A stretch of 64,000 bases of DNA from IMG/VR virus record IMGVR_UViG_3300032523_001510; one strand, given 5' to 3'. The notes beneath the pieces were generated by a model, which worked only from the letters and a program-made list of their open reading frames with translations, had not been told where the DNA came from and ran no database searches. This stretch comes from an uncultured virus (IMG/VR IMGVR_UViG_3300032523_001510). Lineage: Duplodnaviria > Heunggongvirae > Uroviricota > Caudoviricetes. Positions 1 to 64,000 of this stretch are shown here, one piece after another. The position numbers and the translations under genes were made by a program. Every line of letters begins with the position of its first letter. Positions within the stretch are counted from its first letter, which is position 1.

Positions 1-71
1 TCATCATCCATATCTTCATCATCCATATCTTCATCATCCATATCTTCATCATCCATATCTTCATCATCCAT
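1..71 (-). repeat. 15-bp coding tandem repeat (DMDDE), at least 4.7 copies
   Basis: tcatcatccatatct repeated at 1, 16, 31 and 46, with a partial copy at 61. Confidence 0.95.
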
Positions 72-530
72 GTCATAATGGTCATCATCACCATCCATAT
101 AACCATGCATGTAGCTTTCAGCAGTAGGTTGTTGATTAGTCGTATCAGCAGCTGGAGCATTAGCGTCAGCACCAGTATCTTCGCCTTCACCTTCTGGAGC
201 TTCACCTTCTGGGGTTTCACTTTCAGAACTACCATCCATCATAGCTGCGATTTTCTCAGCTTTTTCTTTATTTGATAATTCGTCATCCTTTAAAATCGAA
301 AGGACTTTTTCTACATTATCGCCAGAAGTTTCTTCGCTTCCAGACTCAGGTGCTACATCAGACTGTCCGTCTGTGGTTTGACCACTTGTATCAGCACTAG
401 TTTCATCGCCCATTTCTTGTGTCGTAGGAGAATTGCTCATTATGCCCATAGATTGTGGTTGTGAGATACCAAGATTAAAACTTGGCATCATGTTCTCATT
501 GAATGTTTTCCAATTTTTATATGATAACAT
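1..530 (-). CDS. Acidic low-complexity protein, truncated at the window edge (not in the ORF track); putative head-internal or scaffold-like protein
   Basis: ATG at 530 on the minus strand reads MLSYKNWKTFNENMMPSFNLG... and stays open to position 1. It ends in (DMDDE)n repeats. Confidence 0.8.
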   Translation of the reverse strand, partial: MLSYKNWKTFNENMMPSFNLGISQPQSMGIMSNSPTTQEMGDETSADTSGQTTDGQSDVAPESGSEETSGDNVEKVLSILKDDELSNKEKAEKIAAMMDGSSESETPEGEAPEGEGEDTGADANAPAADTTNQQPTAESYMHGYMDGDDDHYDMDDEDMDDEDMDDEDMDDEDMDD

Positions 531-696
531 GTTATTTCTGCCTTATACAAATTGTTGACTTATTGTTTTGTGTTATTCGTTGTTTTTTACAAAAAAATAA
601 TGAATAATAAATTACACACAAGAAATTTTTTTTTAAAAATTACCAATAAAATTTCTCATTTGTATATATCCATTTACTTCAAATATTAATCTAATT

Positions 697-1506
697 ATGA
701 AATATTTACCCATAATAACCTTTGCTTTAACTGTTGTTATTTTTGTTTGCTTGTTTGACAATAAATCAAAAAACGAAGAAGATGTCGATGAAGTGAAACA
801 AGTACACAACGAAGATAACGACAATATTATAAAAAAAATCAACAAAAACAGATGTTTAATCAAAAACATTAAAGCAGATCTGTATTATACTTATAATATA
901 AGTTTAAGAATTAACATAAGCACTTCTGGGTTGTTAGCTTATGAAAAAGACAATGATTTCAGACTAATTTTAAATTCTAATTTTAACAAAGAATTCGACA
1001 TGGGAAGTAATTCCGATGGATTTTGGTATTGGAGCAGAAGATCAATAGATAAATCTTTATTTTTTTCAACCTATGAAAATATCAATAAGACAAGGCTGAA
1101 AGATCCATTGAATCCATTGGTTGTAAAGAAGAACCTATGTGTAGACGAATTTCCAGAAGGATCTTTACTTTATCAAAGCGAAAATTTTTATATCATAAAA
1201 AGCAAATTAACATCAATCAATACAAACGAGAACATGATTTACGAATGTAAATTGAACAAAAATGATCTAAGCACAATGTCTACATCTCTTATGGATCAAA
1301 ACGATAAATTGATTTTCAAGTCAAAAACTCTTTCAAATTATGATGTTGACGGACACAAATTGCCAAAAACTATTTCAATATTTTGGCCAGACGAAAAAAT
1401 GAACATTACTTGGGATTTAAATAACATTCAAATAAATACGAAATTGAATAAGGCATTATGGAAAATGCCAAATCATAAAAATAAAATAGACATCGGCAAA
1501 GATTAG
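697..1506 (+). CDS. Membrane-anchored hypothetical protein, possibly LolA-like/lipoprotein-sorting fold
   Basis: N-terminal hydrophobic helix, FDMGSNSDGFWYWSRR motif, and a C-terminal LPKTISIFWP...IQINTKL..ALWKMP typical of LolA-like ends. Confidence 0.5.
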   Translation: MKYLPIITFALTVVIFVCLFDNKSKNEEDVDEVKQVHNEDNDNIIKKINKNRCLIKNIKADLYYTYNISLRINISTSGLLAYEKDNDFRLILNSNFNKEFDMGSNSDGFWYWSRRSIDKSLFFSTYENINKTRLKDPLNPLVVKKNLCVDEFPEGSLLYQSENFYIIKSKLTSINTNENMIYECKLNKNDLSTMSTSLMDQNDKLIFKSKTLSNYDVDGHKLPKTISIFWPDEKMNITWDLNNIQINTKLNKALWKMPNHKNKIDIGKD

Positions 1507-1734
1507 TTATTTACCTAAAGCTCTGCGTATGGCATCTCTTCTTATTTTCTGTGTTTTTCTTTTTTCTGCATCTTCGCCACTAGCACTTCTAGGCTGTGCA
1601 GGGGGCATGAAGTTTTGAGTTTTAGCAGTCAAAGAATTAACTTTTTGAGTAGTCTGCAACATCCCGAGCATTTTGCCGGGAGCTATTGTTGGTCTTCTAG
1701 AACCACCACCATTACCTTTGCATCCGCATCCCAT
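1507..1734 (-). CDS. Small basic protein with MGCGCK N-terminus
   Basis: 75 aa ORF with GAGG RBS upstream; abuts its neighbours. Confidence 0.7.
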   Translation of the reverse strand: MGCGCKGNGGGSRRPTIAPGKMLGMLQTTQKVNSLTAKTQNFMPPAQPRSASGEDAEKRKTQKIRRDAIRRALGK

Positions 1735-1741
1735 AATAACC

Positions 1742-1963
1742 TCACAAAAATTTAAAAGTTTTATTATTTATTGTTTTGGGTTTGTTTTCTACAATTATAT
1801 TTTCTTCTTTTTTGTTTTCTACAATTATATTTTCTTCTTTTTGGATCAAATTGTTTTCTTCTGTTTTTGCCGAAGCTCCGCCACAACCACAAGATCTGCC
1901 ACCAGATTTGATGTGTTTGTTGCTTTCGTCTATAATTAATTTAATCCGTCTAGTATTTGACAT
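1742..1963 (-). CDS. Small hypothetical protein with SCGCGG motif and internal repeat
   Basis: 73 aa ORF with AAGG upstream and an in-frame 30-bp duplication (KEENIIVENK x2). Confidence 0.65.
   Translation of the reverse strand: MSNTRRIKLIIDESNKHIKSGGRSCGCGGASAKTEENNLIQKEENIIVENKKEENIIVENKPKTINNKTFKFL
1781..1840. repeat. Perfect 30-bp tandem duplication (coding)
   Basis: tttgttttctacaattatattttcttcttt at 1781 and 1811. Confidence 0.95.
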
Positions 1964-1985
1964 ACCTTATTTATTGCAGGCAAAC

Positions 1986-3518
1986 ATGTTTACAGAAGAA
2001 GAAACCTTAAAATTAATCGAAAATTCAAAAAAACTAGCATTTGATAAACTTAAAAACAATGAATATAAATTTGTAAAAACTATATGTAATCAATTATTAA
2101 AAGTGTCTCTGGATGATACGGATGCATATCAATTCCTAGGCATATGTGAATTTAGAGAGGGTAATTTTGAAGAAGCAAAGGCTCACTTTAGTAAAATATT
2201 AAAAATCAAGAAAGACGAGAAAGATGTTGAAAACATAAACAATATTGCTCTTTGTTACGGAAATCTTGGTGATCACAAGACGGCCATCAAATATCTCGAA
2301 AAATGCAGAAAAAATGTGCAAAACAATGAGCATCTTGATTCTAATCTTTTAATGCAATATAGATTTGCTGGTAAAACCAAAAAAGCAATTAAATTACTAA
2401 ATGACAAAATAGAAAAAGACCCAAACAGTGTAAAAGACTTGGCTTTTTTAGGTGGGTGTTACGCAGAGGCTATTAATTATAAAAAAGCATGCAAATATCT
2501 CAACAGAGCATTGGAAATAGATCCAGATTTCGATTTCGCAAAAATTGATTTAGCCAGTATATATCAATTTTCAAACCAAAGCGAAAAGGCTTGGCCTTTA
2601 TACGAAGCTAGATTTAAAGTTTACGATCAATGCAAATATTGGAAAGGTCTTTTTGATGAAAAAAAAGAATGGAATGGAACAGATGATTTGTCTGGAAAAA
2701 GAATTATCTTACATTCTGAACAGGGATCTGGCGACATCATACATTTTGTAAGATATGTCAAAATGATACGATCAATGGGAGCAACAGTTATACTTCACTG
2801 TTGGGACTCTATGAAAGATCTGTTATCTCACTTAGCAGATGAATTGTATTTAACTGAACCTGTTATAAGATTGCCATTAATTCACGGCAAGCCTACATTG
2901 CCAGAATATGATTATTTTGCAGCCATAATGTCTTTACCGTATCTTTTAAAAACAAAAGAGATACCAAATCCACCATACATTTTCGCAAATAAAAGACTTG
3001 ATTTTTCATCGTATAGTGAGTTTTTTAAAATTGGAATTTGTTGGGCTGGTACGCCAGCACATCCAAATGACTTCCACAGATCTGTAAAATTAGAGTTATT
3101 TCGTGATATATCTAATTTGCCATCTGTAAAGTTGTTTTCGTTGACAAAAGACACTAGGCCAAGAAAGCACAAGTTTCAAAAAGAGGAAGTCGATCTTGCG
3201 GAAAACGCACAAGACATGTCGATTGTCGATATGGCAGAATTTATGAATTCATATGATGATACTGCGTCTATAATTTCAGAAATGGACTTAGTCATTGCTG
3301 TCGACACTTCTGTTTTGCATATCGCAGGAGCATTAAATCATCAAACTTTAGCTATAATACCTCAAAATCCAGACTGGAGATGGGGAAACGAAGGAGATAA
3401 AAGTAAATGGTATCCAAGCATAAAAATGTTCAGAAAAGAAAATAAAAATTCATGGGAAAAAACTTTCAACGATATAAAAGAAGAAGTAATAAAGAGAATG
3501 GATGAAAAATTAAATTAA
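1986..3518 (+). CDS. TPR-repeat protein with C-terminal GT-B (GT9-like) glycosyltransferase domain
   Basis: TPR helices, then EQGSGDIIHFVRY, KIGICWAG, DLVIAVDTSVLHIAGAL and DWRW motifs. Start moved to MFTEEE (1986) to avoid overlap with the minus-strand ORF. Confidence 0.85.
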   Translation: MFTEEETLKLIENSKKLAFDKLKNNEYKFVKTICNQLLKVSLDDTDAYQFLGICEFREGNFEEAKAHFSKILKIKKDEKDVENINNIALCYGNLGDHKTAIKYLEKCRKNVQNNEHLDSNLLMQYRFAGKTKKAIKLLNDKIEKDPNSVKDLAFLGGCYAEAINYKKACKYLNRALEIDPDFDFAKIDLASIYQFSNQSEKAWPLYEARFKVYDQCKYWKGLFDEKKEWNGTDDLSGKRIILHSEQGSGDIIHFVRYVKMIRSMGATVILHCWDSMKDLLSHLADELYLTEPVIRLPLIHGKPTLPEYDYFAAIMSLPYLLKTKEIPNPPYIFANKRLDFSSYSEFFKIGICWAGTPAHPNDFHRSVKLELFRDISNLPSVKLFSLTKDTRPRKHKFQKEEVDLAENAQDMSIVDMAEFMNSYDDTASIISEMDLVIAVDTSVLHIAGALNHQTLAIIPQNPDWRWGNEGDKSKWYPSIKMFRKENKNSWEKTFNDIKEEVIKRMDEKLN

Positions 3519-4085
3519 TTTCTTTCCTTTAAACATCTTGTAGTTTTTTATTTTAGTTTTTTCGAAACTTTCTATTTCTTCCAATAATTCTTTTTTTGTA
3601 TATTTCAAAACAAGAAACAGATTACTGTTTAAAACTTTGAAAACATCAAATAAATCAGATATAGCATTTTTTATTTTCAATAATTTTTTGTCATACAAAA
3701 CTTCGTGATCGATATCAATCGCCCAAAAATCACATTCTGAGTTGTATGTTAAAAAAGGGAATGAATTGCCAACGGTGTACAAATTTTTTAAAATACTTTT
3801 CATGTCTTTTTTATTATTGACCATCAAAAGTTCGAATATCTTGCAGAACGAAAACAAAAAAATTTGATTCTCTTTGAGGTGACATTTGTTACGTAAACAA
3901 AAAGTACATAGAAAATAATCTTGATAAGTTTGTTTGTAGATTTCTATGTTTTTAGTTAAAAAACAGAACCTACACCCACAGAAACCACAAATTGAAAACA
4001 ATTTTTCACTCAGATGCTCGGATGCTTCTTTGTTTTTCTTCAGAGACAAGATATTTTTCATCATTTTTTTCATATGTACGCACAT
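3510..4085 (-). CDS. Hypothetical protein with CxxC...CxxC motifs
   Basis: CGFC and CTFC pairs; start uncertain. Confidence 0.6.
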   Translation of the reverse strand: MCVHMKKMMKNILSLKKNKEASEHLSEKLFSICGFCGCRFCFLTKNIEIYKQTYQDYFLCTFCLRNKCHLKENQIFLFSFCKIFELLMVNNKKDMKSILKNLYTVGNSFPFLTYNSECDFWAIDIDHEVLYDKKLLKIKNAISDLFDVFKVLNSNLFLVLKYTKKELLEEIESFEKTKIKNYKMFKGKKLI

Positions 4086-4137
4086 TATTTGTCTATATAA
4101 TTAAGTTATTATAAAAATTTTATTTGGATTTATTGCG

Positions 4138-5175
4138 ATGAAAAATGAAAAATTAATTTCACAAAGAATAAAAGATGCTTTTAAGAACAAAATTTCGACC
4201 ATAAAGAAAAGACTTGAAAGAAAAATCAATCCAACAAAAAAACCTATAATTGAAAAAAAAAATCTCGATAAGACTCCTAAAAAAAGATTAGATAATCCTT
4301 ATTTGCATTCGATAGAAGGTAAAAAAACTAGACTTAAATTGCCAAAAGAAGGGGCTTTTAATGGAAGCATATTAGAAATAGAAGACAAAATATTATGTGT
4401 ATATCGAGAAGATGAAAAAAAATTCATAGCATGTTTTTTGAACAAAGACCACAAAGCAATACACAATTCTTTTTACAAATTAAATTTAGATTGTGTCACA
4501 GACCCAAGACTAATAACGACCCCAGACAAAAAGGTATTACTTTCATATTCTAAAATACCTTTCGAGAACAGAGAAGTTATAGCTGCTAATATTATTATGG
4601 ATTTAAATGTATCTAAAAATAATTTTTTTATCAACAAAGAAATAAAAGTGAGTCCGCCAAATCTTAGTGATCGTCAAAAAAATTGGGTTCCATTTATTTA
4701 TGATAGTAAGACATTTTTTGTTGCGAATGTATGTCCACATGAAATTTACGAAATAGATGTTACTGGAGAAAAAGAATCCATACTTAAATACAGAACAGAA
4801 TGGAAACATCCTTGGTTTAACAACGAGCAACTAAGAGGCAGTACAAACCCAGTATTGCTTGCAGATGGTAATTACTTATCGACATTTCACACCGCTGTAA
4901 AGATAAAAGGAACATATTATTACGACAATGGTTTTTATATATTTGAAGGTAAGCCACCGTTTAAGCCCATTTTTTGTGCTACAAAAACTTATCTTCGTGC
5001 AGAAGACGCAAGCGAACCATATTTTAGAAAACATAATCAAATATTATGTACATTCCCTGTCGGTATGATAATCGATAAAGAAAAAATTTGTATTAGCTAC
5101 GGAGACAATGATTCTTGTGTTAAGATTTTAGAAACAAACTTAAAAAACGCTTACGAAACTATGGTGAAATTATGA
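4138..5175 (+). CDS. Beta-propeller glycoside hydrolase/phosphorylase-like protein (GH43/GH130-like fold)
   Basis: FNGSI, TDPRL, QKNWVPF, LRGST, FPVG and SYGDND motifs. Confidence 0.65.
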   Translation: MKNEKLISQRIKDAFKNKISTIKKRLERKINPTKKPIIEKKNLDKTPKKRLDNPYLHSIEGKKTRLKLPKEGAFNGSILEIEDKILCVYREDEKKFIACFLNKDHKAIHNSFYKLNLDCVTDPRLITTPDKKVLLSYSKIPFENREVIAANIIMDLNVSKNNFFINKEIKVSPPNLSDRQKNWVPFIYDSKTFFVANVCPHEIYEIDVTGEKESILKYRTEWKHPWFNNEQLRGSTNPVLLADGNYLSTFHTAVKIKGTYYYDNGFYIFEGKPPFKPIFCATKTYLRAEDASEPYFRKHNQILCTFPVGMIIDKEKICISYGDNDSCVKILETNLKNAYETMVKL

Positions 5176-6254
5176 TATATGTTACAAAACCATATCTTCC
5201 AGATATTGATAAATTCTATGAAAAAATAAAACAAATATGGGAATCGAATCATTTGACCAACGATGGTCCGCTTAATAAAGTTTTAGAAAAAAAATTAGCA
5301 AATTATTTAGATATCGAAGATTTATGTTTAATAAACAATTGCACTAATGGATTGTTAATGTGTCTTAATGAATTTGAACCAGATGATGAAATCATAACAA
5401 CACCATTTTCTTTTATAGCCACAACATCGTCAATTGTTTGGTCAAAATTAAAACCTGTTTTTTGTGATATAGACAAAGATTTTCTTTTCATAGATGTCGA
5501 TCTTATAAGACGACTGATAACTCCAAAAACCAAAGCTATTTTGACAACTCATGTTTTCGGAAACACTGGAAACATCGACGAGCTAGAAGCTATTTGCAAA
5601 GAGAAAAACATAAGACTTATTTTTGACGCTGCTCATGCATTTGGTGTTAAATATAAAGGCAAATCAATTTTAGAATATGGAGACATGTCAGTTTTAAGTT
5701 TTCATGCAACAAAATTGTATCACACTATCGAAGGCGGAGCGATTTATTGCAATGACAAAATATTTATGAAAAAAATGAAAGCCACAAGGAACTTCGGGTA
5801 CGAAAACTATGAGATAAAAGAGTTGGGAATTAATTCTAAGATGTCTGAATTTCATTCCGCCATGGGATTGTGCAATCTAGAAGAAATAGATTCGATTCTT
5901 TTAAACAGAAAGAAATGTTGTGAGATGTATGATGAATCCCTTGCTTGTTTGTTTGACAAGGGCCATATATCTAAGCCTGTTATAAATCCAAACATTGAAT
6001 GGAATTATTCTTATTATTCAATATTGTTCAATAAAGAATCTGAATTACTTGCAGTAATGGAAGCTATGAAAAGTGTTAATGTTTTTCCTAGAAGATATTT
6101 TTATCCTTCTCTTAACAACATAGGATACGCAAATGGCGAAATAATGGAAGTATCAGAAAGTGTATCAAAAAGAATAATTTGTCTTCCGCTTTATTATAAT
6201 TTAGGCGAAGAAAACACAAAGATGATCAGCGATATATTGCTTAGATTTTTTTGA
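5172..6254 (+). CDS. DegT/DnrJ/EryC1/StrS PLP-dependent sugar aminotransferase (VioA-like)
   Basis: TTPFSFIAT, IFDAAHAFG, SFHATK (PLP lysine), EGGA, GINSKMSE and RRYFYP motifs. Confidence 0.95.
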   Translation: MIYVTKPYLPDIDKFYEKIKQIWESNHLTNDGPLNKVLEKKLANYLDIEDLCLINNCTNGLLMCLNEFEPDDEIITTPFSFIATTSSIVWSKLKPVFCDIDKDFLFIDVDLIRRLITPKTKAILTTHVFGNTGNIDELEAICKEKNIRLIFDAAHAFGVKYKGKSILEYGDMSVLSFHATKLYHTIEGGAIYCNDKIFMKKMKATRNFGYENYEIKELGINSKMSEFHSAMGLCNLEEIDSILLNRKKCCEMYDESLACLFDKGHISKPVINPNIEWNYSYYSILFNKESELLAVMEAMKSVNVFPRRYFYPSLNNIGYANGEIMEVSESVSKRIICLPLYYNLGEENTKMISDILLRFF

Positions 6255-6870
6255 CGATTGCCTTCCTGTAATTATTAAGTCTAACTTCACAGTAATCGTG
6301 GAAAACTTCAATAAAATGATCAATAGCCATTTGAGGTCTTAAAGTTTCAGCAATATCAGGCATCCACAAATAATCATCAAATATCATGATCCCATTGTTT
6401 TTAAGTAAATTCCAAGACATAACAGCATCCATCAACACAAACGGAGCAACATGATTGCCATCAATGTAAATAACATCATATTCCTTGTCTTCGAAAATTA
6501 ACGATGGAAGTATTTTATTAGACATGCCTTGTTTTACTAAAACCTGATTTTTTTTTCCAGTAACTTCAATATTGTTTAGAAACACATCTTTTATTTTTCT
6601 TGTTTTGAATTTACACGAAGCATTAGAAGACCCATAAGATCCCATGCTGTTTGCATCTTGAGAATAGTCATCCCAAGGATCAACGCAGGTTATAGTTGAT
6701 TTCTCGTTATTTAAAAAATTTTCTACAAACCAAACAGTACTCATGCCTTCGTATGATCCTATTTCTAGGATATGAATTTCATCATTTGTTTTATACGGTA
6801 AAATATTACAAAGATCCTTTTTTTGACTCTCATCCGAATCAAACCAATTTGCAGTAAAATTATAATTCAC
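6241..6870 (-). CDS. Class I SAM-dependent methyltransferase (Methyltransf_24-like)
   Basis: ILEIGSYEGMS, YDVIYIDGNH and GIMIFDDY motifs. Confidence 0.9.
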   Translation of the reverse strand: MNYNFTANWFDSDESQKKDLCNILPYKTNDEIHILEIGSYEGMSTVWFVENFLNNEKSTITCVDPWDDYSQDANSMGSYGSSNASCKFKTRKIKDVFLNNIEVTGKKNQVLVKQGMSNKILPSLIFEDKEYDVIYIDGNHVAPFVLMDAVMSWNLLKNNGIMIFDDYLWMPDIAETLRPQMAIDHFIEVFHDYCEVRLNNYRKAIVKKI

Positions 6871-8075
6871 ATTTCCTCTTTTAAAAATTCTTCATTGTAC
6901 CAAGATTCATTTAAAATTTTCACTTTTTCTTCAAAGGTTTTATTTGTTAAACACCTATCGATAGAAATTAAATTTCTACCTAATTTATGCTCGTTGTTTC
7001 CAATTCCAATCAAAGATTTAACTCTGGCATTCGGAGATTTTTCATACCAATGAGGTGTTTCACCGATAATCTTACAACTATTACATTGAAACCCTATAGT
7101 TGAATTTTTCACATCTAATGATTCGCTTTTGTTGTTTTCAACAAATTCTTTTGAATATTTAGTTTCATATAATTTTGTAAATTCTTTTTTTTGTATTTTG
7201 TCTACAACATATTCAACAAATTTCTTGTCGTTCATTTGACTTGTATGTACAAAACAACATTCTTTGTAAGAATCGTTTGTTTTATAAGTTAGAGCGACAT
7301 TAGATCCTCCTAAGTTGCAACCTCTATTGTGCATAACTCTCGTCATAACATTTTTAATCATTGGGATTTCTATGTTTTTTTTGTTTCTTTTATGAAGCTC
7401 TTCGAGCCTAGTGTTTAAATCTAAATCAGCATAATGCCTTGTGTTGGTGGCGACTTCGTCTATGCCATTAACTAACATCCACAAATCTTTATTGATACAA
7501 TAATGACCCCAACAACTATTGTGAAATGTTTTAACAAATGAAATTTCATGTTTAATTTTTGGAAAAATTCCATTTTTATATAATCTTTCTGCATCTTTTA
7601 TATTTATATCAATTGTGCTTTTTTGATAATGACTTTTGCCCCCATCAGACCCAGCAACAGAAAATGTGTCTTTGTATAAAACTTGCCAATTAAAACCAAC
7701 GAAATCATATTTATTAAATTGCAAAAGCAAATCAACGATTGAATGATGACAAAATCTCCAATCTTGAAATGTGACTATTTTATTAGAATTTGCCATCAAA
7801 ACAGCATTGTTAAAAATACAGTAATCAAAAATTTTTGGGGTTATCGTATTTGAAACATAAGGAAAGTGAACAACACTATAATTTAATTTTTTAACAAATT
7901 CAGAAATCCAATTTCTTTTAGGGTAATGAGGATCTGGTATGATTATTTCGAAATACTTGTTTGTTTGATTGTTTAGATTCAATAATTGCGACTTCATGAG
8001 ATCGTCATCACCAATCAAATAAAAAGGAGCCATTACGAAGCTAAAAATAGGTTTCTTTATTTGATGGTTTGTCAT
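6867..8075 (-). CDS. GT-A fold glycosyltransferase-like protein
   Basis: QTNKYFEIII, VTFQD and VNGIDE...DLDLNTRL resemble GT2/GT7. Start moved to MTNHQ (8075). Confidence 0.6.
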   Translation of the reverse strand: MTNHQIKKPIFSFVMAPFYLIGDDDLMKSQLLNLNNQTNKYFEIIIPDPHYPKRNWISEFVKKLNYSVVHFPYVSNTITPKIFDYCIFNNAVLMANSNKIVTFQDWRFCHHSIVDLLLQFNKYDFVGFNWQVLYKDTFSVAGSDGGKSHYQKSTIDINIKDAERLYKNGIFPKIKHEISFVKTFHNSCWGHYCINKDLWMLVNGIDEVATNTRHYADLDLNTRLEELHKRNKKNIEIPMIKNVMTRVMHNRGCNLGGSNVALTYKTNDSYKECCFVHTSQMNDKKFVEYVVDKIQKKEFTKLYETKYSKEFVENNKSESLDVKNSTIGFQCNSCKIIGETPHWYEKSPNARVKSLIGIGNNEHKLGRNLISIDRCLTNKTFEEKVKILNESWYNEEFLKEEM

Positions 8076-8653
8076 TTTATTTTTCTCGCTGGTGTTCCAA
8101 CGAAAACTCCAGATTGATTTATATCTCTGATAACTCCAGAATTTAGACCGAAAAAAACATTGTCGCAAATACTTATTTTCTCTTTTACGACTGAATTGCT
8201 TCCAATATAAACACATTCTCCTATATTGCAACTGCCACCCACAATGGCTCCCGGCATCATGCTAAGATAGTCTTTTGCGACAACATCATGACCAATTCCA
8301 TTCGTTCTGTTTAAAATCGTATGCTTGCCCAATGTAACATTAGTTGTAATTATAGAATAAGGACCAACATAAGATCCTTCTCCTATTTCAACATTTGAAC
8401 CTATGATTGCCGTTGAGTGTATAAAAGAAAAATACTTAATGCCGTTTAATCTTTGAGATATTTCTTTTCTAATATAAGAATCTCCGATGGCAATCATTAT
8501 CTCGTATTCATCCTTGTTTATTGCTGAAATTGGCAATGCGATATCATTGGCATATTCATCATCAACAAAAAATGTTACAGGTTGCGATATAAAAGATGCC
8601 ACCTCTAAAGCGTGTCCGCCGTATCCAAAAAGTGCCTTTTTTATTTTTTCCAT
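8072..8653 (-). CDS. NeuD/PglD-like sugar acetyltransferase (hexapeptide repeat)
   Basis: GYGGHA, IAIGD, IHSTA, left-handed beta-helix repeats, IGHD and VGTPAR motifs. Confidence 0.9.
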   Translation of the reverse strand: MEKIKKALFGYGGHALEVASFISQPVTFFVDDEYANDIALPISAINKDEYEIMIAIGDSYIRKEISQRLNGIKYFSFIHSTAIIGSNVEIGEGSYVGPYSIITTNVTLGKHTILNRTNGIGHDVVAKDYLSMMPGAIVGGSCNIGECVYIGSNSVVKEKISICDNVFFGLNSGVIRDINQSGVFVGTPARKIK

Positions 8654-8683
8654 GATATATATATTTAACTTTTAGGAGCATTA

Positions 8684-9454
8684 ATGAAAAAAATATTATC
8701 TTTATTCTCTTTGACTCCAGAAAATGTAGGAGACATGGCTTGCAGCTGGGGCAATCAATACGAAAGTTTCAATGTAGTAAAATCAAAAAATCCATATGAC
8801 TCTATAATTTCATCGAATCAAAATGTAACATTTGGACACATAAATGATTTTCGTGAAGACTACAACGATTTCGATTTAGTCGTGATAGGAGGAGGATGCA
8901 TCGTAAACTCGTCTCATGAAAATGGAATATGGCGAGCAATTAATTCATCTAAAAATTGCATGATAAGATCTGTTGGTGTAAAAGATTGGGATATTGCCAA
9001 TAAATTACGAGATAGACTTAAAAATAATTTCACTATAAGACATACAGTAGAAGGATTTGTTTACGAAAGTTGTCCTTCTTTGGTTGAAGTGGAAAAATAC
9101 AAAGTGACGCAAGGAATAAATAGAAACATAGAAAAAACAAAAGAATTATTATTTGCTTGTCATCAAAACAACAAAGAAGAAATTGAAATTTTACAAAACA
9201 AAGGATTTGATGTCATTGTCAATGATTGCAATATAGATCATGCATTTGAAAAAATATCTAAAGCAAAAAAAGTCGTAACTTCTTCGTATCATTTTTTATT
9301 GTGGGCAGATGCCTTTGGATGCGAGGTCGAATTGTTCTCCAAAGATGAAAACACAGATCAAAACAAATTACCAATCGATTCGGATATGCGTAAATTCATC
9401 AATATACCGATTAAATACAATTTAATTGATATTCAAAAATATATTAAATATTAA
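8684..9454 (+). CDS. Polysaccharide pyruvyl transferase-like protein
   Basis: NVGD, VIGGG and VVTSSYH...ADAFG motifs. Confidence 0.65.
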   Translation: MKKILSLFSLTPENVGDMACSWGNQYESFNVVKSKNPYDSIISSNQNVTFGHINDFREDYNDFDLVVIGGGCIVNSSHENGIWRAINSSKNCMIRSVGVKDWDIANKLRDRLKNNFTIRHTVEGFVYESCPSLVEVEKYKVTQGINRNIEKTKELLFACHQNNKEEIEILQNKGFDVIVNDCNIDHAFEKISKAKKVVTSSYHFLLWADAFGCEVELFSKDENTDQNKLPIDSDMRKFINIPIKYNLIDIQKYIKY

Positions 9455-9520
9455 TATTTTTAGCAAAAAAATAAGGTTTAGCAATAAATAGATAAAAGCA
9501 ACAAATTGTTGTGCTTTACA

Positions 9521-9528
9521 CTATATAA
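9521..9528 (+). promoter_or_regulatory. Putative late promoter CTATATAA (also at 4093, 17693, 43784, 51800)
   Basis: The identical octamer recurs in intergenic DNA upstream of genes and resembles T4 late TATAAATA. A gp55-like sigma is in the window. Confidence 0.5.
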
Positions 9529-9562
9529 ATTAAGTACCAACTGTATTTAAAGGAATGTCACT

Positions 9563-9787
9563 ATGAAATCATTCATCGATTACTGTTCTAAAACAAAAAA
9601 AGAATTACCAATTTATTCCGTTGAAGAAAGCGGAGCAACTCGTAGAGGTGGAATTGCTCATTGGGCATACCCTGATGGCTATATTAGATCACAATATCCA
9701 GCGCTTTATTTTATGCCAACAGCAGCTGATGCTTTGCATAAAATGGGATCTAAAGTTGACGATAAAAAAGTAGATCGCAGAGGTTAA
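9563..9787 (+). CDS. Small hypothetical protein with capsid-targeting-like N-terminus
   Basis: AAGGA RBS, begins MKSFIDY, has its own promoter motif and terminator. Confidence 0.8.
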   Translation: MKSFIDYCSKTKKELPIYSVEESGATRRGGIAHWAYPDGYIRSQYPALYFMPTAADALHKMGSKVDDKKVDRRG

Positions 9788-9798
9788 TATCGCCCAAC

Positions 9799-9838
9799 AA
9801 AAAAACCATATTCGTGAAGTCACGAATATGGTTTTTTT
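9799..9838. terminator. Bidirectional intrinsic terminator
   Basis: 19-bp perfect inverted repeat aaaaaaaccatattcgtga / tcacgaatatggttttttt between convergent genes. Confidence 0.9.
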
Positions 9839-9842
9839 CTAA

Positions 9843-10193
9843 TTATGGATCTATTGCTTTTCTTATTCTCATATTATGGTCTCTTTGGACCAAAGAAACA
9901 TCATCAATGATGCTTCTTAACATTTCTGGAACTCGTTCCCAATAAGCCCATTGATCATCATTGTTTGGATTTTTAAACACCATGTTTCTTTTAACATACT
10001 TGTTTATAATTTCTTCGACTCTCTTTTGTGTCAACACAGATTCTTTCGCCAAAGCAGCTGTACTTCTCCATTGCCACTTTGAATTTCTCGCCAAAGCTAT
10101 GAAGAATGCTTGCTCTTGATCCCCTTCGTCTGTACCTTGAGGATAAACATCTGTCCATTTTTTTAATTTAATTTTCGCCATATTGACCTCCAA
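9843..10193 (-). CDS. Hypothetical protein, possible winged-HTH
   Basis: WRSTAALAKESVLTQKRVEEII helix pattern. GGAGG precedes MAKIK, so the real start is probably 10181. Confidence 0.7.
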   Translation of the reverse strand: MEVNMAKIKLKKWTDVYPQGTDEGDQEQAFFIALARNSKWQWRSTAALAKESVLTQKRVEEIINKYVKRNMVFKNPNNDDQWAYWERVPEMLRSIIDDVSLVQRDHNMRIRKAIDP

Positions 10194-10245
10194 ATTAAAT
10201 TTAGTAACTATTATATTTATAGTTATCTAAATTAAAGGAAAAATT

Positions 10246-10698
10246 ATGAGATCCCCAAGAAAGAAAGTTTCGAGAAGAGAACAAAAACAATTAAACATTG
10301 AAAAAAGAGCCAACAATTTGTCTGGAACTGGTGTATATATATTTCAAAACATAACAAGTGGTGAATTTATGTTGCCAAAGCGATCCTTAGATGGAAAAGC
10401 TAGCGTAAGGTCGAAAGATCAATTTCAAGGAGATAGTTACTTCTTTAAATTTATTGGACCTCCAACCAATTTGTTAAAACTTATTAAACGATTAGAAGAA
10501 ACAAAGGAAAAGGTGGATACTATGACAGATAAATTAATTCTCGATCAGCCCGATCAAATCACAAATCAAGGCAAGATCGAACATGTAGTGGCAGATAATC
10601 AAAAAGCATTAATTAAAGAAAATGATGCTAGTAAAAACGAAGAAAATGTTCTAATTACAGAAAATCCAATCGATGGATTGGAGATTATATTGGGGTAA
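10246..10698 (+). CDS. Hypothetical protein
   Basis: 150 aa ORF with AAGGA RBS. Confidence 0.75.
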   Translation: MRSPRKKVSRREQKQLNIEKRANNLSGTGVYIFQNITSGEFMLPKRSLDGKASVRSKDQFQGDSYFFKFIGPPTNLLKLIKRLEETKEKVDTMTDKLILDQPDQITNQGKIEHVVADNQKALIKENDASKNEENVLITENPIDGLEIILG

Positions 10699-11719
10699 AT
10701 TGAGTTTATTTGTATACAAAGAAAACGAACAAATACTTCAAAAAACTATAATTGATGTTAAAGAAAAATTAAACATAGACTTTGTTGAAACATTTTTTGG
10801 TTACAACAAAGTCTATAAATTTAAAGATTTTTCATTAAGTTATTTGTCTTCCACTTCGTATTCGCAACACTTAGATGGAATTTGCGATATAAATTTTAAT
10901 AGTAAAGAATTATATGTAATTTGTCCTGTAGTTTTAAGATACGGACTTTATGTTGAAGAAAATGATAAAAATGAATACGAAGAAATAATAAAATTATTTT
11001 TAAAAAATTTAAAGTTTTTTAATCAACAAAAAAACAAACATATATTTTTTTTGCCGGGAGACAACAAGGATGTTTACGAATGCATGCAAGACTCAATTGT
11101 TTTTACAGTTTCTCCTAGTTTAAAAACAAATGGACTTCCACTTTACTACACTTCTCCCACAATATGCAATGAAATAACAGACATAACAACATGCCCGATA
11201 GATGTTTCATTCCAAGGATCATTAAACACTCATTCGATAAGACCAAAATCTGTAAACACACTTTATAAAATAAAAAATTATTCCACCTTAATAGAATGTA
11301 ATTTTGAATTCATAGAATTCTTAGAAAACAAAGAGTACCTTAGATCGACTTACAAAAAATCCATAGAAATATGCAAATTCGTTCTTTGTCCAAGAGGTCG
11401 TGGAAGCAACAGCATAAGATTTTATGAGGCTTTGAATTTTGGTAAAATACCCATTCTTATTTCAGATGATGTGAAGCTACCATTAGAATCAAAAATAAAT
11501 TATTCTGAATTTTCTATAAAAATACCAGAAAAAGATGTTTCAAAAATTGAAATTTACATTGATGAATTTTTAAGAAACCACGATATAAAAACAGCTTCAG
11601 AAAAAGCAAGAGAGACATCTATGAAATGGTTTTCTGCTAATTCAATTTCAGATTTTGTTAATGAATCTATAAAAGAAAAAATCACAAAAAATGTCGTAAA
11701 AGAACAATTGCTTGTTTGA
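10673..11719 (+). CDS. Exostosin-family (GT47-like) glycosyltransferase
   Basis: KFVLCPRGRGSNSIRFYEALNFGKIPILISDD...LP signature. The start may be the TTG near 10700. Confidence 0.85.
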   Translation: MDWRLYWGKLSLFVYKENEQILQKTIIDVKEKLNIDFVETFFGYNKVYKFKDFSLSYLSSTSYSQHLDGICDINFNSKELYVICPVVLRYGLYVEENDKNEYEEIIKLFLKNLKFFNQQKNKHIFFLPGDNKDVYECMQDSIVFTVSPSLKTNGLPLYYTSPTICNEITDITTCPIDVSFQGSLNTHSIRPKSVNTLYKIKNYSTLIECNFEFIEFLENKEYLRSTYKKSIEICKFVLCPRGRGSNSIRFYEALNFGKIPILISDDVKLPLESKINYSEFSIKIPEKDVSKIEIYIDEFLRNHDIKTASEKARETSMKWFSANSISDFVNESIKEKITKNVVKEQLLV

Positions 11720-11720
11720 A

Positions 11721-12266
11721 CTAATTCTTAGGACCTCTTTTGAGAGGCACGGGCTTTAGTTTTTCTTGATGTTTGTCTGGCTTGCCTTTTAATCCATGCA
11801 TTACATTATGTAGTTGTTTTGCCACTTCAACTGCTGAATCTCCATCACACTTTTCTGTGCTTTGAATTGAAACTGATTTTCGCATCTTGTTGTAATGACC
11901 TTTGGAAATGACAAAACATTTACTGGTATCATTCCATGTCACTGCTCCTACCCAAGTACCATCATCCCAATTTCTGGAAGTAACTAACAATCTTAAGGGT
12001 TTATGCTCGAAAACATGTTTGGTATGATATCCGTGCTTTTTTAATGCAGCACTTATGTATCCCAAAGCTATCTTGGCAAAACCATTAAGAACATCATCTT
12101 TTTTAGTTCTGTAATTTACTTCTACACTATAACGAGATATTTCAGAAACTTCATTGATGTTTTCATGAGACGAATTAAATGAATTTAAAACAAACTCAAC
12201 GATTTCATCTTGAGTAGCCTTATCAAAAGAACAAGTTTCATAAAACCAATTTTTAAAATTATTCAT
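11721..12266 (-). CDS. Hypothetical protein with capsid-targeting-like N-terminus
   Basis: Start moved to MNNFKNWFYE (12266), just downstream of the neck gene. Confidence 0.75.
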   Translation of the reverse strand: MNNFKNWFYETCSFDKATQDEIVEFVLNSFNSSHENINEVSEISRYSVEVNYRTKKDDVLNGFAKIALGYISAALKKHGYHTKHVFEHKPLRLLVTSRNWDDGTWVGAVTWNDTSKCFVISKGHYNKMRKSVSIQSTEKCDGDSAVEVAKQLHNVMHGLKGKPDKHQEKLKPVPLKRGPKN

Positions 12267-12270
12267 ATTT

Positions 12271-13140
12271 TTAACCAAAAGTAGGACCAAGTACATCACC
12301 GAATCTAGTAATTAATCTTTCTTCCCAGTCTTTTTTATCTTGGATTCCTTCTTGCAAAATAGCTTGTCCATCTAATTGAACACCACCATTAGGACCGGGA
12401 GGATTACCGATTTTACTTCTAATTCTTCCTATAATTATTTTAGCAAACGCCAAAGCACCTTCTTGCATTGCTTGGGTCACTTCTCTGAAGTCTGGTTTTT
12501 TCTGAAGGTATTTAACCGCAACACCATAAGTTCTGTAAGGAACAGGATAAAGTTTTATTGTATTATATCCAGCTAACCACTCCCATCCACCTTGTTGACC
12601 AGACACTCTATTATACATATCTTCGTATTGTTTGTAGAGGACCCACTCACTCATTTTTCCCCATACTGGCTGTTGTGGATTTATACCACCAGCTATGCTT
12701 CCGTAAGCTCCAGCACCCATGTATTCCAAAGGTATTACACCACCAAGATCTGAAGCGGAAAAAGCATAATTTGCAGTTTCTTTGTAAGATATGCTTCTTA
12801 CATATCCTACATCGTTTGGTAAATCATAAACTGATTTACCCGGTACGCTATAAAATGTATAATATTGAAAATACTCAGCAGGAGCGTAATCTTCAAAAAC
12901 TTGAAGACTTAAATCAACAGAAGCATCAAGTTGTTGTTGGTCTAACTCTAATGTTATAACTGGCGCACCTAGCATAAGTAAAACATAGTCTCTGATTTGT
13001 TCTTTTACCTTGTCTCTATTTTTTCTAGAGCCAATCTTGTAGATAGGATCATTGACCCCACCACCAGTTGAACATCCCGAACAAAGGTTGTTAAAGTTGT
13101 CTTGAGAAGGTCTGGTTGTGTACATCATATTATTTTGCAT
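12271..13140 (-). CDS. Neck/head-tail adaptor protein, T4 gp13-like
   Basis: YVLLMLGAPVITLELDQQQL and GRIRSK...PGPNGGVQLDGQAILQEG motifs. Confidence 0.85.
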   Translation of the reverse strand: MQNNMMYTTRPSQDNFNNLCSGCSTGGGVNDPIYKIGSRKNRDKVKEQIRDYVLLMLGAPVITLELDQQQLDASVDLSLQVFEDYAPAEYFQYYTFYSVPGKSVYDLPNDVGYVRSISYKETANYAFSASDLGGVIPLEYMGAGAYGSIAGGINPQQPVWGKMSEWVLYKQYEDMYNRVSGQQGGWEWLAGYNTIKLYPVPYRTYGVAVKYLQKKPDFREVTQAMQEGALAFAKIIIGRIRSKIGNPPGPNGGVQLDGQAILQEGIQDKKDWEERLITRFGDVLGPTFG

Positions 13141-13189
13141 AGGTAATATATATATTACTGTTACACATAAAACATTAAGGTATTAAAAA

Positions 13190-16100
13190 ATGTCAATAAT
13201 AAGTTACAAAGAATATAAGATCGCAAACGACAAAGATTACTTCGTGAAAAACAATATGTTGCTAGAAATGGCACAACTTGATGATGTATCGACTTTGCCA
13301 GTTTATTTTGATGACGACGATATAGAATTCTTATCTAGTTTCCCAACACCTCTTTGGAGCATGGCCTTATATCAGAGATATGAGACATTCTTAAGAAACG
13401 CACTATTCGAAAGATGCGAACAAAGGATAAATGTCGAACATGCAATATATGATGAATATGTAAGAATCATAAAAGATTTTGGTAAAAAAAAATATTCAAA
13501 CACAACAAAAAAAGAAATAGAAATAAATTTCGAATCAATTAAAAATTTAGAAGAAACTAAAAATTTAAACATTAGCGACGAAGAAATAAACAAAATAGAT
13601 AAGCAAACAATATTAGATTGGATCGATAATACAGTTTTAGTAAAAAAACAAAACGAAGAGAATCTAGAATCAATAAAGACAGAAGATAACAAACAATTTT
13701 TTGAATTGAGTAAAACAAATTACATCACTTCTTCGATTAAAGGAACAGTAGAAAAAAATAAAATCTGTGAAAAATGTCAAGGCAAAAAAGAAATAGAATC
13801 AGAAGAAGGATTTGAAAGATGTAATGTTTGTTACGGTACAGGCAAAATTTCTGTGAACCCAATAGAGTTTAAATGGGATGGCAAAAAATTTATCACTACA
13901 CAACAACAAAATACAATTAAAAACATATCTTTAAATAAAAAAATAATTGAAATAACATATGATGAAAATTACAAAAATTCAATTGAAGGAACAACCATTG
14001 TAATCAATTATGATTACAATACATTCGATGAAGAAGCAATTAAAGATTTCGCACAACTAGAAACATACAATATAATCAAAAAGTACATGCCATTCCCAGT
14101 AAAAAGCAATAATTTCGATCCCGACAAAGAAGATGATTATGATTTTAGTTCTATCGAGGGTTCTAGTAAACGCTTAGTTGGCAAAATACGAGCTAAATCT
14201 TTTATCGTACGATTAATCGCAAAATTAGAACAAGACAATAACGAGCCTCATTTCAAAGGATCAGGATTGGAAGGCTCCGAAGGACAATACGGATACGATC
14301 TAAGTGGTGGGTTTGATCCAAATAAAAGATGCTCTAAAGAATCAGCAATCACGGGATTTTTAATTCCCCAAAAAGACACAATATCAACAAGCATAAAAGA
14401 ATTTTTAAGTGATAACCACCATGAGTACTATGGAAAAACACATGAATTTAAAAATTACATAGATTGCTTGGGCGAAATGAAAGTAATATCGGGACAAAGG
14501 ATTTGGGTAAAATCTCCCGATATTGTAATTTTGATGAAATACCACAAAAAAGATCTATACAATGACTTTAAAAATATTAATGTAATATTTAAATTTATCG
14601 AAAACGAAACTAGTGAAAATATCAAAAACATGAAAGAAGAATTAATAAAAGAATACGGAAAAGAAGCATATGAAGATTCTATAAAAAAATTAAAAAATCT
14701 ACATGATATAAAAGTTAATATAAATTATAACGAAACTGAACGGAAACAAAAATTTGAAACCATCAAAGACGATAACATTAAATCAAAATTTAAATTCGCT
14801 GAAGAAAAACAAGAAGTGTCGTATGGTCCAATAAGGGGCATTAAAAAAGGTGATTTGGGGGATACAGATCACCTTGAAGGTATAAAATCGTTAATACAAT
14901 CAAGAGTTTATAATGCTCTCAGGATTAGTATAAATAGTGGAAATGATGAAACTTTTAGTTTTAAGTATTTTACAAACGGAGTGGAATCAAAATACAATCT
15001 TCCAATTCATCCCATGGACGATTGGGAAGATGTAAACAAAAAATCTACAAATGGACAAAAAAACATATACATAGAAAAACTAAATGATACCATAACTGAT
15101 GCCAGTAACAAAGAAGCAATTCAAAATTATCTCAAAGATTACGATAATGATTATATAATAGCCATCAAAACATTCTCAAGCAAAGGAAGAAATATTTTTG
15201 GTATAATTGCAAGTAAAATTGCAAATACAATAATGAAAGAACTTATTAAAGATAAGAAAATTTCCATTCCTCATCAAAAAAACAAGTATCTCGATCATCC
15301 AGCTAAATCACACGTTACTCATCATGAACTTGGTGGAAAACCTTGGAGTGCTGGAAATATCGTTCTGCCCAACCAAATAAAAAGTATAAAATATATCAAT
15401 GAAAAGGGAGAAGTAGAGGAGAGGGAACTACATGTAGCTTTGGTTCTTCCTAGTCACCCACACAGACCTTTTAAATCTAGAGATGATTACGAATACAATA
15501 AGGACGATGAATTTAAGGATAATACAATTTATTCCGATGAGGAAGAAAGACGAACTGGACACTACGGAGATAGAGCAAAAGTTACAAGTGAAGAAAACGA
15601 GATGGGAGTAAGCCAACTGTCGGGAGCAAGAACTCCGGGCTTAAAATTAAATTCAAACGATAAACCACAAAAAACCTATCCTAGAGGTACACCGCAATAC
15701 ATACAAGCATATAAATCGATCAATGAAAGAAGCGACATGGTTTATACGCCTATAACAGACATGGGAATATCTAATATTAAAGAAGTGAAAGAAGCTATCG
15801 AAAAATACAAAAAAGAAAATAATTATAATATAGATGAAGAGCGTGAGCGTCCAATTTATATTGAAGCCATATGTGAAGTTTTCAAAAGTATTCATGGTTC
15901 TAGAGAAAAAATTGCAATTTGTTTCGAAAAATTTCTTAATTATTTAGAAGAGCAAGTAAGAAATAATTTAAGAAATAAAATGGTTACTTACAAAGAAGAA
16001 ATTTTAGACCCTAATGATAAAGAAAAAGAAAAAAAAATAAAGAAAGCAAGAAACACATTCAAGAAATGGCTTAAAGGTAAGTTAAAGTCTAAAGTTGCAG

Positions 16101-16795
16101 AACATAATGTTTGCGAAAATGATGATACTGGATCAAGAAGATTGTCTCCGATTAAGGGAAAGGTAGGTAAGATAGTTAATAATAAAGGTGGAGATGAAGG
16201 AAATACCGAAAGAGAACTCGAAGATCCTCTGTTGAATGACAAAACAGCTACAACTGATCTATACAAAGCCTTTGCAGATGAAGGTAAAGAAGTCAAGAGA
16301 GGTGAAAAACCACAAACAAAGAGAAAAATAACAGATGTAAGAAAAGTTTTTCTAAATGATAAAACACTAGATGGTGAATTTGCAAAAATGGCCATTTTGC
16401 ACATCGAAGATAATTTTAAAAATATATACAGTATTGGTATTGAGAGAGACGAATTAATAAACAAAGCAATGTCATTAGGAAATGACTATTTAAAAAGCAA
16501 AGAATTGTTTAATGGTCGCTCAAATATATTTTATAAAAATGTAGATTCAAAAATCAAAAATATTTTATCTAACACAGAATTTCTTGATGAACTTATTGGT
16601 GTACTTAAGAATGATATAGATCCAGATGAACTAAAGAAAAAGAACAATATAGATCCAGAGCCAATAACGACAACTCCAGAGCCAATAACGACAACTGCAA
16701 CACCACCACCAGAAGAAGTAATACCCATCAGCTGGAAAGACTTTAGAGCAGCAGAAAAAGCAAAAAAATTAGCACAACAACAAAAACTAAATTAA
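13190..16795 (+). CDS. Large (1201 aa) hypothetical protein with DnaJ-type CxxCxGxG zinc finger
   Basis: Long open frame with CEKCQGKK...CNVCYGTG and a duplicated PEPITTT near the C-terminus. Confidence 0.8.
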   Translation: MSIISYKEYKIANDKDYFVKNNMLLEMAQLDDVSTLPVYFDDDDIEFLSSFPTPLWSMALYQRYETFLRNALFERCEQRINVEHAIYDEYVRIIKDFGKKKYSNTTKKEIEINFESIKNLEETKNLNISDEEINKIDKQTILDWIDNTVLVKKQNEENLESIKTEDNKQFFELSKTNYITSSIKGTVEKNKICEKCQGKKEIESEEGFERCNVCYGTGKISVNPIEFKWDGKKFITTQQQNTIKNISLNKKIIEITYDENYKNSIEGTTIVINYDYNTFDEEAIKDFAQLETYNIIKKYMPFPVKSNNFDPDKEDDYDFSSIEGSSKRLVGKIRAKSFIVRLIAKLEQDNNEPHFKGSGLEGSEGQYGYDLSGGFDPNKRCSKESAITGFLIPQKDTISTSIKEFLSDNHHEYYGKTHEFKNYIDCLGEMKVISGQRIWVKSPDIVILMKYHKKDLYNDFKNINVIFKFIENETSENIKNMKEELIKEYGKEAYEDSIKKLKNLHDIKVNINYNETERKQKFETIKDDNIKSKFKFAEEKQEVSYGPIRGIKKGDLGDTDHLEGIKSLIQSRVYNALRISINSGNDETFSFKYFTNGVESKYNLPIHPMDDWEDVNKKSTNGQKNIYIEKLNDTITDASNKEAIQNYLKDYDNDYIIAIKTFSSKGRNIFGIIASKIANTIMKELIKDKKISIPHQKNKYLDHPAKSHVTHHELGGKPWSAGNIVLPNQIKSIKYINEKGEVEERELHVALVLPSHPHRPFKSRDDYEYNKDDEFKDNTIYSDEEERRTGHYGDRAKVTSEENEMGVSQLSGARTPGLKLNSNDKPQKTYPRGTPQYIQAYKSINERSDMVYTPITDMGISNIKEVKEAIEKYKKENNYNIDEERERPIYIEAICEVFKSIHGSREKIAICFEKFLNYLEEQVRNNLRNKMVTYKEEILDPNDKEKEKKIKKARNTFKKWLKGKLKSKVAEHNVCENDDTGSRRLSPIKGKVGKIVNNKGGDEGNTERELEDPLLNDKTATTDLYKAFADEGKEVKRGEKPQTKRKITDVRKVFLNDKTLDGEFAKMAILHIEDNFKNIYSIGIERDELINKAMSLGNDYLKSKELFNGRSNIFYKNVDSKIKNILSNTEFLDELIGVLKNDIDPDELKKKNNIDPEPITTTPEPITTTATPPPEEVIPISWKDFRAAEKAKKLAQQQKLN

Positions 16796-16804
16796 GGTAA
16801 AAAA

Positions 16805-17083
16805 ATGAATAGTATATCGAGTTTGTTTACAGATCCAAAAATTCAACAAATAAAAAAATTGGTTTTTGAAATTTCAAAAACAAAATATGTTGAAAATGAA
16901 GAAATAATAGAAAGATTATGTTCCCTTATATTAACAAAACACGATGGAGAGAAATTTATAAAACTAATAATGGACATTTACGAATCTGGCTATAAAAAAT
17001 CGGTTAACGATCATAAAGAAATACTTGAGAAACTTGGATATTCTGTTAAGATAACAGGCACTCAATCAGAAAATGCTGGTTGA
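16805..17083 (+). CDS. Hypothetical protein
   Basis: 92 aa ORF with AAGG RBS. Confidence 0.7.
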   Translation: MNSISSLFTDPKIQQIKKLVFEISKTKYVENEEIIERLCSLILTKHDGEKFIKLIMDIYESGYKKSVNDHKEILEKLGYSVKITGTQSENAG

Positions 17084-17631
17084 TAGGAAGAAATAACACA
17101 TTTAATAAGAAAGCCTCCAGACTTTTCTTCTAAGTGCGATACACTCCACCATCTTTTCATTTTGTTTTTAGGATACAATATTGAACCAAAGTCAATATTT
17201 TTAACTGTCGTCCAACATTCGAAATTAACATCTGTTTCTTCTGTTATCACTATTTCTAATACAAAAGGCGTATCGTATGAAATGGTTTTACGAACTTCAT
17301 CGTATAACGAATCCACTTTACTTTCTACTTTCGTAGGCAAACAATAACACAAGGTTGTTGGAATAGTTATTTTTTTATCTTGTTTTGGAGGTGGAACTTC
17401 TTCTTTTTTTATAGCCTCTTCTTGTTTGGGCGGATTTCTTTCCAATTCTTCGATGAAAGGATCTTTTTTTACAACTGTTTCTTGCGATACATTGTTATCT
17501 TCAGAACCAAAACTATAAGGATTCCATTCCATATTATGAAGAACATATCCATTCCAAGTTTTTTGTTCTTTCATAACTGGTATTGGACCGTTTAATTTAA
17601 AAATTGAACCATCTGAATTTTTAATAGCCAT
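17062..17631 (-). CDS. Hypothetical protein, probable divergent paralogue of the gp14-like neck protein
   Basis: Start moved to MAIKNSDG (17631). Shares three motif blocks with 18467..19009. Confidence 0.6.
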   Translation of the reverse strand: MAIKNSDGSIFKLNGPIPVMKEQKTWNGYVLHNMEWNPYSFGSEDNNVSQETVVKKDPFIEELERNPPKQEEAIKKEEVPPPKQDKKITIPTTLCYCLPTKVESKVDSLYDEVRKTISYDTPFVLEIVITEETDVNFECWTTVKNIDFGSILYPKNKMKRWWSVSHLEEKSGGFLIKCVISSYQPAFSD

Positions 17632-17715
17632 GCAATATAATATCAACATATATCTAAAAAATATTGTTAAGTAAAAAATACCAAAGGCAATACTATATAA
17701 GATTGTATCGGAAAT

Positions 17716-17830
17716 TATGATTTTTAATATGCCAATTAATTTGGTGAAATACCGTGGGGGTACACGGAAATTAAAGCTGGTTGAGAGGATAAGTTTCATG
17801 TCGAGAAATCAACAAGTCACCATCTAATAG
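17716..17830 (+). mobile_element. Degenerate IS200/IS605 tnpB 3'-end / omegaRNA-like remnant with no tnpB ORF
   Basis: accgtggggg-tacacggaaattaaagctggttga reads TVG/YTEIKAG across a frameshift. Stems ccgtg/cacgg, ggtga/tcacc and gttga/tcaac. Confidence 0.45.
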
Positions 17831-17908
17831 ACCAGAATCAAACAAAAAATCTGTTTATAGATTTTTATAAGTTTGTATACCAAAATTACTTTTTGGAGAT
17901 TGATTTAC

Positions 17909-18364
17909 ATGCCACTTATAGTTCCAAATGATAGCGAAATTCTCCTGTTGCAATATATAGTTAACTCTACCAATACTGATGGAACTGCACCTACGGCTAC
18001 AGTTGCAACATATTCTAGTGGCAACAGAGTGTTACATCTTTTCACAAACAATTTAACTCCAGCAGAAACGACGACTATTGGTGCAGTAACAGAGGCAACA
18101 GCATCTGGATACGCATCAATTACTCTTCTTGGCACAGCATGGAGCATTGGTACTGATGGGGGTGGAGTAACTACTGCAAGTTATTCTGAAGTTACATTTA
18201 CATTTACAACCGCAGTAACTTGTTATGGATATTACATTACCACTAGTGCTTCGTATTCTGGCGGTGTAAAACTACTATGGCTTGAACGATTTACAGGCGC
18301 ACCTTTCCAATTGCCTTCTGGTGGTGGTCAAATCGCTATTACACCAAAAGTTTCACTAGAATAA
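17909..18364 (+). CDS. Thr-rich beta-structured putative virion protein
   Basis: GGAG RBS before MPLIV; LHLFTNNLTP...YGYYIT...LLWLERF; promoter motif upstream and terminator downstream; lies in the structural module. Confidence 0.7.
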   Translation: MPLIVPNDSEILLLQYIVNSTNTDGTAPTATVATYSSGNRVLHLFTNNLTPAETTTIGAVTEATASGYASITLLGTAWSIGTDGGGVTTASYSEVTFTFTTAVTCYGYYITTSASYSGGVKLLWLERFTGAPFQLPSGGGQIAITPKVSLE

Positions 18365-18389
18365 CAAACAAAACATGGTTTTATAAATT

Positions 18390-18425
18390 AAAAAGGGTCG
18401 ATTTAATAATCGACCCTTTTTTTTT
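18390..18425 (+). terminator. Intrinsic terminator
   Basis: aaaagggtcgatt / aatcgacccttt stem followed by a T tract. Confidence 0.9.
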
Positions 18426-18466
18426 AATTTTAAGCAATATATAGATTGTCACAAACTGGGGTGGAA

Positions 18467-19009
18467 ATGATTTACAATTGCGATGGAACACCATATAAAC
18501 CAAGTGGTACATACCAACAATACAATCCAAACAATCCAGAACACGATTTGTTTAATTCGTGGGATCAAGAATCATTGCGTAGAGGTGGATCGCCAATATT
18601 TTATTACGAAGTTTTCATCCAACCACAAACAGTTGATCCCATTTATTTTGAAGATCGTGGTAAACTTTTCAGCCCAATTCCAGTCGAGCTTTGGGGTAAC
18701 TACGAACCAGTACCTTCTCAAAATTATATGAGTGCGTTTGGTATAGACGCACCAGACGAAATGAGATTTGAAGTAAATTATAGAGCCACATTAAAATCAA
18801 TTGGTCATCCACCAAAAATAGGTTCAAGAATTTTCACTCCACATCTAAGAGAAAATTGGGTGGTGATTCAACGGAATTTAGGGGAATTTAAATTGTGGGG
18901 TGCTTTGCGATTGGAATTAATTTGTCAAAGATTCCAAGAGTCTCTTACCACTGGAGAAGGAAAAGTTACAGAAGAACAACCAAAAGTACAAAAAATTAAA
19001 ATCATATAA
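18467..19009 (+). CDS. Neck/head-closure protein, T4 gp14-like
   Basis: QESLRRGGSPIFYY, VDPIYFED, SAFGIDAPDE and PKIGSRI motifs; lies before the gp15 and sheath genes. Confidence 0.75.
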   Translation: MIYNCDGTPYKPSGTYQQYNPNNPEHDLFNSWDQESLRRGGSPIFYYEVFIQPQTVDPIYFEDRGKLFSPIPVELWGNYEPVPSQNYMSAFGIDAPDEMRFEVNYRATLKSIGHPPKIGSRIFTPHLRENWVVIQRNLGEFKLWGALRLELICQRFQESLTTGEGKVTEEQPKVQKIKII

Positions 19010-19019
19010 GGAGTCAAAA

Positions 19020-19361
19020 ATGAACTTTTATAAACTAAACAATCTTATTCTTGAAGAAATCGAAGTCAACAAGGATCAATCTGGGGTAGATGCTCCAGCC
19101 AACGACAATGCAGTCAGCGCCTTTAAACCTGTACTTCAAGCATTAATCGACAAGGTTCAAAATGAAAAAGTAAAAAAAATGATTCAAGAATTTATTGATA
19201 AACTTTCTGGAACCACAACCGAGCCTTCTAAAGAAAAAGCTCCAGAAAAAGCATCGCCATCTGGCGAAGTTCCTGCTCAACCTTCTGCTCCACCACCATC
19301 TGGTAGTGCAGAAATGCCACCAGAACCACCATCAACGCCACCAACACCACCCCAAATGTAA
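19020..19361 (+). CDS. Pro-rich hypothetical protein
   Basis: AGGAG RBS; begins MNFYKLNNLILEE; Pro-rich tail. Confidence 0.75.
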   Translation: MNFYKLNNLILEEIEVNKDQSGVDAPANDNAVSAFKPVLQALIDKVQNEKVKKMIQEFIDKLSGTTTEPSKEKAPEKASPSGEVPAQPSAPPPSGSAEMPPEPPSTPPTPPQM

Positions 19362-19521
19362 TATTTCCTACTTGGACTTATGAGCATAAAAGGAATTTTT
19401 ATTTTCTTAATATATCTCGGTTCGTATTGATATAAAAACTTTTTTTGGTTGGTTTTTTTGGTTGTTATAAATTTCATGATATAAAATATAATAGTAAATG
19501 TTTTATTAAAAAGGATAAGCA

Positions 19522-20490
19522 ATGGAATCAGAAAAGAATGTTTGTAATGATAAAAGTTTCTTGCCAAACAACCCAATATTAGATAAGCCTCCGGGAAATT
19601 GTGATGGGCCAGAATTAAATTTAAAAAACCCAAATACCGAAGACTTGGCTTGGTTAGACGATAAATCATTTAAAAAAACAGGTCTTGGAGCGGGAGCAAA
19701 CTGCGACCCAATGCAAACAGGCCAAATCGTACAAGATTCAAATAATCCCGATACCCAAACAGTTTATAGATACAGCAAGGCTAAACGTGGTTGCGATGAA
19801 GCCATGATCGATCTATTCAGAAATGTAATAGTAATCGATGAAAACGCAAAATCATTTCCAGTACCGATAATTTGGGGTACTCAAGAAAAGGCAGTAGCAG
19901 CAATACTTCAAGAAAATCTTGTGAAAGACGAAACCCTTGTAGTCAATCGTATCAGGCTACCTTTCATGGCAATTATAGATAATGGTTACGCCTTTAATGC
20001 CAACAGATACACATACCACAAAGCAATTGATTACATGCGTGATCCGGCTCTTGGAAATAAGCCCGGATTTACTACAAGCGAAAAATATGAAAGAGACACA
20101 ATATTTGGCGTAGCAAGAGGTATTCCAATAGATATAAATTACACATTAACTATTTGGACATTATATTTGGAAGATATGAATCAGATATTCGAACAAATTA
20201 TTACAAAATTTAGTCAAACTGCATATATAAGAGTAACTGGCGTACCTTGGGAGGTAATTGTAAAGTTAGATTCGATATCAAATAATCTTGACGCAGAACC
20301 GGGCGACCAAGCAATCAGGATTATAAAATACGAATTTGGATTTACTACTGAAACTTTCATACCTCAACCGATAGTTAGAAAAAAAGCGATATTAAAGACT
20401 AAGATCGACATTGTTGATGGATTAAACGAAAATGAAATATCGAAGGTTATGCTTAAAATAGAGGAAGCTGTTAAGGAACTTAAATGTTAG
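19522..20490 (+). CDS. Tail terminator/sheath stabiliser, T4 gp15-like
   Basis: VPIIWGTQEK, RIRLPFMA and PIDINYTLTIW...DMNQIFEQI motifs. Confidence 0.8.
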   Translation: MESEKNVCNDKSFLPNNPILDKPPGNCDGPELNLKNPNTEDLAWLDDKSFKKTGLGAGANCDPMQTGQIVQDSNNPDTQTVYRYSKAKRGCDEAMIDLFRNVIVIDENAKSFPVPIIWGTQEKAVAAILQENLVKDETLVVNRIRLPFMAIIDNGYAFNANRYTYHKAIDYMRDPALGNKPGFTTSEKYERDTIFGVARGIPIDINYTLTIWTLYLEDMNQIFEQIITKFSQTAYIRVTGVPWEVIVKLDSISNNLDAEPGDQAIRIIKYEFGFTTETFIPQPIVRKKAILKTKIDIVDGLNENEISKVMLKIEEAVKELKC

Positions 20491-20711
20491 AAATTAAAAA
20501 CAAGAATAAATTTCCAGTACAGTTGATAATAAAGTCAAGAAAGGCACCTCGTTCTTTCACCACTCTAAATGTTCCATCTATAGGTAGTGGAAAAAATATT
20601 TATTATTTAGAAGATGAAAGAACAACTGAATACATAGATAGAGCAGTAGATCAAGGATTAATATCCGTAAAATACCTACCAAACAAAATTTTGCTAAAGG
20701 GAGATAAATAA
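20484..20711 (+). CDS. Small protein preceding the tail sheath gene
   Basis: 75 aa ORF coupled to both neighbours. Confidence 0.7.
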   Translation: MLEIKNKNKFPVQLIIKSRKAPRSFTTLNVPSIGSGKNIYYLEDERTTEYIDRAVDQGLISVKYLPNKILLKGDK

Positions 20712-20712
20712 T

Positions 20713-23106
20713 ATGGCTATTTTAAAAGGTTTTCCACCTTCGAACACAATCAGTCCCAGTGTAAGAATAACTGAGAAAGATTTGTCCTTCATCGCACCAG
20801 AACAAACTTTACATGTTGGTGCATTGGTAGGATTTGCAAGCAAAGGCCCAATTAACTTGCCTACGCTCGTAAGCACTAACGCTCAACTTCATAGAATTTT
20901 CGGACAACCCCATCCAGATGTTAGCGATCCATATCTAACATATGCTGCTGATCAATATCTTTTAGTAGCAAATCAAGTGTATGTCGTTCGTGTTGCAGAA
21001 GTAGACCCAGTAAATGATGAAGAAGCTACAGAAGCAAAAGTTAAAATTCCATCCGCAGGTGGAGTTGTAGAAACAATAGGTTCTATTGGATTTATGAATG
21101 ACGAATCAGAAACAGTCACAGTTATGACCGATAAGTTTTTTACATATAGACTTAATGGTCAGCTTATGCCAAAGACTTTGGTACTCACTGTTGACGATCT
21201 TGATCTTGGACAAGAATATACTGTTCAAGAAGTCGTAACAGCCCTTAATGATCAACTTAGTTCCGATGATGGAATTGAATTCTTCAAGCACGATGATGGC
21301 GATGATGATTTCCTTGGAGTAAGAACTCTTTGGGCTTATGGTCCAAATGCTACAATGGAATTCGTATCTATTCAAGATTCAATTTATGGTGCCGATAGCC
21401 AATTTGGTTTGGGAACTGACATGTCTCACGCTATGGTAGCTGGAGACAATACCTTTTTCCCTCTTGATGATGCATATTCAGTAAATGGAGAATATGATCT
21501 AGGTGGGCTATCTGAATTGAATATCAACATCGTTGTAGACGGAACCGATAATGTTCTTATCGATAATGTTGTACAAGTAGTAGACTTAGACGCAGCATTA
21601 GGAACTTTAGCTGATGACACAGAAATTGCAGATATCGTTGACGCAATAAATGACTATCGTGACGACAATCTTCCCGGTGGATGGGAAGCAGCAATAGACA
21701 CTAACACATACAGTCTAAAAATCAATACTCTTGCTTATGGTAAAGACTCCCGTATTCGCATTAAACCAGACAGTACAGCACTAGATGTTTTTGGATTTTC
21801 CACATCTACCAAAAAAGGAGTAAGTCCTTCTAGAGACTCTAACGATGCCGATGTCGCAGTTGCAGGTGTAATATCTGGAACTAGCAACACTAGTGATGAA
21901 ACTACTTTTGTAGTACAAGCTGATTCTGTTGGTATTGATGGCAACATGACTCAAGTTAGAGTGACCAATGATGTAAACGCAAATGTGTTCACAGTTGAAG
22001 TGTTTAACGATGCTGTTCAAGTAGAAGCATGGGGCAATCTTACCAAAGATCCAACTAGCCGTTTCTATGTTGAAAGTTACCTTTCCTTAGTGTCTGATTA
22101 TATTCGTGTTTCTGACGACACCGATGTAAACGCAGGCCCTGCAAACGGAACCTATACACTAGTTGGTGGCTCTGATGGCATTCCAGCAGACCCAGATGAT
22201 CAAGATTCGCTTTTAGTTGGTAGCAAGATCGGCTCCACTGGTCTTTACACCATGTCTGACACCGAACAAATCGACATCGATTTAGTTGCAATTCCCGGCC
22301 ACGCAAGCACTACTTGTGTTACCGCTTTGATCGACTTCTGTCAGAATGTTAGAACCGATTGCCTTGCTATTATCGATCCTCCTTTTGGTCTTACCATTAA
22401 GGAAATCATTGCTTGGCAAAACGGAAGTCACCCTCTTAATACTACAAAGTTAGATACTGACTTTGCTGCATTGTACTGGCCTTGGGTGAAAATTCGTGAC
22501 AACTACAATCAAGTAGATGTTTGGGTTCCTCCAAGTGGTTCTGTAATGGCAACAATTGCACGAAGCGATGGTATCGCTCGTCCTTGGTTCGCTCCAGCTG
22601 GTATTACTCGTGGTATCGTTCCCGGTATTTCAGATGTTTACGATAGACCGAACTTGGAAGAAAGAGATCTACTCTACGGCAATAGAAATTGTGTAAATCC
22701 GATTGTTAGCTTCCCAGATGTTGGCGGGTTCGTAGTTTTTGGTCAAAAAACCTTACAACGAAGACCTACAGCACTAGACAGGATAAACGTTCGAAGAATG
22801 ATGTTCTATGTTGAAAAAAGAATCCGTGTCGCTTCTAGAACTTTGCTATTCGAACCTAACGATGCTACTTTCAGAAGCAGATTTGTACTTTTGGCAAACG
22901 GAATTTTAGACGAAGTAAAAGTTGGAAGAGGCATTACTGCTTATATCATTAAGGCCGACACTGAATTGAACACACCAGATGTAATTGATAGAAATGAATT
23001 TAGGGCCAGAATTGGTATTCAGCCCACAAGAGCAGTAGAATTCATGTTTATTGAATTCTCTATTCATAGAACCGGTAGTTTCTCTGAGAACGCAGATACA
23101 TTCTAA
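20713..23106 (+). CDS. gp18: Contractile tail sheath protein (T4 gp18-like)
   Basis: SPSVRITEKDLS, GFASKGP, AALYWPW, WFAPAG, GQKTLQ, DRINVRR and EFMFIEF motifs. Confidence 0.97.
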   Translation: MAILKGFPPSNTISPSVRITEKDLSFIAPEQTLHVGALVGFASKGPINLPTLVSTNAQLHRIFGQPHPDVSDPYLTYAADQYLLVANQVYVVRVAEVDPVNDEEATEAKVKIPSAGGVVETIGSIGFMNDESETVTVMTDKFFTYRLNGQLMPKTLVLTVDDLDLGQEYTVQEVVTALNDQLSSDDGIEFFKHDDGDDDFLGVRTLWAYGPNATMEFVSIQDSIYGADSQFGLGTDMSHAMVAGDNTFFPLDDAYSVNGEYDLGGLSELNINIVVDGTDNVLIDNVVQVVDLDAALGTLADDTEIADIVDAINDYRDDNLPGGWEAAIDTNTYSLKINTLAYGKDSRIRIKPDSTALDVFGFSTSTKKGVSPSRDSNDADVAVAGVISGTSNTSDETTFVVQADSVGIDGNMTQVRVTNDVNANVFTVEVFNDAVQVEAWGNLTKDPTSRFYVESYLSLVSDYIRVSDDTDVNAGPANGTYTLVGGSDGIPADPDDQDSLLVGSKIGSTGLYTMSDTEQIDIDLVAIPGHASTTCVTALIDFCQNVRTDCLAIIDPPFGLTIKEIIAWQNGSHPLNTTKLDTDFAALYWPWVKIRDNYNQVDVWVPPSGSVMATIARSDGIARPWFAPAGITRGIVPGISDVYDRPNLEERDLLYGNRNCVNPIVSFPDVGGFVVFGQKTLQRRPTALDRINVRRMMFYVEKRIRVASRTLLFEPNDATFRSRFVLLANGILDEVKVGRGITAYIIKADTELNTPDVIDRNEFRARIGIQPTRAVEFMFIEFSIHRTGSFSENADTF

Positions 23107-23132
23107 ATAAATTTTAAAAAAAGAGGTGAAAA

Positions 23133-23741
23133 ATGGCAACTCCAAGTGGATCAGGTATAGCTATGGGCTTAGGATTACTAGGCAACGAAAATATTGTATT
23201 CAAAAGAAAATACAGATGGACGATGGAATTCTTTTGTCCTTGCGACTCAAATATTGGAAGTCACTTAGTCAAAGTATCTTCAAGACCAAATATTTCAATT
23301 GAAGAAACTGAAATTAATTTCCTTCATGGAAAAATGTGGATTCCCGGCAAAGCAACTTGGGAAACCATAAGTGTAACATTTTACGATATAGCAGTTGGAG
23401 AAGGAGATGCAGGTTCTAACGGCATATACACTTGGCTCGCAACTGTATATAATTTTACAGACAATGTTGGCTTACACCAATCTTCCCGCAAAGGAGACGA
23501 AACTAGTGGATCTCAAGGTTATGCTGGAAAAGTAAAACTTACAATGTTCGATGGATGTGGAGAGGCATTAGAAGAATGGACTTTAGGACATTGCTGGCCT
23601 CAAGCCATTAACTTTGGAGAACTTGATTATTCAAGTTCCGAAGAAGCAACCATCGAAGTAACCTTGCGTTATGCTACAGCAGAATACAAAGCAATTTGTG
23701 GTACGATGAAACCACCTTGTTGTGCAGGTTGTTTCGGTTAA
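23133..23741 (+). CDS. gp19: Tail tube protein (T4 gp19-like)
   Basis: Follows the sheath gene. PGKATWETISVTFYD and WPQAINFGELDYSS...TLRY motifs. Confidence 0.9.
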   Translation: MATPSGSGIAMGLGLLGNENIVFKRKYRWTMEFFCPCDSNIGSHLVKVSSRPNISIEETEINFLHGKMWIPGKATWETISVTFYDIAVGEGDAGSNGIYTWLATVYNFTDNVGLHQSSRKGDETSGSQGYAGKVKLTMFDGCGEALEEWTLGHCWPQAINFGELDYSSSEEATIEVTLRYATAEYKAICGTMKPPCCAGCFG

Positions 23742-23762
23742 TCAAATAAATAATACTAAATT

Positions 23763-23794
23763 AAAAGGTCTTGTATACTACAAGACCTTTTTTT
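23763..23794 (+). terminator. Intrinsic terminator
   Basis: aaaaggtcttgta / tacaagacctttt stem followed by a T tract. Confidence 0.9.
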
Positions 23795-23810
23795 ACATAA
23801 AGAGATAAAT

Positions 23811-24350
23811 ATGGCAACTCCAAGTGGATCAGGTATAGATATGGGCTTAGGAAAATTAAATCTACCAACCACATGTTTTAAAAGAAAATATAGATGGTTT
23901 GTAAAATTTGACGAAGAAAATTATACGGATATATTACCGCCAAATAAAACAGCAAGACCAACATTGACTTTCAAAGATATGGAAGCACAACATCTTAACG
24001 AAACTATTTACTTTCCGGGCAAACCAGATTGGAAGCCAATAACTTTGACTTTATATGATATTCAAAGAGGAACAGACAATGCTGTTTGGCAAACAATAAT
24101 AGAACTATATGATCCAAAAAAAGGTACTTACAATACATCTGTTGGTTCTTTTACATTTGATGGTTATAAATTCAAAGAAATGAAAGTTGGCATGTTGGAC
24201 GGTTGTGGAAACACAATAGAAGTTTGGGTTTTTGAAAACCCTTACTTTCAAGAAGTAAACTGGGGAGAGCTAGACATGACAGTATCTGATGTAGTTTATG
24301 TCGATATAACTATTAGATATGATCGTGCCTATGTGCAAAACGAAGATTAA
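23811..24350 (+). CDS. Second tail tube-like protein (paralogue)
   Basis: PGKPDWKPITLTLYD and VNWGELD...TIRYDRA motifs. Confidence 0.85.
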   Translation: MATPSGSGIDMGLGKLNLPTTCFKRKYRWFVKFDEENYTDILPPNKTARPTLTFKDMEAQHLNETIYFPGKPDWKPITLTLYDIQRGTDNAVWQTIIELYDPKKGTYNTSVGSFTFDGYKFKEMKVGMLDGCGNTIEVWVFENPYFQEVNWGELDMTVSDVVYVDITIRYDRAYVQNED

Positions 24351-24580
24351 TATATATTCTTAAGTATGTCTCTACATCTTAAAAGCATTTCTTCTAATTC
24401 TTTAGGCTTGCAATTTAATATTCTGCAAGCTCCACTTTTATTGAGTCTTCCTTTTTTAGTATAAACTTTATTTTCATTAGAAAGAAGTAATTCAACAAAT
24501 TTACCAAGACCGTGTTCTTCGAGTTTTTTTAGTGTTTCTTGTCGTTCTAATTGATCTAAACCATCATTTCCATAAAACAT
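24347..24580 (-). CDS. Small HTH-like protein
   Basis: LNKSGACRILNCKPKELEEML pattern; AGGTG RBS. Confidence 0.65.
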   Translation of the reverse strand: MFYGNDGLDQLERQETLKKLEEHGLGKFVELLLSNENKVYTKKGRLNKSGACRILNCKPKELEEMLLRCRDILKNIY

Positions 24581-24638
24581 AATTTTTCACCTATAAGTTA
24601 TATTTAATTATATTGTGAATATAATTAAATATCAAGTT

Positions 24639-25163
24639 TTAAGAATTATTATGTTTTTTAAAATTTTTATTTATATAAGGTAGATTTTGTTCAAATTTAA
24701 GCTGAACGAAATCAGAGTATCTTCTTTTTAAATCATTGTAGTTTCTCGCAGACCTATACAATTGCTTGAAATGATTTAGAATACAAGTGGTCATGTAATT
24801 GAACGCTTTTCCCTTAGAAGGATCGAATCTATCTACTTTTTCAAAACATATCATGACTCCTTCTTGCACAGCATCATCTTGATCTATTAAATTAAATTTG
24901 GCATATTTAACTATATTTTCTGATAAAGTATAAAAAGCAAATGCTATTTTTTCTTGTGTTTCTTGAAATTTATTATTTGAGATTTTGTATTTTTCTTGAA
25001 TTTCAAGCCAAACTTCTGGTAATTTGTAATTTTTATTTTCATTAAAAGTACAAGTTATTTCGTTTGATATAAAATATAATTGATTTTTTTCTTTTTTTAT
25101 ATTTTGAAAAACGGAAATTAAAATCTCAAATGTTTTATTGTTTAAATATTCCTGAACCATCAA
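24639..25163 (-). CDS. Late-transcription sigma factor, T4 gp55-like
   Basis: YLNNK, DDAVQEGVMICF and RFDPSKGKAFNYMT motifs (sigma region 2 only). Confidence 0.85.
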   Translation of the reverse strand: MMVQEYLNNKTFEILISVFQNIKKEKNQLYFISNEITCTFNENKNYKLPEVWLEIQEKYKISNNKFQETQEKIAFAFYTLSENIVKYAKFNLIDQDDAVQEGVMICFEKVDRFDPSKGKAFNYMTTCILNHFKQLYRSARNYNDLKRRYSDFVQLKFEQNLPYINKNFKKHNNS

Positions 25164-26029
25164 ACCTCTTGATTGTTAAAGTTTTTTTGCCATTTTTTTT
25201 TCCAATCTTCAATTCTTTCAAGGGCTTGCTTTCTTGCATCTAAATACCATTGATGTGATATATTATAGTATTCATGAGAATAAAGTTTTCCAGATGTATA
25301 ACTTCTAAAGTGATCTATGTTTTCATCTAATGTCCGCATGAAGTTTTCTTCTTTACCTATTATCTCTGGTTTTATGCTATTATTCCTCAATATATAATTG
25401 CCTAACAACTCTGTATCTGGCCAATTCGGTCTTGTTGGGTGTGGTCTGTAATCTTCTATATTAAATGTATTTGCCAATCTTCTCAGGCTCCAACCAAAGC
25501 CAATCTTGTCCATTGTCTTCATGTGATACATCGAACATGTGTGACTGACCATTCCCTCCCAATCTTTATGCATTCGTTTTGTTATTTCGTAACCAACTAC
25601 TGGTGATTTGTTCAAACAGGAATCAAGCATATCCTCCAATAGATTGATTCTTCTTAGAAAGCAATCTGAATGAGTGGCGAACAAATAATCTGATCTACAC
25701 AAGGAAAATCCAAGATCCATAGCCATAGCAGGTAGATCGCTTGGGTGCAAAACACCATTTAATCGTATACTGTGAACTTCTATGTCTTCGCTTCGTAATT
25801 TTTCTATTTCTTTATAATTAGCTTCTGTGCTTCCAGTATCAACGATAATAATAAATGGCTGAATAGTTTGCAATTGCAGCAATTCAACGCAAACCTTAAG
25901 CTCTTCTACGGTGTCTATTACTGGTACAACCGCAGTTATTTGATATGACCATGGTCGGTTGGTGCAATCGCCCTCCCAAGGTATTGAATTGTTTAAATCG
26001 TCACGAATTGGAGCTATTGATGGTATCAT
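25160..26029 (-). CDS. GT2-family glycosyltransferase
   Basis: ITAVVP, IIIVDTGS and FATHSD motifs. Confidence 0.8.
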   Translation of the reverse strand: MIPSIAPIRDDLNNSIPWEGDCTNRPWSYQITAVVPVIDTVEELKVCVELLQLQTIQPFIIIVDTGSTEANYKEIEKLRSEDIEVHSIRLNGVLHPSDLPAMAMDLGFSLCRSDYLFATHSDCFLRRINLLEDMLDSCLNKSPVVGYEITKRMHKDWEGMVSHTCSMYHMKTMDKIGFGWSLRRLANTFNIEDYRPHPTRPNWPDTELLGNYILRNNSIKPEIIGKEENFMRTLDENIDHFRSYTSGKLYSHEYYNISHQWYLDARKQALERIEDWKKKWQKNFNNQEV

Positions 26030-26077
26030 AAATTTATTGGCCTTTACTAAGTTAATATAGAAAGTAAAAGTAAAACT

Positions 26078-26260
26078 ATGGACATTTTAAGTATTTTGAC
26101 AGAAATTATAAATAACCCAAATGCAAAAAGAAACTATGTTAGATTATCTGATTACTATGCAAAAAATAATTTAATTCACGAAAACGAAGTCGTTGAAAAA
26201 ATAATAAAAGAATTCTTTGATGAAAATGAACAAAAAAATAACGACGATAATAACCATTAA
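26078..26260 (+). CDS. Small hypothetical protein
   Basis: 60 aa ORF overlapping the start of the next gene. Confidence 0.55.
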   Translation: MDILSILTEIINNPNAKRNYVRLSDYYAKNNLIHENEVVEKIIKEFFDENEQKNNDDNNH

Positions 26261-27179
26261 AGAAAAATCTAATTTTGAACGATGTTTTCTGTCTACTAAA
26301 AAATTAAACTGTGATTACCTCATTCTGGATAGTTTTAATCTTGAAGATGTCAGACTGTTTTGTAAAGCACATGAAATTAAATACATAGATTTTTATAAAA
26401 AAACAAAAAATTACGATGAAATGAAAAACAAAGCTATAGAAGAATCTAATTCCGAATGGTTGTTCTTCATTGATAGCAACGAAGCCATTATAAGTGGAAT
26501 CGATAAACTTTCTGTTATTGAAAACGAAAAAGCATTTTCTATTTGCGTAATGAACCAATACACAATAACCAAAGAATTAAGATTGTTTAAAAAAAGTTTA
26601 AACTACAAGTTTACAAACAGTTATTACGAATCAATCATCGCCAACAGCAAGCTACTAGATGTTTACATACACAGCACAGATGTGCTTGATCAACAAAAGG
26701 CTTTGATCTATTTCTTAGAACAAGAAGCTATGTTCCCGTCAAAAAACAGTATTCGATATTATCTTGCATGTTGTTTTTTAGCTTGTAATAGATTAACGGA
26801 ATTCAGCAATAAAGCTGAGGAATTTCTATTTCATTCCAAGAAAAATGATATGGCTCAAATTATGATAAATTATTATTTGTCTATGGTGAGATGCGTTAAA
26901 AAGTCAAATCTTGAAAGTGCCATGAAATATATATCTATTTGCATTTTATACAAACCTGATATGTCTGAATTTTGGTGCTGCCTTGCTGATATTTTCTATC
27001 AATTAAACGACATAAAAAAAGCTAAATGTTTTTATAAAATAGCAATTATTGCTGGTTCTAAAAGAAAAAAAACAGACTTATGGCCACTTGAAATTAAAAA
27101 ATACAAAGAATATCCAAATAAAATGATCGAAAATTGTGATGAAATAGAAAAACAAAAAAAATCATATATAAAAATTTAA
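26217..27179 (+). CDS. Divergent GT2 plus TPR protein
   Basis: SEWLFFIDSNE (DxD-like) followed by TPR-like helices (EFWCCLADIFY). Confidence 0.65.
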   Translation: MMKMNKKITTIITIKEKSNFERCFLSTKKLNCDYLILDSFNLEDVRLFCKAHEIKYIDFYKKTKNYDEMKNKAIEESNSEWLFFIDSNEAIISGIDKLSVIENEKAFSICVMNQYTITKELRLFKKSLNYKFTNSYYESIIANSKLLDVYIHSTDVLDQQKALIYFLEQEAMFPSKNSIRYYLACCFLACNRLTEFSNKAEEFLFHSKKNDMAQIMINYYLSMVRCVKKSNLESAMKYISICILYKPDMSEFWCCLADIFYQLNDIKKAKCFYKIAIIAGSKRKKTDLWPLEIKKYKEYPNKMIENCDEIEKQKKSYIKI

Positions 27180-27544
27180 ATTTCTTGAACGACAACCGTG
27201 ACCTCGTCTTCGTATCTCGCCATAGCTATATTTACTTTGGCGTGTTTTATTTTCCTCAAATTATTTTCTAACTCGTTTATATGACAATTAATCACAGTCC
27301 AAGAACCTTCTTCTTTTTTAATTTCTTCTATTATTTCTTTATTTACTTCTTTGTTGGGAAAATAATCAGATAGTATGTGTCCACAATCTGAAACTATTTT
27401 ACGATAAAGAGGAGCGTTGCAGCCACAATTGGGATTTGAAAGAAATTTTGTAACTTCTGACTGAAAATAATCTGGTAATTTTTGTCTAAATCTAGAATCT
27501 TTTAGAGCCTGTTTAATTTCCGACAGGGTTATTTTCTTGTTCAT
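27176..27544 (-). CDS. Hypothetical protein
   Basis: 122 aa ORF with NPNCGCN motif. Confidence 0.7.
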   Translation of the reverse strand: MNKKITLSEIKQALKDSRFRQKLPDYFQSEVTKFLSNPNCGCNAPLYRKIVSDCGHILSDYFPNKEVNKEIIEEIKKEEGSWTVINCHINELENNLRKIKHAKVNIAMARYEDEVTVVVQEI

Positions 27545-27761
27545 TTTGACCTTCGTTTATAAACTTTGGAATGATCACATAGCCACAAGAAGGGCATTTA
27601 AATTGCTTTCTTCGTGTTTTATTGTTTACTTTTTTGGTCAGAGTATCATATAAAATTGGCACAGAGGAAACATTGTGTTCTTTGTAATCTGCAATGGATT
27701 TAGTTATATTCTTGTAATGACACTTAGAACAATAAAATATTATTTCTTTATTTGTTTCCAT
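27513..27761 (-). CDS. Zinc-ribbon protein
   Basis: CSKC...CPSCG motifs. Confidence 0.75.
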   Translation of the reverse strand: METNKEIIFYCSKCHYKNITKSIADYKEHNVSSVPILYDTLTKKVNNKTRRKQFKCPSCGYVIIPKFINEGQNEQENNPVGN

Positions 27762-27764
27762 TGT

Positions 27765-28106
27765 TTACACGTCCTTGTTTGTTTCTTCAGCAGATTGAGG
27801 TAAATTAATTATCGTAAGAGACTCTATGTAGTTTATAAACATAGCAGCTAAATTAGAAACAAATCCACCAGCACAACCACACGCAAATATTTTAAATGGT
27901 TCGTTTGTGAGCCAAACCCATCCCATAAAAAAACCACACCATGTTCCACTGCACATGTAACATTCAACTATCGTTCCCAAATGTGGAATTTTTAATTTTT
28001 CTGCGTATTTTTTAATATAAAATCTTAATTTCTCGAATATCGACCCATCAACAATAGTGTGCGACATGCCTATTGTTGATATAACGAAAAGAATAAAATC
28101 TACCAT
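27765..28106 (-). CDS. Small membrane protein, DUF1360-like
   Basis: Hydrophobic helices with CYMCSGTWCG. Confidence 0.7.
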   Translation of the reverse strand: MVDFILFVISTIGMSHTIVDGSIFEKLRFYIKKYAEKLKIPHLGTIVECYMCSGTWCGFFMGWVWLTNEPFKIFACGCAGGFVSNLAAMFINYIESLTIINLPQSAEETNKDV

Positions 28107-28110
28107 GTTG

Positions 28111-28482
28111 TTATCTCCAAAAAGTTATACCGATGTTTTTTTCGTTCCTGTAAATAGAAAAACTTTTGAAATTATTGTATTTTGAAAATTCAAATTTTTT
28201 CAATTCTTCTAGATTTATATCATAGTGTTTTACGAGTCCAACATCAAAATTTTCAACTACAATTTGGTCCATTAATATTTTTTCCATATCTAAAATTAAT
28301 TGACCTGATTCCATTCTATTTAAAGTTTCGATGTAAAATCTAAACTTTTCACTTTTATTATTAGTATATACTAGATTTTGCCACTCATTGTAAAAGTTTT
28401 CGTGATTAATTCTAAGATAATTTTGTATGTTCTTATTGAAGAAAATTATTTTTTCCAAATTTAAAATATTTAAAATTACCAT
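28111..28482 (-). CDS. Hypothetical protein
   Basis: 123 aa ORF in an operon-like run. Confidence 0.65.
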   Translation of the reverse strand: MVILNILNLEKIIFFNKNIQNYLRINHENFYNEWQNLVYTNNKSEKFRFYIETLNRMESGQLILDMEKILMDQIVVENFDVGLVKHYDINLEELKKFEFSKYNNFKSFSIYRNEKNIGITFWR

Positions 28483-28537
28483 ACTACATTATTTTCACTA
28501 GTGATTAGGTGTAATATTATATTTTAGGAGCATTCAA

Positions 28538-29584
28538 ATGTCAGATTCAAATGAAATTTTCAAACCACAAAGACCAGAATCAAATCAAATGGGATCATTT
28601 TCGGAAAATAATAATCCAGATGTTCCCAAGCCAAAAATAGAAGGAGATATACCAGAAGCATTTTTAAAGGCAATGAATCAACAAAAAAACACAAATCAAC
28701 AAAAAGATACAAATCAACAAAAAGATACAAATCAACAGAAAAACACAAATCAACAAGCGACACCTGCTAATGCTCAAGTTTCTGGTTCTGACCATCTAAA
28801 AGAACTTATAACTAATCTCAAAATAAACGGAAGAGTATACGAAGAAATTCAATTGCCATCTCGTGGTAAGTTCTACGATGGAGAATTGTCCAGTGGAACT
28901 ATTCATATAAGGCCAATGACTGGCGAAGAAGAACAAATTTTAGCAACTCCTAGATTTGTTAAAAAAGGACAAGCCATCAATATGATCTTCGAAAGATGTA
29001 TTCAAGAAAAAATCAAACCACAAGATCTTCTTTCTGTAGACAGAACATACTTGCTTATTTATTTGAGAGGTATTTCTTATTCTCCAGAATATGAAGTAGA
29101 AATAAAATGTCCCGAATGTACTAAGAAATTCACCACTTCAATCGACCTAAATTCTTTACATTTAGATTCATGTCCAGATGATTTTGGTCCTATTTTGGCC
29201 GACACGCTTCCGAACACCAAATTGACATTTACCTATAGACTCGGAACAGGAAGCGATGAACAAGAAATTCAAGATTATCGTGATCGAAGAATCAAGATGT
29301 TCGGTGATGGAGCGGCTGATGATACTCTGACTTATAGAACCGCACAGTTGTTGGTCGACATCGATGGCATAACAAACAAAAACGAACTTCAAATTCTATT
29401 AAAGAACCTTCCGATCAATGATGTGTCCTACATCAGATCGTGCGTAAACGAACCTCCATTCGGAGTAGACACTAATGTTGAAATCATTTGTGCGAGTTGT
29501 TTACAAGACTTTAATGTGGAACTACCATTAGAGTCAAGTTTTTTCTTCCCTCGTCGCAAAAAGGCGACGAATACGCAAGTTTAG
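28538..29584 (+). CDS. Baseplate hub/tail assembly chaperone, T4 gp26-like
   Basis: LPSRGKFY, RPMTGEEEQIL, DRTYLLIYLRGISY, CPEC, CASC and FFFP motifs. Confidence 0.85.
   Translation: MSDSNEIFKPQRPESNQMGSFSENNNPDVPKPKIEGDIPEAFLKAMNQQKNTNQQKDTNQQKDTNQQKNTNQQATPANAQVSGSDHLKELITNLKINGRVYEEIQLPSRGKFYDGELSSGTIHIRPMTGEEEQILATPRFVKKGQAINMIFERCIQEKIKPQDLLSVDRTYLLIYLRGISYSPEYEVEIKCPECTKKFTTSIDLNSLHLDSCPDDFGPILADTLPNTKLTFTYRLGTGSDEQEIQDYRDRRIKMFGDGAADDTLTYRTAQLLVDIDGITNKNELQILLKNLPINDVSYIRSCVNEPPFGVDTNVEIICASCLQDFNVELPLESSFFFPRRKKATNTQV
28676..28756 (+). repeat. 18-bp coding tandem repeat (NQQK[N/D]T), about 4.5 copies
   Basis: aatcaacaaaaa(a/g)a(c/t)aca units. Confidence 0.9.
29539..29570 (+). promoter_or_regulatory. 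Programmed -1 ribosomal frameshift signal
   Basis: In-frame T_TTT_TTC heptamer, 5-nt spacer, then a tcgtcgc/gcgacga hairpin. Confidence 0.75.
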
Positions 29585-29769
29585 ACCTATGGAGAGGAAT
29601 AGCTGAAGAAATATTTTTCTTCCAATACAATCTTCACATGGATTATAGGAATTGCATGGCACTTCCTATAAACTTACGAAAATGGATGATAAGTAGATTC
29701 ATAAAACAAAAAGAAGATGAAAACGCAGAAATAGAAAAAGAACGAAGAAAAGCAAAGAGTAGAAAATAA
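29545..29769 (+). CDS. -1 frame extension, T4 gp51-like / gpT-like chaperone domain (not in the ORF track)
   Basis: 74 open codons (LPSSQKGDEYASLDLWRGIAEEIFFFQYNLHMDY...ALPINLRKWMI...RK). The stop overlaps the next ATG. Confidence 0.75.
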   Translation, partial: LPSSQKGDEYASLDLWRGIAEEIFFFQYNLHMDYRNCMALPINLRKWMISRFIKQKEDENAEIEKERRKAKSRK

Positions 29770-30512
29770 TGGCAATAGTTGAAAGGTTTCAAAATCCTGT
29801 TTGTGGAAGTTTAGTAAATCTTAGACTTTTCACATATAACTCAAACATTAAAACAAATGTTTCTAATGTAACATCTATTGATATATATTTTTTAGATCCT
29901 TACAATGTTTCCGAAGCGAATCCAAAAGGACAAAGGTTATTAAAAACCATACAAGCATCGGAAATTGAAAATGTCGATTCTGGTGAGTATTTAGCTCAAA
30001 TTCAAGTCGATCCACCAGAATTTGGCATTGGACAATATTATGATGTGTGGAACATAACATTTACAGATGTTGATGATTGTGGCTCTGGATCGATAACTAA
30101 TTATTTTACTATATATCCAGATTTGTGGTTTGCATCTCCAGTTCCTCCTACATATGATTTTTCTTTTCAATTTAGGCCAAATAGAATTGTAAAAGGATCG
30201 AAGAGATATCTTACGGTACAAGTCACTCCTAACACGCCAAAAGGCAGTGATTTACAGGCTTTTTATGAAAACCTTGCGATTATATCAGATTTAAAAATAT
30301 CAATAGCTGCTGCCTGTGGCGAGTGTTTACCTGCCGAAGAAGATTTGAGATTAATTGTAGACAAAGAAGTCATAGTTTTTCGTGAAAGACATTATGCCTT
30401 TTACCAAATAGACACAGCCGAACTAAACAAAGGCATATATGATGTTTGGTTCGAATTAACATTTTCCGATAGTATTTTTGTATCTGAAAAAAATCAGTTA
30501 CAAATTGTTTGA
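29769..30512 (+). CDS. Hypothetical beta-rich, probably structural, protein
   Basis: Two GxYDVW-type repeats suggest tandem Ig-like domains. Confidence 0.65.
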   Translation: MAIVERFQNPVCGSLVNLRLFTYNSNIKTNVSNVTSIDIYFLDPYNVSEANPKGQRLLKTIQASEIENVDSGEYLAQIQVDPPEFGIGQYYDVWNITFTDVDDCGSGSITNYFTIYPDLWFASPVPPTYDFSFQFRPNRIVKGSKRYLTVQVTPNTPKGSDLQAFYENLAIISDLKISIAAACGECLPAEEDLRLIVDKEVIVFRERHYAFYQIDTAELNKGIYDVWFELTFSDSIFVSEKNQLQIV

Positions 30513-30528
30513 TGGTTTATCTCCCTTT

Positions 30529-30570
30529 AGAAGAAGAGGCGTGACTTGTAGTCATGCCTCTTCTTCTTTT
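30529..30570. terminator. Terminator between convergent genes
   Basis: agaagaagaggcgtgact / agtcatgcctcttcttct stem. Confidence 0.85.
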
Positions 30571-31836
30571 TCATTCATAGTCATTTAATTTAAATATATT
30601 ACAATTTTTATCAATACAGCTTTCAGAAGAATATTCAGTCAAAAACCAATGCCACTTTTTAGGGTATTTTGGTTTTATAACATCACAGGCGTATCCATCT
30701 GTTATTACAAAAACAGCATTTGGATATTTTGTAATTTGTTTTGTTTCAATCATGTTATAGATGTAATTTTCAAGAATGACAAAAGAAGTTCCGCCACCAC
30801 CATAGAATGAATTATTGTTTTTTAAATCAAATTCCTCTACTGCTGTATCAAAACTAAAAATTCTAACTTGAAATTTATTTTTATCTAACGACATCGCAGA
30901 ATCAAAAAATCTATCTTTGTAAGAAATACAAGAACCACTTGTGTCTATGAAAAACAAAACATCTATTTTTTTGTTTTCAAATTCAAATTCTATAACTTCT
31001 TGATTGCTTGGTAGGAACATGCCTTCTGATAAACTAGTCATTCTTCTGTTGATTCTAGCCCACTGTTCTACATCTTTTATAGAATCATAGTTTTTATCTA
31101 AAAGTTCCCATTTTTTTATAACCGTCTCCCATTTCTTTTTAATTTTTTTCTTTTTAAGCGATATATTGAACCAAGAACCAAAAGAGCTACCAGCCTCGTT
31201 GGATTCTTTTAATAATTCTTTTATGCACTTGGATTCTTCTTCTGACATTTCTTGTAAGAATTTTTCATATATTTGTTTGTGTAGACCATCTTCTTGTGTC
31301 GAATTTAAATAATCATGATTATCAACCAGTTTCGGTTCTGTAGTTCCATCTCCCGGCATTCCATCTCCGTATTTTTTTTCAAAATTATTATAATAATATT
31401 CATAAGATTCATCGGAGTTTATTTTTGATTTTTTGTTTTTAAATATCGTATCTATCCAACAATATTGCTGGTGATTTAATATTTTCTCTCTAATAAATCC
31501 AAACCTATCAACTAATAAATGGTTGACCACAATATCCATAGCTACATTTGCAGCGTTTTTGTTTTTTGAGTCTTTGCTTCTGTATCCATGATTTAAAATA
31601 ACATGCATCGCTTCGTGACAAATAACAAATAGTTTATTGTTTGCATCTAAAGATTTCCAAAAATCATAATTAAAAACAAACTCTAAAAAATCTCCATTTT
31701 TATTGAATTTGATAGCAGCAGTAGAAATGTCTTGAGTAAACACAGGCTTTCCCATGTGCCATAATTTACTAAATATTGCATGGTAGCACTCAAGCTGCAA
31801 TGCAATGTCCATCCATTCTTCGTTGGTAATTTTCAA
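30571..31836 (-). CDS. HExxH metallopeptidase-like plus VWA domain protein (DUF2201-like)
   Basis: HEAMH, NVAMDIVVN, IDTSGS, GGGGTSF and ITDG motifs. Confidence 0.9.
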   Translation of the reverse strand: MKITNEEWMDIALQLECYHAIFSKLWHMGKPVFTQDISTAAIKFNKNGDFLEFVFNYDFWKSLDANNKLFVICHEAMHVILNHGYRSKDSKNKNAANVAMDIVVNHLLVDRFGFIREKILNHQQYCWIDTIFKNKKSKINSDESYEYYYNNFEKKYGDGMPGDGTTEPKLVDNHDYLNSTQEDGLHKQIYEKFLQEMSEEESKCIKELLKESNEAGSSFGSWFNISLKKKKIKKKWETVIKKWELLDKNYDSIKDVEQWARINRRMTSLSEGMFLPSNQEVIEFEFENKKIDVLFFIDTSGSCISYKDRFFDSAMSLDKNKFQVRIFSFDTAVEEFDLKNNNSFYGGGGTSFVILENYIYNMIETKQITKYPNAVFVITDGYACDVIKPKYPKKWHWFLTEYSSESCIDKNCNIFKLNDYE

Positions 31837-31842
31837 GCTATT

Positions 31843-33306
31843 CTACCAATCTAATTTTATTTTGTTGGTCGATCCTACGATTTTGCATTTTTCTAAAACA
31901 TTTTTAATCACAAAGAAGTTGTTCTTTGAAATGTCTTCATACGCATTGCTATCTTTTTCTGATATGTTTTTAAGACAATTATTTACTATTCCCGGTATTG
32001 TATTAGCGTTGTTTTTATTGAAATCACTTGTCAGCACCAACAAACAAAAAGCGTTCATAGTCGCCAAACAAGACTTGGCATCATTGACATTGATATACTC
32101 TGGTATTGTTTTAGCGAACTCTAAAAAATCAGACCAAATATCTTCAGGTAATCTAGATGGTTTTAAAGATTCATCGAACTTTAAAATATCAATATAAAAA
32201 GAAGAGTTACTTTTCAAAGCATAAGTAACAACCGTGTTTCTGCCTTCTTTTCTAAAATTAACCAAAGCATCATTTAGATTTGTATTTTCAGTTAGGTATT
32301 TTCTGATTTTTTTCACCAATGCTTGATTCTGATTTGCTTTTATAATATCGTTACACAAATCCATAAAAACCTCCTCTTCTTTTATGTTTTTGAGTACAAA
32401 GTTTATAACACTATCATTTTCTAATATAACAGAAGCGATTTTCTCCCTAGATAACAACGGCATAAAAAACTTCATCATAGTATCGCTTTCGATGATGTAT
32501 TTTATGGCCGATGCGTAATTGTTTTCGTTGCTTATAAAAGATTTAGCTTCAACTTTATTTTTGGTTTTCATCAGTTCTTCTATAATCGCAATCAAAGGAC
32601 CATGCGTCAATGCTCCTATTAACTTAGATACATTTGAAGTTACTGGCAAAACATCTCGCAAATCACCTTTAAAATTAAATGTATCAAGTGCGTAGTCTAA
32701 TCTTCTTGGGCTTATTTTTTCTTTTTCTTCTTCGTTAAGTTCGTTCCACCATTCTATTGCAGACTTTGCGAATTTATCACCATATTTACTAGAAAAATAA
32801 TCTAGGTCTGGTTTGTAAGGCAATCTATAGTGTACTTGGAATCTATCTAGATGTGATGGATCGAGCCTTTCTACATCATAAACTTCTTCTTCGAATGGAT
32901 TTATTGCAGCCCAAACAACTTTTAAATTTGGAAACTTTTCTCCGTTTATGGATTTAAATTGAATCAATTCCATTACCGCATTTCTAACTTTTTTATGACT
33001 TCTATTTAATTCATCAAAAAAAAGAGCCTCTACTTCACCAGTAGCAAACGCTTTTGGTCTTACTAATTTTAAATAACTAATATCTTTGCCTTTGTATGAT
33101 TCTGTGGTTTCTTTAGGAACTCCTATAAAGTCACACCAAGGGTCCATAGTAGAAGCAGAAAAATACAGCCAATTTAATTTAGCATCATCAAATGCTTGTT
33201 TGACTAACGATGTTTTACCAATACCGTGTTTACCGATAAATAATACATTTTGTTTGTTGTTAATCCAAGATGCCATCTTGGTTCGTAAAACATCGCTTTG
33301 CGACAT
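31843..33306 (-). CDS. MoxR-like AAA+ ATPase
   Basis: GKHGIGKT, FFDELNR, AAINP, LDRF and SPRR motifs. Confidence 0.9.
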   Translation of the reverse strand: MSQSDVLRTKMASWINNKQNVLFIGKHGIGKTSLVKQAFDDAKLNWLYFSASTMDPWCDFIGVPKETTESYKGKDISYLKLVRPKAFATGEVEALFFDELNRSHKKVRNAVMELIQFKSINGEKFPNLKVVWAAINPFEEEVYDVERLDPSHLDRFQVHYRLPYKPDLDYFSSKYGDKFAKSAIEWWNELNEEEKEKISPRRLDYALDTFNFKGDLRDVLPVTSNVSKLIGALTHGPLIAIIEELMKTKNKVEAKSFISNENNYASAIKYIIESDTMMKFFMPLLSREKIASVILENDSVINFVLKNIKEEEVFMDLCNDIIKANQNQALVKKIRKYLTENTNLNDALVNFRKEGRNTVVTYALKSNSSFYIDILKFDESLKPSRLPEDIWSDFLEFAKTIPEYINVNDAKSCLATMNAFCLLVLTSDFNKNNANTIPGIVNNCLKNISEKDSNAYEDISKNNFFVIKNVLEKCKIVGSTNKIKLDW

Positions 33307-33379
33307 GGAACTATTCCTTGTGTGACAATGAAAATCTAATTTTATTTTAGCGATATTTTACAAAGTGTAAATTGAACTT

Positions 33380-33925
33380 TTAGTTAATAAAGAAAAAACC
33401 ATCTTCTAATTTCAGCAATTCTTCAAGATTAACAATAATATAATTTTTATAAATCATATAATAATTAAATTTTTTATGTGGCAGGTCAGATTCTTTTATA
33501 AATGCCAGATATGGTTTCCTATTTTTCTTCCATATAAGCAAAGGCTTCCTGCCACACCTTTCTGAGTCCAATTCGGCTTGCTTAATGAATTCGTCTATCT
33601 GGGAATTGCCTTCGTTGAAAAAGCCATGAACATCTATGTCATCATAGCCACCCTTGCTCTCGATGCAAAAAGAAAATTTTTGTGGGCAAACCAAATCGCC
33701 AGAGAAAACATCTTGTGCGTGTTTCGGTAGATGAGATGTTTGACTCCACCTGTTGCCAGATCCTATAGATCTAGAAAAACCAGTTCCAAATCTATCATTT
33801 AAAACTTTGACTACATTTCTTTCCGTTCTGTTGCCTTTTCTTTTGCCATCGACTTTTTTCTTTTTGTTTTTCATGTCACTCAAAACATCATCGACAAAAA
33901 AATCTTCATTATTTGTATTGCTCAT
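33380..33925 (-). CDS. Hjc-like PD-(D/E)xK Holliday junction resolvase
   Basis: KRKGNRTER, GDL and IESK motifs. Confidence 0.8.
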   Translation of the reverse strand: MSNTNNEDFFVDDVLSDMKNKKKKVDGKRKGNRTERNVVKVLNDRFGTGFSRSIGSGNRWSQTSHLPKHAQDVFSGDLVCPQKFSFCIESKGGYDDIDVHGFFNEGNSQIDEFIKQAELDSERCGRKPLLIWKKNRKPYLAFIKESDLPHKKFNYYMIYKNYIIVNLEELLKLEDGFFFIN

Positions 33926-33940
33926 AAAATAATAGAGTAA

Positions 33941-35035
33941 TCATGTATTTAAAATTGCCTCTATGATTTGCAAACCATTTAAATGCACCTTTAACGCTTC
34001 AGATATTTCTTTTATTTCAAAATTAGATACATCTTCATTAGACTTAATTATTCCAACAATATTTTTGCTAGTGTTTTCTATTTCCTTGCACGTTTCTGAT
34101 AATTCTTTTATATAAAAATGATTATCTTCAGTTGTAGGATCGTTTTCTTTTGTTGTTTTTTCCAATACAAGTCTATTATTTGAATCATAAATCTTATCGA
34201 CAAGATCGCCATTGTATGACCAAGGTTCGTATTGAGATGTTCTTGTCACATTGAATTTGTCTATTGTTAAACCTTTAAGCTCGGAAAGTTCAATGTGATA
34301 AATTTGATCCGCCTCTATTTGAGTAAAAATTTGTTTTCCTAAAAACTTCTTTTTTTCAAAAGACATCATTTCTAAAGAATCGATCCACAAATCAGGATCT
34401 GAAAAGAAAAACATTTGCCCCAAAGATTCCCTTAAATCTACTATCCACAAAGGTCTATGTTTGTTCCTAAATAGCCATAAATTACTATTATCATTGGCTA
34501 TTTCTGCTATAGCCACTGCCATGTGGCCATGGTTTATAAATGAAAATATATCATGCAACGCATTTATTCTAGCATCTTGATATGGAACAGAATCATCGGT
34601 TTCACACTCAAATATGCGAAGCAAAACTTCGCTATCACATTCGGTTTCAAGTTTGTATTTGGCCTTTAAAGATTCGTATTCGTGTGGCTCTATTCTTCCA
34701 TTATGAATCAATGCTATTGCGTTATTTTTGCTTACAAAAGGATGATTGTTTATATTGTCTGATGGATCTCCACATCCTTTTGAAGCACCCCTTGAATGGG
34801 TCACAAGTATATCAAAATCAACACTCGACAAGTCGTTCCATGGTTTGTCTTTTATAAAAATTCCAGATCTTACTGGTTCCTTGTGCGTGAATACCTTTTT
34901 TTCGGAATAATTAAATCCCCAAAATCCAGATGCATCGATTCCTCTAGACTCGTTTTGTTCGAAAATTTTAGATAATAATTCAAATGATAAATTGTTATCT
35001 TTTGATTTGCCTATGTACCCAGCTATTCCGCACAT
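33941..35035 (-). CDS. Class II (Ntn) glutamine amidotransferase domain protein
   Basis: MCGIAG, RGIDASG, HSR, NNHPF, HNG and DSE motifs. Confidence 0.9.
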   Translation of the reverse strand: MCGIAGYIGKSKDNNLSFELLSKIFEQNESRGIDASGFWGFNYSEKKVFTHKEPVRSGIFIKDKPWNDLSSVDFDILVTHSRGASKGCGDPSDNINNHPFVSKNNAIALIHNGRIEPHEYESLKAKYKLETECDSEVLLRIFECETDDSVPYQDARINALHDIFSFINHGHMAVAIAEIANDNSNLWLFRNKHRPLWIVDLRESLGQMFFFSDPDLWIDSLEMMSFEKKKFLGKQIFTQIEADQIYHIELSELKGLTIDKFNVTRTSQYEPWSYNGDLVDKIYDSNNRLVLEKTTKENDPTTEDNHFYIKELSETCKEIENTSKNIVGIIKSNEDVSNFEIKEISEALKVHLNGLQIIEAILNT

Positions 35036-35580
35036 TAAAACGCACTCAAAGGACCAGAACTGCCACCCAAAGGCTCTGCATACAATTGATCTGCTTGAGT
35101 GTTTGGTTCTGTAGGATTAACTGCTGCTGTTACATCTTTAGGCTGTTCTGGAGGCTTATCCTTAGCACTTTTCATAGTAGAACCCAAAGAATCAGAATCC
35201 TTTGGTTCGGATGAATCGGCACTTGCTAGTTTGTTTATTGGCAAACCAATACTTTTAATCACTTCTTCGAGATTAGCAACTATTTTTGGGAAGTAATCCT
35301 TATAACTAAAATCCTTGTCGTTACTTAAAATTTTATCCAATGCAAAACAAATTTTTTGCAATCTAGATATCTCTGTGGAGTTTTCTTTTAAATTACCCGA
35401 ATTGATAATTCCTTTTATCTTGTTGAATGCTTGTATGCAAACACTATTTAAACTCTTTTTGGGTATTTTTTCCAAATCATTTAATACATTTAAATATTCT
35501 TGTAAAGATGTAAGTACTGCACCTAGATCGGAAGCTATAACACCCATACTTTCAGTAATTAAAAATTCTTTAAATCTCAT
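35035..35580 (-). CDS. Hypothetical protein with capsid-targeting-like N-terminus
   Basis: Begins MRFKEFLITE. Confidence 0.75.
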   Translation of the reverse strand: MRFKEFLITESMGVIASDLGAVLTSLQEYLNVLNDLEKIPKKSLNSVCIQAFNKIKGIINSGNLKENSTEISRLQKICFALDKILSNDKDFSYKDYFPKIVANLEEVIKSIGLPINKLASADSSEPKDSDSLGSTMKSAKDKPPEQPKDVTAAVNPTEPNTQADQLYAEPLGGSSGPLSAF

Positions 35581-37232
35581 ATCTTATTTACTTCCACTGT
35601 GTCTTTTTCTGATTTAATATTTTTATATTTTAAAGAAGCAACGATCAAACCATTAAATAACGGAGCAGCTTGTGTTAGTCTGCTTTTAAATTCTGGATGA
35701 GCTTGGGTTCCAATAAAGTACGGATGAACATCTTGTGACAATTCCATGATTTCAATTAGATTAGATTCTGGATTTCTTCCAGTAACATTGAAATTGTGCT
35801 TGCTAAATTCTTCGACATAAACATTATTGACTTCGTAACGATGTCGATGTCTTTCTTTGATGATTTTAGATTCATACAAAGAATACGCAATAGAATCTTT
35901 ATCTAATTCGCAGTCATACGAACCAAGTCTCATAGTTGCTGCTTTTTTATCCATTTTTTCTTGACCAGCAACAAAATGAACCACAGGATTTTTAGTGTTT
36001 TTATTGAATTCCAAAGAATTAGCATCTTCGTGACATAAAATGTTTCTTGCGATTTCTATTACGGCACATTGCAATCCCAAACAAATTCCCAAAAAAGGTA
36101 TTTTCTTTTCTCTTGCGTATTGAATAGATTTTATCTTTCCTTCTATTCCTCTTACATCAAATCCACCGGGAACTATAATTCCATGTAATTCATCAAAATA
36201 TTTATGAATACCTCTTTGATCTTTATATTTCTCAAGTTCTTCTGCGTTGATCCACTTGATATTTATCTTAGCATCATTGGCTATACCAGCGTGAATCAGG
36301 GCTTCTTTGAGTGATATATACGCTTCATCGCAGTTGTCATATTTACCAAAAATACCAACATTAACTGTTTGCATGTTGTTGTTGTTTACATATTTCTCGA
36401 CTAATTCTTTGTATTTTTGAATTCTGCATCCTGTTCTTTGCAAATTCAATAAATCAACAAAAAGATCATCGACATGTCTATCATAAAAAGCAATAGGCAC
36501 TTGATAAATCGATGACACATCTGGAGCATCAAACACAGAACCTCTTGGTACACTTGTAATATCAGATATTTTTTTAATTATGTTTTCTGGAAGTTCTTTG
36601 TCGCATCTACAAAATACAACATCTGGCTGTAATCCGTATTTTCTTAAATCACGAACTGAATTTTGCAGTGGTTTGGTCTTAAACTCTTTTATTGTCTGAA
36701 CCCAAAGAACGGGTGCGACCAAAACCATCAAAACATTTTTGCTATTTCTAAGTCTAAATTTACTTATAGCTTCGAAAAAAGGATCGCTTTCATTATCTCC
36801 GACAGTGCCTCCTACTTCCGCTATAACAATGTCGTGGTTTTCACCAAGTTTAAGCAATCTTTTTTCTATTTTATTTGTAACATGAGGCACAACTTGAATT
36901 GTTTCTCCGAGATAATCGCCTCTTTTTTGCTCTGCTATAAGTTCTTCGTATAAGTTGCCACTCGTGCATATGTTTAATTTACTTACATTAATTCCAGCTA
37001 TTCTTTCGTAATGACCAAGATCTAGGTCTGTTTCGGTTCCATCATCACATAAAAAACACTCGCCATGCTCTCTTGGAGCCAAAACTCCAGCATCGGTATT
37101 TAAATAAGGATCGAACTTAATAAGCGTGACATTATGGCCTCTTGATCTTAGAAGCAATCCTATACTGGCCGCACTCACTCCCTTGCCAGTTCCAGATATA
37201 ACTCCACCAGCCACAAATATATATTTCGCCAT
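35577..37232 (-). CDS. pyrG: CTP synthase
   Basis: GGVISGTGKG, KFDPYLN, ETDLDLGHYER, KTKP, GICLG, RHRHRYE and QAHPE motifs. Confidence 0.98.
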   Translation of the reverse strand: MAKYIFVAGGVISGTGKGVSAASIGLLLRSRGHNVTLIKFDPYLNTDAGVLAPREHGECFLCDDGTETDLDLGHYERIAGINVSKLNICTSGNLYEELIAEQKRGDYLGETIQVVPHVTNKIEKRLLKLGENHDIVIAEVGGTVGDNESDPFFEAISKFRLRNSKNVLMVLVAPVLWVQTIKEFKTKPLQNSVRDLRKYGLQPDVVFCRCDKELPENIIKKISDITSVPRGSVFDAPDVSSIYQVPIAFYDRHVDDLFVDLLNLQRTGCRIQKYKELVEKYVNNNNMQTVNVGIFGKYDNCDEAYISLKEALIHAGIANDAKINIKWINAEELEKYKDQRGIHKYFDELHGIIVPGGFDVRGIEGKIKSIQYAREKKIPFLGICLGLQCAVIEIARNILCHEDANSLEFNKNTKNPVVHFVAGQEKMDKKAATMRLGSYDCELDKDSIAYSLYESKIIKERHRHRYEVNNVYVEEFSKHNFNVTGRNPESNLIEIMELSQDVHPYFIGTQAHPEFKSRLTQAAPLFNGLIVASLKYKNIKSEKDTVEVNKI

Positions 37233-37244
37233 TTTAGCTCCAAA

Positions 37245-37547
37245 TCACAAAGAGTTTAAATAATCATTATCTTTATAATAATCTCTTGTGATTTTTTTTA
37301 TTCTTAAGGAAGAAGATTCGTAAATGTACAACTTTCTTTTGTTTGGCTTTAAATCAAATACATTTTTCAATGTATCTTCTAAACCACAAAGAAAAATCCA
37401 TAACCAATACGGGCTATTTTTTAATTGTTTGGAACAAAAATTGAAATATTTGTCCCAACTTAACGAAAGTTTCTTCTTAAATATAATTGAGTATCGATCA
37501 ATCATCTTTAAACTTTCTTGAACATAATATTCTTTTTCAAATTCCAT
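37245..37547 (-). CDS. Hypothetical protein
   Basis: Start probably MEFEKEYY (37547). Confidence 0.55.
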   Translation of the reverse strand: MEFEKEYYVQESLKMIDRYSIIFKKKLSLSWDKYFNFCSKQLKNSPYWLWIFLCGLEDTLKNVFDLKPNKRKLYIYESSSLRIKKITRDYYKDNDYLNSL

Positions 37548-37561
37548 TTTTACCGTTAAAC

Positions 37562-37837
37562 CTATAGTTTTGACATTTTTTCGTAAGCTCTGACCGAATC
37601 GATCATTTCCTCTAAGTTCAAATCCTTTGTTTTTTCGAATTCGGAGCAATGTTCTTTTATGTTGAAGTTTTTGCCATCGAAATCAATCCACTTGTATTTA
37701 TTGCAATAATAAATGGCAGCTTCAAGTCTCATGGCATAAAACCATTTTTCGTATTTTATTTTTGATATTTTTCTTTTGCATTCTTTGATTGTCCATTTAT
37801 CAAATTTTTCTTGTTCATCTTGTATTTTTTTAGACAC
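37562..37837 (-). CDS. Hypothetical protein
   Basis: GAGG RBS before a GTG start; 91 aa. Confidence 0.65.
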   Translation of the reverse strand: MSKKIQDEQEKFDKWTIKECKRKISKIKYEKWFYAMRLEAAIYYCNKYKWIDFDGKNFNIKEHCSEFEKTKDLNLEEMIDSVRAYEKMSKL

Positions 37838-37866
37838 AACAATTACCTCGCTTAACTAGAAACTAC

Positions 37867-40110
37867 TTAAAAAGTACTACAAGCTCCACTAGCACAAGCA
37901 ACATTTTCCATAAGTTTGGTGTTATCTTCTTCTTCGTGCATATTACTATAATCCACATCCTTGTAAACTCTAGTCAAATCTTCCCATAATTTATTGTTGT
38001 TTATGTCTTTTAAAAGATAAGTAAGTTCTTTGATGTTGTTTTGTAAATGTCTTTCTGCAAATTGTTTGGCTCTACGAACCCAATCTTTTTGCAAATTACA
38101 GTGTACCCATTCAGACTGCAATTTCTGCATTATTTCATCGTTTAATTTTTCTGGCACTTTTGGCTCCTGAACCTCGAAAACGCCCAAAGCAGCATCACAG
38201 GCTCTCCATAAGTTGTTGTTAAATGCATGGAGTGCGTCTACAATCAATCCAGAGGCATAAATGCAACCTTTACCATATTTTTCGACTATTTCTTGAACTG
38301 TAAGAACTTTAGTAAAAGGAGCTTGTGGGTAATCCAAATCTCCCGTAGAACCAAGCAAAGATATACCAGCGAAACTTTCACGATTTTCATAAATAAACTC
38401 TTCTACATCTTCCCATTCACTTTCCTTGACATTAATCGTATTGCTTACATTGTGAGACATCCAAGGATGCACACATTTATCTGGTCTTTTACCAGCTTCG
38501 ACCCAATTTTCTTGAACTAATTTAACGGTTTCTAGAAGTTGAACAGCAGAAATATTGTCTTTTGTTATTACATGTTCTGGCATTTCAATTAAAAAACTAA
38601 TTACTTCATCAGTACCATTTGCATTCCATACTGAATTTTCAATAGCAGTAGGATTGTAAGTCTTAAAATGCTGAATTGGATTTTCAGTAGCGTTACTTTG
38701 AACTCTACGAATATATCTTCGTGCATGTGCAGGATGAACGCCACTAGATGTTCCAAGCAAACAACTTGCTGTTCCTTCTGGCTTTACACAAGTTGCTCTT
38801 GCTGCAACATTAATTCCAATTTTATTTGCAATATCTTCATTAGTCTGAAGAACTATACCTGCCATTTCACGAAGATTATTTTTATCTAAAGTTACACTCG
38901 GATAGTCCATGATTCCAGTTATGCTAACACCAAGAAGTGCTTCTCTTTTTATAATAGATTCACTTACCTTACCAAGATAATCAAAATCGGTATAACCAGC
39001 TTGTAAAGTTCCGATGATAGAAGCAACTTTTGCAGCCAAAGCAAAATTTTCTTTAGTTTCTAATTTTGATCCATTTATAGTGCAAAGATTACAAGCCTGC
39101 CATCCAGAATTGCCTTGCTCATCATAGCCGTACAAATTAATTTCGACGCAGGGATTAAACAAAGATTCGGTACTATGACTCCAAATAATTCCCGGCTCAC
39201 CGAATTGCCTAGTAGATTCAAATAAACGATGATATTGTTCTCTTCCTGTGCTGTTTTTTAACAATAATGCACTATTATTAGATCTTGCTCTTTGTCCGTT
39301 TTCATAATACCAATCTCCAATTTTAGCATTAAGCATCAATTCATCATCGACACTAAACATAGCAAGACACGCACTTCTGCGCACCCCACCTGACAATACA
39401 GCATCAGAAGCATGCATTATTATGTCGTATGCATCAATTGTTCTTAATTTTTTATTACCAGAATTAACAGACTTATTAAAAACTTCACGAATTTTTTCTA
39501 ATGCTTTTTCAAGTGGTTCATGTCCGGGTGCTTTGCCTACTCCATAAGATAAAGATGAACCTTTTGGTCTAATAGCAGAATAATCAAAAGTTACTTTTTT
39601 GCCATGGAAATCAGAAAATTCATCATGCGGACTATAGCTTGCAGTCAATACTCCAAGAGCATCTGCCCATCCTTCAATACTATCATCAATTTTATAAATT
39701 TTTTCTTCTGATAAATCAGTTGATTTAGAAATGTGAAAATCTGGTAATTTATCAACATGGTGTCGTTGAACAGAGAATCCGGTTCCACAACCATTGAGCA
39801 GAAGCCAAGTACATTCCTGAAAAAATCTAGGTCTATCACAGTAAGAACTAATGCAATTATAGATTTTTGCATTACGCTTTAAAATTGGATCTCCACCGAA
39901 CTGTAACGCTCTTTGACTGCCAAGTGCTATTTTATTATGAACATGTTCAAATGCCCAATTAATATCATCTGCTACCATTGGATATTTTGTAAGATGCATG
40001 CCTTTGACACGCTCAATCGCTTCGTGCCAAGTTTCTCTTCTTTTTTTAGTTTTATCATATCGTGCATAACGACTTGCAAAAGTATAATCCGACAATGCTT
40101 TAGTTGACAT
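37867..40110 (-). CDS. nrdJ: Class II (B12-dependent) ribonucleotide reductase
   Basis: YNC, GGVRRSA, NPCVEI, CNL, TCVKPEGT and C-terminal ACASGAC. No small subunit adjacent. Confidence 0.85.
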   Translation of the reverse strand: MSTKALSDYTFASRYARYDKTKKRRETWHEAIERVKGMHLTKYPMVADDINWAFEHVHNKIALGSQRALQFGGDPILKRNAKIYNCISSYCDRPRFFQECTWLLLNGCGTGFSVQRHHVDKLPDFHISKSTDLSEEKIYKIDDSIEGWADALGVLTASYSPHDEFSDFHGKKVTFDYSAIRPKGSSLSYGVGKAPGHEPLEKALEKIREVFNKSVNSGNKKLRTIDAYDIIMHASDAVLSGGVRRSACLAMFSVDDELMLNAKIGDWYYENGQRARSNNSALLLKNSTGREQYHRLFESTRQFGEPGIIWSHSTESLFNPCVEINLYGYDEQGNSGWQACNLCTINGSKLETKENFALAAKVASIIGTLQAGYTDFDYLGKVSESIIKREALLGVSITGIMDYPSVTLDKNNLREMAGIVLQTNEDIANKIGINVAARATCVKPEGTASCLLGTSSGVHPAHARRYIRRVQSNATENPIQHFKTYNPTAIENSVWNANGTDEVISFLIEMPEHVITKDNISAVQLLETVKLVQENWVEAGKRPDKCVHPWMSHNVSNTINVKESEWEDVEEFIYENRESFAGISLLGSTGDLDYPQAPFTKVLTVQEIVEKYGKGCIYASGLIVDALHAFNNNLWRACDAALGVFEVQEPKVPEKLNDEIMQKLQSEWVHCNLQKDWVRRAKQFAERHLQNNIKELTYLLKDINNNKLWEDLTRVYKDVDYSNMHEEEDNTKLMENVACASGACSTF

Positions 40111-40177
40111 TTAAACTCCAGTTAAAAATTCTAGGGAAAGTATTTAAGATTAAAGTTTTCATTTTTATCAAAAAAAA

Positions 40178-42208
40178 TTAATCTTTTTTAATTTTAGTAA
40201 AACCATTTTGATGAATTAATTGAATAACATCAGAACCTTCTAGCATTTTAATCAAATCTTGATCGTGACTAGTTATAAACACCTGTTTTTCCTCACTTAA
40301 AGCGTGGATTATATTATGAATCCCTTGTACTCCTAAAGGATCTATGTTTGTTGTAACTTCATCTAAGAACATCAAAGAAGGAGAACAGCCAGCAGTAACA
40401 CTCATAACATCAGCAAATGCTTGTGAAACAGCCAAATTCAATCTTCTTCTTTGACCAGCAGACATTGCGTAATAAATATAAGGAGTTCCATCTGGAGGGT
40501 TTCTTTCTATAATTTCATTAAATTCACTGTCGAATTTAAGATCAATTACATTATCGTTTAAATATTGAAGCCAAAAAGCTATACGATTATTCAATTGAGG
40601 AATTATTTCATCCACAATTATTTTCCTTATACCTTTGTCGCCAAAACCTTGAGACCAAAATTGGTAATATGGAATTTCTTCTTCTATTGATTTTATTTCT
40701 TTTATTTTAGCATCGTTCTCAACCAAGCAATCATCTATTTCTTCTTTGCCGATTTTTATCATTTCTGTATAAGGATCATTATTCGCAACATCTAATATTT
40801 TTTGATTTATAGATTCTTTGATTTGTTTTATTTTTGTTTGAAGTTCGATTGTTTTAGATTCGGCTTGTGGTTCTTTTATTTTACTTTTTTCTAACAATTC
40901 CTTAGTGTCGTTTTCTATCTTTGTTTTTAGTTCGTTTAATTTTGTTTTAAATTCTAATTCTATTGATATAACTTTATTAAAGTTTTCAGTTTTTTCTTGT
41001 TGTTGTTGTTCCAAAGGAACTAATTCGTTTAGTTTTTCTTTTATTTGCAATTTTAATTTTTCAATTACATTTGTTTCTTCTTTGATTACGAAGTCGATAT
41101 TATTCGGGTCTATTTCTCCATGACAATAATTACAAACTTTATGATCTTTTTTAGAAGCTAACGAGTCTATATGTGATTGTATGTCGGTTATTTTATTTTT
41201 AAGATCTCTGCAAACAAGTTTTATTTCTGCAATTAAAGGCCTTATAGCTTCAATCTCGTTTGTAATTTTTATTTTTTTATCATCTATGAATTCTTTTTTA
41301 TCAGCTAGTTTTTTAAATGATATTTTGTTTTCTTCAATTAAATCATTAAGTTCTTTAATTCTATTTTGTGCTATATTGTAAATATCAATTAATTCTGAGT
41401 AATCGGAATTTTCTAATTCTTTTTCGCATAGTACAAGATCATTTTTAAGTTTTTGTATTTCTGATTTTATAGAATTTTGCCACGAAGTACTTTTGAATTT
41501 TAATTGTTCTTGTTTTGCTTCTAATGATTTCTTGTGAGAATCCATTAGTTCGTATTCTTTAGTCGATGAAGCGATATTAGATTTTTTATTTTTGTATCCT
41601 TCGTTTGCTTTTTCTTGCCATTTTCTATAAACACCTAATGACAATAAGTTTTCAATAATTTGTCTTTTTACTGGTGTTTCGCTTTCAAGAAAACTATTGC
41701 TTTGATCATCTGAGAAAACACATATACTTAAAAATGTTTCGTAGTTTAATCCTAATTTATCTTCAATTAAAACTTGAGTTTCATCCATAGAACCAGTAGT
41801 TATTTCTGTGGTGTCATCCCATTTATGTTCTTCGCTTTCCCAAAGTCGCAAAGTGTTTTTGCTTCTTGTTCTGACTATTTTGAAGTCATCCCAAATGATT
41901 ACGACCTTGCAATTCTTACCTACTAAATTATGAATTACCCCATCTTTTTTAAGTGCCGTGTGTTTTTTTACGGTCTTGCCAAATAATCCGTAGACGATTA
42001 TTTCTTGTATGCTTGACTTCCCACTGCCATTGCTGGATATTTTATTTTCTTCCGATAACGAAGCGTCTTCGTTATTCGATTTAGCGTCTTTGTTTAACCC
42101 TTGAATGAAAATTACATTTGAATGATCTTCGAAATTAATCTCTATTCCTTCTGGACCAAAACAAAGGAAATTATAGGCGGATATGTGTTTGAATTTTAAA
42201 TTTTTCAT
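40178..42208 (-). CDS. gp46: SbcC/Rad50-like ATPase (T4 gp46-like)
   Basis: NGSGKSS, coiled coil with CNYC hook, MSAGQRRR, LDE and SH motifs. Confidence 0.95.
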   Translation of the reverse strand: MKNLKFKHISAYNFLCFGPEGIEINFEDHSNVIFIQGLNKDAKSNNEDASLSEENKISSNGSGKSSIQEIIVYGLFGKTVKKHTALKKDGVIHNLVGKNCKVVIIWDDFKIVRTRSKNTLRLWESEEHKWDDTTEITTGSMDETQVLIEDKLGLNYETFLSICVFSDDQSNSFLESETPVKRQIIENLLSLGVYRKWQEKANEGYKNKKSNIASSTKEYELMDSHKKSLEAKQEQLKFKSTSWQNSIKSEIQKLKNDLVLCEKELENSDYSELIDIYNIAQNRIKELNDLIEENKISFKKLADKKEFIDDKKIKITNEIEAIRPLIAEIKLVCRDLKNKITDIQSHIDSLASKKDHKVCNYCHGEIDPNNIDFVIKEETNVIEKLKLQIKEKLNELVPLEQQQQEKTENFNKVISIELEFKTKLNELKTKIENDTKELLEKSKIKEPQAESKTIELQTKIKQIKESINQKILDVANNDPYTEMIKIGKEEIDDCLVENDAKIKEIKSIEEEIPYYQFWSQGFGDKGIRKIIVDEIIPQLNNRIAFWLQYLNDNVIDLKFDSEFNEIIERNPPDGTPYIYYAMSAGQRRRLNLAVSQAFADVMSVTAGCSPSLMFLDEVTTNIDPLGVQGIHNIIHALSEEKQVFITSHDQDLIKMLEGSDVIQLIHQNGFTKIKKD

Positions 42209-42275
42209 TGATACAAATAACTATAAATTATTTGTTTTAGCAAGACTGATTCTTTAGAATTTTAATTATATTTTA

Positions 42276-43331
42276 TTAGTTCGACTCAGAGCAAATAATG
42301 TTTCCAATTTCTAAAAGTTTACCATCATCAAGACCTTCGTGCGGAACGACCTTGATGTACTCTTTCAACATGTCGGAGCCTTTTGATAAAATCGATTTTG
42401 CGTTATCGATCTTGTGTTCCGATAAATTCTCTTTTACTTGCTTTATTTCTAAAGAACCTAATTTGTTTTCAGAAATTATTTCTTTTTTTAAATTTAAAAC
42501 ATCCAAAGAAGAAATATCATTAACCGAAACTCTGACGAAATTATTTTCAAGATCATGTTTGTCGATATCTTCTGATTTAATGATTAAGTGTTTTGGACTG
42601 AAATCGTTCAATATGTATTCGCATTCTTTTTTGTCTTGATCGAAAATAATTAAATGTTTTTCTTGGAACGCTTCTCCAAACGAAAGTTGTAATGGAGAAC
42701 CAATGTATTCAACATTCACATCTAATTTTTGACTGGCGTGATAATGACCTAAAAAAACATGCTTGTATCCTTTGAATATTTCCGATTTAACAACAACCAT
42801 GTCTCCATCATGCTCTATGACAACATCAGAAATAACATTAGTGTGTAACTTGGCTCCGTCTATGGCCAAGTGACCAATGGCGTACTCTTTTTTCCCATCT
42901 AATTCATTTAATTTTTTTATTGAAACGATTGGGTCGTGTGTGAAGGGGATGAAATCCCAATTGTGATTATCTATTTTAATTCTTTCGACTTCAGATATCA
43001 CACGAATATTCGAAATATCCGAAAATGGAATCACACTGCTTATATTAGTTTTTTCATTGAACCACAAATCGTGATTACCGAGCAACAAATATAAATTAAA
43101 CTTTTTAGTGTTTAACCATTTTCTTATAATTTCATATGTTTTTTGATAGGCGAAAATTTCTATTTTTTGTCTGTCGTGAAATAAATCGCCACCAAAAATA
43201 ATATTTTTAATGTTGTTTTTTTCTGCCGTCTGAAAGACCCAATCTAAAACATTAAGACAATCATTTAATCTCTCTGTTTTTCTTTTATGGGTCGCAATAT
43301 GAATGTCTGAAAAAAGAAGAACTTTGTTCAT
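42276..43331 (-). CDS. gp47: SbcD/Mre11-like nuclease (T4 gp47-like)
   Basis: SDIH, GDLFH, GNHD, GHYH and YIGSP motifs. Confidence 0.95.
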   Translation of the reverse strand: MNKVLLFSDIHIATHKRKTERLNDCLNVLDWVFQTAEKNNIKNIIFGGDLFHDRQKIEIFAYQKTYEIIRKWLNTKKFNLYLLLGNHDLWFNEKTNISSVIPFSDISNIRVISEVERIKIDNHNWDFIPFTHDPIVSIKKLNELDGKKEYAIGHLAIDGAKLHTNVISDVVIEHDGDMVVVKSEIFKGYKHVFLGHYHASQKLDVNVEYIGSPLQLSFGEAFQEKHLIIFDQDKKECEYILNDFSPKHLIIKSEDIDKHDLENNFVRVSVNDISSLDVLNLKKEIISENKLGSLEIKQVKENLSEHKIDNAKSILSKGSDMLKEYIKVVPHEGLDDGKLLEIGNIICSESN

Positions 43332-43412
43332 GAAATTTTATCTTTAATTGGTGCTAAAAATTTAAATCATATGCATTTGTTAAATTAACATGATTAAAAA
43401 TATATTTCAATA

Positions 43413-43739
43413 TTACTTTTGAGATTTTTTGTCACCATATTTTTTTTCTATAAGTTCCCAAACATCTTTTGCTAATATTTTTGCTGCAACAGGTTTTTGA
43501 ACAGGTCCAGTTGGCGCACCTCCACCACCCATAGCTGGTGGCATGCCTCCACCGCCTCCGCCCATAGCTGGTGGTGGCGCACCTCCGCCCATAGCTGGTG
43601 GTGGCGCACCTCCACCGGAAGGCGGGGCTGCTTCTGGTGGCATACCTCCACCGGGAGGTGCTGCTCCTGCTGCTGGAGGAGGAGTAGCTTCCGTAAAAAT
43701 ACTACTTCGTACTTTAATAAATTCTAAAAATGTTTGCAT
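43413..43739 (-). CDS. Pro/Gly/Ala-rich protein with capsid-targeting-like N-terminus
   Basis: Begins MQTFLEFIK...IFTE; 27-bp repeats encode APPPAMGGG; TATAAATA directly upstream. Confidence 0.75.
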   Translation of the reverse strand: MQTFLEFIKVRSSIFTEATPPPAAGAAPPGGGMPPEAAPPSGGGAPPPAMGGGAPPPAMGGGGGGMPPAMGGGGAPTGPVQKPVAAKILAKDVWELIEKKYGDKKSQK

Positions 43740-43794
43740 AATCTATTTATATGAGATATTTATTTTTTTTTTAGTAATAATGACTATATAATAA

Positions 43795-43931
43795 ACCTAT
43801 AGGATGAATATTGTTTCTCCTCGAAAATGTGTGTTGGTACTTACCCAATCAAAACCACACATAATTTTTATGAGGAATATAAGGTGTAGCCTTGGTAGCT
43901 AAAAAATTATTAAGCTACCAAGGCTCTTTTT
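43795..43931 (+). ncRNA. Candidate small structured RNA (or 32-aa peptide gene) with its own promoter motif and terminator
   Basis: CTATATAA at 43784, nested stems at 43818-43876, and a 13-bp terminator at 43888-43931. Confidence 0.4.
43888..43931 (+). terminator. Intrinsic terminator
   Basis: agccttggtagct / agctaccaaggct stem followed by cttttt. Confidence 0.85.
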
Positions 43932-43967
43932 ATTTAAAAATTTGATAACTAAACATTAAATACAAAT

Positions 43968-44438
43968 ATGATTAAATTTTCAGAATATATAAATTTGAAA
44001 GAACAAGAAGGCGTAGACTCTACATTCGCCAACAATGTGGACTCAAACACTGTAAAATCGCCTATTCCACAACGATCAATCACTCAACAACAATCAATCG
44101 ATCAGCAACGATTAATACAGACTGGCGAAAAATGGAGCATGAGTAAAGAAGAAGTCATGAGACTTTGGCAAAGAATTCCTCTCGGAACGCCAATCGCAAT
44201 GAAACCAGTCGATAGTGACCACAAAGGATCAACCTTTAGCGAAGACGCTATTCGTATCACTGGCAGCAAAGAATTTATAGAATCTGTAATTTCTAGGCTA
44301 AAAGAATTTTTAAAATACGAAAGCGAAAACACAAAATTAAATATTTCTTATAGAGAAACCTCTTCTCCAAGTCTTGAAGAAGAAGGTATGGGTAAAAAAT
44401 CTTATGTATTTTACATACAAAGCAAAACACGAGGATAA
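43968..44438 (+). CDS. Hypothetical protein with capsid-targeting-like N-terminus
   Basis: Begins MIKFSEYINLKE. Confidence 0.8.
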   Translation: MIKFSEYINLKEQEGVDSTFANNVDSNTVKSPIPQRSITQQQSIDQQRLIQTGEKWSMSKEEVMRLWQRIPLGTPIAMKPVDSDHKGSTFSEDAIRITGSKEFIESVISRLKEFLKYESENTKLNISYRETSSPSLEEEGMGKKSYVFYIQSKTRG

Positions 44439-44681
44439 ATGGCAGATAATAAAAAAGATAATAAAAAAGTAGATTCTGGAATAAAAAGTGCAATTGTTGA
44501 CATAGCAAACAATTTATCCAAGGTATTCAAAAAATACACAAGACACACAAGAGAAAAAGCATGGAAGGTCTTGCTAGACACAGAAGCGGAAAAAGAAATG
44601 AAAAAACTATTGCAAGATCCAAGCAGACCACTTAACATGTTCTCTAAGTTAAATTTCAAGGAATGGTTATCACAAGGCTAA
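44439..44681 (+). CDS. Small hypothetical protein
   Basis: GAGGA RBS; ends LNFKEWLSQG. Confidence 0.75.
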   Translation: MADNKKDNKKVDSGIKSAIVDIANNLSKVFKKYTRHTREKAWKVLLDTEAEKEMKKLLQDPSRPLNMFSKLNFKEWLSQG

Positions 44682-44697
44682 CGCTAGGAAGCGAAAA

Positions 44698-45774
44698 ATG
44701 CTTTCATCAGAACAACAAAGTGCAATAGATCATCTTTTTCACAATCATCAAAAACAACAAGTGCAAACTCTTGGTGGATATGCAGGAACTGGCAAGACCA
44801 CCATTATCAGCAATCTTGTCGATAAATACGAAGAAGCTGGAATAAGACCAATCGTTCTTGCGTATACAGGAAAAGCAGTAAATGTTTTAAAAAACAAAGA
44901 CGTACCATGTCAAACAATTCATAGCCTACTTTATACTCCGATGATTGATATAGAAGGTAATGTTGAAGGATGGATGCCAGTATGCAGCTATAATATAACA
45001 AAAAATTGCGACATTATAATCGTAGATGAATCCTCTATGGTCGATTCTGTGATCTATAACGACTTAAAAAACACAGGACTGCCTTTGATATTTGTTGGAG
45101 ATCATGGTCAATTAGAACCAATTAGCAATACTAATGATTTTAATTTAATGCGTGATCCAGATTTAAAATTAGAAGAAATACATAGAAATTCTGGAGAAAT
45201 AGCTCACTTTGCTGAACATTTAAGAAAAGGTAAATCGCCAGCATCTTTCCCTAGTAGCAGTCGAGTTCAAATCGTAACTTGTTCAGCCGTTAAACCAAAG
45301 CATTACGCAGATTACGATCAAGTAATATGTCTTTATAATAAAACTAGAACAAAAATAAATATCACAGTAAGAGAATATAAGAAAATTCATTTTTCATATA
45401 TTGCGATTGGTGAAAAAATAATATGCCTAAAAAACAATCATCTTGAAGGACTATTCAATGGAATGCAAGGAATAGTAACAAAAGTTCATAAAAATGAAAA
45501 ACTATCTTTTACATCTAATAATGTAAATTACAAAAATGTACCATACGATCCTGATCAGTTTGGAAAAGAAAAAAATGATTTCAGAAAAGAAAGAAGCACT
45601 AAAAATCCTTTTGATTACGCATACGCAATAACATGTCACAAAGCCCAAGGAGATGAATGGGATGATATAATTGTATACGAAGAAGTAAATAATTTTTGCG
45701 ATACATCCCGCTGGCGATATACAGCTGCTAGTCGTGCCAGAAATAGCATCATCTGGATTCCAACTTTATTTTAA
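44698..45774 (+). CDS. dda: Dda/RecD-like SF1B DNA helicase
   Basis: GYAGTGKTT, TIHS, VDESSMV, GDHGQL, TCHKAQG and YTAASRA motifs. Confidence 0.9.
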   Translation: MLSSEQQSAIDHLFHNHQKQQVQTLGGYAGTGKTTIISNLVDKYEEAGIRPIVLAYTGKAVNVLKNKDVPCQTIHSLLYTPMIDIEGNVEGWMPVCSYNITKNCDIIIVDESSMVDSVIYNDLKNTGLPLIFVGDHGQLEPISNTNDFNLMRDPDLKLEEIHRNSGEIAHFAEHLRKGKSPASFPSSSRVQIVTCSAVKPKHYADYDQVICLYNKTRTKINITVREYKKIHFSYIAIGEKIICLKNNHLEGLFNGMQGIVTKVHKNEKLSFTSNNVNYKNVPYDPDQFGKEKNDFRKERSTKNPFDYAYAITCHKAQGDEWDDIIVYEEVNNFCDTSRWRYTAASRARNSIIWIPTLF

Positions 45775-45795
45775 TTTTACTTTATATATAATTAT

Positions 45796-46635
45796 ATGTT
45801 AAGTATATTTGTAATATATTCTGTAGACAGAATAGAACAGTTTGAAATATTCTATGAATGTTTACAAGAAATGCCGGGATACGAAGATTGTCAAAAAATA
45901 TTAATTGTAGACGGCAAAGAAACTAATGTTTATCCAGAAGATTTTGAAATATTTTTCTGCGAAAGACCAAACAAACATTTTAATTGGGCAGCAGCTTGGA
46001 ATCTTGGGGTCGAAAAATCAGCATACGAAAAAATATGGTATCTAGATTCTGACAGAATATTGCCAATACATTATTTGCAAACATTACAACGAAAAATAAA
46101 AGATAATACTTTTATTTATTCTTCTCAAATAGTCGCTATGAAACAACATTGTTCTATAGATTTCATAAAAGAATGCCGACAAAATCCATATCTTCATTGG
46201 GGTTCATACGCAGAAGATTATAGAATTCCATGTCCTCCGAACATGGAATTTCTAAGCATGGGTAAAAATCCAATGAGTGGAAACACTGGTTTCACCAAAA
46301 CAAGTTATTATAAATCAGGAGGATTGAGTCTTGCGTTTGAAGGACCAGCCTTGGCTGATACAGATTATTATTATAAAACTTATTTAAAAAGATTCGATTT
46401 TGAAACTATACCATGTTTAGAATTACACTTGAAACATAATTATTCGATTTCAGGCAAAGAACGTGATATTATGTATATGTATAATGCGATTAAAATATGC
46501 AAAAAATACAATTTAAAGCCAAGCGTAAAACTACAAGAAAGAATTAAAAACAACAACATAGACATTAGTTTTGCTAAATACGATATTGATAAATTTTTAG
46601 AACTGTGTCAAAACAACAAAATAAAATCATTTTAA
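45796..46635 (+). CDS. GT2/GT7-like glycosyltransferase
   Basis: LIVDG, WNLGV, YLDSDRILP, SGN and DTD motifs; paralogous to 53105..53947. Confidence 0.8.
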   Translation: MLSIFVIYSVDRIEQFEIFYECLQEMPGYEDCQKILIVDGKETNVYPEDFEIFFCERPNKHFNWAAAWNLGVEKSAYEKIWYLDSDRILPIHYLQTLQRKIKDNTFIYSSQIVAMKQHCSIDFIKECRQNPYLHWGSYAEDYRIPCPPNMEFLSMGKNPMSGNTGFTKTSYYKSGGLSLAFEGPALADTDYYYKTYLKRFDFETIPCLELHLKHNYSISGKERDIMYMYNAIKICKKYNLKPSVKLQERIKNNNIDISFAKYDIDKFLELCQNNKIKSF

Positions 46636-48080
46636 ACAATCAAAGCCTCATCCAAAGTCACTTCTTTAATAATATGACCTTGATCTTTTAAAATTTTAAT
46701 GCGTTTTTTGCTATGTTCTAATAAATAAGGATTTATATCAAATATGAAATCAAAATACTTTAAGTCTTCTTTATCTGAAGACACTCTCAATCCACGACCC
46801 ATACGCTGTATGATTTGATGATCAGCTTGTCCACCAGCCGCATTAATCAATTGATGTAAAAACACATTAATTCCGGTATTAAATATTTGTTGAGTCGCAA
46901 TAGCTATTAAATTTTCCTTACTATGTTGCAATTCTTTTATTACAAATTTCCTCGTTGCCGAATCGTCTTTTCCTTGAACCCATAAAGAGTTTGGAATCAT
47001 TTTATGTAATGTATCTCCGTGTGCGATTCTATCCACCAAAATCAAAGTTCTTCCTTTTTGTCTTATTGCTATTTCTTTAACCATATCATGAAACTCGTTG
47101 TTTTCCGCTATACCTCTGGTTACAGCATCGATATAAATATCGTGTGGCAAATCAGGCGATTTGACTGGTATAAAATAACCTTTTGATGCAGATAATATAC
47201 CTCTGTTTTGTAATTCTTTAGTGGTTAGAATTCCAGACTCTACAGAATTTGTTTTAAGTACTGGACCAAAAAATCCTTTCACGCCATACTTTTGTACCTT
47301 GTCTTTTTCTCCAAATTTGAATGGAGTGGCACTCAATGCAACTCTTATATCAGTTCCTTTTAACTTCTTGTAAACAGATTTAGGACCCGATGACATCATG
47401 TCGTGTATTTCATCGACTATAAGAACCTTTATTTTCGGCAAAAGATTTTCAATTTTTGAAATCGATTGAACACTTGCAACAGTTATTATGTTGGGGTTTA
47501 CTTCTTTTCCCCATAGACAGCCAACATTGGGTATATCCCAGCTTTTAATTTCTTCGTAGTTTTGTGATGCCAATCCAACTCTGTTTTGCAAAACCAATAT
47601 AGGAGTGTTAGGTGGCAATGATTTTATTATACTCACCATAATAAAACTTTTACCAGCAGATGTAGGAGCGTAAATAACTCCTCTCTTGTGTTTTATAATT
47701 TGATTCACAAAATCAACTTGATAGTCATGCAATTCAAGACTTGGATTTTTAAATTTAAGATAATCTTTGTCTATGCTTTCAACCGCAAATTTAGTTTTAA
47801 CTCTTTTATCGGTGTATGATATTTTAAGATTATGATGTTTTATCACCAAGATTACTTCTGGCAATAATCCAGTCAAAAATTTACCGCTAGTCTTATTGAA
47901 AAAATCAATGTATCCATCCCATAACTTTTGTTTGTATCTTCTATTGTGGAAATAATTTCTATCTCTAAACCTAAGACTTTGCCATAAGATATTTAGAATG
48001 TCTTGATTGGTGGTGGTACAAATAGAAACATCGTTGTTTATGGTCAAAACAACATCGTGATCTTCCAGACTATTCGACAT
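46632..48080 (-). CDS. uvsW: UvsW-like SF2 helicase
   Basis: DYQ, PTSAGKS, DEIH, SAT and QRMGRGLR motifs. Confidence 0.9.
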   Translation of the reverse strand: MSNSLEDHDVVLTINNDVSICTTTNQDILNILWQSLRFRDRNYFHNRRYKQKLWDGYIDFFNKTSGKFLTGLLPEVILVIKHHNLKISYTDKRVKTKFAVESIDKDYLKFKNPSLELHDYQVDFVNQIIKHKRGVIYAPTSAGKSFIMVSIIKSLPPNTPILVLQNRVGLASQNYEEIKSWDIPNVGCLWGKEVNPNIITVASVQSISKIENLLPKIKVLIVDEIHDMMSSGPKSVYKKLKGTDIRVALSATPFKFGEKDKVQKYGVKGFFGPVLKTNSVESGILTTKELQNRGILSASKGYFIPVKSPDLPHDIYIDAVTRGIAENNEFHDMVKEIAIRQKGRTLILVDRIAHGDTLHKMIPNSLWVQGKDDSATRKFVIKELQHSKENLIAIATQQIFNTGINVFLHQLINAAGGQADHQIIQRMGRGLRVSSDKEDLKYFDFIFDINPYLLEHSKKRIKILKDQGHIIKEVTLDEALIV

Positions 48081-48095
48081 TTTGGTTTCTCTAAT

Positions 48096-48689
48096 TTAAA
48101 AATGTATTTTGTATTTACGCCTAATTAGCTTTATTACTTGTATGGCATCATCCACAGCATTATGCGTTACCTTTTCCTTGATAGAAGCTCTATCCAGACA
48201 TGTTTCCATGTTGGGCAAATGATTGTCTTTTAAATGATCAAAATATAGTATAGCAGGATCTATCACCCTAGATCGAAACGAAATGTTAGACCAATCATTT
48301 TTTTGTATTTTTTCTTGCAAGAACATTAAATCAAATGTTGCGAAGTTTTTACCAGCAACATTTAAGTATATTTTCTCATTATCATCGTTGTAACCGTTTA
48401 CGAAAAGAAAATTACTCAGTCTTGTAAACAATTCTTCTGGATAACAGATGTAAGGCGAATTATTTTCGACTTTGTTCGAAATGTCTAATAATATATTTCT
48501 ACTATGTATCTTAATAGCTTTAGGATCGACACAATAAGGTTCTTTTTTATTTAAATGATAATGAAAAACTGGTAAGTCTTTTATCGGCAAAGGATTCTTC
48601 AAATCATCAAGAACTGCTGCAAATTCTAAAATATCATGATTCTTAGGATCTAATCCGCTTGTTTCAATATCTATAGATGCGTATTTCAT
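48096..48689 (-). CDS. DEDDh 3'-5' exonuclease
   Basis: IDIETSG, GKNFATFD and HNAVDD motifs. Start at MKYAS. Confidence 0.9.
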   Translation of the reverse strand: MKYASIDIETSGLDPKNHDILEFAAVLDDLKNPLPIKDLPVFHYHLNKKEPYCVDPKAIKIHSRNILLDISNKVENNSPYICYPEELFTRLSNFLFVNGYNDDNEKIYLNVAGKNFATFDLMFLQEKIQKNDWSNISFRSRVIDPAILYFDHLKDNHLPNMETCLDRASIKEKVTHNAVDDAIQVIKLIRRKYKIHF

Positions 48690-48737
48690 AGTGACTTCCT
48701 TATCTTGTTGGGCTGTAATAACGAACAAAAATTACTA

Positions 48738-48887
48738 TCAAATGTCGTCACATGATTTTTCTTCATTGTTATCGCCTTGTTCTATTTTCTTTTTTCTTTC
48801 AGATAACAATTGACAAAGCTCTTGATATAAAGAAGGATCTTCCATTTGTATACTGGCCAAAATCCAATCTGATATGTTAGGACTCAT
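48738..48887 (-). CDS. 49-aa hypothetical protein (below the ORF-track cutoff)
   Basis: GGAG RBS; reads MSPNISDWILASIQMEDPSLYQELCQ...; fills an intergenic gap. Confidence 0.55.
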   Translation of the reverse strand: MSPNISDWILASIQMEDPSLYQELCQLLSERKKKIEQGDNNEEKSCDDI

Positions 48888-48951
48888 GTTGACTCCAATT
48901 GTTAAAAGATCAGAGTACCTTAGAATTCAAAAAAGTAAATGCGAGAATTAA

Positions 48952-49635
48952 ATGAATTTCCCTTCATTCGATGAAACTTCTATCTTGATAAAAACTCCTT
49001 TTTTTAAGATAGAACCAAAAATAATAGAAAACAACATTCCAAAAAAAATACATCAATTGTGGATAGGAAGCAAAAAACCACCTTTAGATTGGATGCACAC
49101 ATGGAAAATAAAAAATCCTGATTACGAATACATTCTTTGGGATGAAGAAAAAATCGAAAAAGAAAATTTTCACAATCAAAGTCTTATCGACAAGATGCCA
49201 GAACTTAATGGTAAAGCAGATATAATGAGATATGAAATTTTGTATAAATATGGAGGATTTTTCATTGATGCGGACAGCGAATGTTTGAGGCCATTAAGCG
49301 ACGAACTAAGAAACTATGAATTCCTTTCTTGTTATGAAAACGAAAAAATAAGAGGAGGAGTAGTCTCGTGTGCTATTTTAGGTTGTGCTTCTAACAATCA
49401 ACTTATGGAAAACTGCATATCAAATCTCGAAGAACTAAACTTACCTATATCGCCAGCATGGTGGTATGTTGGTCCAATTTTTTTAACTTATGTGATCCAT
49501 AAGTACAAATACAAAAACATAAACATATTGCCATCTTACACATTTATACCATTTCATTATTCTGGAATGAAGTATTCTGGAGAATTTCTACCATTTGCAG
49601 ATCAAAAATGGGCAACTACTTTGAATCTATATTGA
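48952..49635 (+). CDS. GT32/DXD-motif glycosyltransferase
   Basis: IPKKIHQLW, ADIMRYEILYKYGGFFIDAD and VGP motifs. Confidence 0.92.
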   Translation: MNFPSFDETSILIKTPFFKIEPKIIENNIPKKIHQLWIGSKKPPLDWMHTWKIKNPDYEYILWDEEKIEKENFHNQSLIDKMPELNGKADIMRYEILYKYGGFFIDADSECLRPLSDELRNYEFLSCYENEKIRGGVVSCAILGCASNNQLMENCISNLEELNLPISPAWWYVGPIFLTYVIHKYKYKNINILPSYTFIPFHYSGMKYSGEFLPFADQKWATTLNLY

Positions 49636-50538
49636 TTTAGACTGACAAAATTCCCATGCTAATTTTTCGCAAAAATCTGTAAGATTCAAAAACGAATCCC
49701 TGTCTTCTATTAAATCATTGTATTTTAAAATTACATCATTAAACACAGGATCACAAATCAAATCATATTTTGAATCTTTGTGATCGTATGTGTATCCAGC
49801 AGCTGTGTCTTGCAAATCTTTATAAGTAATTTCTTTTTTATTCTTAATCATATCAAATATTTTTTTCCAATGCGACCATTCTGGTTTTAAATTTTTATTA
49901 TATGGATTTGCTAATTTAGATAACCATCCGATCAAATACTTAGATTTCATCTGATTTATTGTTCTTATAGGAAAGTGACATATTTTAATGTGTTTTGTGG
50001 TGTTTCTATTGATGTATTCGTTTTTCCCGTAATGAACTTCATGTTGACCTTCGACATAATACAATCCTTCACATGATTTAAATATGTTTCTATGGACAAT
50101 AGCTTTAAGTTGATTTAAATTTATTGCTTTTGTTCTATGTGTTATTGTATTTAATATGTTTTTATCATTAGTCTCTATAGTGGGAACATAATTATACCAA
50201 CACGCCATTAACAATTTATTGTCTTCGAACACTATATCTTCTAAATTTTTATCAAAAACAATAAATTCGTCCGCATCTAAAAATATAAACCAATCAGCGA
50301 TTTCTTTGTATTCATTCAATATTCTTGTGGATATTTGCGATTGAATGTGCCAAACAGATTTTTCATCAATTACATCAAGTTTTTTATATTCAGTTTGTAA
50401 TTTTTTCAAAATCTTTCTTGTATTATCAGAACTATCGTGTTCGACAATTATTATTTTGTCGAAGTATACAGCGTGGTAACGCACGAATGTTTCGATGATA
50501 TCTTCTTCATTTTTAACAATTGATGCTATTATCTTCAT
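49627..50538 (-). CDS. GT2-like glycosyltransferase
   Basis: VKNEEDII, SSDNT, FLDADEF and HFPIR motifs. Confidence 0.88.
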   Translation of the reverse strand: MKIIASIVKNEEDIIETFVRYHAVYFDKIIIVEHDSSDNTRKILKKLQTEYKKLDVIDEKSVWHIQSQISTRILNEYKEIADWFIFLDADEFIVFDKNLEDIVFEDNKLLMACWYNYVPTIETNDKNILNTITHRTKAINLNQLKAIVHRNIFKSCEGLYYVEGQHEVHYGKNEYINRNTTKHIKICHFPIRTINQMKSKYLIGWLSKLANPYNKNLKPEWSHWKKIFDMIKNKKEITYKDLQDTAAGYTYDHKDSKYDLICDPVFNDVILKYNDLIEDRDSFLNLTDFCEKLAWEFCQSKSI

Positions 50539-51496
50539 GTGAATCGATTAGGAATTTACCCCATTGTTGTGACATGTATTTTGAATCCCATGATTTAATT
50601 TCATCGACAATACCATAATGCATTAATTGAAGTTTCTTTTTATCGCTTTTTAATTCTAATATTTTACCGACACATGAGTCAACATTTCTTTCGATAATAT
50701 TACAATTACGAAAATAATTACTGTAACCAACATCCGTACACACAGGAACACATCCGCAAGCAGATGCTTCCAATAATGTACACGGACCTCCTTCCGATTT
50801 GGATAGGCACAAAAAAACCTTGCATTCATTGTAAATCTTGTTCATGTCTTTTAGTGTTCTTTTGTTGTCAAAAGAATCAACATATATTTCTGCAAAATAA
50901 ATATCTTTATAATTCGATAATTTATTCTTTACCTCCTGTAAAATAGAATAACCCTTATGTTCTAGTCGCATAACGCTTGATGAAAAAAATACAATAAAAT
51001 CTCTTTGATCAAATGGTTTTTCTATAAAGAAAGTACTCAAATCAACGCCATCGTATGTAAGGTGTATGTTTTCAAATCCACTTTTAATCATAATTTCGTA
51101 GACATATGGATTGTTTACTGAAACACAATTGAATGCTGATATCCTATCTTTTTTAATCATAATGTCATAAGGAGATAATACTTCGTTTATAGTAAGTACA
51201 ACCTTTGTTCCTTTAGAATTGTGATGTTTTATAAAACTTACTAAATCTTTAGTTTCAGCAAAATACTGTTCATGCAAATGATGAATAACATCGTAATGTT
51301 TTTTTTCTACTTGATCGATCCAATTTAAATTTGCGAACCCTATATCGATATCTAATTGTGGAAGATGTTTTATGTAATCTATTCCTTTAAAATGAAAACT
51401 CCAATTAGGTGTGTCTGCTAAATATAAAACATTTATTTTATTACTTGTATAATCAAGATTTGGTATTACAATTTCAGGTAATTTATTTAATTTCAT
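50513..51496 (-). CDS. GT4-like (GT-B) glycosyltransferase
   Basis: GVD, HKG and SKSEGGPCTLLEASACG...TDVG motifs. Confidence 0.88.
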   Translation of the reverse strand: MKLNKLPEIVIPNLDYTSNKINVLYLADTPNWSFHFKGIDYIKHLPQLDIDIGFANLNWIDQVEKKHYDVIHHLHEQYFAETKDLVSFIKHHNSKGTKVVLTINEVLSPYDIMIKKDRISAFNCVSVNNPYVYEIMIKSGFENIHLTYDGVDLSTFFIEKPFDQRDFIVFFSSSVMRLEHKGYSILQEVKNKLSNYKDIYFAEIYVDSFDNKRTLKDMNKIYNECKVFLCLSKSEGGPCTLLEASACGCVPVCTDVGYSNYFRNCNIIERNVDSCVGKILELKSDKKKLQLMHYGIVDEIKSWDSKYMSQQWGKFLIDSHEDNSINC

Positions 51497-51782
51497 TATG
51501 AGATAAAACTCTAACTATATCGCCAACAGTAGAAAAGTCTTTATTGTCTATAATATCAATCATGGCATCGATTGTGTCTTGATTTAAATCAGAAATGTCT
51601 CCTAGCCCTAATATTTTTTTCTTAAGACTTTCTTTTGTATAGCCAGATTCTTTCAGACTTTTAATACTAGTAGACATACCATCCTTGTTGCCGTCTAAGT
51701 TTAAGAACTTTAACAATAAGTCCTTGTAATGGTCAAACCCATGTCTTTCTTCTAGCCATAATTTAAAATTTGATTTGTTCAT
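51483..51782 (-). CDS. Small protein with capsid-targeting-like N-terminus
   Basis: Begins MNKSNFKLWLEE. Confidence 0.7.
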   Translation of the reverse strand: MNKSNFKLWLEERHGFDHYKDLLLKFLNLDGNKDGMSTSIKSLKESGYTKESLKKKILGLGDISDLNQDTIDAMIDIIDNKDFSTVGDIVRVLSHNEIK

Positions 51783-51814
51783 TTTGTCCCTTAGTAGCTC
51801 TATATAAGATAGAT

Positions 51815-52615
51815 ATGAAAAACATTATCAGTAATTTTAAAACATTTTTTGAATTTGCCAATTATGGTTTCGAAGTCCAGACTTCAAAAACTATAGGTGG
51901 AAGCGTTACGCAAGATGGCGACAAACCTATTAATTACATAGATTCCAATTTAATTGTGGATGAATTAGTTAGACATAAATTAAACGATGTAAATCCAGTA
52001 AATTTTTGGGAAAATGTTGTTCAGTGGGGTTCCGACCCCGGAGCGATTAAATTAGAAATAACCCCTCTTGGTTCGTATAGAATTGTAATAAGAAAATTGA
52101 TAAAAGATTTAGTTGGCAATAGCACTTGGATTACAAAGAATGTAATAGATCTTGACGACACGCATTCTGGTCACAGTGAAATCGCTTATGCCGAAGATTG
52201 TTTAGGTATAATCGAAAATCTTAACAAAGAAAATTTAGATCATGCGTCCGCCAACTGCGAAAACTTTGATAAACTTGCTTGGAAACTATGGAATAAATGT
52301 AAGGCTGTGTTTCCTTCTTATATAATGTTTCCAATAGGCATGAAAAAAATGAGTGAAAATTATTACAAACTCATATATGAATTCAAAGGTGGTGGAGTAG
52401 AAGCCCCGACAAGATTGAGAGCAGAACAATTCGATATCGATCTTCACTTTAATAAAACTACAGGAATTATAAAGTCGTGGGGATACGATATTGATTCCGA
52501 TATTAGACAACATAGCTGGAAAGTTCAAATTTCAGATTTTAACGAATGGTTCGCTCCTTCACAACCAATGGATGAAATAATAGCTGTAATAAATAATTCG
52601 TTTATGACATATTAG
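51815..52615 (+). CDS. Hypothetical protein with capsid-targeting-like N-terminus
   Basis: Start moved to MKNIISNFKTFFE, just after CTATATAA. Confidence 0.75.
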   Translation: MKNIISNFKTFFEFANYGFEVQTSKTIGGSVTQDGDKPINYIDSNLIVDELVRHKLNDVNPVNFWENVVQWGSDPGAIKLEITPLGSYRIVIRKLIKDLVGNSTWITKNVIDLDDTHSGHSEIAYAEDCLGIIENLNKENLDHASANCENFDKLAWKLWNKCKAVFPSYIMFPIGMKKMSENYYKLIYEFKGGGVEAPTRLRAEQFDIDLHFNKTTGIIKSWGYDIDSDIRQHSWKVQISDFNEWFAPSQPMDEIIAVINNSFMTY

Positions 52616-52622
52616 GATTTTA

Positions 52623-53108
52623 ATGAAAAAAAAATACATAAATTATTCTTTAAGTCTTACATTTTTAATGTGCATGTTTATATTTGTTTCTTTGACGAAA
52701 ATAGATCATGCTGGGCCTCAAAATCACATCAGTCAAGATAAATTAACAAATAATGATTATACGCAAAACGAAGAATCATATAATTATCAAAAAATTGTCC
52801 AGAAATCAAAAACAGAAAACAAAAAAATAATATTATTCTTTATAGATTCTACATGTGATTGGTCTGACAAATTTTTTGAAACTTTAAAAGACTCAGAAGT
52901 AAACAGTTATATTTCAGACAATAATTATATTAAATATTATGTTGATGTCGAAAAGAACAAAAATGTATTTTTGAAATACAAAGTCGAATCTACTCCTTGG
53001 TATATTGTTGTTGATGAAAACGAAAAAATAATTAAGACTGGGTCTGGCTACAAACAAAAAAGAGAATTTTTAATTTGGTTGAAAAACATTATTAAAAAAC
53101 AATTCTAA
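52623..53108 (+). CDS. Membrane-anchored thioredoxin-fold protein (CxxS)
   Basis: N-terminal hydrophobic helix, KIILFF...CDWS and YKVESTP motifs. Confidence 0.7.
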   Translation: MKKKYINYSLSLTFLMCMFIFVSLTKIDHAGPQNHISQDKLTNNDYTQNEESYNYQKIVQKSKTENKKIILFFIDSTCDWSDKFFETLKDSEVNSYISDNNYIKYYVDVEKNKNVFLKYKVESTPWYIVVDENEKIIKTGSGYKQKREFLIWLKNIIKKQF

Positions 53109-53947
53109 ATAAATTTTCCAAATTTAACTTTATTGTATTCATCGAAGAATCTTTTTTTAATCGCTTCGTTTTTTAGATCATTTGCTTTTTTTACATACAA
53201 TTTCGCTTCTCTATACCTCTCGTTAACTTCTATATTCCATTTGTTACAATACTTCAGCATATTAGCCACACAATTTACTTCTTTTTCATCTTTGGTAAAG
53301 AAACATTCTTTATAAAAAAATTGTTTTTCATGATATAAATGTATTTCGTATTGATTGTGATATACAGTATTACAACTTGAATCATTTAAAACTTTTTGTG
53401 TTATATCATTATCGTTAAAAGAATAGCCCAAGAAAGTTTCATCCATTCCGCCTAATTCTTTGTATTTTTTTTTATAGAACATAACATTACCAGAAAATAA
53501 ATTTTTACAATTTATCTTATTTTCTTTTGATCTTTCTTCTTGTGTGTAATTAAACGAATTGTTTTCAATAGACTCGTCATCTTCTTCTTTTTCGCATTGT
53601 TGAATATATCCAACCGTGGCAAAATCATTTTCATTTAAATGAATAGCGTTGTTGTAAAAATAATTTTCAGGCAATATTCTGTCGCTATCTAAAATTACAA
53701 TTTTATCGTTAATCGAATATTCAACGCCTAAATTGCACATAAAAGGCTTATTGTATATTTGTAGATTTAAATTGTATTTTTTAATATCAAAAACAGAAGA
53801 TGTTATTTCTTTATTAAAATAATCATGAAATAAAATTACTAATTCAGAACCTTGTAGTTTTATTTCTCTTTTTTCTAAAAACCTTAACAATTGAAATAAA
53901 TTTTTAATTCTTGATGAGTGCAAACAGATAATAAAAGATATTTTCAT
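53105..53947 (-). CDS. GT2/GT7-like glycosyltransferase
   Basis: NLGV, ILDSDRILP and GGMDETFLGYSFND motifs. Confidence 0.85.
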   Translation of the reverse strand: MKISFIICLHSSRIKNLFQLLRFLEKREIKLQGSELVILFHDYFNKEITSSVFDIKKYNLNLQIYNKPFMCNLGVEYSINDKIVILDSDRILPENYFYNNAIHLNENDFATVGYIQQCEKEEDDESIENNSFNYTQEERSKENKINCKNLFSGNVMFYKKKYKELGGMDETFLGYSFNDNDITQKVLNDSSCNTVYHNQYEIHLYHEKQFFYKECFFTKDEKEVNCVANMLKYCNKWNIEVNERYREAKLYVKKANDLKNEAIKKRFFDEYNKVKFGKFI

Positions 53948-54693
53948 TTCAATTCATTATAGAACAAAACTTCATATATTTTTTTAGTCTTATCGCTAAT
54001 AGACACTTTGTATATGTTTAAATCTATATTTATTTTATTTAAATCTATTAAGTCTTTGCATTTTTCGAAGTAATTTGAAAGAATTAGGTAGTATGGGCTT
54101 ATTTTTTGTAAAATTATCCACATTTTGAAATCATTATTTGATATTTTTTCTTTATATTCTTTGAATCCATAATCTTTTCCTAATTTTTTATTTAAAAATT
54201 CATATGTGTTTTTTAATCCAAGTATTACTTTTTCTGTTGAAATAGAAATTGGAGCGTTTACATTTTTGATTCCCGATTTCTTTTGTTTGACAAGAGCATC
54301 ATATCTGTATTTCCATAGTTTCCATCTTTTCCATGCTTTTTCGCCAGCCAAACAATTTATGTTTATAAGTGGCTTTTCGTTGTTGTCTATGTTTATTCTT
54401 TTTAAAATATCTAATTGAGCGAAAACATAAAGGTGGTATTCGTCTTCTGATAATTTATCTTTTGTTTCTCGTTGTAGCTTAAAACAATATTTGAAAACGA
54501 GAGACTTTCTAGGATCTCCTTTTTGTTTTCTTCCAGATGCCATATCAGGGAATAGCTTTCTTAAAGAATCGTGCCAACACAAAGTTATTTTGTAGGCTTT
54601 TTCTTCTTCTGCTGTCATTTTGTACTTTTGTATGGCCATTTCGAGCATTTTATTGAATTCGTGAGAAAAGAATGTATCTTTATTATTTAACAT
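53944..54693 (-). CDS. Hypothetical protein
   Basis: 249 aa ORF with no recognised motif. Confidence 0.75.
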   Translation of the reverse strand: MLNNKDTFFSHEFNKMLEMAIQKYKMTAEEEKAYKITLCWHDSLRKLFPDMASGRKQKGDPRKSLVFKYCFKLQRETKDKLSEDEYHLYVFAQLDILKRINIDNNEKPLININCLAGEKAWKRWKLWKYRYDALVKQKKSGIKNVNAPISISTEKVILGLKNTYEFLNKKLGKDYGFKEYKEKISNNDFKMWIILQKISPYYLILSNYFEKCKDLIDLNKINIDLNIYKVSISDKTKKIYEVLFYNELK

Positions 54694-54756
54694 AAACTAT
54701 TTAACTCGCCACTCTAAAAAATTAACATTTTTAATTAATGTAATGATATATAAATT

Positions 54757-55623
54757 ATGACATCATTTACACAATTTTTAGAACAACGAGATCCAGAACT
54801 TTATAATCAACTTATAAATGAAGGGATTTCTGATATTTGGCAAAATACCAAAAATTTCTTTGGTGAATTCTGGAATCGTTTAAAATCGCAAGGAAAAGAA
54901 TTCCAAGAAGATGCTGTAAAAATCAAAAAAGCATACGATGAAGGAAAATTAAAACCAAAACAAATAGAAGAAATTAGTGTGGCTTCGAAAAAAGGAGATT
55001 GGTGGGGTGTGGCTAAAATTCTAGCTACTGCTGGAGTTATTGGTTTGTCGGCACTTACTGTTGGTGCTGGTCACGCTTATGCTCCTAATGATATTGGAAC
55101 TGATTTTAAATTTTCCCCAGATAGTGATACCTTGATTCAAGGTGAAAAAGATGTGCCTAACGACCCAAATGCTACATATGATGTTGCTGCAATAGACAAA
55201 ATTACACAGGACTCTCATAAAGATAAAGATAAAGATGACTTCCAATCTTCTGTAAGAAGTGCAAACCAAGATGATCCAGATGATTTTACAGCTGTGCAAA
55301 GCAACATAGATCTTAAATCAAGTCATAGCGAACTAACATCAATGTTGCCAAAAGATATTAAAAATTACATGAAAGAAAAGGGAATCACAGATAATGTACT
55401 TACAAATATGGAAAAAACTGCTTTAAACAAAGATGTTAATTCATTGACGCAATATGATAAAAATACCCTTCGTGGAATAAACAATAAATTAAGTGCTTTT
55501 CATTATGTTACTTCCGACCAAGGAGGGAAACACTTAGCACATGGTTTCTTCGATGCAGAAGGTAAAGCAGGACATATTGATCAATCACCAGATGAAATTT
55601 ATAATTTAAACAAAATCAAATAA
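54757..55623 (+). CDS. Hypothetical protein with capsid-targeting-like N-terminus and one transmembrane-like segment
   Basis: Begins MTSFTQFLEQRDPELYNQLINE; hydrophobic stretch ILATAGVIGLSALTVGAG. Confidence 0.8.
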   Translation: MTSFTQFLEQRDPELYNQLINEGISDIWQNTKNFFGEFWNRLKSQGKEFQEDAVKIKKAYDEGKLKPKQIEEISVASKKGDWWGVAKILATAGVIGLSALTVGAGHAYAPNDIGTDFKFSPDSDTLIQGEKDVPNDPNATYDVAAIDKITQDSHKDKDKDDFQSSVRSANQDDPDDFTAVQSNIDLKSSHSELTSMLPKDIKNYMKEKGITDNVLTNMEKTALNKDVNSLTQYDKNTLRGINNKLSAFHYVTSDQGGKHLAHGFFDAEGKAGHIDQSPDEIYNLNKIK

Positions 55624-55660
55624 ACTATCTCGAACTCAATAATTTTTAAAATAAAATCAC

Positions 55661-56167
55661 TCAAAGTTATTACATTAGGGTTGCAATAATTTTAATTAAA
55701 GCAACAATGTAAATTAATACTTTGAAAACTTTGAATACCGAGATGAAGGCTCTAATCCTTCCATTATTTTATGATTGGCTGCGTTCCCTTGAGTAATTTA
55801 ATGAAAAAACCTTGGAGCGTCTTACCCAGATGAAGTCTTAGTTGTTAAACACAATACTGTACGAGCAGTATTCTTCTCCAATGGTCAAGGTAGTCTAGGA
55901 TAGGAAAAACCACCCGAATCTTTAGTTAAACTTAATTAACCTTATGTTTTTCTAGAGCTATCTTAGATTAGGAGACCATAACAAACGCACCATAATGTTA
56001 GCGTAACTTTCGGTTGTTAACTTAAGTTACTAAAGTTTTTAAGTGAAACAATAGTTTCAAATATTAACTCTTAACTTAAGTAACATAATGCTAATGGAAG
56101 TAACAATTAAGGTATTACTAATTACCTTAATTAAAAATCCATTTACCCTTAAGTCGGGACCTCGGTA
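55661..56167 (+). ncRNA. Candidate large (~430-510 nt) structured non-coding RNA or origin-associated structure
   Basis: Only large ORF-free gap in the window. More than 12 nested complementary segments, including a 55736/56167 closing stem. G-U pairs favour the + strand. Confidence 0.6.
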
Positions 56168-56264
56168 CGTAAAAATAATACTATTTAACTAAAAGTAACT
56201 GTCTATTGTTTTTTATGTAAGTGTTTGTTAGATTTCATTTAACAAATATATTTAGGGAAAATCT

Positions 56265-57569
56265 ATGATTAAGTTCATTTCAGACATAGTTTCGATTAGC
56301 GGTACTTCGAGTACTTTTTATATAAGTCTAGAAAATGATTCGATTGATTTTACAAACTCTGAAACAAGGCAAATTTTGCGTATTTGTTCTTCTGAGGGAG
56401 AATGTAGCATTCCGATAGAGATAAAGGAATTACCGCTGCTTATTGAGGTTCTAAAAGGCACTGTATTATCAAAGCAATCAAAGGTAGTTGCGTGGAACTG
56501 GAAAGACTTCGTTTCTTATGTTTCATTTCATTTTGGGAAGTTAGTTGAATTTCAAGCTGTAGTACTTGATTTAAAGATTATCGAATCGTATTTTTTCATC
56601 AAACAAGAAAAACCAGTTAACTATTTGTCTGCTTTGATTCGTTTCAAGAAATTAAAGACAGATAAAGATTGGGAAAAGTTTTACAATATATATAATTCTG
56701 TTTATTTGCCTTTAATCACTTTAGTAATTCCTACGATGGAAAACACGCCTTTACTTGATTGCGAGCTTAAGGATAGGGTATATGCTCATTATTCCATAAA
56801 CGGACAAGACAATGGCAGAATGCTATGTTCTAACGCAAGGATCAAAGGCTACAACCCTCACACGCTATCAAAAGATCAAAAAGGTAAATATAAACCATGC
56901 GTTCCTTATAATGTATTTTTGAATTTTGATTTTAGAAGCATGGAAGTTGCGGTATTGGCTTATCTGGCTAATGACGAAAAGTTATTAGAATTGATTCAAG
57001 CACCAGATATTTATTCAAGTATATTTGTGGCTATAACAAATAGCGTTGCAGATGACAATTCTAAGATTTTAGCGAAAAAAATATTTTTACCGACTATATA
57101 TGGCATGTCGGCACGGACTCTTGCTGAACAAGCGGATATCCAATTATCTCTTGCCGAACAAATTTGTAGCAATATAAATAAAATATTTTTTAAATCTGTA
57201 AATTATGTCAAAGGCTTCGTGTCTTTGGCTGAATCTCAAGGAACAATAAGTGATTATTTTGGCAAGAGAAGAACATTTACTGAAAATTTCTATAAGGCTC
57301 GCAATTTTTGTATTCAATCACCTGCGTCATTAATTTGTTTAGAAAAATTAGTTCAGTTATGGAAAAAAATACAGCATAAGACTAGAATTTGTTATCATGT
57401 ACATGATGGTTATTATGTATATGCACAAGATGATAATTGGAAAGAAGTCGCTATTGAAGCGAAAAAAGTTCTTGTTAGTGAATCGCAAATATGTCCCGGC
57501 ATGAGATTGAGAGTGGCTTGTCATGGGGGGACTAAATTAAATAACTTGAAGTCACTCGAAAAGCGATGA
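56265..57569 (+). CDS. polA: Short family A DNA polymerase lacking the thumb subdomain
   Basis: Motif A DFRSME, motif B AKKIFLPTIYGM, NFCIQS and motif C HVHD; 434 aa. Confidence 0.85.
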   Translation: MIKFISDIVSISGTSSTFYISLENDSIDFTNSETRQILRICSSEGECSIPIEIKELPLLIEVLKGTVLSKQSKVVAWNWKDFVSYVSFHFGKLVEFQAVVLDLKIIESYFFIKQEKPVNYLSALIRFKKLKTDKDWEKFYNIYNSVYLPLITLVIPTMENTPLLDCELKDRVYAHYSINGQDNGRMLCSNARIKGYNPHTLSKDQKGKYKPCVPYNVFLNFDFRSMEVAVLAYLANDEKLLELIQAPDIYSSIFVAITNSVADDNSKILAKKIFLPTIYGMSARTLAEQADIQLSLAEQICSNINKIFFKSVNYVKGFVSLAESQGTISDYFGKRRTFTENFYKARNFCIQSPASLICLEKLVQLWKKIQHKTRICYHVHDGYYVYAQDDNWKEVAIEAKKVLVSESQICPGMRLRVACHGGTKLNNLKSLEKR

Positions 57570-57573
57570 GTAA

Positions 57574-58137
57574 ATGAAAGAGATATGCAATAATTTTCCA
57601 ATCACATCAGAAGAATATTTTGAATTAGATAAAAAATTTGGCAAACTTTGTTATTACGCAGCACATCAATTAAAAAAGAAAAATTCAAAAAACAATTGCG
57701 TTGAAGATATAGACGATATAAATCAAGAGCTTCAACTTTCTATTATTCGTGCTGGATCTTATTACAAGAGACAGATTTATATTGAAAGTTCACTTGTGTT
57801 GGCCAAGGAACACATCAAGAAGACCGTAAAAAATAAAAAGTTAGTTTTAACTTTGCAAAATTTGTGGAACAACAGGACTCGTCATGGGGCGAATAGACAA
57901 AAATTTGGACCTATTCAAGAAAAGTTATTAGACGAATTGATTAAAAAATATGTTCCCAAAGACATCAGACCAAGTAAAACCGAATCGTTAAAAATTGACA
58001 CAAAGTTTTCGACTTATTGTAAAGCAATTGTTTGGAATGGCCAGAAGAGCATGGGCAAGAAAATTACTAGAGAAAAAGCTATTCGATCAGGTTTGGTTAG
58101 TTTGTCTGAATACGATTATCTTGGTACGAATTTGTAA
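57574..58137 (+). CDS. Hypothetical protein, weakly sigma region 2-like
   Basis: DIDDINQELQLSIIRA...KFSTY resembles sigma-70 region 2 with an insertion. Confidence 0.5.
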   Translation: MKEICNNFPITSEEYFELDKKFGKLCYYAAHQLKKKNSKNNCVEDIDDINQELQLSIIRAGSYYKRQIYIESSLVLAKEHIKKTVKNKKLVLTLQNLWNNRTRHGANRQKFGPIQEKLLDELIKKYVPKDIRPSKTESLKIDTKFSTYCKAIVWNGQKSMGKKITREKAIRSGLVSLSEYDYLGTNL

Positions 58138-58194
58138 CTTCTGATATTGTTCTTCTGCTTAGTTAATGTTATTTCGTAAGTAGGAGAAAGTAAA

Positions 58195-59697
58195 ATGAGT
58201 TTGACACCAGAAGAACAAGCGATAATCGAGTCGTTAACGAATCCAGAAACGCAACAGACGAAGTTTTCATGGGACGATATGTTCCAAAAGAAATTGCTTG
58301 GTATGTTGCTTACTGATAAATACATGTTGATTCAAAGTATCGACAAACTAAAGCCAGAATATTTTTCAAATGAAATACATGTTCTGATATCGAAAATTTT
58401 ATTCGACTACTTCAAAGAAAAGAATTCTATTCCTGATCATTTTATAATGAACACGGAACTCACCTCGAAGATAAAAGACAAAGATAAAACTATTCAGTTG
58501 TATCATTGTGCTGAATTAGGAAGTTTATATAGCTATTATGTTCCCGGACTTGATACGAGAGAATACCTTATCGATAAGGTATTCTACTTTGCTAAAGTAC
58601 AAGCGGTAAAAGTAGCATTTCACAATTGTCTTGAAAAAATGAAAAAGGCACCAGAGGAAGAAAAGACTTGGGCGTATGTTTACGAGCAAATGCGTCAGTC
58701 TATGTTAATCGAGCGATCATATGAACCGGGGCTTGAATACTTTTTAAATATAGATTTGATGTTTGATCGCATGGAAGATCAGTTCGCTGGTAAGGATAGA
58801 TTCACATCTGGATTTCCTTCTATAGATAACAATTTGACTGGAGGTGGCTTATTTCATGGGCAAATAGCTTCGTGGATAGGATTGCCCGGTACTGGCAAGT
58901 CTTTGGCTCTTTCGAAGGCTGCTGTTGCTAATGTTCTTTTAGGCCATAAAGTTTTATATTTAACTATGGAAATGGATGAGATAGGAATAGCAACAAGATT
59001 TACATCTCAATTTACAAAGATTGATATAAATTTATTAAAAGAGAACAGAGATCAAGTTAAGAGTACGATTGAAGAATTTAAAAAGGACAAAGAAAATTCT
59101 AATCTTTTAATTGTAAAGCAATTTCCCGGTGGCATGATCGATGTCAATGGTATTAGAGCTTATCACGCTCAATTGCTTCTTAGAGGTTGGAAGCCAGATT
59201 TAGTTATTGTCGATTATGTAGGAGAAATGAAAGATGATCCGACTGTTAAGAAGTACGAGTCTGCTTATAGAATATTAAGGGATTTAAGAGGTTTTGGAGT
59301 CGAACAAAATCATTGTACATTTACATGTATGCAGCCAAATCAATCAGCAGCAAAATTAGAATTAAACGAATATATTGATGAATCAAACATAGGAACATCG
59401 TTTGATCAATACAAACCACTTGATGCTTTTTGGTCTATTAATCAAAAAAGTTCCGAGAAGGATGCTGAAATAGGAAGGGTATTTGTTATTAAGCACAGAA
59501 ATGGACAATCAAGGTATAATTTCAAAATAGGATTTGATTTATCCATGGGTACATTGGATTTGTATGAAATAACAAATGAAAAATATAAAGAATTATTTAG
59601 CACTTCGAATTCTCATAAAACAGAAGATTTAAATTTCGATCAGTTTAAGGCTGGCGGGAAAAAGAAAAAATCTGAATCATTTGATGACGAAGAATGA
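58195..59697 (+). CDS. dnaB: DnaB/gp41-like replicative helicase
   Basis: GLPGTGKS, LTMEM, IVDY and KHRNG motifs. Confidence 0.93.
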   Translation: MSLTPEEQAIIESLTNPETQQTKFSWDDMFQKKLLGMLLTDKYMLIQSIDKLKPEYFSNEIHVLISKILFDYFKEKNSIPDHFIMNTELTSKIKDKDKTIQLYHCAELGSLYSYYVPGLDTREYLIDKVFYFAKVQAVKVAFHNCLEKMKKAPEEEKTWAYVYEQMRQSMLIERSYEPGLEYFLNIDLMFDRMEDQFAGKDRFTSGFPSIDNNLTGGGLFHGQIASWIGLPGTGKSLALSKAAVANVLLGHKVLYLTMEMDEIGIATRFTSQFTKIDINLLKENRDQVKSTIEEFKKDKENSNLLIVKQFPGGMIDVNGIRAYHAQLLLRGWKPDLVIVDYVGEMKDDPTVKKYESAYRILRDLRGFGVEQNHCTFTCMQPNQSAAKLELNEYIDESNIGTSFDQYKPLDAFWSINQKSSEKDAEIGRVFVIKHRNGQSRYNFKIGFDLSMGTLDLYEITNEKYKELFSTSNSHKTEDLNFDQFKAGGKKKKSESFDDEE

Positions 59698-59780
59698 TTA
59701 TAAATTTTTCAAACTAGCATTGATTAAATTTAATTATATATTTTAATGTGTGTGTACGAACATCAAACGAGGTAATTCAA

Positions 59781-60281
59781 ATGTCAGACGAAATTCCGAA
59801 CGAATGCATTGTTGTCGTGGTATGTGGTAAAGATGTCAGGTTAGATCCAGAATACATGAAATTCAATGAAGCTAATATCAATAAATTCATGGAACAAGAG
59901 TATGGATGGATTGATTACTTTGGAAAACAACTTGAATTGGCTCAGAAGGAATTAGCCTTGGCATCATTAGAATATGATGTTCTGTATAACGAAAAATACA
60001 TTCAAGTTAAAGATCAGGGAAATTCCGACACATATTCAAAGGCTAAAGCTCAAACAGATACTGTGGTTATCGATAGTTATAAAAAAATGCTTTCAAAGCG
60101 AGAAACGGTTGGTCTTATAAAAGCATATCTTAGAGCTTGGGATAGAAATCATGATAATGCTCAAAATCGTGGTCATACTCTTAGAAAAGAATTCGAAAAG
60201 CTGAAAGATACTAGGTCTGCTGATTTTCCAGATGTAAGTTACAATCAAGACAAGCAAATAGAGGACATATTAAATGGCTGA
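59781..60281 (+). CDS. UvsY-like recombination mediator (helical)
   Basis: GAGG RBS before MSDEIP; size, helical pattern and position fit UvsY-like proteins. Confidence 0.5.
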   Translation: MSDEIPNECIVVVVCGKDVRLDPEYMKFNEANINKFMEQEYGWIDYFGKQLELAQKELALASLEYDVLYNEKYIQVKDQGNSDTYSKAKAQTDTVVIDSYKKMLSKRETVGLIKAYLRAWDRNHDNAQNRGHTLRKEFEKLKDTRSADFPDVSYNQDKQIEDILNG

Positions 60282-60804
60282 TTTTGAAAATGCAAAGCAT
60301 TATTCCTTTTCAGACCACCAACTCGAACAAAACATATTATTTTGGCTGTGTGCCGAAGATAATGATATTTTGAACGTTGCTAAAAATTTAAATGCATTTT
60401 TAGATAAATGGAATGATAAAGGAAAACTTTCTCCTTTTCAAAGCATAAGAAGCATGGTTGATAAAACAAATGTTCCATTGGAAATTAAAAACTTTGCGAT
60501 AAAAGATCATAACGAAAAAGCTATAGTTTTTATACTCCTTGCTTTTTCTGGAATCAATCTTCGCACTTGTTCGTTTAAAGAATTTTTAAAAGTAAAAGGA
60601 TTGAAAAACAATGTCGTTAAATGTTTTTTAATTCATACAAGACAGCTTTGCGTTGAAGATTATACTTATGAAATAAGTTCGAACAAACCAGAAACAAAAA
60701 AAACAATTAATTCAAAGGAACAAAAATCTAAGGACATCATAGACAACAGAGAAATGTTAGATTTTGATTTAAGTGTATGGAACATTATCAGGAAAAATAA
60801 ATGA
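60274..60804 (+). CDS. Hypothetical protein, possibly degenerate HhH DNA glycosylase-like
   Basis: LEQNILFWLCA...FLKVKGLKNNVVKCFLIHTR pattern. Confidence 0.45.
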   Translation: MADFENAKHYSFSDHQLEQNILFWLCAEDNDILNVAKNLNAFLDKWNDKGKLSPFQSIRSMVDKTNVPLEIKNFAIKDHNEKAIVFILLAFSGINLRTCSFKEFLKVKGLKNNVVKCFLIHTRQLCVEDYTYEISSNKPETKKTINSKEQKSKDIIDNREMLDFDLSVWNIIRKNK

Positions 60805-61529
60805 TAGATGTTAATAGGATTTACAATGAAGATTGTCTTGAAACAATGTCGAGAATGCATGATGGATTTGTTGGATTGACTGTGACGAGTCCTCCATATG
60901 ATAATTTGCGTATTTATAATGGTTATGTTTTTGATTATAAAAAAACAGCGGAAAGTTTGTATAGAGTGACTAAATCTGGAGGTGTCGTTGTTTGGGTTAT
61001 TGCCGATGGAAGTGTAGATGGTGGAGAAACAGGAACTAGCTTTGAACAAGCTCTTTATTTTAAGAATATAGGATTTAAAATTCACGACACTATGATTTAT
61101 GAAAAAACAGGATTCTCAAATCCAAGTTCGACTAGGTATCATCAAGTTTTTGAATATATGTTTGTGTTCAGTAAAGGTTCTCCTAAAACATTCAATCCAA
61201 TAAAAGATAGAGAAAACAAATACAAAGGAGTTCATGGTGGCGAAAGATCTTTTCGTGAAGATTTTGGCATGAGATATAACGTTTGGAAGTACGCTAATGG
61301 TGGAGGCAATACTTCGAAAGACAAAGAAGCGTTTAAACATCCAGCCCCAATGCCAGAAAAACTTGCTAATGATCATATAGTTAGTTGGAGCAACGAAGGC
61401 GATTTAGTCTATGACCCTTTCATGGGAAGTGGAACTACAGCTAAAATGGCCATCCTAAACAAACGTAACTTTATAGGTAGCGAAATATCAAAGGACTATT
61501 GCGATATCGCAGAGAAAAGAATTGGGTAA
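60801..61529 (+). CDS. DNA amino-methyltransferase (N4-C/N6-A, beta class)
   Basis: TSPPY precedes DPFMGSGTT. Confidence 0.95.
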   Translation: MIDVNRIYNEDCLETMSRMHDGFVGLTVTSPPYDNLRIYNGYVFDYKKTAESLYRVTKSGGVVVWVIADGSVDGGETGTSFEQALYFKNIGFKIHDTMIYEKTGFSNPSSTRYHQVFEYMFVFSKGSPKTFNPIKDRENKYKGVHGGERSFREDFGMRYNVWKYANGGGNTSKDKEAFKHPAPMPEKLANDHIVSWSNEGDLVYDPFMGSGTTAKMAILNKRNFIGSEISKDYCDIAEKRIG

Positions 61530-62145
61530 AAATTTATGAAAAATTATGAAGATAGACAAGAAGCAAAAAAAGCAAAATCTGAAAAGTGGATAACAGAATG
61601 TGTTGACTTTTGGATTGATAAAATTGATGAATGTGATCTTGGAACTGATTTTTCTGAAGCAACAACAAATTGCTGGAGATGTGGATACTTAAGAAAACTT
61701 CAAAAATGTCACATCATTCCCAAAAGTCTTGGTGGTGAAGACAAACCAGAAAATATCATTCCACTATGTTTACAATGCCATGATGAAATGCCAGATGTCC
61801 GTGACAAAGAAGAAGTCTTTAAATGGATCAAATCTAGTCATGGAACTATTTATGATACATTTTGGGCGGAAATTTCATTTGAAATGGCAGATTGCAATTT
61901 AGATGATGCTTTTAAAAATGTTGACAATCCAAAGGCTAAAATGGATTTTTTTATTGAAAGAATTAAATTTTATTCGGGAGAAACATCATCTCATTTTGGG
62001 CAATCATCTGGTGGATCTAGAATGAAACCTTCTACAAGAGCATGGGTTATAAAAAAATCTTTTTCTGATACATTTAAAACAAACGAAACTTTATAGGTAG
62101 CGAAATATCAAAAGATTACTGCGATATCGCAGAGAAAAGAATCGG
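61457..62145 (+). repeat. 69-bp imperfect direct repeat (61457-61525 and 62077-62145) flanking the HNH gene
   Basis: 64/69 identical. All differences are synonymous in the methyltransferase frame. Confidence 0.92.
61536..62096 (+). CDS. HNH endonuclease
   Basis: CWRCG...CHIIPKSLGGEDKPENIIPLCLQCH motif. Confidence 0.9.
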   Translation: MKNYEDRQEAKKAKSEKWITECVDFWIDKIDECDLGTDFSEATTNCWRCGYLRKLQKCHIIPKSLGGEDKPENIIPLCLQCHDEMPDVRDKEEVFKWIKSSHGTIYDTFWAEISFEMADCNLDDAFKNVDNPKAKMDFFIERIKFYSGETSSHFGQSSGGSRMKPSTRAWVIKKSFSDTFKTNETL

Positions 62146-62156
62146 AGGCATCACAA

Positions 62157-62930
62157 TTGATAAATAAAATACACAACGAAGATTGCCTCGATACTATGGC
62201 TAGAATGCCAGATGATTTTATCGATTTAACTATAACATCTCCTCCTTATGATAATCTTAGAACATATGATGGATATTCATTTGATTTTGAAAGAACAGCA
62301 AAAGAGTTATATCGAGTAACAAAGCAAGGTGGTGTTTGTGTTTGGGTGGTTGGCGATGCGACAATTAATGGAAGCGAAACTGGAAATAGCTTTAGGCAAG
62401 CCATTGGTTTTTTGAATATAGGATTTAATTTGTTTGACACAATGATATACGCCAAGCCACCAAGAGGTGCAGTCGGAAACAACAAGTCATATTGGCAAAC
62501 ATTTGAATATATGTTTGTTTTATCTAAGAATAAGATAAAAAAAATCAATCTTATATGCGATAGAAAAAACAAAGAGAGTAGAGATGGCGATAAAGGAACT
62601 AAACGGACAAAAAGCGGAGAACTTAAAAATGTAAGTCGTTCTGGATATGGAACGACAGGAAGAAGAACTAATATATGGCAATACAATACTGGAAAAGGAC
62701 ACTCGACAAAAGACAAAATAGCGTTTAATCATCCTGCAATATTTCCAGAGCAACTTGCTAATGATCATGTAGTTAGTTGGAGCGATGAAGGCGATTTGGT
62801 TTATGATCCTTTTGCTGGAAGTGGTACTACTTTAAAAATGGCATTACTCAATAGAAGAAACTTTATCGGCAGTGAAGTTTCTAGTGAGTATTGCCAAATT
62901 GCAAATCAGAGAATTGGAGATTTAAAATGA
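62157..62930 (+). CDS. Second DNA amino-methyltransferase (beta class)
   Basis: TSPPY, HPAIFP and DPFAGSGTT motifs; GGAGG before a TTG start. Confidence 0.95.
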   Translation: MINKIHNEDCLDTMARMPDDFIDLTITSPPYDNLRTYDGYSFDFERTAKELYRVTKQGGVCVWVVGDATINGSETGNSFRQAIGFLNIGFNLFDTMIYAKPPRGAVGNNKSYWQTFEYMFVLSKNKIKKINLICDRKNKESRDGDKGTKRTKSGELKNVSRSGYGTTGRRTNIWQYNTGKGHSTKDKIAFNHPAIFPEQLANDHVVSWSDEGDLVYDPFAGSGTTLKMALLNRRNFIGSEVSSEYCQIANQRIGDLK

Positions 62931-63388
62931 ATGAAAAAATACTGCCGATAAGAAAAAAAAACTTAAACGACTTAATTGAATTAGAGTCCATTTGTTTTCC
63001 GACACCTTGGATCGAAAAAGATTTCAAAGTTATTTTGACAAGGGAAAAGACAGCAGCGTTTTATTATGAGTTAGATAATAAAATGATAGGATATATTATT
63101 TACGAAATGAAGCCAAAGCATGTGTTGCTTGTTAATTTCGCAGTACATCCCGATTATAGAAACAAAAAAATAGGAACAGAATTATTAGATTTTTTAACAT
63201 CTAAATTGAATCATAAAACTAGATTTGAAATCATTTGCTATGTTGACGAATATAATTTAAATGCACAGCTTTTTTTAAAAAAAAGAAGTTTTTTTGCCAC
63301 TCACAATATAAAGAATTTTTTCGAGAATGATTCTGGGGCTATATATTTCATGTATTCTCTTCCTCCTAAAAAAGAAAGCAAAAAATGA
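62927..63388 (+). CDS. RimI-like GNAT acetyltransferase
   Basis: CFPTPW, NFAVHPDYRNKKIG and NLNAQLF motifs. Start at MNEKI. Confidence 0.85.
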   Translation: MNEKILPIRKKNLNDLIELESICFPTPWIEKDFKVILTREKTAAFYYELDNKMIGYIIYEMKPKHVLLVNFAVHPDYRNKKIGTELLDFLTSKLNHKTRFEIICYVDEYNLNAQLFLKKRSFFATHNIKNFFENDSGAIYFMYSLPPKKESKK

Positions 63389-63876
63389 ATTTCAATGAAA
63401 TATTTGAATCTGAAGAATTGTCATCTTATAAACCTTCTAGTGATGAAAAGTGGGATTATAGATTTTTGGAATTGTGCAAATTAGTTTCGTCTTGGTCTAA
63501 AGACCCAAGCACTAAGGTTGGTGCTGTAATTGTAGATCAAGATAAAAGAGTTGTGTCTTTGGGATATAATGGATTTCCAAAAGGCGTTAGTGATTTTGAT
63601 TCAAGATACGATGATAGAAATTTAAAATATAAATATGTTGTTCATGCAGAAAGAAATGCAATTATATTCGCAAAGACAGATTTGAAAGATTGTATTATTT
63701 ATACATGGCCTTTAATGCCATGTTCTGCTTGTGCTGGAATTATAATTCAATCTGGAATTAAAAAAGTTATAAGTGTCGTGAACGACAATGAAAGGTGGAA
63801 CGAAGAGTTTGAATTTTCAAAACAAATGTTTAATGAAGTTGGAATTGAATTGGAATTAAAAAAGAGATTCGAGTAA
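63385..63876 (+). CDS. dCMP deaminase
   Basis: SKDPSTKVGA, GYNG, HAERNA and PCSAC motifs. Confidence 0.95.
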   Translation: MNFNEIFESEELSSYKPSSDEKWDYRFLELCKLVSSWSKDPSTKVGAVIVDQDKRVVSLGYNGFPKGVSDFDSRYDDRNLKYKYVVHAERNAIIFAKTDLKDCIIYTWPLMPCSACAGIIIQSGIKKVISVVNDNERWNEEFEFSKQMFNEVGIELELKKRFE

Positions 63877-63909
63877 ACTCAAATCTCTTTTTGTATTATT
63901 GAGCTAAAA

Positions 63910-63999
63910 TTAGCCTTCAATTATACCGTCTACATTGAGTAGAGTTTGTTCGACATCGTTGAATTCTTCGCCATCGATAACGCTTACTGATTTTCGTGC
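63910..63999 (-). CDS. C-terminal fragment of a gene entering from beyond the window
   Basis: Open frame ...ARKSVSVIDGEEFNDVEQTLLNVDGIIEG* ending at 63910. Confidence 0.5.
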   Translation of the reverse strand, partial: ARKSVSVIDGEEFNDVEQTLLNVDGIIEG

Positions 64000-64000
64000 G

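Follow-up and report, generated by a model that had tools for sequence, protein, structure and literature searches.

RNA II of plasmid ColE1 is built of stem-loops and controlled by the antisense RNA I, and it is not known to have a conserved multi-pseudoknot core. Minimal sigma factors of the T4 gp55 type are helical phage proteins of ~185 aa. In the case of OLE RNA, the gene for OapA adjoins the RNA. OapA is described as a protein partner of OLE RNA in the cited part of PMC3413148, and the function of the ornate phage and bacterial RNAs GOLLD, ROOL, OLE, and raiA is given as open in the cited parts of PMC12286853 and PMC10861870. The CCPol-MP-Cch2 system of SCCmec, in the cited sections of PMC7581432, consists of CCPol, a minimal polymerase of family A, the small "middle" protein MP, and the helicase Cch2, all encoded in one operon beside a non-coding initiation site; MP confers single-strand binding and de novo priming on CCPol. 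No description was found in the literature searched of an RNA such as the one considered here, which lies in the window, i.e. the whole 64,000-nt stretch of DNA from an uncultured lake phage that was analysed.

Positions 55624-56264 form the longest ORF-free stretch of the window (641 nt, with 388 nt for the runner-up, counting ORFs of at least 90 aa), in agreement with the original prediction of one long gap of 640 nt packed with complementary words, all of which are present where it placed them. Folded as RNA, the plus strand reaches -145.9 kcal/mol compared with -114.2 +/- 5.2 kcal/mol for 20 dinucleotide shuffles (z -6.1) and the minus strand reaches -141.8 kcal/mol (z -3.7, dinucleotide shuffles), so that both fold better than shuffled sequence. 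On the plus strand there are 47 G-U versus 15 A-C cells, and a C>T variant gives a U-G pair at 55739, both in keeping with an RNA on the plus strand, that of polA, as the wobble pairs had been taken to suggest. The region contains no detectable tRNA or tmRNA, which matches the earlier view that their hallmarks are missing, and comparison with the covariance models of Rfam 15, including those of ribozymes and ornate RNAs, matched no family; the RNA is thus large, structured, and of no catalogued family. Gap, fold energy, and covariation in relatives all confirm the structured element. With its existence, strand, fold, and linkage taken together, positions 55743-56167 (+) are almost certainly the gene of a structured RNA of ~425 nt, delimited by CM matches, covariation, and RNA-library contigs. 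Sequence comparison places it in an uncatalogued conserved family of ~430 nt upstream of a mini family-A polymerase.

Alignment of polA-upstream regions from relatives supports most of the pairings originally listed. Pairing holds in 96.6% of cells of the CM-fitted alignment (A5), compared with 76.4% in shuffles and 31-45% in slid controls, with two-sided changes at 19 of 23 pairs. The MAFFT-only alignment (A7) gives 89.6% paired cells (74.8% in shuffles, 32-46% in slid controls) and two-sided changes at 33 of 47 pairs. The architecture comprises Pa, Pc, Pd, Pf, Pg, and Ph together with a 3' domain; the 5' domain spans 55743-55990 and the 3' domain and tail 55990-56167. Four long-range, pseudoknot-forming pairings are supported by covariation, namely LR1, PK2 (which crosses Pg), LR2, and LR3. 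Hairpin Pa (55745-55761), formed by the predicted GAAGG 55745 and CCTTC 55757 around the loop CTCTAAT, shows two-sided changes at 5/5 pairs. LR1 (55780-55989) joins TGCGTT 55780-85 to AACGCA 55984-89, again as proposed; it is the best helix in the same register in 21 of 25 sequences, with ~10 different sequences, and its summed length of 140 in the register test (115.4 +/- 4.4 in shuffles) was reached by none of 300. The 5' strand of LR1 sits in the loop of a local stem, CATTA 55762/TAATG 55799 in the window, which relatives form in place of the suggested CATTAT 55762/ATAATG 55992, for which no support was found.

The conserved core, represented by models R1 and R2 and backed by the A5 figures given above, covers 55803-55904, where CM matches score 66.7 and 72 bits. 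It contains PK2, the helix GGAG/CTCC, a hairpin CGTC/GATG, a hairpin AATACTG/CAGTATT with the loop TACGAG, and the conserved strand GTCTTAGTTG at 55835-44; the pairings (TT)GGAG 55814/CTCC(AA) 55876 and AATACTG 55853/CAGTATT 55866 had both been predicted and are supported by relatives. PK2 pairs ACCTT 55809-13 with AAGGT 55887-91, a conserved pairing for which 5 of 16 sequences have ACUU/AAGU in place of ACCU/AGGU, and it displaces the unsupported CCTTGA 55787/TCAAGG 55885. Helix Pg (ATGGTC 55881-86/GACCAT 55974-79), previously noted as a possible pseudoknot and real by sequence comparison, encloses Ph, and its strands read from the alignments vary yet stay complementary, e.g. GCAGUA/UACUGC, GCAACA/UGUUGC, and CCAGC/GCUGG. 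The long stem Ph, TAGTCTAGGATAG 55891-903 with CTATCTTAGATTA 55958-70, is likewise upheld, with two-sided changes at every one of its 8 core pairs.

The 3' tail makes the remaining two long-range contacts. LR2 (55913-56158) pairs CCCGA 55913-17 with TCGGG 56154-58, has 92.7% of cells paired in the MAFFT-only alignment, and occurs as GCUGAC/GUCAGC, GCCGAC/GUCGGC, and GCAGA/UCUGC among others, with further variants seen by eye at three more loci (L029, L034, and L084). In LR3 (55862-56164) the hairpin-loop CGAG 55862-65 pairs with the tail CTCG 56161-64; 64/64 cells are paired, the variable pair is AU in 9 and GC in 7, and CGAG/CUCG, CGGG/CCCG, and CAAG/CUUG occur together in 24/24 sequences. 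LR3 competes with the closing helix TACCGAG 55736/CTCGGTA 56161 of the original prediction, the weakest of its pairings (68.8% of cells paired and one pair with a two-sided change). The comparison indicates that this outer helix is probably wrong; the prediction of a large uncatalogued structured RNA tied to a small polymerase stands. On the same alignments, the tail (AAGTCGGG..CTCG) staples two far-apart loops of the 5' domain, and the four long-range pairings lock the fold. Relatives have hairpins, but of other sequence, where the window has the GAAAAAC/GTTTTTC stem and, in the 3' domain, the perfect 10-bp hairpin AATTAAGGTA/TACCTTAATT (56105-56132). The upstream hairpin at 55661-55725 (+) (TCAAAGT/ACTTTGA, TTACATT/AATGTAA, and GTTGC/GCAAC) is found in the minimum free energy fold as predicted but is kept solely in relatives of 98-99% identity, with unrelated hairpins there in other clades. 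By this comparison it lies outside the conserved family and may be a terminator or insulator of the preceding gene.

The RNA has a fixed place directly ahead of an operon of mini polymerase, 187-aa protein, and DnaB and shares its strand. Members of the family occur in uncultured freshwater phages, some of them huge, immediately before the gene of a family-A polymerase of ~435 aa. In 28/28 RNA-first matches this gene follows at a distance of 270-430 nt in the same orientation, so the proposed coupling to polA is tight and specific. The position beside one gene pair is constant across clades, with the upstream gene exchanged. The RNA is present as a single copy in the window and likewise in the relatives G007 and G009, and none of 80 pattern matches fetched from cellular genomes is this RNA. 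A search of 48 polymerase-first loci with model R2 detects it in 21, or in 22 when filters are off, and by eye three more GC-rich loci bear diverged copies. In the GenBank relative LR756511.1, which has the polymerase and 187-aa pair, a coding gene abuts the pair and R2 finds no match.

The polymerase (434 aa, 56265-57569, +) matches PF00476 with 84.2 bits over residues 168-424. Its AF2 model (pLDDT 94.1) has an exonuclease-like N-domain, two helices alone at the place of the thumb, a palm, and fingers; Foldseek matches the model to Pol nu, Bst, and Klenow, and PDB-profile matches (Bst, Taq, and Klenow) are confined to residues 169-424. Most of the thumb is therefore missing from the model, which agrees with the "thumb-less PolA" first proposed. 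In the alignment the enzyme retains a Glu that we take to be the steric gate, together with the motifs expected of DNA-templated polymerases. The gene of the strongly conserved, all-helical 187-aa protein (57574-58137, +) follows the polymerase in 50/50 loci, and the protein has >828 homologues of 60-75% identity. It had been called sigma-like; its fold weakly resembles sigma-factor domain 2, found in ~20 of the best 50 VIA rows at Z 6-8, a level under that safe for helical proteins, but no Pfam, PHROG, or NCBIfam family matches the sequence, and Foldseek gave no match for its model (AF2 pLDDT 83.7). The DnaB-type replicative helicase (500 aa, 58195-59697, +) matches PF03796 with 39 bits and phrog_19 with 181 bits. 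No primase family was found among the scanned ORFs of the window. The window also carries a gp55-like gene at 24639-25163.

The sequence at 55714-55742 (+), ACTTTGAAAACTTTGAATACCGAG with the -10-like TTTGAATA, resembles a promoter and 5' leader, and relatives of several clades have TATAAT, TACAAT, or TATAAATA 5-8 nt ahead of the conserved 5' edge. The RNA was found in lake metatranscriptome assemblies in 4/4 runs, where DNA carry-over is possible and ends and levels are not readable. Contigs from these runs cover the 5' domain (55690-56003, 55740-55894, 55741-55972, and 55750-55900), and those from two studies start at 55740 and 55741, contig starts not being proof of RNA ends. We infer that the RNA starts near 55740-55743 from its own promoter at the 5' edge. 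Further downstream, a sigma-70-like match (TTGTTA, 16 nt, TATATT; 9/12 consensus matches) is located at 56225-56252 (+), and relatives have -10-like boxes directly past the RNA tail; in a consensus scan, sigma-70-like sites of the region were not more numerous than in shuffles.

The cumulative GC skew of the window is lowest at 54-56 kb, and the locus lies at a skew switch. Of six long relatives, two have their record-wide minimum there: G002 (532 kb, rated 100% complete), where it falls at 510-512 kb and the polymerase locus begins at ~512.9 kb, and G003, where it falls at 78-80 kb and polA lies at 78.3 kb. At the G002 locus skew follows side (0.04) and not gene orientation (0.00). G009 has a local minimum at the RNA (side effect 0.039). 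In G007 gene orientation fully accounts for the switch at the RNA (side effect 0.006), G004 shows a change of slope at the locus and nothing more, and the global minimum of G008 is 40 kb off. The skew thus indirectly supports an origin in some relatives, not all, and the module would lie at or beside the phage replication origin.

Retention of the RNA at the polymerase locus in many distantly related big phages probably reflects a role in starting or controlling DNA replication. The most likely single reading, which we put forward tentatively, is a putative origin-linked replication-initiation RNA acting in cis to start or gate replication. One possibility is a structured transcript that serves as pre-primer or activates the origin and hands its 3' end to the thumb-poor polymerase, with ColE1 RNA II and DNA polymerase I as the working analogy; another is a partner RNA that would bring the polymerase, the 187-aa pair, and DnaB into position. 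Support comes from the polymerase and DnaB beside the RNA, the lack of a primase family among the scanned ORFs, the conserved family and fold, the linkage, the RNA-library contigs, the -10-like boxes, and the skew minima. Evidence against it consists of the skew of G007, G004, and G008, the LR756511.1 locus, and the incomplete detection by R2, and a compact fold with several knots suits a ribozyme, riboswitch, or RNP scaffold better than a primer that has to hybridise to DNA.

A less probable explanation is a cis-regulatory leader, in which the RNA is the 5' UTR of a polA-orf187-dnaB message and senses a metabolite such as a nucleotide, or a protein such as the polymerase. The RNA lies directly upstream on the same strand, no intrinsic terminator was found between it and polA, and in three loci (L031-L033) the 5' word ACUGAGAU is complementary to AUCUCAGU right before polA. 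The 3' tail can pair with either the ACGAG loop or the conserved 5' ACYGAG word, a possible switch in which its capture or release (LR2/LR3 versus the ACTGAG word) would set read-through or translation of the replication genes; however, the ACTGAG-type words are conserved without covarying with the tail. Moreover, ~425 nt with four long-range pairings is far above the size of known leaders, the tail lies anywhere between 38 and 227 nt from the start codon (2 nt in one ORF call), the promoter match and -10-like boxes intervene, and none of the lake RNA-run contigs spans RNA and polA, although this last point is weak.

It is also rather doubtful that the RNA is a stable, non-primer RNP partner of the mini polymerase, the 187-aa protein, or both, serving as a scaffold or clamp for the missing thumb, a template, or a guide. 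The strict gene neighbourhood, the reduced thumb, and a size and knotting typical of RNP or catalytic RNAs would fit such a partner, as would the parallels of OLE RNA with OapA (cited part of PMC3413148) and of retron and DRT RNAs beside their polymerases, as far as the sources describe them; but LR756511.1 retains the protein pair with no RNA detectable at the site, and the polymerase keeps its steric-gate Glu and DNA-templated motifs. Still less likely is an RNA with no part in replication that acts in trans or processes itself, either GOLLD/ROOL-like or a ribozyme processing the operon message, for which the place before polA would mean shared early expression only. Its phage origin and a complexity near that of ornate RNAs forming RNA-only assemblies (cited part of PMC12286853) are set against the absence of any Rfam match to a ribozyme or ornate RNA and a position that is invariant although the upstream gene is exchanged. 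A purely DNA-level element that lacks a functional RNA (hairpins in single-stranded DNA, or an array of origin or operator sites) would suit the skew switch in an AT-rich intergenic region but is very improbable given compensatory changes across 60-300 nt, crossing pairings included, the one-sided G-U excess, and the contigs in RNA libraries.

When the phage locus is compared with T4 gp55, the 187-aa protein is similar in size, helical, and has the VIA sigma domain 2 matches (Z 6-8), whereas it has no sequence-family match and the window has its separate gp55-like gene. Retron msr-msd, DRT ncRNAs, and telomerase RNA likewise have the gene of a structured RNA immediately 5' to that of a polymerase; as far as the sources describe them, their enzymes are reverse transcriptases, in contrast to the family-A DNA polymerase in a replication operon seen here, and no template region was identified in the phage RNA. 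GOLLD, ROOL, OLE, and raiA are likewise large, highly structured, partly phage-borne RNAs from comparative genomics, but no covariance model matches and the gene context of the phage RNA is different and very strict. The phage operon has the make-up of CCPol-MP-Cch2 (polymerase, small protein, and helicase by a non-coding element), with the differences, within the cited sections of PMC7581432, that CCPol is without both exonuclease domains while the phage polymerase keeps an exonuclease-like fold, that Cch2 is a 3'-to-5' helicase rather than DnaB-type, and that those sections describe no structured RNA such as the phage locus has. On the replication reading, ColE1 RNA II resembles the phage RNA in being structured, ~430-550 nt long, transcribed from a promoter of its own (a putative one in the phage), linked to replication and to a family-A polymerase, and possibly located at an origin. 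RNA II is plasmid-borne and uses host Pol I, and hybrid formation and RNase H processing belong to its side of the comparison, whereas the phage RNA adjoins its own polymerase gene and has four long-range pairings.

The window derives from a large tailed phage with a T4-like sheath, tube and baseplate and a gp55-like late sigma, which also encodes ribonucleotide reductase, an SbcCD-like pair and many glycosyltransferases. As the original prediction had noted, its longest ORF-free gap lies at 55624-56264 (641 nt compared with 388 nt for the next, ORFs of at least 90 aa), and 3' of this gap are three plus-strand genes encoding a 434-aa family-A polymerase, a 187-aa ORF without family and a DnaB-type helicase. 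Just downstream of this replication operon, an HNH endonuclease gene is positioned between two N6/N4 DNA methylase genes (60801-62930), and beyond this cluster lie a GNAT gene and a dCMP deaminase gene. The plus-strand fold was better than that of shuffled sequence, as the prediction required (-145.9 kcal/mol compared with -114.2 ± 5.2 for 20 shuffles, z -6.1), and the minus-strand fold gave a z of -3.7 against shuffles. Rfam 15, whose families include group I/II introns, RNase P, tmRNA, riboswitches, GOLLD, ROOL, HEARO and OLE, gave 0 matches at the gathering score over the whole window, which leaves the description of the RNA as undescribed unrefuted there, and likewise none in 20 related loci. 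With the threshold relaxed to E 10, the gap returned nothing credible, its matches being a fragment resembling a tRNA T-arm (19.9 bits) and two that are due to chance, and ARAGORN found 0 tRNA or tmRNA genes in the window, again as predicted. A blastn search of the gap against 50,697 phage records gave 0 matches and no cultured carrier among those records, and a full-text literature search, whose cover lies outside subscription journals, found no description of the RNA or of a thumb-less phage PolA. As far as searched, the RNA family is uncatalogued and new to the literature.

The MAFFT alignment of relatives contains conserved blocks with compensatory changes. When the relatives were fitted to R1, a covariance model of the 108-position core, 96.6% of cells were paired, compared with 76.4% in shuffles and 31-45% in slid controls, with two-sided changes at 19 of 23 pairs. 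In A7, an alignment made with MAFFT only from 16 full-length members and used to test nine helices, the corresponding values were 89.6%, 74.8% and 32-46%, with two-sided changes at 33 of 47 pairs; because the aligned sequences are related, the shuffle counts are not probabilities. The conserved, covarying structure anticipated upstream of homologous polA genes is present. On the plus strand, it includes the hairpin Pa (55745-61). A leader peptide starting from ATG 55743 in Pa was considered and rejected, as four of nine relatives with the hairpin have no ATG there and the frame, where present, differs in length. Next to Pa is a local stem (55762-66/55799-803) whose loop TGCGTT (55780-85) makes the long-range pairing LR1 with AACGCA (55984-89). 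A generic "longest helix" test with wide windows was uninformative for LR1, since helices of 5-7 bp occur there by chance; in the register-restricted test used instead, the best helix fell in the LR1 register in 21 of 25 sequences and came in about ten sequence versions, and the summed length was reached by 0 of 300 shuffles. The helix PK2 joins ACCTT (55809-13) to AAGGT (55887-91), replaced by ACUU/AAGU in five members. Also in the core are GGAG/CTCC, a CGTC/GATG hairpin, GTCTTAGTTG as an invariant strand and a hairpin AATACTG/CAGTATT with the loop TACGAG, and the fold further has a 13-bp stem (55891/55958). The pairing of ATGGTC (55881) with GACCAT (55974), first suggested as a possible pseudoknot, belongs to the conserved fold and crosses PK2.

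Two further long-range pairings, LR2 and LR3, involve the 3' region of the RNA. LR2 pairs CCCGA (55913-17) with TCGGG (56154-58) on the plus strand and is 92.7% paired, and LR3 connects the loop CGAG (55862-65) to CTCG (56161-64) on the same strand, with 64 of 64 cells paired in A7. In 24 of 24 sequences LR3 takes one of three forms, CGAG/CUCG, CGGG/CCCG or CAAG/CUUG, and one change of form falls within a single clade (L047 compared with loci L031-33). The helix TACCGAG/CTCGGTA, which the original prediction had assigned as closing the domain, is probably wrong: only 68.8% of its cells are paired, real covariation is lacking, and its 3' strand is the one used by LR3. Judged from the aligned sequences, the loop-tail pairing LR3 appears to replace this supposed closing helix. 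The 5' word ACYGAG is conserved and does not follow the changes in the tail, the 3' end of the RNA, so it may belong to a promoter or start region or serve as an alternative partner; an alternative pairing of the tail is possible. G-U cells outnumber A-C cells (47 compared with 15), which fits the plus-strand assignment made earlier.

Polymerase homologues numbered 56 among the matches listed, with lengths of 299-483 aa and identities of 30-67%. A profile search of IMG/VR gave 139 places with a polymerase relative, 80 of which were kept. In 44 of 75 loci examined, the polymerase gene is immediately preceded by a gap of at least 400 nt (no ORF of 100 aa or more), smaller gap values being partly due to spurious ORFs across the RNA. 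After this count, and before the R1, R2 and alignment counts, loci with identical statistics were dropped as apparent duplicates (L007-9, L011-13, L016, L019-21, L025-26, L030, L037, L040-41, L045, L048-50, L053-54, L056, L059-60, L062-63, L065-66, L072, L077 and L083). The upstream regions are similar in sequence even between clades whose polymerases are only ~40% identical. R1 matched 21 of 55 sources with E no higher than 1, 17 of these at E 2e-15 or better, always on the polymerase strand and upstream of the polymerase gene, and its single match in the window is at 55803-55904. The second covariance model, R2, detected the RNA in 24 of 51 sources (E no worse than 2.6e-4); besides the window, L092 and L093, these are 21 of 48 searched loci of the polymerase-first set. 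R2 also detects diverged forms without one hairpin (L027, L043, L044, L052, L047 and L031-33), and L078 was added with its filters off (E 1.9e-4). By eye, diverged copies in which the partner strands of LR2 and LR3 still match are present in the GC-rich loci L029, L034 and L084, indicating that R2 underestimates the spread of the family. R2 gave 0 matches over the records behind L034, L036, L072, L015 and L069, a result that says little about absence, since the copy in L034 was missed. Starting from the RNA, a motif pattern identified 74 IMG/VR loci, 28 of them R1 matches, and in all 28 a polymerase ORF lies 270-430 nt downstream on the same strand. The pattern gave at least 120 matches in bacterial and archaeal genomes, and 0 of the 80 fetched was an R2 match. 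LR756511.1 (595 kb, uncultured) is the one GenBank phage with the 187-aa gene; a coding gene abuts its polymerase, and R2 found no match in this record. The abutting 395-aa ORF (1465-2649 of locus L281, taken from this record) occupies the expected place of the RNA, and its C-terminus (…IHDSIL…) resembles polymerase motif C by eye, with no match in Pfam.

The nearest record is 99% identical across the region. A mosaic breakpoint lies at ~55640, with the same breakpoint at 2360-2380 in L003 and L005, and near-identical relatives (98-99% over the RNA and polA) have an unrelated gene upstream of the gap, their identity starting at ~55640. The swapped upstream gene indicates that the element travels with the polymerase side, the left flank having been exchanged by recombination exactly at the edge of the RNA module. 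Elsewhere, the upstream gene is on the minus strand and ends 40-150 nt before the RNA (L018, L027, L031, L035, L042 and L044), and in many clades it is a divergent, conserved gene of 235-294 aa without a Pfam family. This arrangement places the RNA promoter within a divergent intergenic region at a strand switch. Pfam gave no match for the genes upstream of the RNA at 10 loci.

The polymerase ORF (56265-57569) matches PF00476 with 84.2 bits (cut-off 34.3) over residues 168-424 only, and a PDB profile identified Bst Pol I at E 4e-26. Sequence profiles align residues 169-424 only, which correspond to residues 303-574 of the Bst chain, so that 168 residues stand for ~300. The structural model (pLDDT 94.1) shows an RNase-H-like, exonuclease-type N-domain followed by palm and fingers, with just helices 120-131 and 136-159 between the N-domain and the palm and no full thumb subdomain; its structural matches to Pol nu, Bst and Klenow extend across the entire large fragment of each. 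The earlier term thumb-less is, on this model, essentially right, two helices (120-159) taking the place of the thumb. A DxE word is not obvious in the exonuclease-like domain, and a separate "DNA polymerase exonuclease subunit" gene (RNase_T; phrog_192) is found 7.5 kb from the polymerase (48096-48728, minus strand), suggesting that proofreading may be supplied in trans.

The 187-aa gene (57574-58137) follows the polymerase gene in 50 of 50 loci, directly in 49. Its product has more than 828 homologues, mostly at 60-75% identity, and within the same phages it is 60-75% identical compared with 35-45% for the polymerase. The model is all-helical (pLDDT 83.7), and Foldseek gave no match for it at E 0.001 or better. 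The gene had been called sigma-like; no sigma family, nor any other, was found in Pfam, PHROGs or NCBIfam, and what stands of that description is a weak resemblance, with a sigma domain 2 fold in ~20 of the top 50 rows from the exhaustive aligner VIA (Z 6.0-8.0 over 70-89 aligned residues, below the safe level for helical proteins). The window also carries a gp55-like late sigma gene (24639-25163, minus strand; Sigma70_r2; phrog_234), and the 187-aa protein, should it prove sigma-like, would be the second minimal sigma-type protein of this phage. Even taken alone, the 187-aa protein is a highly attractive target for structural and biochemical work.

Contigs over the 5' domain of the RNA were present in four of four lake metatranscriptome runs from four studies (55690-56003, 55740-55894, 55741-55972 and 55750-55900), and pieces of polA or the next gene were found in three of the four; such contigs reveal neither the ends nor the strand nor the level of a transcript and may include carried-over DNA. 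The RNA contigs contained no joints and no circular forms. The stretch 56175-56249 is covered by no RNA contig, which is not evidence for separate transcripts. In run X16, contigs match the window up to 55981 and 56174 and then run on for 108 and 144 letters of dissimilar sequence, indicating that strains with differing sequence inside or after the RNA region co-occur. The RNA probably has its own promoter, as suggested by the contig starts at 55740 and 55741 and by the -10-like boxes that several clades have 5-8 nt ahead of the conserved 5' edge. A conserved AT-rich block is found 5-25 nt after the tail in the window (56168-56200) and in L010, L018, L024, L046 and others, with GATTGTAAATAAAAATT and AATTTAAGAYAAA as examples, and often contains a TATAAT- or TGTAAT-like box. 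This block could be an unwinding element or the promoter of polA, or the RNA could extend into it at its 3' end.

The cumulative GC skew of the window is lowest at 54-56 kb, and the skew was compared in six long relative genome records (G002, G003, G004, G007, G008 and G009). G002 (532 kb, rated 100% complete) has its global minimum at 510-512 kb, the start of its polymerase locus being at ~512.9 kb; the side effect there is 0.04 and the gene-orientation effect 0.00, with the sides picked from the curve itself. G003 (343 kb) reaches its global minimum at 78-80 kb, and its polA lies at 78.3 kb. G009 has a local minimum at the RNA, slightly shallower than the global one (side effect 0.039). In G007 a 310-kb positive arm begins at the RNA and is fully explained by gene orientation (side effect 0.006), G004 shows only a slope change at the locus, and the global minimum of G008 is 40 kb away. 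We infer that the module is near the origin, being at the predicted origin in some genomes and not demonstrably in others.

An origin-linked replication-initiation RNA is our tentative reading of the family. Somewhat unlikely is a cis-regulatory leader of the replication operon, which would be the largest known leader of such an operon. The distance from tail to ATG varies from 38 to 227 nt among loci, and no terminator was found after the RNA. It is unlikely that the RNA acts as a non-priming RNP partner of the polymerase pair. An unrelated ornate or self-processing RNA is improbable. A DNA-only element is highly improbable. The RNA family is real, strand-specific, multiply knotted, expressed-looking and locked to a minimal polymerase operon.

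Returning to the initiation RNA, a priming or licensing role would explain how DNA synthesis starts across a broad range of freshwater phages, large and huge, that are uncultured. A more specific and quite doubtful proposal is that the RNA, the thumb-poor polymerase, the sigma-domain-2-like 187-aa protein and DnaB form a self-contained, primase-free origin machine. In this scheme, transcription at the origin would produce the RNA, its knotted core would fold, an R-loop would arise from its 3' tail together with the AT-rich, -10-like DNA that directly follows, the displaced strand would be held by the sigma-2-like protein, the RNA 3' end would be extended by the polymerase, and DnaB would be loaded onto the opened DNA. 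Such a machine would be a new way of starting replication in huge phages and a phage-encoded, protein-assisted counterpart of ColE1 priming; if the RNA has a priming or licensing role, ColE1 would be joined by a second natural example in which a structured RNA feeds into a polymerase of family A. For an antisense of the ColE1 RNA I type there is no Rfam match of any kind in the region, and minus-strand promoter matches there are weak and no commoner than in shuffles. The gene order of a minimal A-family polymerase, a small partner and a helicase, with DnaB third in the window, is the same as in CCPol-MP-Cch2, the primase-polymerase module of SCCmec (PMC7581432). CCPol has no exonuclease domains and Cch2 is a 3'-to-5' helicase, whereas the phage polymerase has an exonuclease-like N-domain in its model and the phage helicase is of DnaB type (PMC7581432). 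The RNA would, if the reading is true, represent a new class of large, multiply knotted RNA with a complexity comparable to that of ribozymes and ornate RNAs. In contrast to GOLLD and ROOL, which are without a precise genetic partner, it occurs with a minimal polymerase, a conserved 187-aa protein and a helicase, and these precise partners make its function directly testable with two or three proteins.
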